A DNA stretch of 64,000 nt from the human T2T-CHM13v2.0 reference genome, Homo sapiens: the NCBI RefSeq assembly GCF_009914755.1, contig NC_060925.1. One strand, given 5' to 3'. The position numbers and the translations under genes were made by a program. Below the pieces are notes generated by a model. That model was given only the letters and a program-made list of their open reading frames with translations, had not been told where the DNA came from and did not search any database. Positions 1-64,000 of the stretch are shown piece by piece; the stretch's first letter is position 1; every line of letters starts with the position of its first letter.

Positions 1-1144
1 TTCACTCTACTTAACAGAGAAAACTACGGAAATATTTAATAACAAGTTTCATGTTTCTAATTTCAAAAAATATAAAAGTTTAATTTCTATATAATCTATG
101 CATTATCTGTTATAACCAAGAGAGTGTGGGGTACAGTCTGTATTAATTATACCCACACCCCAATCTATACCTCAGAGCTGAGGGACCACCATTTTATATC
201 TGAGGATGTCCAGTTCTGCAGTGGAGACGTTTGTTTTGTTGTTACTGTTTTTATTTTGTTTTTCAGAAAGTGACACATATAAGTGGTACCCATTATATAT
301 GTAAATGTAACCATTTACACTGCCCTTGGTATGGTAAGTGGTTACTGTGGCCCAGGAGATTCAAAAGCTGAGGATATAAAACGTTGATGCAGCAAGCAGA
401 GGACAGGTTTCTTTGCAGTGGAAATGAGCCAAACATTGACAAATAAGCACTTTTAATACTTCAGAATTTTGAACATTAAAGAGACAAGAGCAGGAGTTGA
501 AAACTTTGCAAAATGCAAAGCCCTAAACCTTCATTCTAGAAGTGTGTCAATTATAAGGAATTGAACAATTTCAAACTGGTTAACTGTTCTGCAAATCTGT
601 TGAAGTACTTCCTGGGAATTTCTTTCCTCATCAATGGTAGAGCTATTTCCATAGTGAGTTAGAGTGATACAATTTTAAAATACATGCAGTTGTGAATGTG
701 ATTATGCATTGTCTAAATCAAATAAAATATTGAGACACAGAACATGCTTTATAAAACTGGTACAGCATGTGTGGCTTTCATATAGACATATATGTCACAA
801 AGGTTACAACAAATTTTGAAAAAATAGTTGGAAAATATATGTATTTGGGCATTTTGATGGAAGCTTTTTACATAGAAAAAAAAGTACTTTTTCTCTCTAT
901 TCCTTAACATAAAAATCAATTTGCAGCAAGCTCACATACTTCAAGGAATAGCAATGATCCCTAAATATTTTAATGGGAATCAGCAGTAAATAAAAATGTT
1001 GAATATTATATTCATGAAGACTGGAGAGACTTTGAGCCAAATGAGAAATCATGTTTAATTTAGCACTGGGGTATCAGAATTAAGGGCCAGCTGATAAAAT
1101 TACCTACATCATTAATCAGATTAAGGAGAATTGTCTGAACATAT

Positions 1145-1292
1145 CAATTAATAGACAGATTATTGAAATAGTTGAGAAAAAAGAAAAAAAAAACCCTGAG
1201 AACCTGTTATATGTTGTCTACAAAACCAATGTAAATATAAAGATTTAGGCAGCTTAAAAATGAAGAGATGGAGAGAAACATACCATGTCAAC
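1145..1292 (+). mobile_element. Old L1M fragment (start of ORF2 endonuclease)
   Basis: Degenerate match to the L1 ORF2 N-terminus (tatatgttgtctacaaaa...atgaagagatggagagaaacataccatgtcaac, approximately ICCLQE...KGW..IYHAN). Confidence 0.6.
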
Positions 1293-1533
1293 CCTTGGTC
1301 ACGATTTATAATTCTTTTCATGTGTTGCTCAATTAGATTTGCAGGTATTTTGGAAAGGAATCTTGTGTCCAATTAATAGCACACATTGGTTTGTAATTTT
1401 CTTTTTTCTTGTGATGTCTTATCTGGTTTTGGTATCCAGGTAATATTAGTTTAATAGAATGAACTGGAAAATGCTCCCCTCGCTCCTATTTTTCTGACGT
1501 TTGTGAAGAATTGATGTAGTTTGTCTTTAAGTA

Positions 1534-2100
1534 CAATTACATGCTGCATAACAATGTTTTTATAATGACAGATCACTGATACAGCCCATGAGATTATAGT
1601 GGAGTGGAGGAATTCCTATCACCTAATGACTTTGTAGCTCTCTAACTGTTATAACACAATGATTTTTTTTAATAAATTTAATGTAGCCTAAGCATACAGT
1701 GTTTATAAAATCTACAGCAGCATGCAGTCATGTCCAAGGCCTTTACATTCACTTGCTATTTACTTGCTGACTCACCAGAGCAACTTCCAGTTGTGCAAGC
1801 TTTATTCATGGTAAGCGCCCTATACAGGTGTTTCATTTTTAATATTTTACTCTTTAATTTTACTCTACCTTTTTAATGTTTAGAAACGCAAATACCTACC
1901 TTTGTTTCACAATTGCCTAGAGTAGACTAACACACTGTACAGGTGTGTAGCCCAAGAGCAGTAAGCTATACAACATAGCTTAGGTGTGTAGTAGGCTATA
2001 CCATTTATGTTGGTATAGATACTCTGAAATGTTTGCAGAACAATGACATTGTCTAGCAATACATTTCTCAAAATGTCTCCTTGTTAAATGATACATGATG
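1534..2100 (+). mobile_element. Tigger3-family (Golem/MER7-like, about Tigger3c size) non-autonomous DNA transposon
   Basis: Degenerate TIRs: catgctgcataacaatgttt...cccatgagattata at the left end and atttctcaaaatgtctccttgttaaatgatacatga at the right end; TA at the left junction. Confidence 0.75.
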
Positions 2101-2369
2101 ATATTTGATAGAATTCTCTAATGAAATCTGGTGCTAAGCTTTGTTGGTATTTTTTGATAACTAATTTAATCTCTTTACTTGTAGGTCTATTCAGGTCATT
2201 TACTTCTTCTGTCAGTTCTGGTTGTTTACATATTTTTAAAAATTTGCCCATTTAAGTTGTCTAATTCATTGGAATACAGTTTTCAATAACATTTCTTTAT
2301 AATCATTTTTATTGCCGTAAGATTAGGAGTAATTTCTCCTTTTTCATATCTGATTTTATTAATGGTGTT

Positions 2370-2746
2370 TATTATGATATGAATATTTCCATCCCCTCTA
2401 AATTCATGTATGAGAAGCTTAATCCCTAATCCAACAGTGTTGGGAGGTGGGACCAAATGTGAACTGTTTAGGTCATGAAAACTCTACCTTGAATGGATTA
2501 ATGCGGCTATAAAAAAGGATTCCCTCTCTTCCATTCTTTTGCCTTGTGAGGAATACTGTTCCTGCCCTCCAGAAGACTCAGCATTCAAGGTATCATCTTC
2601 GAAGTGGAGACCAGGTTTCCACGAGACCACCTATTGGCACTTTGATCTTGGACATCTTCAATATGTCCTGTGAAAAATAAATGTCTGTTCTTTCAAATTA
2701 CCCAGACTCAGTATTCTGTTATAGCAACACAAAATGGTCTAAGGCA
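2370..2746 (+). mobile_element. MaLR solo LTR (MSTC/MSTD-like)
   Basis: Typical MST end (aataaatgtctgttc...tattctgttatagcaacacaaaatggtctaaggca); 5-bp TSD GTGTT at 2365-2369 and 2747-2751. Confidence 0.8.
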
Positions 2747-5183
2747 GTGTTCAGAACATATTTTATACTATTTCTGTTCTTTTAAATTTAGAGATTTGCT
2801 TTATGTCCTAGCATTTGGTCTGTCCTGGTTAAAATTCTGCCATTTGATGGGGCATTCTATACATGTTATTACATATTTAAATGTTACAAACCCAACAATA
2901 CATTGTTACAGTTATTATTTTCTGTAATTTTATATTTATTAAAGGATATAATTTAAGAAAGGAACTATACAATGACAGCTGTTGGTATGTTAATCTTATC
3001 ATTCTGGCTCTTTTCATTTGTTTCTGGAGATTCAAGTTACCATGAGTATTAGATAATTTACCCCAATATAGCTTTGCTCCAATCCAATTTCTGTGTTGTT
3101 ATTGTGCAATATATTACTTTTCTATATGTTATATGCTTAACAATATATCATATGCATATTATTCTACACAATAATGGCTCTTTAAATCAGTTAAAACAAG
3201 AAAAAATCTGCATTTATTTGTCTTCTGCAATTATATAATTACATTTACTGTTTCTTTTTCTTTTCTTGTATGAGTTAAAATTATTTTCCAGAGTCTCTTA
3301 ATTTCAGCCTGAAGAACAACATTTAGTATTTCCTGTAAAGTCAGCATGCACCAACAGAATCCATTTATTCTTTCAGTTTTTGTTTTTCTGGGAATGTCTT
3401 TAATTTATCTTTTTTTTTTTCTTTTAAAGAAGCTTTTTTGAATGCAGAATTCTTTGTTGAGTCTCTTTTTTGACCCCGTTGAACATTTTAAATGTGTTAT
3501 TCCTCCGCATTGTGTTCTTTGTTTTTGATGAAAGCTAGCTGTTAATCTTCCTTTGTGATTAGTCATTTTACTTATGCTTCTTTCAAGTTTTACTTCTTAT
3601 CTTTGGCTTTCAGCATTTTTACTGTGATGTGTCTATTTGAGTTTCTTCCTTTCTTTCTCTTCTCTCCTGCTATTCTTATTATGCATGTTGGTACACTTAA
3701 TGGTGTCCACATTTCTCTGATCATTTGTTCATTTATCTTCATTCTTTTGTGTGTGTGTGTTCCTTAGACTGTATAATCGATATCAATCTATCTTCCAGTT
3801 CATGAATTCTTTCTTCTGTCAGTTTAAATCTATTCATGAAGTCCCCAGTAAATTTTCATTCATTATTGTATTTATCAACTTGAGAATTTCTACTTATTCC
3901 TTTTTTGAAATTTATCTTTGTTGATCTTCTCAATTTGATAATACATTATAATTATACCTTTCTTTAACTGTGGTTTCTTTTGGCTCTTTGAATGTATTAA
4001 CAATGGCTACATTGATGTCTTTGTCTTCTAAATTCAATATGCAGTTTCTCTAATAGGCAGTTCTATTGCCTGATGTTTTTATCTGTCATATGGTTCAAAC
4101 TTTCCTTTTTCTCTTCTTTCTTTATTATTTTTTTGCATGTCTTGTAATTTCTGTTAAAAACTGGATATCTTAGAAAATATATTTTAGCAAATCTGAATAT
4201 TGCTCTACACCCACTCCCAACCTGGGTCTTCGTATTGTTATCAGCTTGTTCACTTTTTATTGTCTGGCTGGGTTATTTTAGAGAAGTTCATTTTTCCAAT
4301 GTATTGTGAAGCCTCTGATGTTTTTCCTCAATGGATATAGCTTCATGTGTAACTACAGTTACATTGGGACAACAGTGGTTTCAGGAGGATTATCTTTGAT
4401 TCTATCCTCTCATTGACCATACCCAGCTGTTACATTCCATTACTTCCTGGCTGATTGTGCTATTGCTTTCCACAATATTCTTAGAGAATAAATTGCTTCA
4501 CAGATGACTCTAATCAAATTAGAGTTATCTAATAAGAACAGAATCTCACCCATCTCCATGCTATAACTGTATAGATAAATTGTTATTAATATAAATTCTA
4601 CTGTAAAAATCTCAAATACTATATAATTTACGGAAAGCCCCTCAATATCTGTCAGTCCCCTCATTATCCATAATATTACTTTAATTTCAGGAAAAAACTA
4701 ATTTATTTTATAATTTCTGTGATATTTTTCTATATTTGCTCAAGTCTGCCATGCTACGCTTTGCATTGTCTAACAAAAATAGAAAACAAGAGAATAGTAT
4801 TATTGGTCTTAATTTCAATTAAAATTGTCTTGGTTACTGCCTCAGTTTTTGAATTTGCATCTAGCCTATTCCAGGCTAGTAGTATTTAATTGGATACACA
4901 TATCATTTTACCTATGGAATCAAAACAAAACAAAAACAAACAAAAATGGCAGATGTCTAGGTCATACCCCACACCTGCTGAATATCTATATCATTGTATA
5001 TTCTTAGAATACACATGATATACTCTTTATATATTATATTTTATGTTCATGGACTGTTACATATATCAAGTTATTTTTCTCTCAGTTATGTTTATTCTTT
5101 TATTATAAGATATAACATTCAATTATTACTTTGAGAATAGATTCAATCATTCCTTGTAAATATTTTGTCTAATTATTTTTGAA

Positions 5184-5547
5184 TTTATTTTATTTTATTT
5201 ATTATTATTATTTAAGTTCTAGGGCACATGTGCACAATGTACAGGTTTGTTACATAGGTATACAATTGCCATTTACATTAGGTATTTCTCCTAACGCTAT
5301 CCCTCCCCTACCCCCCACCCCCAACAGGCCCCGGTGTGTGATGTTCCCCTCCCTGTGACCATGTGTTCTCATTTTTCAACTCCCACTTATGAGTGAGAAC
5401 ATGTGGTGTTTGGTTTTCTGTCCTTGTGATAGTTTGCTGAGAATGATAGTCTCTAGCTTCATCCATGTCCCTGCAAAGGACATGAACTCATCCTTTTTTA
5501 TGGCTGCAAAGTATTCCATGGTGTATATGTGCCACATTTTCTTTATT
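5184..5547 (-). mobile_element. L1PA (L1PA7/8-like) 3' end, 5'-truncated
   Basis: T-rich tail followed by antisense L1PA 3'UTR; ORF 5376-5684 contains the L1 ORF2 C-terminus ([38 protein letters not shown]). Confidence 0.9.
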
Positions 5548-6049
5548 GGATTGATTTTATTATCTCTGTTTACTGTTCCAGGGATGTATCCATATTTTGT
5601 TTTTAATTGAATATTTGTAAGTTTCTGCCTTAAAAACCTGGAAAAAGCAAACTGTTTAAAATAAGCAAAATAATGAAAGTACATTATATCAAAAAAATTG
5701 CATAAATCAGTGTTTGTTTTTTAAAAAGATAAAAAATGGAAGTCTCTTTCTGGCAGAAAAAAATAAAGTAGAAAAGAATAAATGGAACTATATACCACTA
5801 ATATCAGAAATGGTAAAGGAGATCTCACTACTGGCATTGCAGAAATTAAAAGATGTGTGAGAAAGTTTAATAAATAGCTAAGCAAATATAAAATATTAGT
5901 AGCAATAATAATGAGCAAATTTAAAAATTTAGAGAAAAAGAAATTTCCTAAAGATACAAGTCACCAAAAGTGGTTCTAAAACAAACAGAAAATAAACAAA
6001 GGCCTAAGTAAGAAGACTGAATTTGTAATTAAAAAATAAAAATAAAAAT

Positions 6050-6354
6050 AAGCTGAATGCAGTGGCAGATGCCTGAAACCGAACATTTTTGGAGGCTGAG
6101 GTGAGAGGATTGCTGAGGCCAGGTGTTTAGAGACCAATCTGGACAACATAGCAAGTCCTGACTCTGCTAAAAGTAAAATTAAGCCAGATGTGATTTCGTG
6201 CACCTGTAGCCTTAGCTATTCAGAAAGTGGTGGTGGGAGGATCACTTGAGCCTAAGAGTTCAATGCTGCAGTGAGCTATGATCTTGCCACTGCACCCCAG
6301 CCTGGGGGAAAGAATTGAGACCCTTTCTCAAAAACAACAACAACAACAACAACA
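6050..6354 (+). mobile_element. AluJ (full dimer, (CAA)n tail) inserted in L1M
   Basis: Two diverged Alu arms with J-type diagnostics (ggatcacttgagcctaagagttcaatgctgcagtgagctatgat). Confidence 0.85.
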
Positions 6355-6413
6355 CTTTCCACAAATAAAATCAAAGTCTTAGGTGGTATTATTCATGTTT
6401 TATTTCAGCTAGT

Positions 6414-6494
6414 TATATATACATATATATGTATTTATATATGTGTATATATATGTATGTATATGTGTATATATACATACATATATATACATAC
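6414..6494. repeat. (TA)n/(TATG)n simple repeat
   Basis: Visible alternating TA/TG/CA tract. Confidence 0.85.
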
Positions 6495-9400
6495 AAATTT
6501 TTACAAGAACTTTTAGCAAATAGAATACCTCAACTCCTTCTGTGAAACCACTGTTATCCCCAATACCAAAGCCATAAAAAGATACCTCATTTAAAGAAAA
6601 AACATTATGACCAATACGTCTCAGTAATACAGATACAAAAAGTCCTTAAAATATTAGCAAAAGATGAATTAGACTAATGTAGAAATACAAAATGTATTAG
6701 CATTCAAAATTCATTCAATGTTAAAAAAATTCATTCAATGTTGTATATAATAGTAAAAGACAAAAGAGCAAAAACCGCATGGTTAGTGCTATAGATGCAT
6801 AAAAAGAATTTGCCAAAATCTAAAAGCCACTGATGATAAAACTTCTCAACAAACTACTATTAAATCGGGTCTTCTTCCACTTGACAAAATGTGTCTACCA
6901 AAACATATATCATGCTAAATGATGAAAGACTTATTTATTTTTCCTTAAAATTGGGACTAATTTAAGGTGCCCACTTTTGGCATTTTGTCAGTATAGAAAG
7001 TTTTACCTGTGATGTTTGAAGATAAGTTCAAGCACTTAAATTGAAACAAGGAAGAAAAACTATTAGGATTTCCAAACATGATACTCCAAGGAGTTTACAA
7101 AAGGAAAAATACCAGAAGGAATAAAATGCTTTAGGAAGGTCACAGGATACTAGATCAATATACATAAGGAAATTGCATTTTATAAACTAAAAACAAAACT
7201 CTGAAAAAGGAAATTAAGAGAAAATTTATCATTTATAATAACAGCAAAGAAAACAATAAAATAATATAAATAATAATGAATATTTAGAAATATACTTAGC
7301 AAAAATGTGCGGAAGATGTACACTAAAAACATTGTGAGGAAATCGAAGATCTGAATAAATGAAAATGTCAATTCTCCCAAACTGATCTAATTCCAACATA
7401 TTTCCCATGAAATACCTAGCCTACTTTCTTTTCTAGAAACTTACTTGATGATACTAAAGTTTATAGGGGTAAGCAAAGAACCTACAACAGACAATACAAT
7501 TTTTTAAAAGAAGAAGAGTGCTAGAGAACTTACATTTCTGTATTGTACAATTTACTATAAACCCATAGCAATCAAGAGTGTGGTATTGATGTCAAGATGT
7601 GATAGAATTGAGTCCAGAAATAAATCTTAACATTTATGGTCAATTGAATTTGACAAAGATACAGGATAATTCAACAGATCGAGAATAAGTCTTTATAACA
7701 AGTAGTTTTTAGACAACTGAATATCTAAAAGCAAATAAATGAAATAGTAGTTTTAATTCAAACCATGCATGAAAATATCTAAAAATCGATCATAGATTGA
7801 TGTATAATAGTTAAAACCATAAAATTTCTAAAAGAAAACATTAAGACTTTTTTTAAATTTAGGGCTAGACAAAGATTTTTTAAATATAATACCAAGTGCA
7901 TTATCTATTTAAAAAAACAGAAAATTGGAGTTTATCAAATTAAAAGTGTTTTCCACTGCAAAAAAGATACCATTAAGAAAATGAAAGGGCAAATTGCAAA
8001 ATAAGAAAAATTAATTGCGAATTATACCAGATAAAGGATTTGTATCCAGAATTTATAAGGAAGAAGAGCAGATAGGTAAAATCTCAAATAAAATTTGAAC
8101 ACAAATTTGCAAAGACATTTCACTAAAGAAGGTATATTAGTGATAAATAGTCATACGACAAGATGTACAACAATATTATTCATATTTGAAATGTGCATTG
8201 AAACCACAATGAAATACTTTACACCTGTTAGAAGGACTATAAGGGGAGAAAAAGCTTTGGCTATCATAGGAAAGCAAAACCAAAAACCTTTTACTGGTGG
8301 AAATGCAAAATGGTAGTCATTTTGAAAACGTTTTACAACTATTTAAAAAGTTAAAAAAAAATATGACCCAGTCATTCTACATCTAGCAATCTTAGAAAAT
8401 AAATTATATATATATTTATATATAGTTTATATTCATAGCATCATTATTTATAAAAGACAAAACATTGAAAGAATAAAATGATTTATGAACTGGTAAATTG
8501 ATAAATACTATACGGCGTGTACTTGCAGAATACTATTCAGAAATAACAGGAATACACTACTGATATATGCTACAACAGGGATGTGCCTCCAAAGCATTAT
8601 GCTAAATGAAACACACCAGACTCAACAGATTGAATATTGTATGATTCCATTCATATAAAATGTCCACAAAAGGCAAATTTGTGAAGACAAGAGTTCAGTG
8701 GTTGCCTAGGGCTCAGTGTGGGAGTAAGTATTAATTCCAGAAGGGTTCAGGGAACAATTTAGGGGTGATGAGAATATTCTAAAACTGCATTTTGGTGATA
8801 GATGCACAAAACTATACATTTACTAAAAATCATATATTAATGTATTTACAATGGGTAAAATGTATGTTATATAAATTATACCTCAATAATGTTGTCAAAA
8901 ACTTAATTTTGCAATGTTGCAATATGATATAGCTGTAGATTTTATTTCATAAAACAAAATAATCCAAATTAGGAAAGTCACCGCTGGTAATAGTCTAAGT
9001 AGTTTTACGAAAAGGGTTTGGTAGTGTGCTTTTTCCATGTTGTTTAAGGTGAATTGAGAGACAGTAGACAAAAGAACTTTCATCCCCAAAATAAAATGTT
9101 AACATCACTGATATATTTTACTCTATAGTCTATATTAATGCTCTTTCATGTGTAAAATTTAATAAAACAAAATTTTCTAAGTCAATAGCAAACTTCAAAT
9201 CCCCATTCTTAAAAGTTTACTTTCATTTAACTTTATTCACTATTTTCAAAATTCCCCAAATGACATTCAACTATAATAAAGTAAACACATATGTTAGCAA
9301 AATAATATTTAAACAATAATGTTGCAAGATAGTTGGAAATTTAATCAACATTCTTAAAATCGGATCAATGAATTGTACTTAAATATACTGTCTGATATTT

Positions 9401-10158
9401 ATCTCATCTTGTGCATATGTGTGGCCTGTAACTATTCTATTGGAATAGAAAAATATTATTTATATCCTTATTAAATTAGAAAAGCTCACTGCTTTGGGGA
9501 ATTCTGTATATATTAGTTTCTGAGCCTACTTGCTATCAATAGGTAGAATCTTCCTCGTTGATTTTTAATATTCATGTATAACTGCTAATCTGAATATTTT
9601 CTATCCAAATCAAAAGCATAACTAAGCCAGTTTACTACTTTAGGACTAATTAAGCTTTTCATTAAAAAAAATCGTGAAATTTCTAGATATGGAAGCTTGG
9701 ACAATATATTATATCTAAGACTCTATTTTCACATCTTTAAAATCAATATTAATTCCTGTTGTGATAAAATAAGACAAAGTTAATATATGTTGCTCAATAA
9801 CTGGGCATAATTATAATTGCTCAGTAACCAGTAAGCTTTTCTTGCTTTCTTTTTTGTCTGAGAGTTCTAGTTATATCTATTAAAATAACCCAAACTTTTA
9901 GAATATATTATTTTAATGATACATATGAGATTGGGTATTATAAAGTAGATGCACTTTTAAATGTGAGGATAGGCAAAATCTGTCCAGGGCACTGCTCTTA
10001 TGAAAAAGGCAAAGGGAAAGACTCTTTACCCACATAATCAATCGGAAGTGTAGGGAATGGACTCAGGTAAAAATTAATTAATGAGAAAGACACATAAAGT
10101 TTTGCAGGACTTAAGAAATACACTATATGACTCTGTGGAAGTTTCATCTGTTATTTTC

Positions 10159-10848
<690 letters not shown>

Positions 10849-11659
10849 CTCTTTTGCTTAACATGCCTTAAGGAATACTAAAAATTCCATTTATCTATTA
10901 CTAAGTCCTCAAATGTTTACCAAAAGTGTCCAAAAGCCAACTTTACTTAGTTCAATATAAACTTTGTAAACTACAGTTCTTATCCATTTTAGATCCTTGA
11001 TCAACTATTTAAATTACATTTAAACAATTCCTTATTTATCTTCAGAATACTCATGGTTATCCAATTTCTCATTTTTTGCTTCCCAAGACCTTTTTGTTTT
11101 TTTAACAGAAAACCTTTGGATGAAATTACTAATATGTTTACCACAAAGAGGGTGAAAATTTAATTTCTCAGAGGATGATTCCACTCCATCGACAAAACTC
11201 AATATTTATATTTGATTACACCGAATAAACTTTGAGGCTAATCATGACAAAAAGTAGCAGAACACTATGAACAATTCATTTCCCTCAGTCATATGTCTGC
11301 CTCTTCATTTCTAACAGATAGCAAGAACAATTAATGCGTTAATGAGACCTAGGCAATTTGGCATTAACTTTATTATTGCTAATGGGAATTATTTTTAATA
11401 TACTGTATTATGCCATTTTAAATCTTCTGCATCTCTTTTCAAACCCAATTTAATTTTTTAAAGCAACCTAAAATAATAACATATAAGCAGAATTACCTTC
11501 ATTCTATCCAATATATGTCACACTGCTTGCCTCCAATTGTCTTATTTTTACCGTTTTCCTTAATAAGATGATGATGATAATAAAAATGATAATCCTGGTG
11601 ATGATGACAGTAATAATTACTAATTATTACTACTAATAAAGTTAATTGCCAAATGTCCT

Positions 11660-11840
11660 GGCATTTCCTCATGCCAGGAAATGTTTAACTTTGTTAAAAT
11701 AGTAATTATTATAGTAACTAATTTGATCCTCTAACGCTCTGTGATAAATCCTCTTTTTTTGGATGAGGAAAATCAAGCAAAGCAGTGTTATTACTTGTAA
11801 AAGATCACACAGAGCAGAGATTCAGACACAGTTACTCTTG
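11660..11840 (-). mobile_element. MIR fragment
   Basis: MIR core-like ggatgaggaaaatcaagc...ttacttgtaaaagatcacacag...gattcagacacag. Confidence 0.55.
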
Positions 11841-12661
11841 CTTTATATTTACCAATATTAGCAAAGAAATTCTAAAATCCACTCTATAGGTATCAATTTT
11901 TATCACCTTGTTATGAAATTGCTACCTGAGACATTCTGTCATCATGCCTTCCCTTAGTTAGATATGACTTCTTCCTTCAAACACCCATAAAATGTTATCT
12001 CTTTTGTAACACTTAATATAAAACATTTATGTGTTATTCATGATTTACATTATTATCCCCCTCATAATATTCCTAGCCCTTTAATATATGTACATGCATA
12101 CATGAAATATATATTAAGTTCCTTTGGGTCAGTAACTATAAAAAGTCCCCTTGGGAGCTTACTCATGATTACAGATTTCAGAGCAATAAACAGCAGATGT
12201 GACAAGTAGAAAATTAAAGCAGGCACAGATGCTCCATTGTCTGGGAGTACATCATGGTTTCTAGAGCGGATGGTGATAGAAGAAAGGTTTCGCTCTGTAT
12301 AGATAGGAAGAAGAAGGCATAGGAAGAGTTAAATATGTGGCTGTCAAGAGAGAAATGTGGGCTCTGTTATTTGCTGTAGGACAACAGACCTTGCAGTAAC
12401 AAACAGACAAGCTCAGGTTTAACATTAAGGACATTTTTCAGGTAGGAGGACTTAAGTCAGCTGTCATTAGTTCAGAGTTCAGAGTCATTACTTAGAAATA
12501 TAGTTCAGGTAGAACAAGGTCATGAACAGATTTTAAAAGTAGGAAAATAAATAAGGTATTCTCTTCTATAACTAAAGGACTGACAACAAAACAAGGCCTA
12601 AACCCAATTACTAGGATCAGAGTATAAGCAGTGTCCCAGTGTCTTTAAGAATGGCCTAGTA

Positions 12662-13390
12662 TTTATTTTTTTCTTTTTTTAAATTATGCTTTAAGTTTTA
12701 GGGTATATGTGCACAACGTGCAGGTTTATTACATATGTATACATGTGCCATGTTGGTGTGCTGCACCTATTAACTCGTCATTTATATTAGGTATATCTCC
12801 TAATGCTATCCCTCCCTGCTCCCCCCACCCCACAACAGGCCCCGGTGTGTGATGTTCCCCTTCCTGTGTCCCAGTGTTCTCATTTTTCAATTCCCACCTG
12901 TGAGTGAGAACACGCAGTGTTTGTTTTTTTGTCCTTGCGAGAGTTTGCTGAGAATGCTGGTTTCCAGATTCACCCATGTCCCTACAAAGGACATGAACTC
13001 ATCCTTTTTTATGGCTGCATAGTATTCCATGTGTATATGTGCCACATTTTCTCCATCCAGTCTATCACTGATGGACATTTGGGTTGGTTCCAAGTCTTTG
13101 CTATTGTGAATAGTGCCGCAATAAACATACATGTGCATGTGTCTTTGTAATCCTTTGGGTATATACCCAGTAATGGGATGGCTGGGTCAAATGGTATTTC
13201 TAGTTCTAGATCCTTGAGGAATTGCCACACTGTCTTCCACAATGGTTGAACTAGTTTACAGTCCCACCAACAGTGTAAAAGTGTTCCTATTTCTCCACAT
13301 CCTCTCCAGCACCTGTTGTTTCCTGACTTTTTAATGATTGCCATTCTAACTGGTGTGAGATGGCATCTCATTGTGCTTTGGATTTGCATT
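12662..13390 (-). mobile_element. L1PA (L1PA4-6-like), 5'-truncated ~730 bp
   Basis: Antisense 3'UTR and ORF2 C-terminus (ORF 13009-13389, [21 protein letters not shown]...); 17-bp TSD TTAAGAATG(G/A)CCTAGTA at 12645-12661 and 13389-13405. Confidence 0.95.
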
Positions 13391-13514
13391 AAGAATGACC
13401 TAGTAATTCAACCTGAGATAGTAACCTAGGATTTCTTAATTCCCTCTGAATGATTCAAGGCAACCTCTGGAACCTAGTAGATGGACTGATCCTAGAGCTC
13501 CGAATAAAGTCTCA

Positions 13515-15093
<1,579 letters not shown>

Positions 15094-15840
15094 GAAAATC
15101 CTTAGGTGAAGTCCCCCAAGATGTCGCTGCCTAAGATCCCAGAGAAAATGCCTGCTTATGTTTATATTGGAAAGGCCTGTACCTATCACCCACAAGACCT
15201 TGGAGTGGTAAAAATAAGAGGTTGTTGAATTGTTGCAGAATTTTGTAAAACTTTTTAAATAATTTAAAGACAATATCAGCTGGTTGTAGAAAATATGGCA
15301 AAATTAGAAACACTTATTGAAAAAATTATTGTACATTATCAACATTAGAAGATGTAATTGGTTAATTTTCTTCCAGATTAATATATATATATATATATAT
15401 ATTTTAAAAAGTCTCAATTGTTAGCACAGTAGAGCTTTGAGGAGTAGAGTTGGTCAGATTACTTCAAACAAATCTTATAAAGTTGTATTAAACATTCATT
15501 TCCTTAATACTTTAAAATAGCACCTAGGATAAAGCAGAGATTTTTTTTTTAAGGTTGAATTGCACCAACGTGAATTTAAAAAGTAAATATCACTGAGAAT
15601 AAACTTGCAATTCCTTTCTAATGTATTTTTTATTTCACATTTTATAAATATGAGCTTGGAGTAAAATACTTTTTGATCTTCATGTCTTATGCTTTTGAAC
15701 ACCTCAATTCTATCTCATCTTGCCCCAAACGTTTCAGTCTCAATTTTTCTCACGTTTGGCCACATGAAATTGACATTAAAGCCAGGGAAACACATCTTGT
15801 ATCATTTACACTTAGTATTTCTATAATAAGAAATCATACA

Positions 15841-16151
<311 letters not shown>

Positions 16152-16337
16152 TCATACTAAGTGTAATACTTTTTCTTAAGGTAAGGAAAAAATGTCCATG
16201 AATGAAATAATCTTCTTTTACTCTTTCCAATGCACCCAATAAAGTTATTGCAATATCTTTTTTAACAAACAAGCAAGCATATAAGACTATTTATTTCAAA
16301 TTTTATTTCAATTTTTCTTAGTATTTTAAAATAGTAT

Positions 16338-17843
16338 TGGTCTCACTGACTTCAAGAATGAAGACTTCTTGGTCTCACTGACTTCAAGAATGAAGCCACG
16401 GACCCTCGCAGTGAGTGTCACAGCTCTTAAGGTGGCGCGTCTGGAGTTTGTTTCTTCTGATGTTCGGATGTGTTCAGAGTTTCTTCCTTCTGGTGGGTTC
16501 ACGGTCTCGCTGGCTCAGGAGTGAAGCTGCAGACCTTCGTGGTGAGTGTTACAGCTCTTAAGGTGGCGCGTCTGGAGTTGTTCGTTCCTCCCGGTGGGCT
16601 CGTGGCCTCGCTGCCTTCAGGAGTGACGCTGTAGACCTTCGCGGTGAGTGTTAAGCTCATAAAAGCGGTGTGGACCCAAAGAGTGAGCAGTAGCAAGGTT
16701 TATTGCAAAGAGTGAAAGAACAAAGCTTACACAGTGTGGAAGGGGACCCGAGCAGGTTGCCACTGCTGGCTCTGGCAGCCTGCTTTTATTCTCTTATCTG
16801 GCCCCACCCACATCCTGCTGATTGTTAGAGCCAAGTGCTCTGTTTTGACATGGCGCAGATTGGTGTGTTTACAATCCCTGAGCTAGACACAAAGGTTCTC
16901 CACGTCCCCACCAGATTAGCTAGATACAGAGTGTGGGTTGGTGCATTCACAAACCCTGAGCTAGACACAGGGTGGTGATTGGTGTGTTTACAAACCTTGA
17001 GCTAGATACAGAGTGCTGATTGGTATATTTACAATCCCTGAGCTAGACATAAAGGTTCTCCAAGGCCCCACCAGAGTAGCTAGATACAGAGTGTCGATTG
17101 GTGCATTCACAAACCCTGAGGTAGACACAGGGTGCTGATTGGTGTATTTACAATCCCTGAGCTAGACCTAAAGGTTCTCCATGTCCCCACCAGACTCAGG
17201 AGCCCAGCTGGCTTCACCCAGTGGATCCTGCACTGAGGCTGCAGGTGGAGCTGCCTGCCAGTCCCTCGCTGTGCGCGGGCACTCCTCAGCCCTTGGGTGG
17301 TCGATGGGACTGGGCGCTTTGGAGCAGGGGGCGGCGCTCATCTGGGAGGCTCGGGCCGCACGGGAGCCCATGGAGTGGGTGGGAGGCTCAGGCATGGCGG
17401 GCTGCAGGTCCAGAGCCCTGCCCCGTGGGAAGGCAGCTAAGGCCCGGTGAGAAATCGAGCGCAGCGCCGGTGAGCTGGCACTGCTGGGGGACCCAGTACA
17501 CCCTCCGCAGCCGCTGGCCGGGTGCTAAGCCCCTCATTGCCGGGGGCCGGCAGGGCCTGCCGGCTGCTCCCAGTGCGGGACCCGCCAAGCCCACGCCCAC
17601 CCGGAACTCCAGCTGGCCCGCAAGCGCCGCGCACAGCCCCGGTGCCCGCTGGCGCCTCTCCCTCCACACCTCCCTGCAAGCTGAGGGAGCAGGCTCCGGC
17701 CTTGGCCAGCCCAGAAAGGGGCTGCCACAGTGCAGCGGTGGACTGAAGGGCTCCTCAAGCGCCGCCAAAGTGGGAGCCCAGGCAGAGGAGGCGCCGAGAG
17801 CGAGCGAGGGCTGTGAGGACTGCTAGCACGCTGTCACCTCTCA
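16338..17843 (-). mobile_element. LTR12C solo LTR (ERV9)
   Basis: Ends in ...gcacgctgtcacctctca (reverse complement of the LTR12 start tgagaggtgacagcgtgc); GC/CpG-rich U3; tandem GATTGG/ctagatacagag units; TSD GTAT at 16334-16337 and 17844-17847. Confidence 0.95.
16780..17200 (-). promoter_or_regulatory. LTR12C U3 NF-Y (CCAAT) array and AATAAAA TATA-like box; promoter faces left
   Basis: Five ATTGG boxes at 16859-17142; cttttatt at 16783-16790; known LTR12 promoter architecture. Confidence 0.7.
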
Positions 17844-19139
17844 GTATGCTTTCTCTTGTCTGAAGAATAAATCTTGTGAAAACTGTTACTTTTAAATGTA
17901 TATTTTAATGATATAAAAATTATAAATTTTGTACTTTTAAATCAAGGGCAACAGTAAAGTGGGTGTAGAAGGAAGGTTAAAATTTTTTATTTTTATTTTT
18001 ATTTTTAATAGAACACCAAATTAACACAAACAATTATCCATGGGATTAATACAGATTCATCTGTATATCAAACCACCCAAACATACGTACATGAGCATTT
18101 TAAATACAGTCATTTGAATAAGAAGCTAAAAATAACTAGTTTTAAGTTACTTTAACAATAAGAAGTAATAATTCTACGTGAACCTATGGACCTTGTTACA
18201 TTATTCCCTTAGCAATATAATTTTTTTCAAAGTGAATCAAGATGACATATTTTGATAAGAGTTGATTATTTCAATAATTTGATTGGATTCTTTATTATTA
18301 TTAAAATTCCCAATGATGTTTAAACTTATATTTAAATTGATCGAAAATGTGTATTTAATCTATAGTACACATTCATAAAAACAAACCTAAAAATCGGATC
18401 ACTTTTGGCTACCTGTTGGCTAGCATAAAATCTGGAAATTTCATTTTATCTACTAAATATGAAACTTTAGGATCGTATAATCTTAGAGCTTACGGGTATC
18501 AGGTCTTAGTTTTACTTTTCACAGATCAAATCCATAATATTGAAGTATCAGGAAGGTCGAGAAAATATTTTCAAATCATTAATTACTTGTTGACATGAGG
18601 AATTGAAGTAATCATAAATTTGTTATTTAAGAAAGTCCTAAAAATCATTACATATTTTGCTCAATGTGTGAGAAGATGTGAAGCACCCCTTTACCGACAT
18701 CTAAAACACTGTTCATGAGCCACCATGTAGAAAATCTATTTGTAAATTGTATGGTGGTTGAGTTGCTCTGAAAGTCAGATTTTAAAGAATTTGTGGAGTT
18801 TTAGGTTTTGTGGTTTTGATTTAACACTGTTGAAAAAAAGTGGAGTTAAAGCCATACAAGCAGACAAGGGGAGAAGAGCCAGAGAAATGGCATAAATTTG
18901 AAGCTTTTTAAATTGAAGGACAAGGGGAATGCTCTGTGTTGAAATGATAAGAAGACAATTTAAGAGCCTGGATATTAACTTCTAAATGTATCTTTCTGTA
19001 ATTAACCTCCCCCACCATCCCCCCCGCACAGGTATACAATTATTTTATAAAATCTATTAGACTCAGGAAAGTGACAGATGGGTGGTGGTTTGTTGTTGTT
19101 TTTATCCAAGAGGCTAAGATAGTCAAGAGGTGTCTGTTT

Positions 19140-19330
19140 AAGGGCATAAGCTTTGGAATATAACTCCCTGAGTTCAAATTATTTTTTCTCTTACATGAGT
19201 TATTTAACCTCCAAAACTCAGTTTCCTCCTCTGCAAAAAGGGAAGAATTGTTATGAAATTAAAATAAGAGATTCCGCATGTAAAGTGGTTCATTATTTTC
19301 TAGAACTTGTTTAACACCGGATGAATGCCA
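19140..19330 (+). mobile_element. MIR
   Basis: gctttggaat...gagttcaaat...ttatttaacctc...ctcagtttcctcctctgcaaaaaggg. Confidence 0.7.
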
Positions 19331-19807
19331 TTTTAAGTGTAGATTTCTCATGCAGACTCAATGTGGAATGGAACTTAAGTATTACTTACATAGCATGCAT
19401 ATAAACAACAGCAAAGCGTTAGAGGAAATTCAACCTTCACTTTCACTCCCATCTGGTCCTGGAAATTCAGTAAGTTGTTACAAAGGTAGTTGGCATATTT
19501 AACAATGTTCAACAAGGTTACCTTCTTTTCCCAAGGGCCAAAGTAAACTCTTCTGATGACTCATTCGCAAATTACTTTTAATATAAGAGAGATTGTTCAT
19601 CAGGTATACCAATAGAGGATGAAAATATCTATTATAAAAATTAATATTAAATTTTCTGAAAATAGCATTATGATTTACTGATTTGGTAATCATTTTCTAT
19701 GAAAGATATTGAAAAACTTGAAAAGTAAGATGAATTGTAATAATTTGATTTTACAATATTGATGGTACTGAAAATTAACTGAAGAATTATGATTGGACAT
19801 TAATAAC

Positions 19808-20245
19808 TGTGGCAGATGCTGTAATGTGCCACTTAATTTCTCCTTCAAAGAAGAATCTGTTGCCTCAGTACAGAGAGGGCTGTTAAAAGTTAGCCTTCAG
19901 CTATCAGCTCCTTCAGAAATTGCGTCAGCTGCACAGAGCTGCCTTCCCAACACCACTTCCCTCCGCAGGGTGTCCACATCAAATAATTGATCCACTCAGG
20001 AGATTAAAGGCCTGGACATTAAGGCCTGACTTGGGACAACCCTGAAGGGCCCTTTCGGCTCCAGAACTCGTAGTGGGGATGGCCAAAGCTGTCAGTAGGC
20101 CTGTATCACAGCTCAGCTTCTTTCTCTAGCCATTCCTGATCCCTTCCCTTCAGTTCCAGTTATGTTAAGCCTGAGAGCCCACCTAAATAAATTTATCCTG
20201 AGCTATAAACTCCTCAGTTGGCTTCCTGGGAAACCCAAACTGGAA
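19808..20245 (+). mobile_element. LTR16A-like ERVL solo LTR
   Basis: tgtggcagatgctg start; tgggacaaccctgaagggcc core; ...ggcttcctgggaaacccaaact end. Confidence 0.75.
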
Positions 20246-20277
20246 AAAATAGCAATAGTATTAATAATAATATATTA

Positions 20278-20445
20278 TTATATTTATTGAATGATTGTCA
20301 TGTGCCATGTATCTTGCTATCTGCTGTGCATTGTCCTTCTAAATCAGTGTCTAGAGAAACCTTAAGTTAAGGTACATACTTTACTTATTTTACAGATGGA
20401 AACAAGGAGAATTAGAGAAATTAAGCAATTTGCCTAAAGTGAAAC
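20278..20445 (-). mobile_element. MIR
   Basis: atttattgaatgattgtcatgtgcca...attttacagatggaaac...agagaaattaagcaatttgcctaaagt. Confidence 0.7.
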
Positions 20446-22631
20446 TAACGACTTGGATTAATAGGTAGGTAGTGTGCAATTAGTACAGATCTTCTTGAAG
20501 TATCAGTATTGTTTCCAAGTATTACTTTTTAAAACTAGTGAAACTTATTTTCCAAAAGTGTTTTGTTCATTTGTAGACAAAGTATTATATAACACATGTT
20601 ACAGAATACTTGAATAATTTGGTATAATATCACCAATGGATGTGAACTTTTCAGATGTATATTATTTAAGTATGCAGAATATGATTCTATTCACTCTATG
20701 CAAATGTAAATGTACAGTGTTAAGAACATAATAAAAGCATATTTTAAATTTTTTTATAAATATTTTTAGCATGATATATATAACATTTTGTTCAGACCTA
20801 GGTTTGTAGTTTTACAAAACAATGTCAATATCTCTTGAAAACTGGCAAACTTCTATGTTAACAATGTTGGTAAATTATGGTTTTAAATGTTTGATATGAA
20901 TACTCAAGACTTAAAAGTGGTAGATGGATTAGGCCCCGGTACTCCTGAAACTGTCTAATGGAAAAAAAATAAAAAGAATGAAAAAAAGAAAGAAACATAG
21001 CCCAAAGTTAATAAGAAAAAGTTATCTGCTTCTTGTGAAAATACAGTATTTCTTTCTCATCTTTTTCTTTCATAAACCGTCAGGATTGCAGTGAGGCTGA
21101 TAGCAGCTCGTAAGATTGCTATCTTTACTAAGTAGTTCTATAGTAACTTGGGAATAACTTTAAATTTAATGACTACAAATAACGTTCTAAATTGGTTGGT
21201 TTGCTGAAAAATAAAATCATGGAGAACAAAGAATAAAACTACTATAATAAAGCACTTCCTGATTATAAAATTGAGCTAAATGGTTTTCTGTGCGGAATAA
21301 AAGAGAGTCATTTTCAATTATTCCAAAAATTACCTGATGATAAACTTAATATAAGATGCACTTGTGTTCTATAATTCATTGCTATTTTCAAATAAAAATA
21401 TTTGAATAAAAGTGCTTTGCAATGATTTATTTCTGATTACTTTCTTAAAAGTGTTACATTTTCCAGTTTAGTATATTTCATTTTAATGCTTTATTACTTA
21501 TCTATGCTTTCAAATTTATGTAAGTTTCTATTTTGTGTTCTCAAGAAGAATTCGGAGACAGGCTACTGGGAATTCATTTGCCTAAGTACAACCTAAATCC
21601 TTTTGAAGAAATTGGTGAGAGATTTCGGTCTGTCAGTCAAGCCTTTAAGGCACAGATATTAAATGGCTTTAAAAGAAGAGACAGATTGAAAACAAAACAA
21701 ATGCACTAATAACTACTTGGATCCAGAATATTTTAAGAAGGCGTGAAAATTTTTTGGGTAGTATAAAACAAAGCACTGGATTTATGAGTCAAAAGAAAAA
21801 AGAAAAGTTAATATTCTTAGTAGGCCACTTTCTCTGGTTAACTTTAGTAAATACTTTCCTTTGTTTATTAATAAAGTATTCTTTATTCTATTTTATTTTA
21901 TCATTTAGGTTGACTTCCACAATGATGAGGAAACTAATATTTAATTGTCTTAATATTTAATGAGACAATACTTGCTAATTACCAGTCGTAGTAGGTATTT
22001 TATATTTTTTAACTTGCTGAATAAGTACAGTTATCTTGACATGGTTATTAGTAGCCTCATCTTAGCTTACTAATGTTCCTCACAGACGATCAGGAACCTA
22101 GTTCATAGGTAACCTAGATGGGATTTGAATTTGTGTCTTCCTGACTTCAAAGTTTATTATATTTCCACTGTAGCACACCACACTCATATTTTGAGTTTGT
22201 TCTCAAAGTAATAAACAAGATGAAAAAAAAAGCAACTAAAAATTAAATGAGGTTCATAGTCTGGGATCTATAGTTACTGAACTAATCTTGTCACTATTTC
22301 ATATTCTTTCTTTGAAAATTAATAGGCACACAGTTTGGACTGACTATAGTGACTTTTTTGTTTCCCATGAATTTTCTGAGTGAAAGCCGTAAAATCCAGG
22401 TAGCATGAGCTTGCATCGTATGTATATACTACTACATAACCCTAATCTTACACTTTTCTTTGCAAATGACAATATTTCACTAAAAGTGACTTAAAATTAT
22501 ATCGATCATTATGTTGAATTTATGACATGTCTTAATTAATACTAACAACGACTCTAGAAAACCACGAAGGCAAAAATACCAAACAATGACCAAATTCTTT
22601 TGATTTGAATGCGTGTGATTAAAAATGAAAT

Positions 22632-23568
22632 TCATGCAGGATTTTTCTTGACCCCTTCATGGGACTTGCAGTGGGGGAGCCCTGTTCACTCAGCCCACAG
22701 CGCTCAGCCCCTCGTGTGAGGGAGCACGTGAGTGTGTGAGTGTGGGATATGGTCAGCCCCTTTGGGCACCAGCAGGAACAAGCTCCATTTGCACCCAGCG
22801 GCCAGACTAGGCCTGAGTGAATAAGCGCAGGATCTGGCCAACTATTTTAGGTACTGGCAGGAGCAAGGTCTATGCAGGCCCCATGGTGGTGTCCAGGTGG
22901 GGGTGTCTGTGACCCTGTTACAATGCTGTCTTAGCTCTGTTGTCCATGGTCAGAAGTGTGTTATCAGCTCAGTTGGCCGCATGCCTAGTCACATGGGGTG
23001 GCTGCCCTCTGCCAGCTAGAACAAAGGGCCAGTGTGACAACCTCTTTTTAGGTACCCACCCTTAGTGGATACCAGAGCTCTTGCCTAGCATCCAAGAAAA
23101 ATGAGGTCACATGGACACTTGAAGGATTGTGGAGGCAGATAATTTTACTTAGCAATGGAAATGGCTGTCAGTGGAGAGAGGAGCTAGAGGGGACCGGAAG
23201 GACAGGTCATCTTCCCCTGAAGTCCAGCGGTCTCCAGTCAGCTCTTCCTTGAAGTCAAGCTATCTCTCCGAAGTCAAGCCATCTCTCCTCCTAAGTCCAG
23301 CCATCCCTCTAAAGTCAAGTCGCCTCTCTCTCTTCTACTGAGTCTGGGGCACAGGATGGGTTGAGTGGGTGGTTGTAGGTAGTTTTGGAAAAGGCAACAT
23401 TCTATTGGTAAAAAGACATTATTCAGAAAAAAATGATTGGGAGAGTAGACAAACAGGGATAGAAATTTTCACTTTGGGCCATGGGTTTCAGGCTTTTCTG
23501 CATGAAGGTGGGGTAACACAAGGGACCCGCCCCTGTCTGCCTAGAATTTCTGTCTTCTGCCTCTACCA
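22632..23568 (-). mobile_element. ERV1 solo LTR of the LTR27/LTR28/MER52 group (~940 bp)
   Basis: GC-rich block ending gggacccgcccctgtctgcctagaatttctg...ctctacca; 4-bp TSD AAAT at 22628-22631 and 23569-23572. Confidence 0.75.
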
Positions 23569-23747
23569 AAATAATCCAATATTATTTTATCCTTGAAACA
23601 TTTTCTGTCACATATGATTCTACTTAAAGCCTTCTGAAACTAAACTTCCTGGAATATCTTCTCTCTTTTTCCTTTTCTCTGCATTTTTCTGTTTCTCTTC
23701 CTCTATTTCCTCTCTCTTTCTCTCTCTCACTCCCTCTGTCTCTAAAC

Positions 23748-24300
23748 ATATATTATATAAATATATATATTATATTATATAAATATATATTTATATTATA
23801 TAAAATAAATATATATTATATAATATAATATATATATTTATATAATATAAATATATTTTATATTATATAATATATATTTATATCATATAAATATACTTAT
23901 ATAAATATATATATTTATATCATATAAAATATAATATATTTATATTATACAAAATATAATATATTGATATTATACAAAATATAATATATTGATATTATAC
24001 AAAATATAATATATTGATATTATACAAAATATAATATATTGATATACAAAATATAATACATTTATATTATACAAAATATAATATATTGATATTATACAAA
24101 ATATAATATATATTGATATTATACAAAATATAATATATATTGATATTATACAAAATATAATATATTGATATTATATAAAATATATATTTATACAAAATAT
24201 ATTTATATTATATAAAATATATATTTATACAAATTATATTTATATTATATAAAATATATATTTATATTAGAATATATATAGTGTGTATATATATAAATAT
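23748..24300. repeat. AT-rich minisatellite/VNTR, ~25-bp unit AAAATATAATATATTGATATTATAC, with degenerate (TA)-rich flanks
   Basis: Unit visibly repeated about 10 times between ~23926 and ~24180. Confidence 0.9.
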
Positions 24301-24545
24301 TTCAACTTTAACTTCTCCATATACTCATTTACTTTAAAAGTTTGTTTCTTTTGTTAAGAAACAAAACCTAAAACATGAACCAAATAAATTTGTCTTAAGC
24401 TTTTACATCTTTTTCATGTAAAAGAAACTCACATGGCACACAAACGTCTTAGAATTACTAATCCAGAAGGAATATCTTTAGAAGTTAAATCTAAATCCTG
24501 GGGTATAGAATGCAACTGAATTTTACAATCAAAAGATTTTCCTAA

Positions 24546-24547
<2 letters not shown>

Positions 24548-24584
<37 letters not shown>

Positions 24585-24589
24585 ACACA
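24548..24589. repeat. (CA)n microsatellite
   Basis: Direct observation. Confidence 0.95.
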
Positions 24590-25374
24590 AAGATTAAAAT
24601 CTGACACCAAAATTCAGGATTTAATAGAGGCTTATTGTCCTAGAGCAAGTTTAATACCAATTATTTGACTTTATTATTATTACTTCAGATGCAAAATGTA
24701 TTTAAAGGAAACAAGGAAGAAAACAGTAAGACAGGATTCATGTAAACCAACTGTATTTATTTATTTTTAATAATCTTGATAGCACAAGAAACGTAAAAAA
24801 TACATGGCATAAGAGCATTTTAAAGGTTTTTTATCTCAGAGTAAACAGGCTAAGATTCAAAGTCGCAATCAAAATACAGTGAAATCAATTTGAGATTTTA
24901 AAATTAGGCTTCAGGAAACTTTAACACAATATTCTGTGGTAGAAAAAACTAACAAGGTAAAGGGAGATTTGTACTGTTTTTTGAAAATGCATTCATACTT
25001 GAAATAGGAGATCTAGTCAGAAAAAAATAATAAATATTTTGGAAGGCAAATCATGTAATTAGAAACTCTCCTATATGTGCCTGAACATTTTCAAAGAGCC
25101 CTAGAAAAATAAATGTTACTACTAAAAGCCCAATAATGTCCCTTTACATAATGCCTTCTCCCCCTCAAAATGTTTACATATATCCTTTTATTCTAAGAAT
25201 TGAGAAGGAACAAATGAAACACCCAGTACATATATATTGCAAACATGCTGCAAAGATACATTGAAACTCAATATTCCTCATCATAAACCTTACACCAGAA
25301 TTTTAAGGATATGTACTTTCCTTGTGGGGTCATGCTAGTAATACATGAGAGAACTCTCTGATTCTTGTAGTACT

Positions 25375-25869
25375 TGTCTATTATTAGTTTCTGCTATAAT
25401 AATTACCACAAACTTAGAGTTTTATATTTAAAAATAAGCAATATGTACAATTTGGGAAGTCAGGAGGTCAAAATAAGTCTCGCTGGTCTACAGCTAAGGT
25501 GTCAGCCGGGCTGGTTTATTCCGGAGGCTCCATGGGATAATTTATTTTCTTTCTTTTTTCAGCATCTGGAGCCACCTGCATTCCTTGACTCATGATCATC
25601 TTCCTTGTTCAAAGCACATTATTCCAACCACTGCTTCTGTCCTCACATCTCTTTTCTGTGACTGTGACCTGCTTGCCTCCCTGTTATGGGAACCCATATG
25701 ATTCTGCTCGACCGTCCTTAGTAAAATTATACAGGTAATCTCTCTATTCCAAGGTCCTTAACTTAATCACATCTGCAAAATCTTTTTCTTTTTTTTGCTA
25801 TGTAAGATAATATATTTGTAGGTTAGAAAAATTAGGGTGTGCTCATCTTTGAGATGACATTCTATCACA
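25375..25869 (-). mobile_element. MLT1 (MLT1C-like) MaLR LTR
   Basis: aattaccacaaactt...aaggtgtcagc...ttaacttaatcacatctgcaaaa...tctatcaca. Confidence 0.8.
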
Positions 25870-26036
25870 ATTCTATACATTTATTTTCTAATCTGTCTGA
25901 ATAGTAATAAAAACTTAGGTGAAGAAAGAATATTATCTAAGGGTACATCACAAATAATTCAAAGTTACTTAAGACAAACTACTAAAATAATCATACAAGG
26001 ATTTCTGATAGTAACATATTTGTTGTGCAATTAGCA

Positions 26037-26355
<319 letters not shown>

Positions 26356-28749
26356 CCCTAATTTTTTGAAATAGTAATGCTTCTATGTGTTTGACTAGGA
26401 TATTGAAACTAACTCCATGAAATATAGAAACCAAGTCCTTCATACAATCTAAAAATACCTGTTCAACAATGTCATATCAAGATACACACATAAATATACA
26501 AATACACACATACAAGCATATATATATATACACATTACACGAAAAGTTAAGCCATGTTCTATAATTTTATCTCAACAATATGTTATATAACAAGATCCAC
26601 TGTCTATTATAACCCATCATCTCTTAATTCAGTAGCCAAGCTTATCTTTGCTTCAGAACAATTTCAGTCTTCGTTAAATTAATCAACACATCTTTGTTGA
26701 ACTATGATTACCATTAAATCTAATGTCACCAAGTGTAATCCAATCCTTATTGCTAAGGGAGAGTCCCTAACATCTTCCTGACAATTAATTAATCACAGTA
26801 CTGTTTGTTTCTTATAATTCTATCTGCCAATGTAACACTGTGATTCAAGAAATACTATTATGCTGATCTATGAGTGAGAAACTCATGATAATATTATTGA
26901 ATTTTGTTCATGTCTATGCCAAGAATAGATCTTTAGACACCGCTGTAGTTAAGTAAATACTGACAATGTCATTTTTCATATGTTTTATTAAAAAAAATGG
27001 AAAATTTTACAGTTTTAGCCTATTTTTGCAAGAACTACTCTAGACTTCTTTGAAGAATCAAAGCTATTATCAAATTCCAAATTGACTCAGTGGCCAAACT
27101 TATGGTCTGCCTGGGGCATTACAAATCACTAAACATGGAAGGCTAAAATGTACTCTAATATTCATGACACTTTTATGTATTTCCTGATTTTGAAATGCTT
27201 TAGAAACAAAATTGTGAGTTAACCTTCTCCGTAACATGTTAAAAAATGGACAAGAAATATGTGATTGAATTATTGTCTCAATGCATCTAACAAAAATATT
27301 GAACACACAAAAATGAATGGCACTAGCCCACAGTAAAAAATATATATATATACTATAAAAGTTAGAGAAAATGCTTTAGCAAATCGTTATGCTAAATAAA
27401 GTGTTCTGACTTAAGTTTTTTTGCAAAGACAAATCCATGGAGACATTTGTAGATTTTGCCGTAGATGCACAATCTCTGACTCCTGAGCCTGAAAATATAC
27501 TAGGAAAAATCAGCTTGTCAGAACAAATGGAAAATAATTAGCAAAGCCAGGTGGCTGTGTATTGGGACCAGAAACCTCAAGTGGACATAATGAGACAACT
27601 CTCTAAATAGAGTCAAACACTGCTGGGAAAACCACTCTGAAATAGCAACTCATGATTCATCTGTAACCAACAACATGCTGAAAACGCTGTAAGGGTAGCA
27701 CATACACGAGAACTGTATCCTATGGGAAGATACAAGCACCTCTAGATGAATTTTATGTTGCTGCTTCCCACGATAAGGTAAGAAAATACATTAATGAATA
27801 TATGTTTTTTGTGTTGAAACTTTTGCCTATTTAAAAAGCAGCATACCTGTGCCTTAGCAAACTATGACAATACTTAGATTATACCAATTTACTTATTTAG
27901 TGATGAAGAAGTACATTTTCCCACAACAGTTATGTGTAAACAATACAAAAAAACATTGCCTTTTACTCAGGAGACTCATTGTACTTATTATGGCAAATAA
28001 TATGAATAAGATAAAAAATTAAATGAAACATTAGCATAGAAATTAGTTGAACTAGCAAATAACCTTGAAATCCCATGGGTTAAAGTACTTTTCTTAGCTG
28101 TCATGACAGTGCATTCTTATCTTTGAGGGAGTCATAGCTTCAGTCTAAGAACTGATTCTGAATTCAATCCTTTACATTTTTATCTATCTAAATGTTGTGA
28201 GGAACTTAAGAAGTATAGTCTTTTCTATCAATAATAAGTACAGGATATTTTGACTCTCCAACTATCTAATTGTCTTCTATGTGACTATGATGTATCCTTA
28301 ATCACTGCCAGATTGATATTGATATTCAATGTAAATTACCTTATGGTGCTCTCCCAATGAAGTTAAAAAACATTTCCCTTTGGGTGTACACTTAACTACT
28401 AACATAAGCCATCCTCAAATCATGATAATTAATAAAATAAAATAATTAATAAAGTACTAATAAAGTATTTTAATTAGAGAACCTCCAAAAGCAGTCATAG
28501 ATGATCCAATAACAATGGAAAGCAAATAGCTTAATAAAGTAAACAATTTTCACATAAGACCACCAGAAAAATATTTTGTTTAAATATCTGGAAACAGTGA
28601 TTGTTACTATCTCTTTCCCATACTTTGATTATATTTTTTTCTCTTTACTGATTTACTAAAAAAAATACATTTATGACTGGTTATAATTTTGTGTATTCTG
28701 TTACCATTATTAAAATTTCCCATTAATTTTTCCCTATTTTTTTTCCTCC

Positions 28750-31030
28750 TGAAACTTGTCCAGAATGCCACATCACATTAAATTGTCATGTATCCTTAGG
28801 CTGCTTTTGACTATGATAGTTTTTCGGACTTTCCTTGTTTTTGATAACCTTGATAATTTTGAGCAGTACTGGACAAGTAACTGTGAAATGTTCCTCCATA
28901 TTTCACATCATTATTCAAATAGGAATTTGTCTAATGTTTTTTTTCATTACACTGGAATTATGCATTTTGGAAAAAGAAAATCGTAGTGATAACGTGCTAT
29001 GTTCATCCTATCTTATCAAGTGTATGTATTATCAACCTGAGTTATCAATGTTGATGTTCATCTTGATCACCTAGGATGAGGTGATGTTTGCCAGGTTTTT
29101 TCTACATTAGAGTTACAATTTTTCCACTCTCCATTCGGCAAACTTTGGAAAGAAGTCACTCTATGCAGCCCACACTTACAGAGTGAGGATTTATGCTACA
29201 TAACCTTAATGCCAGAATATCTACATAAATTATTTAAATTCCAGTGAATAGGACATGTTTTTATTCTCTGTCATTCATTACCTAATGTATTAATTCCTTA
29301 TATTGTCCTGCAACATGGGTGTTAATTTTAAATTTTAGGTTATGTTCCAAAATAATTTTATTTATTTTATTGTTCAAGTTATTCTAGCTTTGGCCATTGG
29401 GTGCTCTTTCAGTTGGCTCCTATTTCCCATTGACCTATCCCTACCATTGTAGTGTTTTCTAAGCACTTCATTACTTTCAGACTTTACAAGTTGCTGTAGG
29501 CTAATCTTGTGTGTTTTCTTCTCCAGTTATAATGTCAACCATTTCTCCAATAATTCTTGGCTCCTGTATTGAAATGGTATTGGAAACCAAGATCTGGGTG
29601 CTAAGTGTGCTCACTTGGATGACATTGCTTCTAGGCCCACTCAGCTAACACAGCAAGGAAATGTATATGTGTGTACTAACCCATGTCCATGCAGATGTCT
29701 ATAAATACTTATCCATGTAAACATCTGTGTCTATATTAAGATAAACATGAGTTCACACTGATGTTTATAACTCTAATCAGGTACCACATGAATTATTCTA
29801 CCTTTCCCTTCTTACTTGTCTCTGATCTCCTACACTAACAGTGGGAAAACTAACTCATACCACCTGCCATCCATTTACTTAAAAGATTGATTTCATACAG
29901 GTATAGCATTCATGATTTTCAATCCACAACCCTGTGGGAACAACTGCACTACCTACAGTCAAGTGCTTATGTACAGATTTTGCCTTTAGTCTTACAGATT
30001 CCTCTTTTTTTCCAAAATTACTTAGGTCAATAACTTTTCCCTTGTTCCTTTCAGTGAGAATGTTCCCAACATTTGTAATACAGGTGTAATATTTTCTCAT
30101 ATTCTATTTTCTATGTTGAGACCTCACAACATATTAGATGATTTTACAAAATTTGCTTACATTAAGTTTCACTCTTTGTGCTATAAAGTTCTATGTATTC
30201 TGACAAATGATGATTGTTATTTATCCATCATTATAATATCACACAGAATAGTGTCAATGTCTTAAATTTGTGTAGTACTTCAGCTTTTCAACCCTACTTT
30301 TCCCTGAACCCCAGACAATTTCTGTGTATGGATGAACCATAGTATTTTTTTTAAATCTATGCATCTATGAAAAGATATTTTGGTTGGTTCCAGTTTGGGG
30401 CAATTATGAATAGAACAGATATAAAGATTTTCAAGCAAGTTTTTGCGTGAACATAAGTTTTCAAGTCAGTTGAGTAAATACCTAGGGTGTGATTCTTGAA
30501 TCATATGGTAATACTGTTTAATAAAAGACTTCTAACTTGTATTCTGAAGTGACTGTACCAGCTTGAATTCTCAATAACAATTAATAAGGGTTTTTGTTTC
30601 TCCATATATTCTGAACAATTGGTACTGTCAGATGTTTAGATTTTAGCCATTCTAATAGGTGTGTAATAGTACACCATCATTTTTTAGAGTTGCATTTCTC
30701 TAATGACAAATAACGTTGAACATTATTTCATATACTTATTTGTTATTTATCTTCTTGCTGAAGTGTCGGTTTATATTTTTACCCATTTTTGTTTTTTTTT
30801 TTAATTTTCTATTACATTCAAGGGTAATTGTGCAGGTTTGCTATGTAGGTAAATTTTGTGTCCTGTTTTTTTTAAGTCTCTGATATATTTTGAGATTTTT
30901 TGTTGTTGTGAAAGGTGTAAGTTTCATGTTTAAGTTGACTTTTGGGTTTTCTTTTATTTTGTTTTGCATATGAATGTTGAGTTACTCTCGCTTTATTGTG
31001 GAAAGTCTCCATTTAATCATCCTTGTGTTT
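28750..31030 (-). mobile_element. L1MC (L1MC3/4-like) 3' region, with a short L1P 3'-tail fragment at ~30790-30862
   Basis: L1MC 3'UTR motifs (tggaaaccaagatctgggtgctaagtgtgctca; aagtactttggaaag-like block at ~29140) followed by antisense ORF2 end. Confidence 0.7.
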
Positions 31031-31528
31031 TGGTTGGAAAGCAGTTCATTCAGTTCAACAAATTCTTTTGAACGTAAACAAGCATAAAATAAGTTAGTAT
31101 ATCTTAAAACCACACACATATAAAAAATAGACAACAGCATATAAATACCTATGTAGGTCTAATTATAATGTTTTTTTTTAAAAAGTATGGATTGATGTTC
31201 ATCACAAATATGCTCCTTTTTGTCTAACATTTTATTCCTTTTATGTCTCTTAAGGTTGAGAATGTAGTTTTCCTGAAAATCTCCAACAAATCTGATGCTT
31301 TCGCTGTGAAGTATGTTTCTTAGCAAGTCTGTCTTGCAGCTCCTTCTAGAAAGTGCTTCTTTGTTAAGTGGTCTCCATGTTACTTCTTAGCTAACATTGG
31401 GGAAGCTAGGCTGAACTGCTTCACCCTGTTCACTCTGCTAGGTGAACAGCCTTAAATCCTTGAAAGTGGGTATTATTAGGTAATATGAGGGTGCCTTGAT
31501 GGCTTCGCTGGTGACACAAACATGCATG

Positions 31529-31752
31529 CACACATACATGGATATATATGTGTGTGTGTATGTGTGTGTGTATATATATATAAAACATAAAAATGATATA
31601 GGTGTACGCATATCTATATATACAAATATAGATATATGTATATATACATATATACAGATACATATCTGCACAAATATATAGATATATATACCTCTTTTAG
31701 TATTGACAAATACACGCACACATACACACACAAACACACACACACATATATA
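31529..31752. repeat. Compound (TA)/(TG)/(CA) simple repeats
   Basis: Direct observation; source of spurious Y/I/C/V-rich ORFs. Confidence 0.85.
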
Positions 31753-31754
31753 CC

Positions 31755-32460
31755 TCCATGAACCCCCCACGCCAATCAAGATAGAAAATTTCCGTAACCC
31801 CAGAATCTTGTGACAGCTTGCATGCATCCACCCCACTTACCATGGGTAAATATTGATGTGGCTTATGTCCTCATAAATTAGTATTTCCTGTTCTAGAATT
31901 TTGCATACACATATTCATACAAGATGTATTTGGTTGGGTCTGGATTCCATTTCTACACACAATGTCTATGAGTTGTGTTGATGCCTTTGCATTTGTCAGC
32001 AGTTTGTTCACTTTTATTTGCTATATAAAAAAGTTAGTATGGGCATTTGAGTACATGTCTTTTCCTGACTTATATTTGTATTTCTTTATGCTATTTAAAT
32101 ACATAGGAGTATACTTTCTCATACAAGCATGTGTGCTGAGAACTTTGTAAAAAATTGCTAAACCATTTTGCCGTTTCGTTTTTACTTTTTAAAATTTCCA
32201 CCTGAAATATATGAGATATTTCCAATTTCTCCACATTCTTGTCAGTAGTTTGATGTCTTAAAAAAATAACTCTTCTTTTTGGTATGAAATGACATCACAT
32301 TGTGGATTTATCAATATTCCCTTGATTACTAAAACTACTAAAATATTTTAAAGTATTTATTAGCCATGCTTTTTTTTTTGGTGAATGGTTTATTCAACCT
32401 GGGTTAACCATTTTCTTCATTTACTTGTCTTCTTTTTGTTGAGATGTGAGAATTCTTGAA
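31755..32460 (-). mobile_element. Old L1M 3' fragment
   Basis: caatcaagatagaaaatttcc...ttcctgttctagaatttt...ttccaatttctccacattcttgtcag. Confidence 0.6.
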
Positions 32461-33519
32461 TAGTGTATCTCTCTCTTACTGTCTCTCAGACACACACATA
32501 TACCCAAACCCACCTGATTTTTTAAAACAAGTAACACTTCCTGATGTTAACATCTACATGTTGTATGCATATCAGTAACAGCTAAAATATTAATTTTGAA
32601 ATTTATTACACTTTTGTTTTTGAAAATAGTAACTGCAAATAAACCAAGATGATAATACTCTTTCTAAGGTACTTAAATCTATGGAAGCCTAACAAACTTA
32701 AATCTATAGATGTCTATTTATTGAAGAGCACAAAATGGAAAAAGTTACTATTAGTACTAATATGAATAATGCTTGATATACTCATTTCATTCTCTAGAAA
32801 ATTATTTCAGTGAGAAGATATTAGTTATTTACATTTGCTTTGTTTGACAAAGTGAAGAAAAAATCATTTTGAGGGGAAAAATACGGAGTCTATAGAGTTT
32901 CAAAAACAGATATTCTATGCTGTTTATTTTTACACTAATTCCTCAAGTCTTCTAGAAATAATGTTTTTAAAATATGCCATTAATTATTGGTATAAAGGAA
33001 CACCTATTTTTCTTTTTTGTAATTCATAACCAGCTGTCATCACACAATCAAATTTTGTGGGAGAAGCTCACAGCCGAGCAAGCCAATGTTCATATAATGG
33101 ATTGATTTGCAAACTGTTTTCCAGCTCAACACTATCCGCAATACACATTATTTCCTACTACTTGTGAACTTCTAGTATTTTGCATTCCTTCGTTGAAAAC
33201 AGGAAAAGAGAAGGTCATCGTATTATCAACATTCTAGATGTAAGCTAAATAATTACAAGTTAAATAATAAGTTGACCAAATCCAAATTTTCAGGAGCATT
33301 GATTAATCATATGCAGTGACATATGATACAAATCATTTGCAAATCACTTTACAAAAAGATTATTAATAAAGTGTTCCTTGATAATAGGAAAGCTTGTTTA
33401 CAAAAGCCACCTCAGTCTACATCCTTTCCACTAGGAATAATTAAACCTAAATTTTTTTTTGAAATAATTATGTCTTTACATAATTAAGCATTTAAATTAA
33501 TCATCGTTTAGAGCACTAC

Positions 33520-35208
33520 TAAGAGGTGACAGCTGCTGGCAGCCCTCACTCGCTCTTGGCGCCTCCTAGGCCTCCTCGCCCACTCTGGCCGCACTTGAGA
33601 AGCCTTCAGCCTGCAGCTGCACTGTGGGAGTCCCTCTCTGGGCTGGCTGAGGCTGTAGCCGGCTCCCTCTGCTTGCAGGGAGGTGTGGAGGGAGAGGCGC
33701 AGGCAGGAACTGGGGCTGCGAGTGCGGCGCAGCGTGGCGCTAGAGGGCCAGCGCGAGCTACGAGTGGGTGTGAGCTACGAGTGGGTGGGGGCTCAGCAGG
33801 CCCAGTACTCCGAGCAGCCCGGCGGGTGCCACCGCCCCCAGGCAGTGCGGGGCTTAGCACCCGGGCCAGCAGCTGCAGAGGGTGCACTGGGTCCCCCAGC
33901 AGTGTTGGCCCGCCAGTGCTGTGCTCGAATTCTCGCGGGGAGTCAGCTGACTCCCGCAGGGCAGGGCTCAGGACCTGCAGCCCGCCATGCCCGAGCCTCC
34001 CCGCAGCGTGGGCTCCTGCGCTGCCCGAGCCTCCCCAACAAGCACTGACCCCTGCTCCCAGGCACCCAGTCCCATCCACCGCCCAAGGGCTGAGGAGTGT
34101 GGGCACACCGCTAGGGACTAGCAGGCAGCTCTGCCTATGGCCCCTGCTGTGGGATCCACTAGGCGAAGCCAGCTGGGCTCCTGAGTTGGGTGAGGACTTG
34201 GACAACTTTTATGTCTAGCCAGAGGGTTGTATATGCACCAATCAGCACTCTGTGTCTAGCTTGAGGTTTGTGGATGCACCAATCAGCATTCTGTATCTAG
34301 CTAATCTGCTGGGGACTTGGAAAACCTTTATGTCTAGCTAAAGGATTGTAAATACACCAATCAGCACTCTGTGTCTAGCTCAAGGTTTGTAAACACACCA
34401 ATCAGAACCGTGTGTCTAGTTCAAGGTTTGTAAACGCACCAATCAGTGCTCTGTGTCTAGCTCATCTAATGGGGGACTTGGAGAACTTTTGTGTCTAGCT
34501 AAAGGATTGTAAATGCACCAATCAGCACTCTGTGTCTAGCTCAAGGTTTGTAAATGCACCATTCAGTGCTCTGTGTCTAGCTAATCTAGTGGGGACTTGG
34601 AGAATTTTTGTGTCTAGCTAGAGGATTGTAAATACACCAATCAGCACTCTGTGTCTAGCTCAGGGATTGTAAATGCACCAATCAGCACCCTGTCAAAACG
34701 GGTCAGTTAGCTCTCTGTAAAATGGACCAATCAGCAGGATGTGGGTGGGGCCAGCTAAGGGAATAAAAGCAGGCTGCCCCAGCCAGCAGTGGCAACCCGC
34801 TTGGGTTCCTTTCCGGATTGTGGAAGCTTTGTTCTTTTGCTTTTTGCAATAAATTTTGCTGGTGCTCACTGTTTGGGTTCACACTGCCTTTATGAGCTGT
34901 AACACTCACCGTGAAGTTCTGCAGCTTCACTCCTGAGGCCAGCAAGACCACGAACCCACCAGGAGGAATGAACAACTCCAGATGCGCCGCCTTAAGAGCT
35001 GTAACACTGACCGCGAAAGTCTGCAGGTTCACTCCTGAAGCCAGTGAGACCACGAACCCACCAGAAGGAAGAAATTCCAAACATGTCTGACAATCAGAAG
35101 GAACAAACTCCAGACACACCATCTTTAAGAACTGTAACACTCACCGCGAGGGTCCACGGCTTCATTCTTGAAGTCAGCAAGACCAAGAACCCACCAATTC
35201 CAGACACG
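33520..35208 (+). mobile_element. LTR12 (LTR12D-like) solo LTR (ERV9)
   Basis: t(a)agaggtgacagc start; gaccaagaacccaccaattccagacac end; 4-bp TSD CTAC at 33516-33519 and 35209-35212. Confidence 0.93.
34200..34800 (+). promoter_or_regulatory. LTR12 U3 NF-Y array (nine CCAATCAG boxes) plus AATAAAA TATA-like box; promoter faces right
   Basis: CCAATCAG repeated at ~40-80 bp spacing from 34238 to 34734; ggaataaaagcagg at ~34760-34773. Confidence 0.75.
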
Positions 35209-35525
35209 CTACCATATAGAGCAATGCATTATAAAATACTTTAGGCTTAAGCAAATAAAAAATATTTATATCAAAGAAAATGAGTTCAAAATGTGTTTAA
35301 CAATATTTGTATTCTAAATTGTTAATGGCATATTTAAATATTTTCTTTATATAATGAATTAGGAAAACAGTAACGAATAATCACAGTAGATGTAAACGGA
35401 ACTGTTCTTTGCAAAGTTAAGGTTTTAAAAAGCTTATGTGATGAATATGGGCAAATGAAAATCTATTACAAATAGTCCTATTTGTTTATTATAAATAAAC
35501 TCTAAAGGTTAATTATTTTTATATG

Positions 35526-35528
<3 letters not shown>

Positions 35529-35559
<31 letters not shown>
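35529..35559. repeat. (TG)n microsatellite
   Basis: Direct observation. Confidence 0.95.
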
Positions 35560-35565
<6 letters not shown>

Positions 35566-35976
35566 TATGGTCTATTAAGATCAGGAAGCAAAAATTCAAA
35601 GTAAAAATGAGAAAGATGTGGGACTTTCTTCATTAAGCTGGGTTTTGAAATATTTTTACCTTTTCCTGAGTTTTGCATTTCTCATTTTCTTATTTCATTG
35701 AAAGAATATTTTCCTTTTTTCTTTAAAATAATTTATTGAGATATTGGTATATAAATTGCTGTAAATATTTAATGTATACATTTTGAGGAGTTTGGAGGAT
35801 GTATCTATCCATGAAACCATCACCACCATCAAGGCTATATACATACGTGTATCACCTTCCAAAATTTTCTCCTCCTCTCTTTATTATTATTATTGCTTTT
35901 TCATGACAAGAAAATTTAATATTTCTTCTCTTAACAAAATTTAATACACAAGTTCAGTATTATTATATGTAGGCAC

Positions 35977-36557
35977 TAATATGGTTTGAATGCTTGTCCC
36001 CTCCAAATCTCATGTTGAAATTTGATTCTCAGTGTTGGAAGTGGAGCCAAGTGGGAGGTGATAGGACCATGGGAGCATGGGAGCAGTTTTCTCATGAAGA
36101 GTTTAGCATGGTACCCTTGCTGGTAAGTGAATTCTCTTTTTTTTTTTTTAAGACGGAGTCTTGCTCTGTCGCCCAGGCTGGAGTGCAGTGGCATGATCTG
36201 GGCTCACTGAAAGCTCCACCTCTCGGGTTCATGCCATTCTCCTGCCTCAGCCTCCGAGTAGCTGGGACTACAGGCACCCACCACCATTCTCAGCTAACTT
36301 TTTTTTGTATTTTTAGCAGAGATGGGGTTTCACCGTGTTAGCCAGGATGGTCTTGATCTCCTGACCTCGTGATCCACCCACCTCGGCCTCCCAAAATGCT
36401 GGGATTACAGGCGTGAGCCACTGTACCCGGCCCCGTGAATTCTCACTGTTACTTCACTCATGATCTGGTTGTTTAATAGAGCCTCGGACCTCCCCGTTCT
36501 CTTTTCTGCTTCTTTTCTTGCCATGTAACATACAAGCTCCCACTTAACCTTCTTCCA
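35977..36557 (+). mobile_element. MST (MSTB-like) LTR, 5' part
   Basis: taatatggtttgaatgcttgtcccctccaaatctcatgttgaaa start; stops abruptly at cttcttcca. Confidence 0.85.
36137..36432 (-). mobile_element. AluY inserted in MST
   Basis: AluY diagnostics (gttcatgccattctcc, ccgtgttagccaggatggtc); TSD GTGAATTCTC at 36127-36136 and 36435-36444. Confidence 0.9.
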
Positions 36558-36904
36558 ACATTGACCAAAGAAATTAAAGTACACACACAAATAAATTGAA
36601 AGATATCCCGTTCATTAATTGAAAGTGATAATATTGTTAAAATGTCTGTTCTACCTATGAACTGAAAGAAAATATTTGCAAACCATATACCTGATAAAGG
36701 GTTAATATTCAAAATAGCCAAGGAACTTATACCACTGAATAACCAAACAAACAATCAAGTTAGGAAAGGGTATAAAGGGCCAGATACAGTGGCTCACACC
36801 TGTAATCTCAACAATTTGGGTACAAAGTTTTAGCTATGCAAATTTTGAAGCGTACAAAGTTTCAGCTATGCAAGACAAATACCCTCCAGAGATCTACAGT
36901 ATTA

Positions 36905-37060
36905 CAAAGTCTGGTTTTGCATTGCTATAAAGAACTACCTGAGACTGGGTAGTTCATAAAGACAAGAGTTTTAATTGACTCACAGTTCTGCAGGCTGTAT
37001 AGAAAACCTGGTGTTGGCATTTGCTCAGCTTCTGGTGAGGCCTCAGGGAGACTTTCCTCA
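36905..37060 (-). mobile_element. MST LTR, 3' part (inverted)
   Basis: gcattgctataaagaactacctgagactgggta...gcttctggtgaggcctcaggg is the antisense MST 3' half. Confidence 0.85.
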
Positions 37061-38489
37061 ATTTTTAAGAGTTTTGAGTGTATAGGTTTTTCTCTTCCCT
37101 AGTTAACTATATACCCATGAATTTTATTTCTACTCATGGCCATTATTAATGCAATTTTTAAATTTTTTTGTGTAGTTTGTTTGTAGTGTATAAAATAGCA
37201 ACTCGTTTTTGTATGGTGATTTTGTATTTGGCCAAGTTACTAAATTCAGTTTTTAGTTCTAACAGTATTTCTGCTGAAGTTTTTAAGGTTTTCTACATAC
37301 AAGGTCATGACATCTGCAAATAGATAATGTTTTTATCTCTTCCTTTCCACTTTGAATGACTTTATTTCCTTTTTCTTTTTGCCTAATTGCTCTGAATAGA
37401 AATTCCAGTAGTATGTTAAATAAAAGTGGCAAAAGTGATTATTCTGGTCTTCTTTCTAATTATAGAAGAAATGCTTTCAGCTTTTCACCATTGAGTATGA
37501 TGTTAGCTGTGAGCTTGATATATATCGCATTTATTATGTTAAAGTACATTCCTTCAATAACTTAGAATTTTTATCATTACAAATGTTAAATTTTGTCAAA
37601 TAATTTTTCTGCATATAGTGAGATGATTGAGGTTTTCCTTTATTCTGCTAATGTAGTGTACTACATTTATTGATTTGCATATGTTTAACCATCCTTGCAT
37701 TCCTTGGCTAAATCCAAATTGATCATAGGGTATAATTATTTTAATGCACTACTGAATTCATTTTGCTAGTATTTTGTTGAGAATGTTTGCATCAATATTC
37801 ATCAGAAATCTTGACCTGTAATTTTATTTTCTTATAATGTCCCTGGCTTTTATATCAGGGACTGGTCTCATAAAATGAGTTTGGAAGTGTTCCTCACTTT
37901 TTTGGGGGGAAAAGGTGATTAGAATTGGCATTAATTCTTATTTAAATATTTATATAATTTATCTTTAATTCATCTTAGCCTGAAATAATCTGTATTTTAG
38001 AGGTTTTTTTAAATTGCATATTCAATTTCTTTACTTATAAAAGGTCTGTTCTGATTTTCTTTTTCTTTATGGTTCAAACATAGTACATTTTATGTTTCTA
38101 GAAGTTATTTTATTTTTTGAGTTCTTAAACTTTTTGGTGCGTAATTGTCCATAGGATTCTTTTATGATCCTTTGTATTTCAGTGATATCAATTTTGACGT
38201 CTTCTCTTTCATTTGTAATTTTCTTGATTTGATTCCTGCTCATTAATTTTCTTGACTATTCTAGCTAAAGTTTTGTCAATTTTATCTTTTTAAAAAACAC
38301 TAATTTTGTTAATTTTTATGTTGTTTTCTGTTATTTACTTCATTAATCTCTCCTCTGTTTATTATTTCCTTTCTTCTCTTAACTGGGGACTCATTTTATT
38401 CTCTTATTCTAGTTCCTGTTGATGTGAAGTTAAGTTTTGGAGATCTTTTCATGCTCCTTAATGCAGGAATTTATCATTATAAACTTGTT

Positions 38490-38794
<305 letters not shown>

Positions 38795-39300
38795 TTATCT
38801 CTTAGAATTACTTTAGCTGCATTTTGTGAGTTTTGATATGTTACATTTTCATTTTAGTTTGTCTCAAGACATAATTTGATTTCTCTTTTAATTTTTTTTG
38901 ACCAATTGATTGTCCAAAAATGTGTTAATTTCCACATTTGGAATTTTTAAATTTTTCTACTATTATTGAGTTCTAATTTTCTATCTCTGCAATTAGAAAA
39001 AAAAAATGCTTGATGTTATTTTAATCTTCTTAAGTTGTTATGTCTTGTTTTGTGACCAAGTATACACTATGCCCCAGAGAATGTTCTTTTTACTCTACAT
39101 AAGAATGTGGTATACTCTGCTGCATTTAGATAGAACGTTCTGTATGTCTGCTAGGCCCAGTTGGTCTACAGTGTTTTCAAGTGTAATGTCTTTTTATTGA
39201 TATTCTGTCTGAATAATCTATTGATTATTAGGGTAATGAAGTATCCTACTATTGCTGTATTATTGTCTATTACTCTCTTCATTTCTGTTCATATTTGCTT

Positions 39301-39608
39301 TATTTATTATTTATTTATTTATTTTTGAGACAGGGTCTTGCTCTATTACCTAGGCTGGAGTGCAGTGCACGATCTAGGCTCACTGCAACCTCCGCCTCCT
39401 GGGTTCAAGTGATTCTCATGCCTCAGCCTCCCAAGTAGGTGGGATTACAGGTACATGCCACCACGCTGGCTCATTTTTTTGTAATTTTAGTGGAGATGGG
39501 TTTTTACCATGTTGACCAGGCTGGTCTTGAACTCCTGACCTCAAATGACCCATCTGCCTTGGCACCCCAAAATGCTGGGATTACAGGTGTGAGCCTCTGT
39601 GCCTGGCC
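39301..39608 (-). mobile_element. AluS (Sx/Sz-like)
   Basis: (TTTA)n tail and full antisense Alu; TSD ATTTGCTTTATTT on both sides. Confidence 0.9.
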
Positions 39609-41380
39609 CAATTTGCTTTATTTTTTTGAGTGCTATAATATTGGATGCATATATATTTATAGTTGTTTATACTGTTGATCAATTAACCTCCTTTTTATTT
39701 TATAATCTTCCTCATCTCTTCTGATAGTTTTTGACTACAGTCTATTTCATCTTCTGTAAATATAGACCACTCTTCTTTCTTGATTACCATTGGCATGGGA
39801 TATCTTTTTGATATCCCTTCAATTTCAGCCTATGTCTGTCTTTAAATCTAAATGAGTCTCCTGTAGGGAGTATAGAGACATATCTTATTTTATTATTCAT
39901 TGAGGCACTTTCTGTTTTCTAACTAATTTATTTCATTTATATTTAAAGTAATTATTGATAGGTAAGAACTTACTATTGTCAATTTACTAAATGTTTTCTA
40001 AGTGTTTTGTAAATCATTTGCTCCTTTCTTCCTCCCTTGTGGTCTTTCTTTGTGATTTGATGATTTTCTGTATGCTTTAATTCATTTATCTTTATCTTTT
40101 GTGTATATACTTTAAGTTTATGCTTTTTGATTACTATGAGCCTACATAAAATACCTTGTAACAGTCTAATTTAAATTAATAATTTAACTTAATTGCATAC
40201 AAAAACTCTGCCCTTTTACTTCTCCCTCAACACATTTTACATTATTGATATGACAATTTACATCTTTATTATAGTGTGTATCCATTAACAAATTTTTGTA
40301 GTTATACTTACTTTAAATGTTTATCTTTTTATTTTTTATTTATGCTAGAGTTAAAAGTGATTTATGTACTACCATTACAGTATTGCAATATTTTAAATTT
40401 GACTACATATGTACCTTTATTAGTGAGTTTGATAAATTAACAATTTTTATATTCTAATTAGATTCCTTTCGTTTCAACTTAAAGGACTTGTAGAATTTCT
40501 TGTAAGGATGTCTAGAGGTGATGAATTTCAGTATTTGTTTGTCTGGAAAAGTATCTTTCCTTCATTCTGAAGAACAGTTTTGGATTGTATATTATTCTTT
40601 GTTGGCAGCTTTTTTAAATGTTGGCATTTTTAATGTAATGTCTCACTTTCTCCTGACCTACAAGGTTTCTGCTGATAAATCTTCTGATAACATTATGGAG
40701 GTTCCCTTTTATGTGATCAGTCTCTTTTGTCTTATGGCTTTTAATATTCTCTGTTTGTATTTGACTTTTGACATATTGATTACAACATGGCTTATAAGCA
40801 CATTGAACTTTGATTATAACTTGCCTCATAATAACAATGAAAGAAGGTTGAACTTTTTTATGTTCAACATTATATGGAATTCTTTGGGCTTAAGGTATCT
40901 GGATGTTTATTTCCCTCTATATTGGTAAATTTTATGTAATTATTTCATTATAAGCGTCTGCCTTTTTCTCTTTCTCTGATGCTACTGAGGTTCCCTTTAT
41001 GTGTATGTTCGTCTGTTTGATGATGTCCCATAAAGCCTTTAGGTGTTCTTCACTGTTTTTTATTCTTTCTCTTGTTTTTGTTTCTCTGACTGGATAGCTT
41101 CAAATAATCTACCTTCAACTTTTTCTGCTTGGTCAAGTCTGCTGTTAAAGGTTTTCCTTGATTTTTTTAAAAAATCAGGCACTCTTATTCTTCAATTCTA
41201 AAATTCGTTTTGTTTTTCTTGCTCTATGTTGAACATTTTAATATGTTCATTTCTTTTAAAAATTTTATTTTAATAGATTATCGGTCTTCCTTAGAAGTTC
41301 ACTGATCCCCTTGAAGACAATTATTTTGAGTTTTTTGTCAGGAAATTTACAAATTTTTCTTTGGCGTCAGACACTGGAGC

Positions 41381-41643
41381 TTTTTTTTTTTGTCTTTTTT
41401 TTAACTTTTACTTAAGTTCAGGGGTACAAGTGCAGGTTTGTTACATAAAGGTAAACGTACCATGGGGGTTTCTTGTACAAGATTATTTAATCTCCCAGGT
41501 ATTAAGCCTAGTACCCATTAGTTATTTTTCCTAATCCTCTCCGTTCTCCCATCCTCCACACTCCAGAAGGCCCCATGTGTTGTTGCCCTCTATGTGTTCA
41601 TGTGTTCTCATCATTCAGCTCCCACTTATAAGTAAGAACATGC
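41381..41643 (-). mobile_element. L1PA13-like 3' end
   Basis: aagttcaggggtacaagtgcaggtttgttacata...caggtattaagcctagtacccattagttatttttcc. Confidence 0.85.
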
Positions 41644-44600
41644 AATAAACCATGCACTCACTGCTGTCTTTAGAACTGATGAAACAGTCACCATCAGTCT
41701 TTACTGACAGGCACAGGTAGAGATTCTGAGGTTCTGTTAGACCTTTTATATGAATTTATCCACTTTACTCTCATATTCTTTTAGCATGAAAATCTTGGGA
41801 TTGTATCACTGTCTTCTTCCAATCCCACAAAGCTGCACCTGGTGCTGAAAGCCCCCCATTAAGTTTTCCTAGGTTAGTGACCTGAAGTGTTAAAGATTAT
41901 TTGCCTTATCACAAACCAGCAGAATTGAGCTGACTGTTAAGATCTGTACCAGCTATTGAGATCCACATCCTGTCTACAGAATTACATGAGGGCCTTGCAC
42001 ATAGTTTTGAGTGCCTCACACATAGTTTTGAGTGCCTCCTTCATGAAAGAGTACGTAAGGTGTTGGGGAATTCTTGCCTGTTGGTTGGGACCTATAGGTG
42101 CTTAACCTGCAGGGTTCATGTGTGAGATTCCTGGATTTCACTAGATGGTTAGCAGGATACATAGCATGCCGTTAAGAACCACATGCCATTTGCTGTGCAC
42201 TCCCACCTCTTTTCCTTGCCCCTAACAACTATCCGCAGATGACTCAGTCATGCATAATCCTTCAGTGTTCACAGTAGGGAGAGACAGAAATGGACCTACT
42301 AGGCAGTAGCCCACTAGACTGGGGAAGCTGGGCACCCATTTCTCTTTTACTTTTCCTTATGGTAGAAATTGTAGTCTAAAGGGGCTTATTTCCACACCAA
42401 ACCTTGTCACCTTTGGTGAGATGTAACGTCATAAAGTGAAACTAGTTTTCTTACTCTTTTCAATATGTCCACTATGAGATTTTATGCTTCACTGGGATTT
42501 TGAAACCACTCCTTTAGATTTTAGAGCTCACACATAGGTGTTTTTGTCTGTGAGCAGTTGACAACAACTGTGTTTCTTGGGGGCATGAGGGCTGAAGTCT
42601 CCTATTTTGCCATCTTGATGGCATCACTCTCCCTTTATTTTTTAAAGTAGAATTATAATTCCTAGCCTACCTATAATATACACTTTAAATGGTTAAATTT
42701 TAAAATTTATTACATTTTATTTCATTTTAAGCTATCTTCATAATATATAGAAGTATTCTTTTAAATTTAAAATCACGTCAAGTTGATGCTTATCCTAATA
42801 GTGTCTTTACAAATTATGTTCCTGAAATTTACCATATTTTAGGTGTTGTTTTTCTGGTGTCATTATTTTATCGAGTTGTGACACACAATTTTACATTTAC
42901 TTTATGTAAAAAATATGAATTTTAGTTGTATTATAATTTTAAACACAACTACATTCTAGATCATTTATGTTTCCTGGTTAAATTCAACAGTTCTTGACTC
43001 TGAAAAACCGGATTTTATGGAAATATATAAGGGAACCAGAGGTAGATGAGAATTTGGAGGTTTGGTTTTGAGATTAGGCAGGGAGTTTTGCTGTGTAGGG
43101 AACAAGAAATAGAACAGGTGAGTTTGTGAAAATACAATCTGGTCAGGTCAGATCACTTTTACTATGATGAATGACCTACATTTATTACTCATGTCCTGTG
43201 TCACATGCATATAATATAAAGTCACGGAGGAGAGAGTCTCTGCTTGTTCAAGCAAGCATAGATTAATACCACTCACCTTTATTGGGAATGCTATAGAGAC
43301 AGAAAAAAAAAATACTTAGCCCAGAGTTATTTCTCAATAATATTGCATACAGCAGAGTAGAAAATGTAATCCAAAAAGAAATTCACAAATGTGTAGTATA
43401 CAATGTGAAATGCCACAATTTAAAAAATTATACAATTGAATAAAATTCCATCACATTTACAAATGTGCACAATTCATAGAAAAATAAAATAAATATATTA
43501 AAGAATATTAATATATATTAATCATGGCAGTACAAGTGTTAACATATTAATTTTGAGTTAAGATATTAGTTAAATATAGTTTTTTAATAAAAAGAAGGAA
43601 ATAAGTTAATATTTAGAAGAAAAATAAAATAATATTCTTCTTATATTTATTTGAAGCTGACTCTAAAACTGCAGCCACATTAGCTATATGAAAGCATTCC
43701 CTGAATATGAGTTTTAGTTCATATTGCAAGTAGATCAACTGCATGTGTAGAATTACTAGGTCCCTACTGAATAGTACTGTCATGTAGACAAGTGGCAAAA
43801 TAAAAAGATTATTCTGCTCTATCCAATTTTGATGTTCTTCAATAGGTATAGTCTTCATTATAAAGATAAGATTGGGTTTGATAGATTAAGTGAAGTGGAG
43901 AGCTGAAATGTTATCTTGAAAATTTCTATGGAAACTGAATGCTAAATTAGATTAGAAACTAAAACCTAATTTAGAGCAGGAAAAATGGAATTGAAGATCT
44001 TTTTCATGTTTATCAGATACTTATAAATATTTTCTCTGCTTGAGGCTATGCTCATTTTTTCTTGATACCCTAACTTAATGGCAACAATATGATAGCAAAA
44101 AATGCAATTTTTAAAATGAAGCTTCTTAGCATCCTAGGCTGGTTACAAGCATTTATTGTTTATTGTGTAGAGAGCAATGTACACAGTGTAGGTACTGGCA
44201 GTGAATTTTCCAGTAAGGGAAGGTGTATAAGAAATAGATGTAATAATTGTTTCTTCATAATTAAAAGTCAAGTACTAGATTGTTCCTAAACAAAATATTA
44301 GATTGTTTTCATCTACTTTTATTTCAATATGACCTAAAGATATATTTGATAGAGTAAGAGACTACTAGGAAAAACACTTTTAGATAATATTGTCGACCTT
44401 ATAACAGTACATACACTTTTTTATAGAGCCCTTACTGTGTTACAGCACACTATTAAATGATCTGTATTGTGAAGTGTGAGGCTATAAAGTGTAAGTGTGT
44501 TTCTGTTAAGGTTTACAGTATGTTAGGGACAAATTGTGCTAATGTGAAAATAAATATAAAAGATTTAAATATACTATCTATTGTATAATCATTTAAAAAT

Positions 44601-45159
44601 CAACACAACACAAATATAAAAGCAACATTTAAAACAACTTCCTTTAATTATATATTATATATTAATTTATAAATTAATATATAATCAATATTTGTTAGAA
44701 AAGTTGAACTGTTTAGTCCACTTTTTAAAAAGAAGAAAAATGAATTAGGAAATAATAAATCTTAGGAATGTTTGTAGTTGTCGTTTTATTTAACAAATAT
44801 ATTCAGTTGTTTATAATTTTATTCCAAACTGTGGTGATTGTATGATGGAGAAACTAAAGGCAAATGATAAATGGCTTCAAAGACTCTGCATGGAAAAAAA
44901 TTGATTTATCTCTCACTGTAAGTAACTTGTAAAAAATATTACAGATATTGTGAATTACACAATTACTATGTTTCTGTATTTTTCATTGGCTTCTACGAAC
45001 CTGTAGTAAGAAAATTTGAAATAAAAAGGTCTATTGGTTGTCTCCAAAAAACACGGCACCTTTTTTAGAGTATTACAAGTGTTATCTGATTCTACTCCTT
45101 CAGGACATTTTTTGAAAATTTAGTTCGTAGATGAGAAGTACCTATTTAGCTTACTTTTC

Positions 45160-45297
45160 TCTCTTGATTTCCTCTCTCCTCTCTCTCTCTCTCTCTTTTG
45201 CTTACTCTCACTCTCTGCCTCTCTCTAGTTTTTCATACAGTTTCTGAAGAATGCCAGAATATCTGTTACTCTCTCTCTATATATATATATGTGTGTG

Positions 45298-45340
<43 letters not shown>

Positions 45341-45447
45341 TATCTCTTGGATTTAGCAATGAATCTGTAGATAGAACACCAGGGGCATAATCCACTGAAT
45401 AAATACTGAGAAAATGTGAAATTTGGGGGAAAAATGATCTTGGATTT

Positions 45448-45503
<56 letters not shown>
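45160..45503. repeat. Cluster of (TC)n, (TA)n and (TG)n microsatellites
   Basis: Direct observation at 45172-45196, 45268-45341 and 45449-45503. Confidence 0.85.
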
Positions 45504-45504
<1 letters not shown>

Positions 45505-46034
45505 TCTGTATAACAAATCACCTCAGAAGTTAGTAGCTTAAAATGAGATATATTTATTAGCCCATAATTTCCATGAATCAGGAATTCAGGCAGAAATTAG
45601 CTCAGTGTCTCTGGCTCAGGGCTGCTCATGAGGTTGCAGTCAAGCTCTCAGTTGGGACTGTAGTCATCACAAGGGGAAGATCCATTTCCAGTTTCACGGA
45701 AAGGGCTGCTGACAGGCCTCAGGATGTTCCTGGCTGCTTGGCAGAGATATCCTTTCTTCGCCATGCTTGTCTTTTTAAAATGCTACCAACAGCATGGCAG
45801 CTTGCTTTATCCAGAGGATCAAGGAGAGAATGGTGGGGGTTCAAACAAAAAGGAAGACAGAAACTTTTTAAACCTAATCTCAAAAACAACATTTAATTTT
45901 GCCATATTCCTTTCATGTGAGGCAAGTAAAGGTTGCCAAATAGCCCACAGTCAAAGAGAGACAATTTTATAAGGTCATAAATAACAGGAAGCATGGTTCA
46001 TTGCAAGCCATTTTACAGGTAGCTGACCACACCA
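45504..46034 (-). mobile_element. MLT1 (MLT1F/G-like) MaLR LTR
   Basis: gtataacaaatcacc...tcatgaggttgcagtcaag...gccattttacaggtagctgaccacacca. Confidence 0.75.
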
Positions 46035-46329
46035 TGGTAGCAGCAACAATAAAAATTTTGCACTTTTTAAAGTATTATGTCAGACAACATAGTATATTTA
46101 GATGAATTTTAATCATAAACATCTTATACCTAAATATACTGGCCCTAAACAAGAGTAGTTTAAATCACAACACATAGATAATAAAAAAAAATAGTAGCTT
46201 AGAAGTTAATAAATCATTACGTTGTATTCTCTTCTATGTGAAAAGTGTCTACAAATTACTATTGCTGATAAATGGGCTGGTATCATAGGCCTTAGGTCAT
46301 TAGCTACTTTTTTCCCGCAAATTTCACAT

Positions 46330-46720
46330 TTATCTCATTATTTATTCAATGGATTATGCCTTTGGTGTTGTATCTACAAACTCATTGCTAAATCCAAGAT
46401 CATATAAATTTTCCTTGAGATTATCTTCTAGAAATTTTATTATTTTGAAATTTACATTTATGATCGATTTTGATTGAATATTTCAAAAGGTCTAAGGTCT
46501 ATGTCTATATTCATCATTATTTCTTTGCATGTAGATGTCCAGTGATTCTGGTACCATTTGTTGTAAAAGCTATCTTTTCTCCATCGTATGCCCTTTGTCA
46601 AAGATAGGTTGACTATATTTGTACTTGTCTGTCTCTGGGCTCTCTATTCTGTTCCATGCATTTGTTTATTATTTTACCAATATTAACTTCCTTGGTAGCT
46701 GTAGTGTTACAGTCAGTGAG
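46330..46720 (-). mobile_element. L1M ORF2 fragment
   Basis: cctttggtgttgtatctacaaactcattgctaaatccaagatca...tctgggctctctattctgttccat. Confidence 0.7.
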
Positions 46721-48099
46721 TGCGGTATTTTATGTAATAAATATTAACATGTAGAACTCTCTACAAATTATGTAATGATAAAGATAGGCCAACAATTATA
46801 CATTTATGAAAAGGCTGTCTTCATTATTGTAGTAAATACGTTGAACCACTTGGAGTTGAATTGTGTGGGTCCACTTGTACACAGACTTTTTTTCAATAAA
46901 TATATTTAAAAATTTTTAAGGGATTTGTAATAACTTGAAAAAACTTACAAACTACATAGCTTAGAAATATCAAAAAAATTAAATTACATATGTCATAATT
47001 GCATAAAATATATTTGGATACTAACCTATTTTATTATTTATTATTATAAAATTCAAAAAATCCCTTATGAAAATTAAAAATTTATCAAAATGCAAACACA
47101 GAGCATACCTAGCACCATTCACAAGGAAACATAAACAAACATAAAGATGCAGTATTAAATCTTAGCTGCATAAAATTAACTGTAATACATACCGTAATAC
47201 TATAATAATTTTGAAGCCTGTTGTTGTGGTGGTGATCTCAAGTCTTGCAAATATCCACTTAAAATGTCATGTGCCAGTAATCCTTTCTGTGTTAGCGGTT
47301 TGTCTCTCCAGTAAATTGTTTATTACAGCAAAAAGTAATCTCTCATTGTTTTCATCATGTTTAGTGCAATATGTTAAAACCTCAAGTAACACCAGGGGAC
47401 CCATACAAAATGCCATTAGCAATGCTGGAAGTCCTCCCAAAAAGCAGAGCAATGCCATCACAGTACAATAAAAAATTGAATTGCTTGACATGTACTATAG
47501 ATTAAGGTCTGCACCTGCAGTTACCCACCATTATAAGATAAATGAATCCAATGTAAGAACCACTATGAAAAAAAGAAATGGGAAATTCATGAGGTTCTCA
47601 CTGCAGCTATGCCAGCAGACATAAAAGCCTTGCACTTTTGTCAAAATACTCTCTTATCTCATATTGAAAATACAGTTTTTACATGGCTGAAGGGTTAGTA
47701 TGAGAAAGGAATACCTGAATACTCTAACTGGATTCAAGAAGTGAAGTTATTTTATGGCAGCCTAAAGCAAAAAGAAGCTGAGGCCTCTAAAGCTGTATAT
47801 TTTAATGCCAGCTAAGGATAGTTTGATGATTTTAGAAATAGATTTGGCTTAAAAATGGCAAGATAACAGGAGAAGCACCTTTTATTAACTTAGCATCCCA
47901 GATGTCATTAAGGAAATCATTGAGGAGAAAGAATGTCTGCCTGAACAGGTTTTTTGTTGTTTTTGTTTTTTGTTTTTTGTTTTGCATTTTGTAAGATTTA
48001 TTAAATTTACAATAAAAAATATTGGATGTATTATTACTCATAAATTAGGTGCTACATATTCTTTTATCAGTAATATTTTCTAGCATACCTCTATATAAA

Positions 48100-48168
48100 A
48101 CCCTGGAAACTGCATTTCAAATTAACATCTCAGATACTCTCATGCATACTAAATTTGGAGAACCACTG
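48100..48168. mobile_element. MER5A/B fragment (within the transduced segment)
   Basis: ctgcatttcaaattaacatctcagatactctcatgcatactaaatttggagaaccactg resembles the MER5 terminus. Confidence 0.65.
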
Positions 48169-48289
48169 TTTGAGTCAATGAATGAAAAGATCAGGATCAC
48201 TTAATTTGGTCTCCAAAGGTTCTTCCTGATTTTTACTGAAAGCAAGATAGAGAACAATTTCTTTCAAATGCAGAGGCCTGTTTTTAAAT

Positions 48290-48785
48290 TTAAAAATTAA
48301 TTTTAAAATAGTTGCAGAGAGGTATAATTAACATACAAAAAATTGGCACACTTTGGGGTATGCAATTTACTAAGCTTCGACATATGTATACCCCATTGAA
48401 ACCATCACCACAATCAAGATTGTGAACATATCCATCCCCCCTAAAAGTTTTCCAGTACCCCTTGGTAATTCTTTCCTTCTACCCCTTCTCACATACCCCA
48501 TACCCAGTAACCACTGATCTCCTTTCTGTCACTCTGTTAGTTTGCAGTTTTTTAGAATTCTTTATAAATGAAATCATACAATATGTGGCTTTTTTGATAT
48601 GTTTCTTTTTCTCAGCGTAATGATTTTGTGACTCATCCATGTTGCTGAGTGTCTGTGTGGTTCATTCCATTTTTTGATTGAGTAGTATCCCATTTTATGA
48701 ATATGACACAATTTCTTTCTTTATTTACCTGCTGAGGACATTTGTGTTGTTTACTGTTTTTGCCTATTACAAATAATACTACTCA
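48290..48785 (-). mobile_element. L1ME 3' end (within the transduced segment; upstream piece at 48951-49056, + strand)
   Basis: aaccatcaccacaatcaagat...aaccactgatctcctttctgtcact...gagtagtatcccatt. Confidence 0.75.
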
Positions 48786-48840
48786 TGATGCAGGGCAGGC
48801 AAATCCCAACTCTGGGGCTTAGCCCGGGAAGGTTCTTGAT

Positions 48841-48950
48841 TTGATGAGTTAATGGGTGCAGCACACCAACATGGCACATGTATACATATGTAACAAACCT
48901 GCACGTTGTGCACATGTACCCTAGAACTTAAAGTATAATAAAAAAAAAAG
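48841..48950 (+). mobile_element. L1PA4/5-like terminal ~110 bp with the source element's poly(A)
   Basis: tgatgagttaatgggtgcagcacaccaacatggcacatgtatac...cttaaagtataataaaaaaaaaaa. Confidence 0.92.
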
Positions 48951-49056
48951 TTAAACTCATATCGACCACATGATTCAGCCATTCTACTCCCAGGTATTTA
49001 CCAAAGAGAAAGGGAAATACATTTCAATATAAAAATTTAAACACAAATGTTCATCG

Positions 49057-49513
49057 TGAGGTAAGAGGAAGGACTTGACTCAGGAGTTGGGACTTGACTA
49101 CAGAGATAGGGCTTGGACACTGGACTGAGTTGAGGACTAGCTAAAACACGGAATGAGGCAGAAACAGCTTTCCATTAGACACACCCACCAGTGTGTTATG
49201 TCAGTTTACCATTGTCATGGCAATGCCCAGAAGTTACCACCCCCTTCCATGGCAACAATCCAATGGCACAGAAGTTACCACCCATTTTCTAAAAATTGCT
49301 GCATAATCCGTCCTTCAACTTGCATGTCATTAAAAGTGGGTATAAATGTGCGTGCAGACCTGCCTCTGGGTTGCTACTCTGGTCACACTGCCTGTGGAGT
49401 ATCTCTGCTCCACAAGGAGCTGTACTTTTGCCGCTGCCGTACACTGCCATTTCAATACAAGTTGCTGTTTAACACCACTGCCTTGCCCACTCTTGAATTC
49501 TTTCCTGGGTGAA
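49057..49513 (+). mobile_element. MER41-family ERV1 LTR (MER41E/C-like); its last ~55 bp lie inverted at 48786-48840
   Basis: tgaggtaagaggaaggacttgactc start; ccatggcaac and gaagttacc repeats; ttgaattctttcctgggtgaa. The reverse complement of 48786-48840 is aatcaagaaccttcccgggctaagcccc...ccctgcatca. Confidence 0.85.
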
Positions 49514-49875
49514 CAGGTTTTAAATGTAGATGAAAGTGTCCTATTCTGAGGGGGGAAAGTCAAAATGACATTTATTAGAAAAAAAAAAAAAAGAAGTGAG
49601 CACTAGGATTTAAGGCAGAAAGGCTAAATCTACAGTTCTGTACAAATACAAATGGCCTTGCACTTTATGGATAAGGACTGCCCTTACCTGTAAAGCTGTT
49701 TATCCCTGAGCCTTGAAGAAAAAGATAAACACCAGCTTTCAGTCTTTTGTTTGTACAATAAGAAGGCCTGGAAAATGAAAACCCATTTTCTGGATTGGTT
49801 AAACTGATGCTTTGCTCCTGAAATCAGAAAGATTTCTCTTACCTTATCAGTAAGAGGCTACCTTTAAACTGTTGT

Positions 49876-50199
49876 TTGATTTTGAACAAAGTCCCTGGCC
49901 ACCAAGATCCTCATGAGTTCAACCCCAAACATGTTGAAGTGGTCTATTGTACTTGCCCCCCACACACCATGTGTCTGATTCAGTTTCTAGATCAGGGGGT
50001 TATAAAGACCTTTAGGTCTCATTACACAAATTACACTATGGAAAGGATTGTCAATGTTATGGTAGAGAACCCCTATAGAGAGACCATTTTGAAAGTCTGG
50101 AATAATTACACCATTGAAGATGTCATCATTATTATAGAACAAGCTCTGAAAGATATTAAGCCCAAAGCAATAAATTCCTGCGGAGAAAACAGTGTCTAA
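49876..50199 (+). pseudogene. Tigger2 pogo-type DDE transposase fragment (non-functional)
   Basis: ILNKVPGH...VEVVY..PPHT.CLIQFLDQGVIKTF resembles the DDE_1 motif LDNAPGH...LPPNTTSLIQPLDQGVI; stops and frameshifts on both sides. Confidence 0.85.
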
Positions 50200-50280
50200 A
50201 TGTTGTACGTCACTTTACAGGATTTACAACAAAGCCAGTCAAGGAAATCGTGGAAGATTATGGATTTCTCAAAAACAATG

Positions 50281-51011
50281 TGAAATAGGACAGTTCCCTG
50301 ATCTCCCTCACAGGACATATAACAGGGGTGTGGCTAGCCTGTTAGGTTACTGCTGCTGCTCAAACCCCTGAGAGGAGAGGGAGCACACAGACAGACAGGT
50401 GCAGGAGCCCAAGCGGGTATGTGTTACAGTGTGCCCTTTTAGCCCTGCCATCCGCAGACAGCTTAAGTGTTAACCAGCTCAATGAACCCTCTGCCTTTTC
50501 ACAAGGGCAGAGGCCCAGTGTGACAGCTTTCTGTATCCAAGCTCTTGCCTAGTGTCCCAGAAGAATTGGGTCACACAGGGGCTTGACAAATTCAGGGATT
50601 TATTAAATGGTAGAATTGGCTCTCAGCAGGATGGATGGGGAGCCGGAAGAGGGGGATGGAGTGGGAAGGTGATCTTCACCTGGAGTTTGGTGGTCCAGCG
50701 ATCAAAGTCCTTTCTAACCACCTCTCTTAGAATTCAGACATTCCTCCTCTTCTCTCTTTCTCTGCCACCTTGTTTCACCCTTTGTCTGCTTGTCTCATCT
50801 CCCTGTCTGCTCATCTGCTTTCGGAGCCTGGGGTTCGGAGTTTGCATGGGTACAGGATAGGGGGCGTGGTAGGCCCGAAGACTGCTTCTGGGGCATGAAA
50901 CCAGGAATGACTGTCCCCATTTAGGGTCTCGGGTATCCAGGCTTGAGGGTGCGGCCTTTGCCATGGAACCATCCTCTTCTACCTGGTACTCCCATTCTCC
51001 TATCCATATCA
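50281..51011 (-). mobile_element. LTR1-family ERV1 solo LTR inserted in Tigger2
   Basis: tccaggcttgagggtgcggcctttgcc...ctcttctacc...atca end; 4-bp TSD AATG at 50277-50280 and 51012-51015. Confidence 0.85.
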
Positions 51012-51148
51012 AATGGGCAGTGAAGGGTTTCAAAATATACATTTTGAAGAAATTCAAGAGCTATTATAAGAGACACTACACTAGAGGAATTAATAGAAAA
51101 TGACTTGATGTAGATGCCTGCTTTTGAACATGTGCTGGACAGTGATGC

Positions 51149-51285
51149 TAACGTTTGTATTTTTTGTAGAGAAGGGGCTTTTGCCGTGTTGCCCAGGCTG
51201 GTCACGAACTCCTGGAATCAAGCAATCCTCCTGCCTTGGCCCCCCAAACTACTAAGATTACAGGTGTGAGCCACCATGCTCAGCC
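51149..51285 (-). mobile_element. Alu left arm only (AluJ/FLAM-like)
   Basis: tttgtattttttgtagaga...gtgagccaccatgctcagcc; no right arm. Confidence 0.8.
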
Positions 51286-53083
51286 AGTATATTTAAAATC
51301 AGTCACCAAGTTGGATAGTTACTAACTTAATAAAGTAACCATATTATTTATAAAAACTCTAAAATAAAGTAAATTGTATCTAATCAGAATGTTTTAAAAT
51401 TAATTTTATTTACATATTTAAAAAGACACTTTACTTTGCCTTGCATAATAAGTATTCTTAAATAATGGATGGATGAGAGTTCATGAACTTACATTTACTA
51501 AATCATAATTACACATTCAAATTCATGGATTAGTTACCAAAAAAAGCTTTTTATAGTAGAATGTGTTTTATGTAAATTTGGTGGATTTTTTCTATAAATA
51601 AGTGATATTATCTTTCACACAAAATAACTTTTTTTATGCTTTGGTGATAGTATATTTTGTTCTACTTATATAGAATGTCATCAGTGACAGTACCAGCAAG
51701 ATAATGGCATTGAGAACTGTTTGCTACAATAAGAACATAATTCCACCAATGAAAATTCATGATTGAATGAAATGAAAATGGATAGTGCAAGAAACATGTT
51801 TAGGCAAAGTACGCTGTTCATGATAGAAATGTAATAGATAATAGAAAACTACCTTTAAACATTTTCTGGTCATTTATTTCATTCATCAGGTGCTTGTCAT
51901 TGTTCAGAGGACACTGTATGTTGACCACATAAAATCCTCTGAATAAATATTTGGAAAGATTATTATTAAAATCAGTTAGTTTTTAAAACTGTGACGAACT
52001 TAGAGACAGGAAGTTAAGTAGGATGAGATAAATAATATACCAGAAATTATATAGCAAATTCAGAGAAAATTAATAATGATAAAAACATTTACCTAGAAGA
52101 AAGCTTTTATAAAAGAAATAATCTGTCTAGTAATTCTGTTATGATGCAATTTTGTTATAATAAGTCTTCAATATTTGTGTAGACTATTTTATTTTTCACT
52201 TATGCGATGAGAGAAAACCTTGACTCAAACAGTTAAAGGTTCACGGAACCTTTAGTTCAAATCTTCTCTTTGTCTTATTGCCAAACTCTCATTTATGTGA
52301 CGTACTTGTCCAGAATGTTCAGAATTATGATCCAAAAATATTGACTTTTTAGACTCATAAATTAATCAGATAAAAGTTTAATAAGATTAATTTACGTGGT
52401 ACACATTTACTGTATTTGTTTAAAAAATAAGAGTGTGTTTGTTGCTGTCTCACCTGTAATCCTCTACCTGATACATAAGCAAAAAAGAGAATTATAAATA
52501 TGCCAACTATTATTCTGAATTCTGTTTCAATCCCTAACATGGAAACTTATGCAGTGTGGTTGACCAAAAATAATAATGATGATTGTTCAAAGGGAAAATT
52601 TAATAATTTTCTTGATATAAAATTAAATATAATTTTTTAGATGTTGACTAACCCAAAGAAAACTATTAGAACTTTGTATTTTTACTTCTAATCCATAGGT
52701 TTATTTTCTAAATTATTTTATTTTTTATTATGTTAACCTTTAAACCAGTAAATTCAAATGGCACTAGAGTCATTCATTATAACTAGTCCTTATATTTTTT
52801 AAATACTTATAGTAAATTGGGACATCTTGCCTTTAGTTTTCCCTTTTCCTGGTGTTCTATCTACAATATTCAAAATTTTGTAATACTATCATTTTCCATT
52901 TCACGGAAGATGAAGTTGAAAAATGGCTTATGATTCCAATTTAGTAAAACAGAAAACACACACACACAGAAGTGGGAAGTAAAATGCTAACATATGCTGC
53001 TCTCATCTTATGGGACTAATTTGTATATCAATTTTAATTAATTTTAACTAATTATATATCAATATTAAAAAGCATATTTGTGC

Positions 53084-53086
<3 letters not shown>

Positions 53087-53119
<33 letters not shown>

Positions 53120-53130
53120 CACACACACAT
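53087..53130. repeat. (CA)n microsatellite
   Basis: Direct observation. Confidence 0.95.
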
Positions 53131-56100
53131 ATGTATATGCATATGAATATGTATACTTTCTAGGGCTATGGTTTCCAGGTATAAAAATGGTAATTTAAAA
53201 GACTATTTAGTTGACTGTCTAAAACCCAGTGAACTCTGTAGTCTTTTAAATTACCATTTATATATCGCTACTCGCACCACTACTGCATAAGCCAACATTC
53301 TATGTGCATCAAATCTCAATCTAGTATGAATGAAATCATGTTAATTAGAATAATACTCCATGCTAGGGGTTTCACCCACCCAACTTATAATTAACGATGG
53401 TTGTACAATGACTGAGTTTTCTCTGTTCAAACTTTTTATAGAATGCCATGATGAGAGTATACTTTCTATGGCCTATATTAGCTCAGTTGCCTTCAAAATC
53501 CTGACCCTAAGGAAGGAGTCAGGTATTTGTATTGTGATGTGATCCATGAAAACAAGAGAGCAGAAGCAGAAGAACAAAAGACAGAAGAAAGGAAGAAACA
53601 GTGAGTTATCAAGCTTTTCATCAGTAGGAGAAAGTAGGTGTCAAGCAAGAGACTCACTGAGAAGCCAGGTTGGATCTTTTCCAACTTTTCTCTCTGAGAA
53701 ACAAAAATGTTTGTACACTAATGCCTCACCACCATTTTATTAAGTTTTGCTCCACAGGATGTTAAGATAGTTAAAATTTCCAAGTTTGTACATGTATATG
53801 AATATGTACATATATTATAGGCTTTCCCTCATGGTGGTGAAAGGGAGTTTTAGAAAATAAAGAGAGAAATATGCTAATCACAGCTAAAGTGAGATGTTGT
53901 CAAAATACATCTAGTCACCATAGCGACAAGTAAATAGTTGTCTTGAAAACAGTAGTTGAAGCACAAGAGATGTCCAATACCACTTCAGCTACCATAAAAG
54001 ACATGGACTTTTATGAGACTGATAAAATAAATTGAATTTTGTAAGACAATTTCAATGAGTGCAGATGGCAATTAATAGTTTGGAAAGGGCGTGATGGTTA
54101 ACAAAATTTTCACTGGCTTTGTCTGATTATATTATCATTATATTTTGGGAGAGACATATTGATGGTATTAAAATTTTATCATTGATTCAAAAGACAAAAA
54201 CAGTTGAATGAGTGTTCTAAACTCTGCTGCTATTTAGCACAAAAGCTGCTGTCAGAGTCAAAGTCACAACAACATTGATGGCAAGGGTTTTAATGTGTGA
54301 CACCTGATTACTTAGAGACTTACTATGCCATAGGATTCATGAATGTACACATAAAAAAGGTGAGGGAGATGGATCAAACTACCTGAAGGTAAACAAATTT
54401 TTACCAAGGACTTCTTTATAGTATTTCCTGTATTATAGAAACAAACGTGTTAAGTCCTTCCAGAAGCAAATGAGGAAAGTATCCTTGAAAGAAAACCTTC
54501 CAAGCATAACAATGACGTCTCATATTGAAGTAAAATGTATTTTTCGTTTGTTCTGAAAGACTTTATTGTATATAATAGAGAATGTTTTGTTTTAGAAACA
54601 CTGATTATTCCATTGTGGGATGCAGTATTTTCAAAAGATAAAGGATTAGAAAAAAATATTTAAAGAAACTGAATTTAAATATATATGGTACCATAAAAAA
54701 ATTCCATGTCATAAAATGCACAGAAAAACAGGGGTGAAATTGCTGTTTGCAGAAATAAAATAGTAGCATTTTATGGATTAGAGGAATTTTATGATGCTGC
54801 CTAATGATTTTCTTTGTTTGGCCAGTGTGCAAATGCTGCAGCATCCGTAGTTTTCCAGGTCTAAATTGAGAGTTTGCTCATACACATGGCTTTCCTCCAG
54901 TTATTTTATGAACCTCAAGCTTATTAGATTTCATGGTTGAAAATGCAGTTTCCTTAGATTTAAGGTGGCCCACATCACCTCAATGTGGATCATTTCTTTC
55001 ATATTGTACCTGTATTTAATGACTGTGTCTATAGATCACAAAATAAAGTGGTGACTTGGCAAGTACATATTTTGTCTATTTTATTTATGGCTCAAGAAGG
55101 GATCGTGAATGTCTAACTCCACCACAACCAAAGCCACTTAAAGCAAAGGAAACTAAGAACCAGGAAATTTAAAGAGTTTCTGTAAGGTTTCTTTACCGTC
55201 TAGTAAATTTATTTTGCCTTATTCCAAGATATATTGAGTAACTGCAAAGCTAAAATTAATGTATGTAAGATGCCAAATCATCTATACTGATAAGATTAAA
55301 CAAAAATATAAAAGTATATTAATTTCATTTTTAAAAAACAGAAAATTGAGGTGGAAAGAAAATGTGGAATCAGTCACTTTAAAAGTATTATTTCTTAGGT
55401 ATAAAAACAGAGCTCCAGAATGTGACATGACAGACCTAGGATCACATAGTTCATAGGGAATTATAACCTTAAACTAGTCACGTAAGTTTATTATCCTTTG
55501 TATGACAACATAACAGTACGTTTTAGTTTAAAGCCCTGAATTTCTAAATGTTTCTAGTAGCATCTCTGTGATAATTAAACATCTAACTATAAAGTAGAAA
55601 TAAAGAAATAACTTATTTTATAATAAATCTGTCATTTTTTTCAGAAGGAGAAAATAAGGCAATTATACTTTGATTACAGTAAGAAATCTTTTTAAAGATT
55701 ATTTTTCAAATAGAAAATTAAGCAGTTGGGTAAGTTAGACATTCTAATAAATATTAACTTTAAAAATATTTTCCACAGTATAAATTATTAAATTTAAAAG
55801 TTTTTTATGTAAATTAACAGGATATCAAGTATGTAATGTATTTTAGAATATGGAAGTTGTGCTTTTTAAGCCTGGTGCCCCAAAAATGCACTAGCAATTT
55901 TCACAAGGTATAAAGGCGGTGATTTTGCTGTCACTATATTGAAAATCGCTCAACATATCTCTTGTCTTTACTGGAAAAGCACTGTGAAAATCTATACTCT
56001 AAGATCCCAAGTTGAGATCCAGACATACAAAAAATAATGTATAGGGAATCATGTCCCAAGCTCTTGCAAAAGAGGAAAATGGGATGATCCAAAAAATGAC

Positions 56101-56358
56101 ACAGAGGAGAATCGTGGTGCAACAGGAAAAGACATTAATGGAAATAAAAAACAATAATGGCAAGAAGTATGGGAGGAAACTAAGAAGTATGAGTGTTGAC
56201 ATAGTTTATGAATGAGCCAAATCTCTTCAGGTTTATAATTTATGAAACATTTGCGGGCATCACGGGACTAAGAAACAACATTATTTCTAAGTGTAAACAC
56301 TGGATGCATTTTAAATATTTATCTATCTACCCATCTGATTATTTAGCTATTTATTGTA

Positions 56359-56501
56359 ACAGGGTCTACTCTGTTACTCGGGCTAGAATGCAGTGGCCTG
56401 AATATAGCCCACTGCAGCCTAGAACTCCTGGGCTCAAGTGATCCTCCATCTTGGGCTTTCCAAAGTGCTGAGGCTACAGGAGTGAGCTACTGTGCCTGGC
56501 C
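56359..56501 (-). mobile_element. Monomeric Alu (FRAM/AluJ-like)
   Basis: acagggtctactctgttac...ctcctgggctcaagtgatcctcc...tgtgcctggcc. Confidence 0.8.
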
Positions 56502-56804
56502 TTACTATTATTTTCAATGATACTCTTTATTTCATTTATCTCTTTCCCGTGTTTTGTCTCTTTTTTTTTCACTTTTTCCTTCTTCTTTGCTCTAGCTCTC
56601 CCTTCTTCCTTCCTTTTTTCCTCGTTTTGTTTCTTCCATCATTTCTTTTTTTCTCTTCATTTTGTACATGCTTACTTGAGAAGACCCAGTAAATTTTACC
56701 AGTGTAAAGGGCCTATTCAAATAATTTCAAGTCCTATACATTGACAACATTTAATAATGGATATTCACCAAATTCTGAGCGTGACTGTTCTTTGGCATTT
56801 TTTT

Positions 56805-56939
56805 AGGGTTGCCAAATACAATACAGGAAGACTAGTAACATTTGAATGTCAGATACACAAGTCAATTTTTAGTACAAGAATATCTCATGCAATATTAACT
56901 TGGTGTTAAATGTTTTGATTTGCTAAGCTGATGACCCTG
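56805..56939. mobile_element. MER53 hAT MITE with internal deletion
   Basis: agggttgccaaatacaatacagg...tttgaatgtcagata... tttgctaagctgatgaccct (terminal inverted repeats). Confidence 0.7.
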
Positions 56940-57049
56940 TTTATTTAGTCTACTAATATCTTATATAAAATAATAACAGTAATAGTAATAATAATTCACA
57001 TAGTAACTACTTTTTTTGGCCACACACATATGTGTTTTCTGATTTATGT

Positions 57050-57250
57050 AAGTTAAGAATCTGAGCTTTAAGAGCAGATACTTCTGAATTTTAATCAAAT
57101 GGGTGATCTGATCAAATCACTTACATCTTTCAGTTCATTTTTCTCATTTCAAAAATAGTAATAACGTTAGTAAAAGCTCCAGAGTCTTATTGTGAAAAAT
57201 AAATAATATTATATGTAAAGTAACACGGAGACTGTTCTTATTTGTAAGGT
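57050..57250 (+). mobile_element. MIR
   Basis: gttaagaatctgagctttaagagcagat...aaatcacttacatctttcagttcatttttctcatttcaaaaatag. Confidence 0.55.
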
Positions 57251-58298
57251 TATAATTTCAAAAATGAAATGAAATAAAATAAGATAAAGTTCTTCAATAA
57301 AGTATAACAACTTCCCCCCTTGTTATATCCATTAATTTCAAAGTCAGGGATAATAATTAGTTTGTTTATACATGAAGTGCCTTTGTCACTTAAAGAGGAA
57401 ATTAGGAGTTCACATACTGAGCCTGCAAAATTAGAAATCAGAACTTGGAGAGTTAAGAGATATTTTGAAAATATACTCTAGCAAAACAGAACAATCTGAA
57501 CTAAGAATAAGCTGGTCATTAAATCCTGTACTGTCAGTCAGACAAAATAGCAAATTTGAAAAAATATTCATAAATACTAATTGTCAAAGATTACAAGTTA
57601 TTCATCCAGAGTATACTACAAATGAAAGGTTTTATTACAGTCAGATTAGGTAAAGGGATATACTGCAACCTGCTTTCAAGAAACCACAATACAGTCTTGG
57701 AGAAAAGAAACCTAAACAATCATTGTAAAACAATGTAGTAAATATGGAGCTATAAATAGCCCAAATTACAAGGAAAATTTTAGTGTAAGTCATGTCTGAG
57801 TTTAGATTTTAAAATTAGCAGAAATTAATGGGAATGAAGGAATAAAAAAGACATATTCCAATCATGGGGAGAGCATGAGTAAAGTGTCAATATTATGCAC
57901 ACATGTTACTATAAAGAAATAAATACCCATGATCTAAAATGAGAAGAAGAAATCATCAAGAGATAAGGATAAAGAGTGTAGCATGTCCAAAGCAAATTAA
58001 TGATGGTATAATGTAATGTTTAAGAGCTCATTAACATTCAAATTTAAAGCATTATTTTGCCACTTGTTTCTGGGAAACTTTCTGCCATTGAAAGCTCCAT
58101 GAAAAAAAAGGGAAAAGATGTGAATAAAAGGTATGTAAAGCAAGAAGCACTTTGTGCTTTAGGGGTGGGGATAAATGATACTGAACATATTAATGATGGC
58201 TTAAGAATCATAGTTTCTTACATTATGAAATTTTCCTGGGATCTCTAGATGGTTATGCAAAACTGATATTTAGACTTAAAATATGAAACTTAAGGACT

Positions 58299-58888
58299 TG
58301 TATTAGAGTTTTCCAGAGAAGCAGAACCAATAGGATACACAGATAGATATATAGTTAGATAAATATATAGAGAGATACATAGATACACAGAGATACATAG
58401 ACAGATACATAGATAAATATATAGAAAGAGGTTTCTTATGAGAGATTAACTCATATGATTATGGAGACAAAGAAATCCCCAATCTGCCATCTGTAAATGG
58501 CAGGACTAAAAAAGCCAGTGTTGTAGTTCCAGTCCAAACCCAAGGGCCTGAGAACCAGGGGAGCCAGTAATGGAAGTTCTGGTCCAAGCCTGAAGACCAA
58601 AGGAACAGCAGTACTTATGGTTGATGCCCAAGGGTAGGAGAAAATAGATGTCCAAGATCAAACAAATTAAGAAAGTTCACCTTTCATCTACCTTTTTATT
58701 CTATTTGGACCCTTAGTGGATTGGATGATGGCCCCACACATTGCTGAGTACAATCTTCTTTACTCAGTTTATTGGTTCAAATGTTAATCTCTTCCAGAAA
58801 CACCCTCACGATAACCCAGAAAAAATGTTTTTCAGGCTATCTGAGCATGACAGCCCAGTCAAACTGACATATGATATTAACCATCACA
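58299..58888 (-). mobile_element. MLT2B-like ERVL LTR
   Basis: tgtattagagttttccagagaagcagaaccaatagga...aaatgttaatctcttccagaaacaccctcac...attaaccatcaca. Confidence 0.88.
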
Positions 58889-59139
58889 AGTCTGATGTGT
58901 TACCTAGCACTTTAATTTGAAGATAAATCAGTACATTGAGTAATTGTTGAAATACATTTCAGTTAAGAACCCATTTATTGCCTTATTCTAGCACAATGTG
59001 TAAAGGAGAAAGGATAAATTCAATAGATTGAAAAAGGACCTTTGGAGAACACGTATTTTAAATATTAGGCTAAGCTCTTTCTCTTTCTTTTTTCCTTCTC
59101 TTCTCTGCCTTGGAAGTTCCATCTTAAACACACTAAGTG

Positions 59140-60300
59140 GGGGGGAAAAACATGTAGGCATCTTGGGGAGGAGAGAAGGATCGACAAGGGTGGAGGACAG
59201 CTGGAGGCCTGAGAAGAATGTATAAGGTGTTTTCCCTAAGAGGCCTACGCTGGCACAGGGTGTCAGAGCCTGAGCAGTGAGAGAAGTGTTGGAGAGGGAT
59301 GGTCCAATTGGGAGCAGAGGTGGAGGTGCACTGGAATCCAAGCCCAATCATGAGAAGCATCTCCACAGATGAGTGCCCTTGTTTGTTGCATCAGAGTATA
59401 ATCAAGCTACAGGGCAAATCGGATGAAGTGGAGAAGCTCAGCATTGAATGTTGGAGTCTAGGTAGCTTGTGGAGAATATTCTTTCAGAGGAGAGTTTTAG
59501 AGTGAATGTTTGGAAACGGAGTGAGGTGAGAACACATATTGCAGGATGTCTCAATCCAGATGTACTAGGAAAGGTCTATTAAATAAGGGCACTCTGACAC
59601 TGACTGTCAGAGTCTAAATGTGGGAAAGGGGACTCTCATGAAGAGAGGCAGCTTAGCAAGGTGTGTCAGAACCCACGCAGGCCAATCAAGGTGTGGTGGT
59701 GCTACAAAGGGATCAGGCATCCACATGCAGGAGAAATTGGCTGTGGTGATGGAAGATTAGTGCTATATGGGCAGGGGATTTTAACAAATAATTAAATATC
59801 CCAAGAATAATGAGAGCTACATTTCTCACCCTCAGAATAGGAAATTACTATTATGGAAAATAAGTAAGCTAAAGTGAATACTATAGATTTGGATGTGAAT
59901 TGGAAGTACTGTTGCTAATGCTCATCATTGGTATAAAGAAATGGATGTAAGACCCCTGGAGATGTAAATGTGTATATTTTTGTATTATGTATAAATGTGT
60001 ATATATTCATACACATGAACTGGTGCCATAAGCATCCAATTCGTAACTTCTAAATATCGTTCTCCAACAAAAGCAACTAGTGCTTCTTGGAGAAATGACT
60101 GATTCCAAGGCACAAGGCCTGGAAAGAACAAGAAATTCAGGGTGACCATATAGATAGAGATATAAACATAGATATCCCTCAACATAAGGAAGTTCTAAGA
60201 AAATGATGGGTCAAAAGGAAGGTGCTCTCAGTAAGCAAATCTGCGACAATTTGAGAATCCAATAATTTAAAATAGTAGCAAACAGCAAATTGTAACAACG
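59140..60300 (+). mobile_element. L1MC4-like 3'UTR fragment
   Basis: G-rich tract followed by aataatgagagctacatttctcac and cttcttggagaaatgactgattcca motifs. Confidence 0.5.
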
Positions 60301-61084
60301 CATTTGTCAAAACTTTCAAGAAAAAAATCCCAGAATTCTACAAATGCCTTCAATATAATAAATATAATCAATTAGTATTATATGGTTGTAGAGATATAGC
60401 AATGCTTGACAGTAACTGTATGAAAATATATTTTGTACACAAAAACGTGCAAAATATCATTACAGATTATCATTAACTGTACTTGCAATCAATCTTGAAG
60501 ATAAGAAATATTAACTTTAAACCCAAATCAAGAGTATTTCTTTCTTTTCAGTGGATCTGTATTATAAAACAATTATTACATTTTGAATTCCAGCAACAAA
60601 AATTTGTGGCAATCTGTTTATATAAGTTCCTATGAATTATCTCCAATTCTACATCTGAGTCAACAATTCTTAAACAAATTATTATCTGTCCCTTTAGATA
60701 AAAATCTGCATACTTCTGTTTTGAATTAATTACATATTTTGGTAGGTATTGGTCATTTTACAAGATTAAATTTCAAATGTAGCAAATACATATTTCAGAT
60801 GCTTTTCCTAATCCATAAAGGAAAAAAAGAAAGAAACTCTCAAAAGACACTGGAGTTTAATAGAAATCATTTTCTATCAACATACTGTACTGTAGTAATA
60901 ATTTATCACTGTAGATATACTTGATCTATTGCAGCATAAGTACCAGTAAAATGATCTTCTAATGAGTATCAATATTTGTGCAGAGATGATGTAGAATGAG
61001 GCAGGAGAATAACCAAATGAAGATAGAGTTGCTGCTGCTTGAAATATATGAAGGACTTAAATGAACCAATCAAAATAACTACTG

Positions 61085-61768
61085 AGCAATCCAGCAATTG
61101 TGTTGGTATTCATCCAAATGTACTGGAAACTTATGTCTACACAAAAACCTGCATTTAGATGTTTATAGCAAATGTAATCATAAATATTTAAACTTGGAAG
61201 CAATCAAGATGTACTTTGGTAGGTGAATGGATAAATAAACTATGGTGCATTTAGACAATGGGATATAATATATTGCTAAAAAGAAATTAACTAAGCCATG
61301 AAAAGATATGGAGGAAACATAAATGCAAATTACTAAGTGGAAATAAGAGCATCTTAAAAGGCTACGTGGTATATGATTTCAACTACATGACATTCTGGGA
61401 AAGGAAAAGCTATGGAGACACTAAAAGGAGCTATGGTTGCCAGGGCTCATGGGAGAGGAAGGGAAGAATAGAGGAGAGATTATTTTTAGTAGAATGAAAC
61501 TATTATGTGTGGTATGATAATCATATACACATATCATTATATATTGTCCAAAACCATAGAATGCGCAACACCAAGAGTGAACTCTAATGTAAAGTATGGA
61601 ATTTGGGTGACAATACTGCATTAATATAGGTTCATTGAACATAACAAATATGCCGCTCTGGTGCAGGATAGGCTGTGCCCGTGTGGCAGCAGGAACTATA
61701 TGAGAATTCTGTACTTGACACACAGTTTTGCTTAAAACTGCTCTGCAAAATAAAGTTTATTTAAAAAT
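61085..61768 (+). mobile_element. L1MC1/2-like 3' end
   Basis: aaacttatgtctacacaaaaacctgca...aagccatgaaaagatatggaggaaac...aaaactgctct...aataaagtttatt. Confidence 0.85.
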
Positions 61769-62391
61769 ATCTACTGTGTGCCTTGCACAAGGATTGTAGT
61801 CAGAAGACACTTAATCATAATCATTCTTAATTATGTCTTAATTGTAGTCAGAAGGCACACAATCATAATGAATGTTTGATATCACATTGCATAATATCAG
61901 TTGTACTTACCATGCTAATCACTTGTTGCTGAATATAAAAGTAGAAGATTGTCAATACCATGTCTAATACTCATTCTCCTCATTACCCTGCTAACAATGT
62001 AGACCTAACTTGAAATTTTTTATAGCTAATTTATTACATAAGTTCATATTTAATTAACTCAAGTGAACTCAAAAAATATGGACCTACAAAATCGGAATAA
62101 AAGTTTCCTCTTTATAATACTGTACTTAAGATTAAATGGAATAATGTATTTTAAATAATCTAGCAAAACAATGATACTAATACTGCTCATATGTGACATT
62201 TTTGTGTGCTTTATTGCATCTTGTTCTTATTATAGTTATTTTTATTATAACTATTTTTAGCTAATAATAAAGAATTGTTCTATTATAACTATCATTATAA
62301 CTATAAAATCACTTATGATTTAGTTATTTTTGTTCCCACTTCCCTTTGCTTTTTTCTTCCTGTGTCTCAATTTTTGTAAAACTCCTGTCTC

Positions 62392-62456
<65 letters not shown>

Positions 62457-62464
62457 TTTCTTTC
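62392..62464. repeat. (TTTC)n microsatellite
   Basis: Direct observation. Confidence 0.95.
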
Positions 62465-63064
62465 AATTAAATGATTTTCTGTTTACCTCTCTTAAAATTT
62501 TAGGTATATAGCTACTTCTTTACATTTGTGATACAAAGGAGATATTTTCTTGAAAGTCAAATATGTAACATGAGATATGAAATCCTGGAGGAAAATGTCT
62601 AAATGCTGCTTTTCACCTTATCTGATGAGAAAGTACAGTACGAAAAATTTACGATTGAAAATGAGAAGTTAATGACTAAATTGCCTGAGGACAAAGAAGA
62701 ACTAATTTGACAGATAAGAAATTTATCGTGTTATCAAAAATAAAGCCCTTATAACAATCAATTATGCTTATACAAGTTCCTTGAATTTTGTGATTTGGAA
62801 AATGACATTGTATTGCTGTCATAAAATGTTAAACAGAATATAAAACACAGAAAACTGACATCTGAGTCAATACGGAGAGACCCCATGTCCCCCAGGAAAC
62901 ATCCTCTAACATTGAAGACAGCTTAAATTGGGAGCAGAAAGATGGGATGAGAAACAAGTTATCTATCATAATATAACTGATTATAATATATCTTAATAAA
63001 TGTTTGAAATTATTATTATAAAATAAATTTAAAATAAATTATTACACTTAGAAATTTTTAAAAT

Positions 63065-63109
63065 TTCCACTAAAATGGCAGAGTAAGAGAGTAGGAGATG
63101 CCAGTCTTA

Positions 63110-63155
<46 letters not shown>

Positions 63156-64000
63156 GTATATATATATATGACATAATAGCACAGGTAGGGCTCAAGGGCC
63201 CATTAAGGAATCTGCAACAGCACAGTAGAGCAAAAGAATATAAAGGAGAATAACCACATAGAAGGAATTGCTGGAGAGAGTGGCATACCTGAGATGGCAG
63301 GAGATGCCTAGGAGCAAAAAAGAAAGGTGGAGGCATTGGTATCAGCCATGTAGTGGGGACCACCATAGTCACCAGTGAACTCCTCGGCAGAGGACACCAG
63401 AAACTCTTGCCTCTGCAGTAGCCAACCATCATTTCTGCTGGGAAAAAACTTAGAGAGGTAGATATGGCTGCACTATCATCCAACTCCCAAGAAGCTGCTG
63501 CTGTTGAGTTGCTTTGGGAAAGGTGCCACCACCCAATCCAATCACATGCATGAGCTGACCCTACAGCTGTGACTTCTCCATAAGTGCCCACACCCAGACC
63601 CAGGCCCTGCAGTTGCACTGAGCCTGCCCATATCTCAGATATAAAGGCCATTATCAGTGAGCTACTTTGCACTCTAGACCCCAGAGCAAAGCCTTCACTA
63701 TGCATGCTCTCATTCCAGGTACTGTCTCAGCCACCATAGAAAGCCAGACTTGGCCCTAGCCCCAGAGGCGCACTCGGTTTGCATATGCCTATGCTCCCAT
63801 TCTTGGTTTCCTGGCTACTTCACAAATATTCACACCTTTTATACTCTTACCAAGGTGGTAGTAGGGGTGTCTGTGCCCTGGGATCCAGTGCAATTATTGT
63901 TCTGGTCCCAGAGCTGTAGTGTCACCACCTGTGCCTGTGCTCCAAGCCTCATTTCCATAGCCACTCTGTGGGTATTACTCACAGACACCAATGACACTGC
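63065..64000 (+). mobile_element. L1M 5'UTR (runs off the window), with (CA)n(TA)n at 63113-63169
   Basis: ttccactaaaatggcagagtaag resembles the L1 start (aagatggc); C/A-rich 5'UTR-like sequence follows. Confidence 0.55.

What the first reader, a model, noticed from the sequence alone, without database searches (positions are those of the whole stretch)
47942..49521. L1PA 3' transduction with twin-priming inversion inserted into a Tigger2 transposase gene
Seen in the sequence: Tigger2 stops at ...cctgaacaggtttt and resumes at tgaacaggttttaaatgtagatgaa, giving a 12-bp TSD whose right copy ends in the L1 endonuclease consensus TTTT/AA. Inside, read on the minus strand, are AATAAA (47997-48002) and a decayed poly(A) (47950-47985). 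The 5' part is inverted. Segment 48841-49513 (+) holds the last ~110 bp of an L1PA with its own poly(A), then L1ME, then a MER41 LTR ending ctgggtgaa. The missing MER41 end continues seamlessly on the opposite strand at 48840-48786, followed by the rest of the same L1ME, unique DNA and MER5. TGAA is shared by the TSD and the MER41 breakpoint. Established knowledge: L1 read-through causes 3' transduction, and twin priming gives exactly this inverted geometry. Inference: ~1.4 kb of another locus, including a MER41 LTR, was copied here. This also explains why ancient L1ME/MER5 sit inside a younger Tigger2.
Basis: partly seen in the sequence, partly recalled or inferred. Interest (0 to 1): 0.8.

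Follow-up and report, generated by a model that had tools for sequence, protein, structure and literature searches.

The report
Inverted LINE-1-carried copy of chromosome 8 DNA
About 1.5 kb of DNA from another chromosome was copied here through RNA by the LINE-1 machinery some tens of millions of years ago, with its front part flipped, which is a clean but ordinary example of two well-known LINE-1 side effects.

Summary
Window 47954-49509 is one LINE-1-mediated insertion on the minus strand inside a decayed pogo/Tigger-type transposon. It has a 12-bp target duplication, a TTTT/AA nick site and an untemplated A-rich tail 13 nt after an AATAAA.

Contig C8 (about 20.034-20.036 Mb) carries the same 1,413 nt in one colinear piece with an intact LTR. 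Identity is 92.6% and equal in both halves.

The geometry is textbook twin priming. The base next to the 5' target duplication and the first base of the uninverted part lie 2 nt apart in the source. The source has TGAA where the target end reads TGAA.

One prediction failed. The 99-nt L1PA-type 3' end and its A10 have no counterpart at C8. There an Alu with an A23 tail ends at that same position, and 21 kb around it holds no L1PA-type DNA.

Best reading (about 0.7): 3' transduction from an L1PA allele at C8 that was later lost. Rivals: template switching at the Alu A-tail, or a passively transcribed L1 fragment.

The mechanisms are known, no gene is nearby and no function is indicated, so interest is low.

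The parts
46841..47953 (+). Left part of the host element, a decayed pogo/Tigger-type DNA transposon (family name not testable here).
   Evidence: Matches 11 paralogous genomic copies at 68-77% identity. The reading frames are broken.
47942..47953 (.). Left copy of the 12-bp target-site duplication TGAACAGGTTTT. This is the 3' copy in insert orientation.
   Evidence: There are only two occurrences in the window. The motif is single in 8 of 8 displayed paralogues.
47954..47983 (-). Untemplated A-rich tail, 30 nt of A4-6 runs separated by single C.
   Evidence: The source locus reads GCTTTTGTTGG at this point, with no A run.
47984..48838 (-). Uninverted 3' part of the retrocopy. It holds the last 50 nt of the LTR (48838-48789), then an old L1 (L1M-type) 3' region (about 48788-48281), then low-copy flank with AATAAA at 48002-47997.
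   Evidence: Equals L004 9028-9878 (C8), 91.6% over 857 columns; 64/849 differences. L1 ORF2 C-terminal similarity at 48705-48589, 41% identity, E=2e-5. Window 48788-48838 matches LTR query positions 463-513.
48839..48840 (.). Two nucleotides at the inversion junction of unclear origin. The source has GC here.
   Evidence: Junction comparison. L1 copies match only from 48841.
48841..48939 (+). 5'-truncated L1PA-type 3' UTR end (99 nt), lying in the inverted part.
   Evidence: 18 other loci match at 88-97% identity, all from this start. In one of them (L026) the upstream frame matches human L1 ORF2p residues 1047-1207 at E=1e-101. No counterpart at the C8 source.
48940..48949 (+). Internal A10, the poly(A) of the L1PA-type piece.
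   Evidence: Sequence. At C8 the same position holds the A23 tail of an Alu.
48950..49513 (+). Inverted 5' part of the retrocopy: L1M-type piece (48950-49054), then LTR bases 1-459 (49055-49513). The last four bases (TGAA) are shared with the target duplication.
   Evidence: Equals L004 8462-9025, 41/564 differences and no gaps. LTR match at 49056-49513.
49510..49521 (.). Right copy of the target-site duplication (5' copy in insert orientation), followed by AA, giving TTTT/AA on the + strand.
49522..50278 (+). Continuation of the host transposon, including its DDE_1 transposase remnant at 49822-50199.
   Evidence: Pfam DDE_1, E=1.6e-11, 44.5 bits against a cut-off of 22. Paralogue matches run 49510-50278.

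Best explanation
Shown: an RNA transcribed from contig C8 (about 20,034,462-20,035,878, + strand) and polyadenylated 13 nt after a genomic AATAAA was reverse-transcribed into this site by the LINE-1 machinery. The + strand was nicked at CAGGTTTT/AA, and the T run primed on the poly(A) tail. The other strand was cut 12 nt away. Its 3' end (...TTCA) paired with UGAA inside the LTR part of the same RNA and primed a second cDNA towards the RNA's 5' end (twin priming). Joining the two cDNAs left the 5' 673 nt inverted, lost 2 nt at the breakpoint and duplicated 12 bp of target. Inferred: the RNA was a read-through transcript of an L1PA element that sat directly upstream at C8. It lay in or at the A-rich EN site TTCTT/AAAAAG, where an Alu tail lies today, and skipped its own weak poly(A) signal (3' transduction). 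That donor allele was later lost, by drift or by precise deletion between flanking A runs. Only 99 nt of it survive here, because the second cDNA stopped there. From 7.9% divergence the event is roughly 20-40 million years old; the mutation rate behind this range is recalled, not computed here. No function is indicated.
For: Target duplication, EN motif and single-copy 'empty site' in 8 of 11 paralogues, with 3 uninformative. One colinear source at C8: window 48937-49513(+) = L004 8449-9025, and window 48838-47984(-) = L004 9028-9878. Four probes found only the window and C8 at 90% identity or more. The tail is absent at the source, which has AATAAA followed by a U/GU-rich stretch. TGAA is present in the source exactly at the priming point, and 2 nt are lost at the breakpoint. 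The two halves diverge equally, 7.3% and 7.5%, so this was one event. The L1 identity of 48841-48939 is supported. The anatomy matches the published description: two A stretches, a source 3' flank that begins at an EN site, and small indels at inversion breakpoints (passages of PMC4859970). 5' inversion occurs in 639 of 2068 L1 insertions but only 4 of 477 SVA insertions, and about 70% of inverted L1s have 2-5 bp microhomology (passages of PMC2912911). A donor absent from the reference has precedent (the reference list and a table in PMC4859970 cite an orphan transduction from a non-reference L1). The C8 site is a perfect EN site, and strict pattern matching finds Alu tails at the same L1M site at 8 other loci, with 0 in the control.
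Against: No L1PA-type DNA lies at the source or within C8:20,016,001-20,037,376. The L1PA-tail/L1M junction exists only in the window. No sibling copies were found. An Alu A23 tail ends at exactly the base where the L1PA poly(A) ends in the copy. This is a coincidence unless the L1PA landed in that tail or at that hotspot. The Alu looks older than the event: 19/235 = 8.1% non-CpG divergence from an ad hoc consensus, against about 3.2% per lineage for the event. This estimate is rough, and it also fits the template-switch rival. With only 99 nt of L1 kept, an L1 promoter origin of the RNA cannot be shown.
Confidence: 0.7

Rival explanations
1. Chimeric retrocopy by template switching. A non-L1 transcript of the C8 locus that included the Alu was mobilised in trans. 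The twin-primed second cDNA reached the Alu A-tail, and its T run re-paired with the poly(A) tail of an L1 RNA. Reverse transcription then continued for 99 nt into the L1 3' UTR. On this reading no L1PA ever sat at C8.
For: This explains directly why the L1PA poly(A) sits exactly where the Alu A23 tail sits at C8, and why no L1PA is at or near the source. The Alu appears older than the event. L1 chimeras formed by template switching are catalogued, more than 700 events including 452 Alu/L1 chimeras (passages of PMC13174262).
Against: It needs trans mobilisation of an intergenic-looking RNA plus an internal switch. In the catalogued chimeras the L1 is the 3' partner, whereas here it is the 5' partner. 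5' inversion is frequent for L1 RNA itself and rare for the trans-mobilised SVA and Alu RNAs. No feature of the sequence requires two RNAs.
Confidence: 0.12
2. The C8 donor allele did carry the L1PA piece, but only as a short dead fragment. The RNA came from an upstream non-L1 promoter and was retrotransposed in trans, like a processed pseudogene. This would be a retrocopy of a host transcript, not a true 3' transduction.
For: Only 99 nt of L1 are retained, so nothing shows a full-length donor. Most L1 insertions are 5' truncated (52.9%).
Against: L1 proteins prefer their own RNA (established knowledge, recalled). The high rate of 5' inversion is a trait of L1 RNA itself. This reading still needs the lost allele and also adds an unknown promoter. 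No splicing is seen, since the copy is colinear with genomic DNA over 1,413 nt.
Confidence: 0.12
3. A colinear retrocopy inserted first, and its 5' 673 bp were inverted later by an unrelated DNA rearrangement. A related variant is that the L1PA piece was a separate later insertion.
For: The final arrangement alone is formally compatible with a later in-place inversion.
Against: One inversion breakpoint would have to fall exactly on the insert/target-duplication boundary and at a TGAA shared with the target. The L1PA piece has no flanking duplication of its own...GGTTCTTGAT on one side against GTTAAACTC on the other. Both halves have the same divergence.
Confidence: 0.03

Closest known systems
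LINE-1 3' transduction (read-through of the weak L1 poly(A) signal; review PMC4859970, passages read; the original papers are recalled, not read)
   Same: An L1 3' end with its own A run, followed by non-L1 flank from another locus, a second tail after a downstream AATAAA, and one pair of target duplications at an EN site. The flank begins at an EN-type site of the source.
   Different: The source locus in this assembly has no L1. An Alu tail occupies the exact position instead. Only 99 nt of L1 are kept, and that piece lies in the inverted part.
Twin priming 5' inversion of L1 insertions (Ostertag and Kazazian 2001, cited in PMC2912911 and PMC4859970; the paper itself is not held)
   Same: The 5' segment is inverted inside a single target duplication. 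The two segments are adjacent in the template, with a 2-nt loss. There is 4-nt microhomology at the 5' junction and a 12-bp duplication, all in the typical ranges reported.
   Different: The internal priming site lies in transduced non-L1 sequence (an LTR), not in the L1 body, so an LTR is split into two opposed pieces.
Orphan or non-reference-donor transductions (Solyom et al. 2012, seen only as a reference and table entry in PMC4859970)
   Same: The donor element is not present in the reference assembly, and the copy is traced to its source only through the flank.
   Different: Those cases are recent and their donors are still polymorphic. Here the event is tens of millions of years old, the donor is presumably extinct, and a short L1 piece is retained.
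L1 chimeric insertions by template switching or RNA ligation (PMC13174262, passages read)
   Same: Two kinds of sequence (L1 and non-L1) lie inside one target duplication, joined at an A run.
   Different: In the catalogued chimeras the L1 is the 3' partner that primes at the target. Here the non-L1 RNA carries the priming tail and the L1 piece is upstream.

Membership tests
Endonuclease-dependent LINE-1 (TPRT) insertion | Target-site duplication of about 7-20 bp flanking the whole insert | tested here: met
   A 12-bp exact repeat occurs only twice in the window. The flanks overlap by exactly 12 nt in 8 of 11 paralogues, and 3 were uninformative.
Endonuclease-dependent LINE-1 (TPRT) insertion | Nick at a TTTT/AA-like site, and an untemplated poly(A) tail abutting the duplication | tested here: met
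   The + strand reads CAGGTTTT/AAATG. The 30-nt A-rich tail is absent from the source, which has AATAAA 13 nt upstream of the tail start.
L1 3' transduction | L1 3' end with its own A run, then foreign flank, then a second tail, all within one duplication | tested here: met
   48841-48939 is L1-type. It is followed by A10, then 1,413 nt of C8 sequence, then the tail.
L1 3' transduction | The flank maps immediately downstream of an L1 at the source locus | tested here: not met
   The flank maps uniquely to C8, but an Alu with an A23 tail lies upstream, not an L1. No L1PA-type DNA lies in 21.4 kb, and the junction is unique to the window. Donors can be non-reference, so this lowers membership without excluding it.
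L1 3' transduction | The transduced part begins with the donor's 3' target duplication at an EN site | tested here: inconclusive
   It begins at TTCTT/AAAAAGTTAAAC, a perfect EN site that Alus have also used in other L1M copies. The donor's 5' duplication cannot be seen.
Twin priming inversion | The inverted 5' and direct 3' segments are adjacent in the template, with a small indel | tested here: met
   L004 9025 and 9028 are the two inner template ends, and GC is lost between them.
Twin priming inversion | Microhomology between the cut target end and the internal priming site | tested here: met
   TGAA ends the target duplication and is present in the source at L004 9022-9025. The typical range is 2-5 bp.
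Tigger2 (pogo/Tigger DNA transposon) | DDE_1-type transposase remnant and a multi-copy family | tested here: met
   DDE_1, E=1.6e-11. At least 374 candidate copies, with 39 scored at 73-79% identity.
Tigger2 (pogo/Tigger DNA transposon) | Match to the Tigger2 consensus rather than to another Tigger family | not testable with these tools
MER41 LTR (ERV1 solo LTR) | LTR ends TG...CA with a short target duplication, in a multi-copy family | tested here: met
   At C8 the LTR spans L004 8567-9077, runs TG...CA and is flanked by TCAT/TCAT. At least 1,453 candidates, with copies at 77-80% identity. The name MER41 itself is not testable.
MER5 | Multi-copy MITE matching window about 48090-48169 | tested here: inconclusive
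   Two probes found only the window, C8 and one weak 73% match over 93 nt. Very old copies may be below the sensitivity of the search.

The most novel reading that the evidence does not exclude
The L1PA piece never lay on chromosome 8. Instead, during the twin-primed second cDNA synthesis on a cellular chr8 transcript, the reverse transcriptase switched at the Alu A-tail onto the poly(A) tail of an L1 RNA. That would make a three-part product: cellular RNA as the 3' partner, L1 as the 5' partner, and an inversion. This is the reverse polarity of the catalogued L1 chimeras, and it would mimic a 3' transduction.
Probability: 0.12. Interest if true: 0.4.

Novelty: new member of a known kind. Interest (0 to 1): 0.22.

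Why it matters
It is a well-resolved fossil of two textbook LINE-1 side effects acting in one event, with the source locus identified and every junction explained to the base. It shows how old repeats can end up nested inside another repeat and how an LTR can be copied and split without any retroviral activity. That is useful as a caution for repeat-nesting chronologies and as a teaching case. The missing donor, with an Alu tail exactly at its place, is a small puzzle about lost source alleles versus template switching. No gene is annotated in the window or within 100 kb upstream of it, no regulatory feature overlaps the insert, and nothing suggests a function.

Tried and rejected
- Pfam on short decayed frames of the host's left part, the L1M piece and an L1PA-type copy gave nothing except DDE_1 and one sub-threshold DUF4417 match. 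One search failed on a stop codon and was resent without that item.
- A PDB sequence search with a 48-aa L1M-type frame found nothing.
- tblastn of L1 ORF2 C-terminal frames found the window's L1M piece but nothing at C8 at E<=0.01.
- The MER5 identity could not be confirmed.
- Searches for a third locus or sibling copies with four probes, and for a second L1PA-tail/L1M junction, found none.
- A search for L1PA-type DNA in 21.4 kb around the source found none.
- The order of Alu insertion and the event was tested in two ways. The three copies of the Alu duplication region give one ambiguous CpG site. Alu divergence from an ad hoc mixed-subfamily consensus suggests the Alu is older, but this is rough.
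- Rejected readings: DNA-level segmental duplication, because of the tail, the AATAAA and the target duplication; a later independent L1PA insertion, because it has no duplication of its own; and a later inversion, because the breakpoint coincides with the insert boundary.
- No primate outgroup genomes were available, so presence or absence could not be tested.
Full report
**Observation.** The 12-mer TGAACAGGTTTT occurs only at 47942-47953 and 49510-49521 in the window. The right copy is followed by AA, so the + strand reads TTTT/AA, the LINE-1 endonuclease consensus. Read on the minus strand, the insert ends with AATAAA (48002-47997), 13 nt of sequence, and a 30-nt A-rich tail (47983-47954) that abuts the left repeat copy.

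**The host element.**
- The flanks belong to a multi-copy element: at least 374 candidate copies, 39 scored at 73-79% identity.
- Its right part carries a Pfam DDE_1 remnant at 49822-50199 (E=1.6e-11).
- Its frames are broken, so it is a pogo/Tigger-type fossil, not a gene.
- The element runs about 46841-47953, 49510-50278 and 51014-51145.
- In 8 of 11 paralogous copies the left and right flank alignments overlap by exactly 12 nt, and the site reads once as CTGCCTGAACAGGTTTTTAATG. Three copies were uninformative: one alignment started late, one stopped short, and one had no right-flank match.
- This stands in for an empty site and shows that the 12-mer is a true target duplication.

**The source locus.** The window's own genome could be searched.
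- Window 47986-48320 has a single 94% paralogue, on contig C8 at 20,035,541-20,035,876 in the opposite orientation.
- BLAST against C8:20,026,001-20,036,000 (L004) gives two blocks. Window 48937-49513 (+) equals L004 8449-9025 (92.7%, 577 columns, no gaps). Window 48838-47984 (-) equals L004 9028-9878 (91.6%, 857 columns).
- At C8 the two blocks are therefore colinear and 2 nt apart, while in the window they are inverted relative to each other.
- Three further probes found only the window and C8 at 90% or more: 48937-49110, the whole LTR, and 48050-48275. There is no third locus or sibling copy.
- Divergence is 41/564 (7.3%) in the inverted part and 64/849 (7.5%) in the direct part. Pooled, it is 105/1413 (7.4%; K2P 0.079; non-CpG 88/1379 = 6.4%), with five small gaps. 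The equal values point to one event.
- With mutation rates recalled from the literature (not from a call), this corresponds to very roughly 20-40 million years.

**Junctions.**
1. Tail: C8 reads AATAAATCTTACAAAATGC followed by TTTTGTTGGCTTTTGC. The window copy has the A-rich tail after ...AAAATGC. The tail is therefore untemplated and was added at a normal distance after a poly(A) signal.
2. 5' junction: C8 reads CTGGGTGAAGCCAAGAAC. The inverted block ends ...CTGGGTGAA, and its TGAA is also the first four bases of the right target-duplication copy. The cut target end (...TTCA-3' on the insert strand) could therefore pair with UGAA in the RNA and prime.
3. Inversion junction: the direct block starts at CAAGAAC, so GC is lost and two bases (48839-48840) are of unclear origin.

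In twin priming, the base next to the 5' duplication and the first base of the direct part are expected to be neighbours in the RNA, with a small indel and a few bases of microhomology. Published counts fit this. Of 2068 human- and chimpanzee-specific L1 insertions, 639 are 5'-inverted. About 70% of the inverted ones have 2-5 bp microhomology at the 5' junction. Only 4 of 477 SVA insertions are inverted (passages of PMC2912911). Small indels are typical at inversion breakpoints (passages of PMC4859970).

**Contents of the insert.**
- Window 48841-48939 plus A10 matches 18 other loci at 88-97%, every match starting at 48841.
- In one of these loci (L026), the frame about 320 nt upstream matches human LINE-1 ORF2p residues 1047-1207 at E=1e-101. 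The piece is therefore the extreme 3' end of a primate L1.
- The surrounding old repeat shows L1 ORF2 C-terminal similarity (41% over 39 aa, E=2e-5). It has many 74-85% paralogues.
- At C8 the LTR is intact (L004 8567-9077, TG...CA, flanked by TCAT/TCAT) and belongs to a family with at least 1,453 candidates.
- In the window the LTR is split into 49055-49513 (+) and 48838-48789 (-).
- The names L1ME, MER41, MER5 and Tigger2 could not be tested, and MER5 was not confirmed.

**The failed prediction.**
- The L1PA-type piece has no counterpart at C8. Upstream of GTTAAACACATATC there is an Alu with an A23 tail (L004 about 8155-8461). The Alu is flanked by the duplication AAAAAGTTAAACAC[G/A]TATCAGCC, at the perfect endonuclease site TTCTT/AAAAAG inside the old L1.
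- Neither the 99-nt piece nor a 1.6-kb L1PA-type probe matches anywhere in C8:20,016,001-20,037,376.
- The pattern 'L1 3' end, A run, GTTAAAC...' exists only in the window (1 match, control 0).

**Weighing the explanations.**
- The same old-L1 site carries an Alu tail at 8 other loci under a strict exact pattern (9 matches including C8, control 0; one of the 8 does not look L1M-like). Position-specific hotspots and A-stretch targeting are documented (passages of PMC2836564). Re-use of this nick, or landing in the Alu tail, is therefore plausible.
- The Alu's non-CpG divergence from an ad hoc consensus of 26 Alus is 19/235 = 8.1%, against about 3.2% per lineage for the event. This suggests the Alu was already there, but the consensus mixes subfamilies and the estimate is rough.
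- Most likely (about 0.7): an L1PA inserted at this site, read through its own signal and gave rise to this copy, and that allele was then lost. A donor absent from the reference has precedent.
- Template switching at the Alu A-tail onto an L1 RNA tail explains the coincidence equally well. It needs trans mobilisation, and its polarity is opposite to the catalogued L1 chimeras (passages of PMC13174262). I give it about 0.12.
- A dead L1 fragment carried passively in a host transcript also gets about 0.12.
- A later inversion or a separate later L1PA insertion gets about 0.03. The breakpoint falls exactly on the insert boundary, and the L1 piece has no duplication of its own.

**Verdict.** Both mechanisms are long known, no gene or function is involved, and the case is ordinary though unusually clean. 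Outgroup primate genomes, a repeat library and annotation of the C8 locus were not available and would settle the open points.

Noticed in passing
window 50281-51011: A second insertion in the same host transposon: a 731-bp solo-LTR-like repeat with TG...CA ends and a 4-bp duplication AATG. It has at least 2,107 candidate copies in the genome at 73-79% identity. In the paralogous copies the host sequence is continuous across this point.
   Followed up: partly
L004 8130-8480 (C8:20,034,130-20,034,480) and 8 other loci listed: The old-L1 site TTCTT/AAAAAGTTAAAC is a recurrent target. A strict exact pattern finds Alu-type tails abutting GTTAAAC in L1M context at 9 loci, with 0 in the reversed control.
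   Followed up: partly
L029 and L030 (C12:130,213,922-130,214,030 and C23:77,739,335-77,739,440): Two of the nine displayed L1PA-type 3' ends start at the same base (TTGATGAG...) as the truncated piece in the window, and their upstream sequence is unrelated to L1. This may be chance, search bias or a favoured stop point.
   Followed up: no
window 47954-47983: The terminal tail is not pure A. It is a patterned A4-6/C repeat, as often seen in old tails that have become microsatellite-like.
   Followed up: no
L020 about 1455-1500: Another copy of the old L1 has an antisense Alu whose end lies about 10 nt upstream of the same TTCTTAAAAAG site.
   Followed up: no
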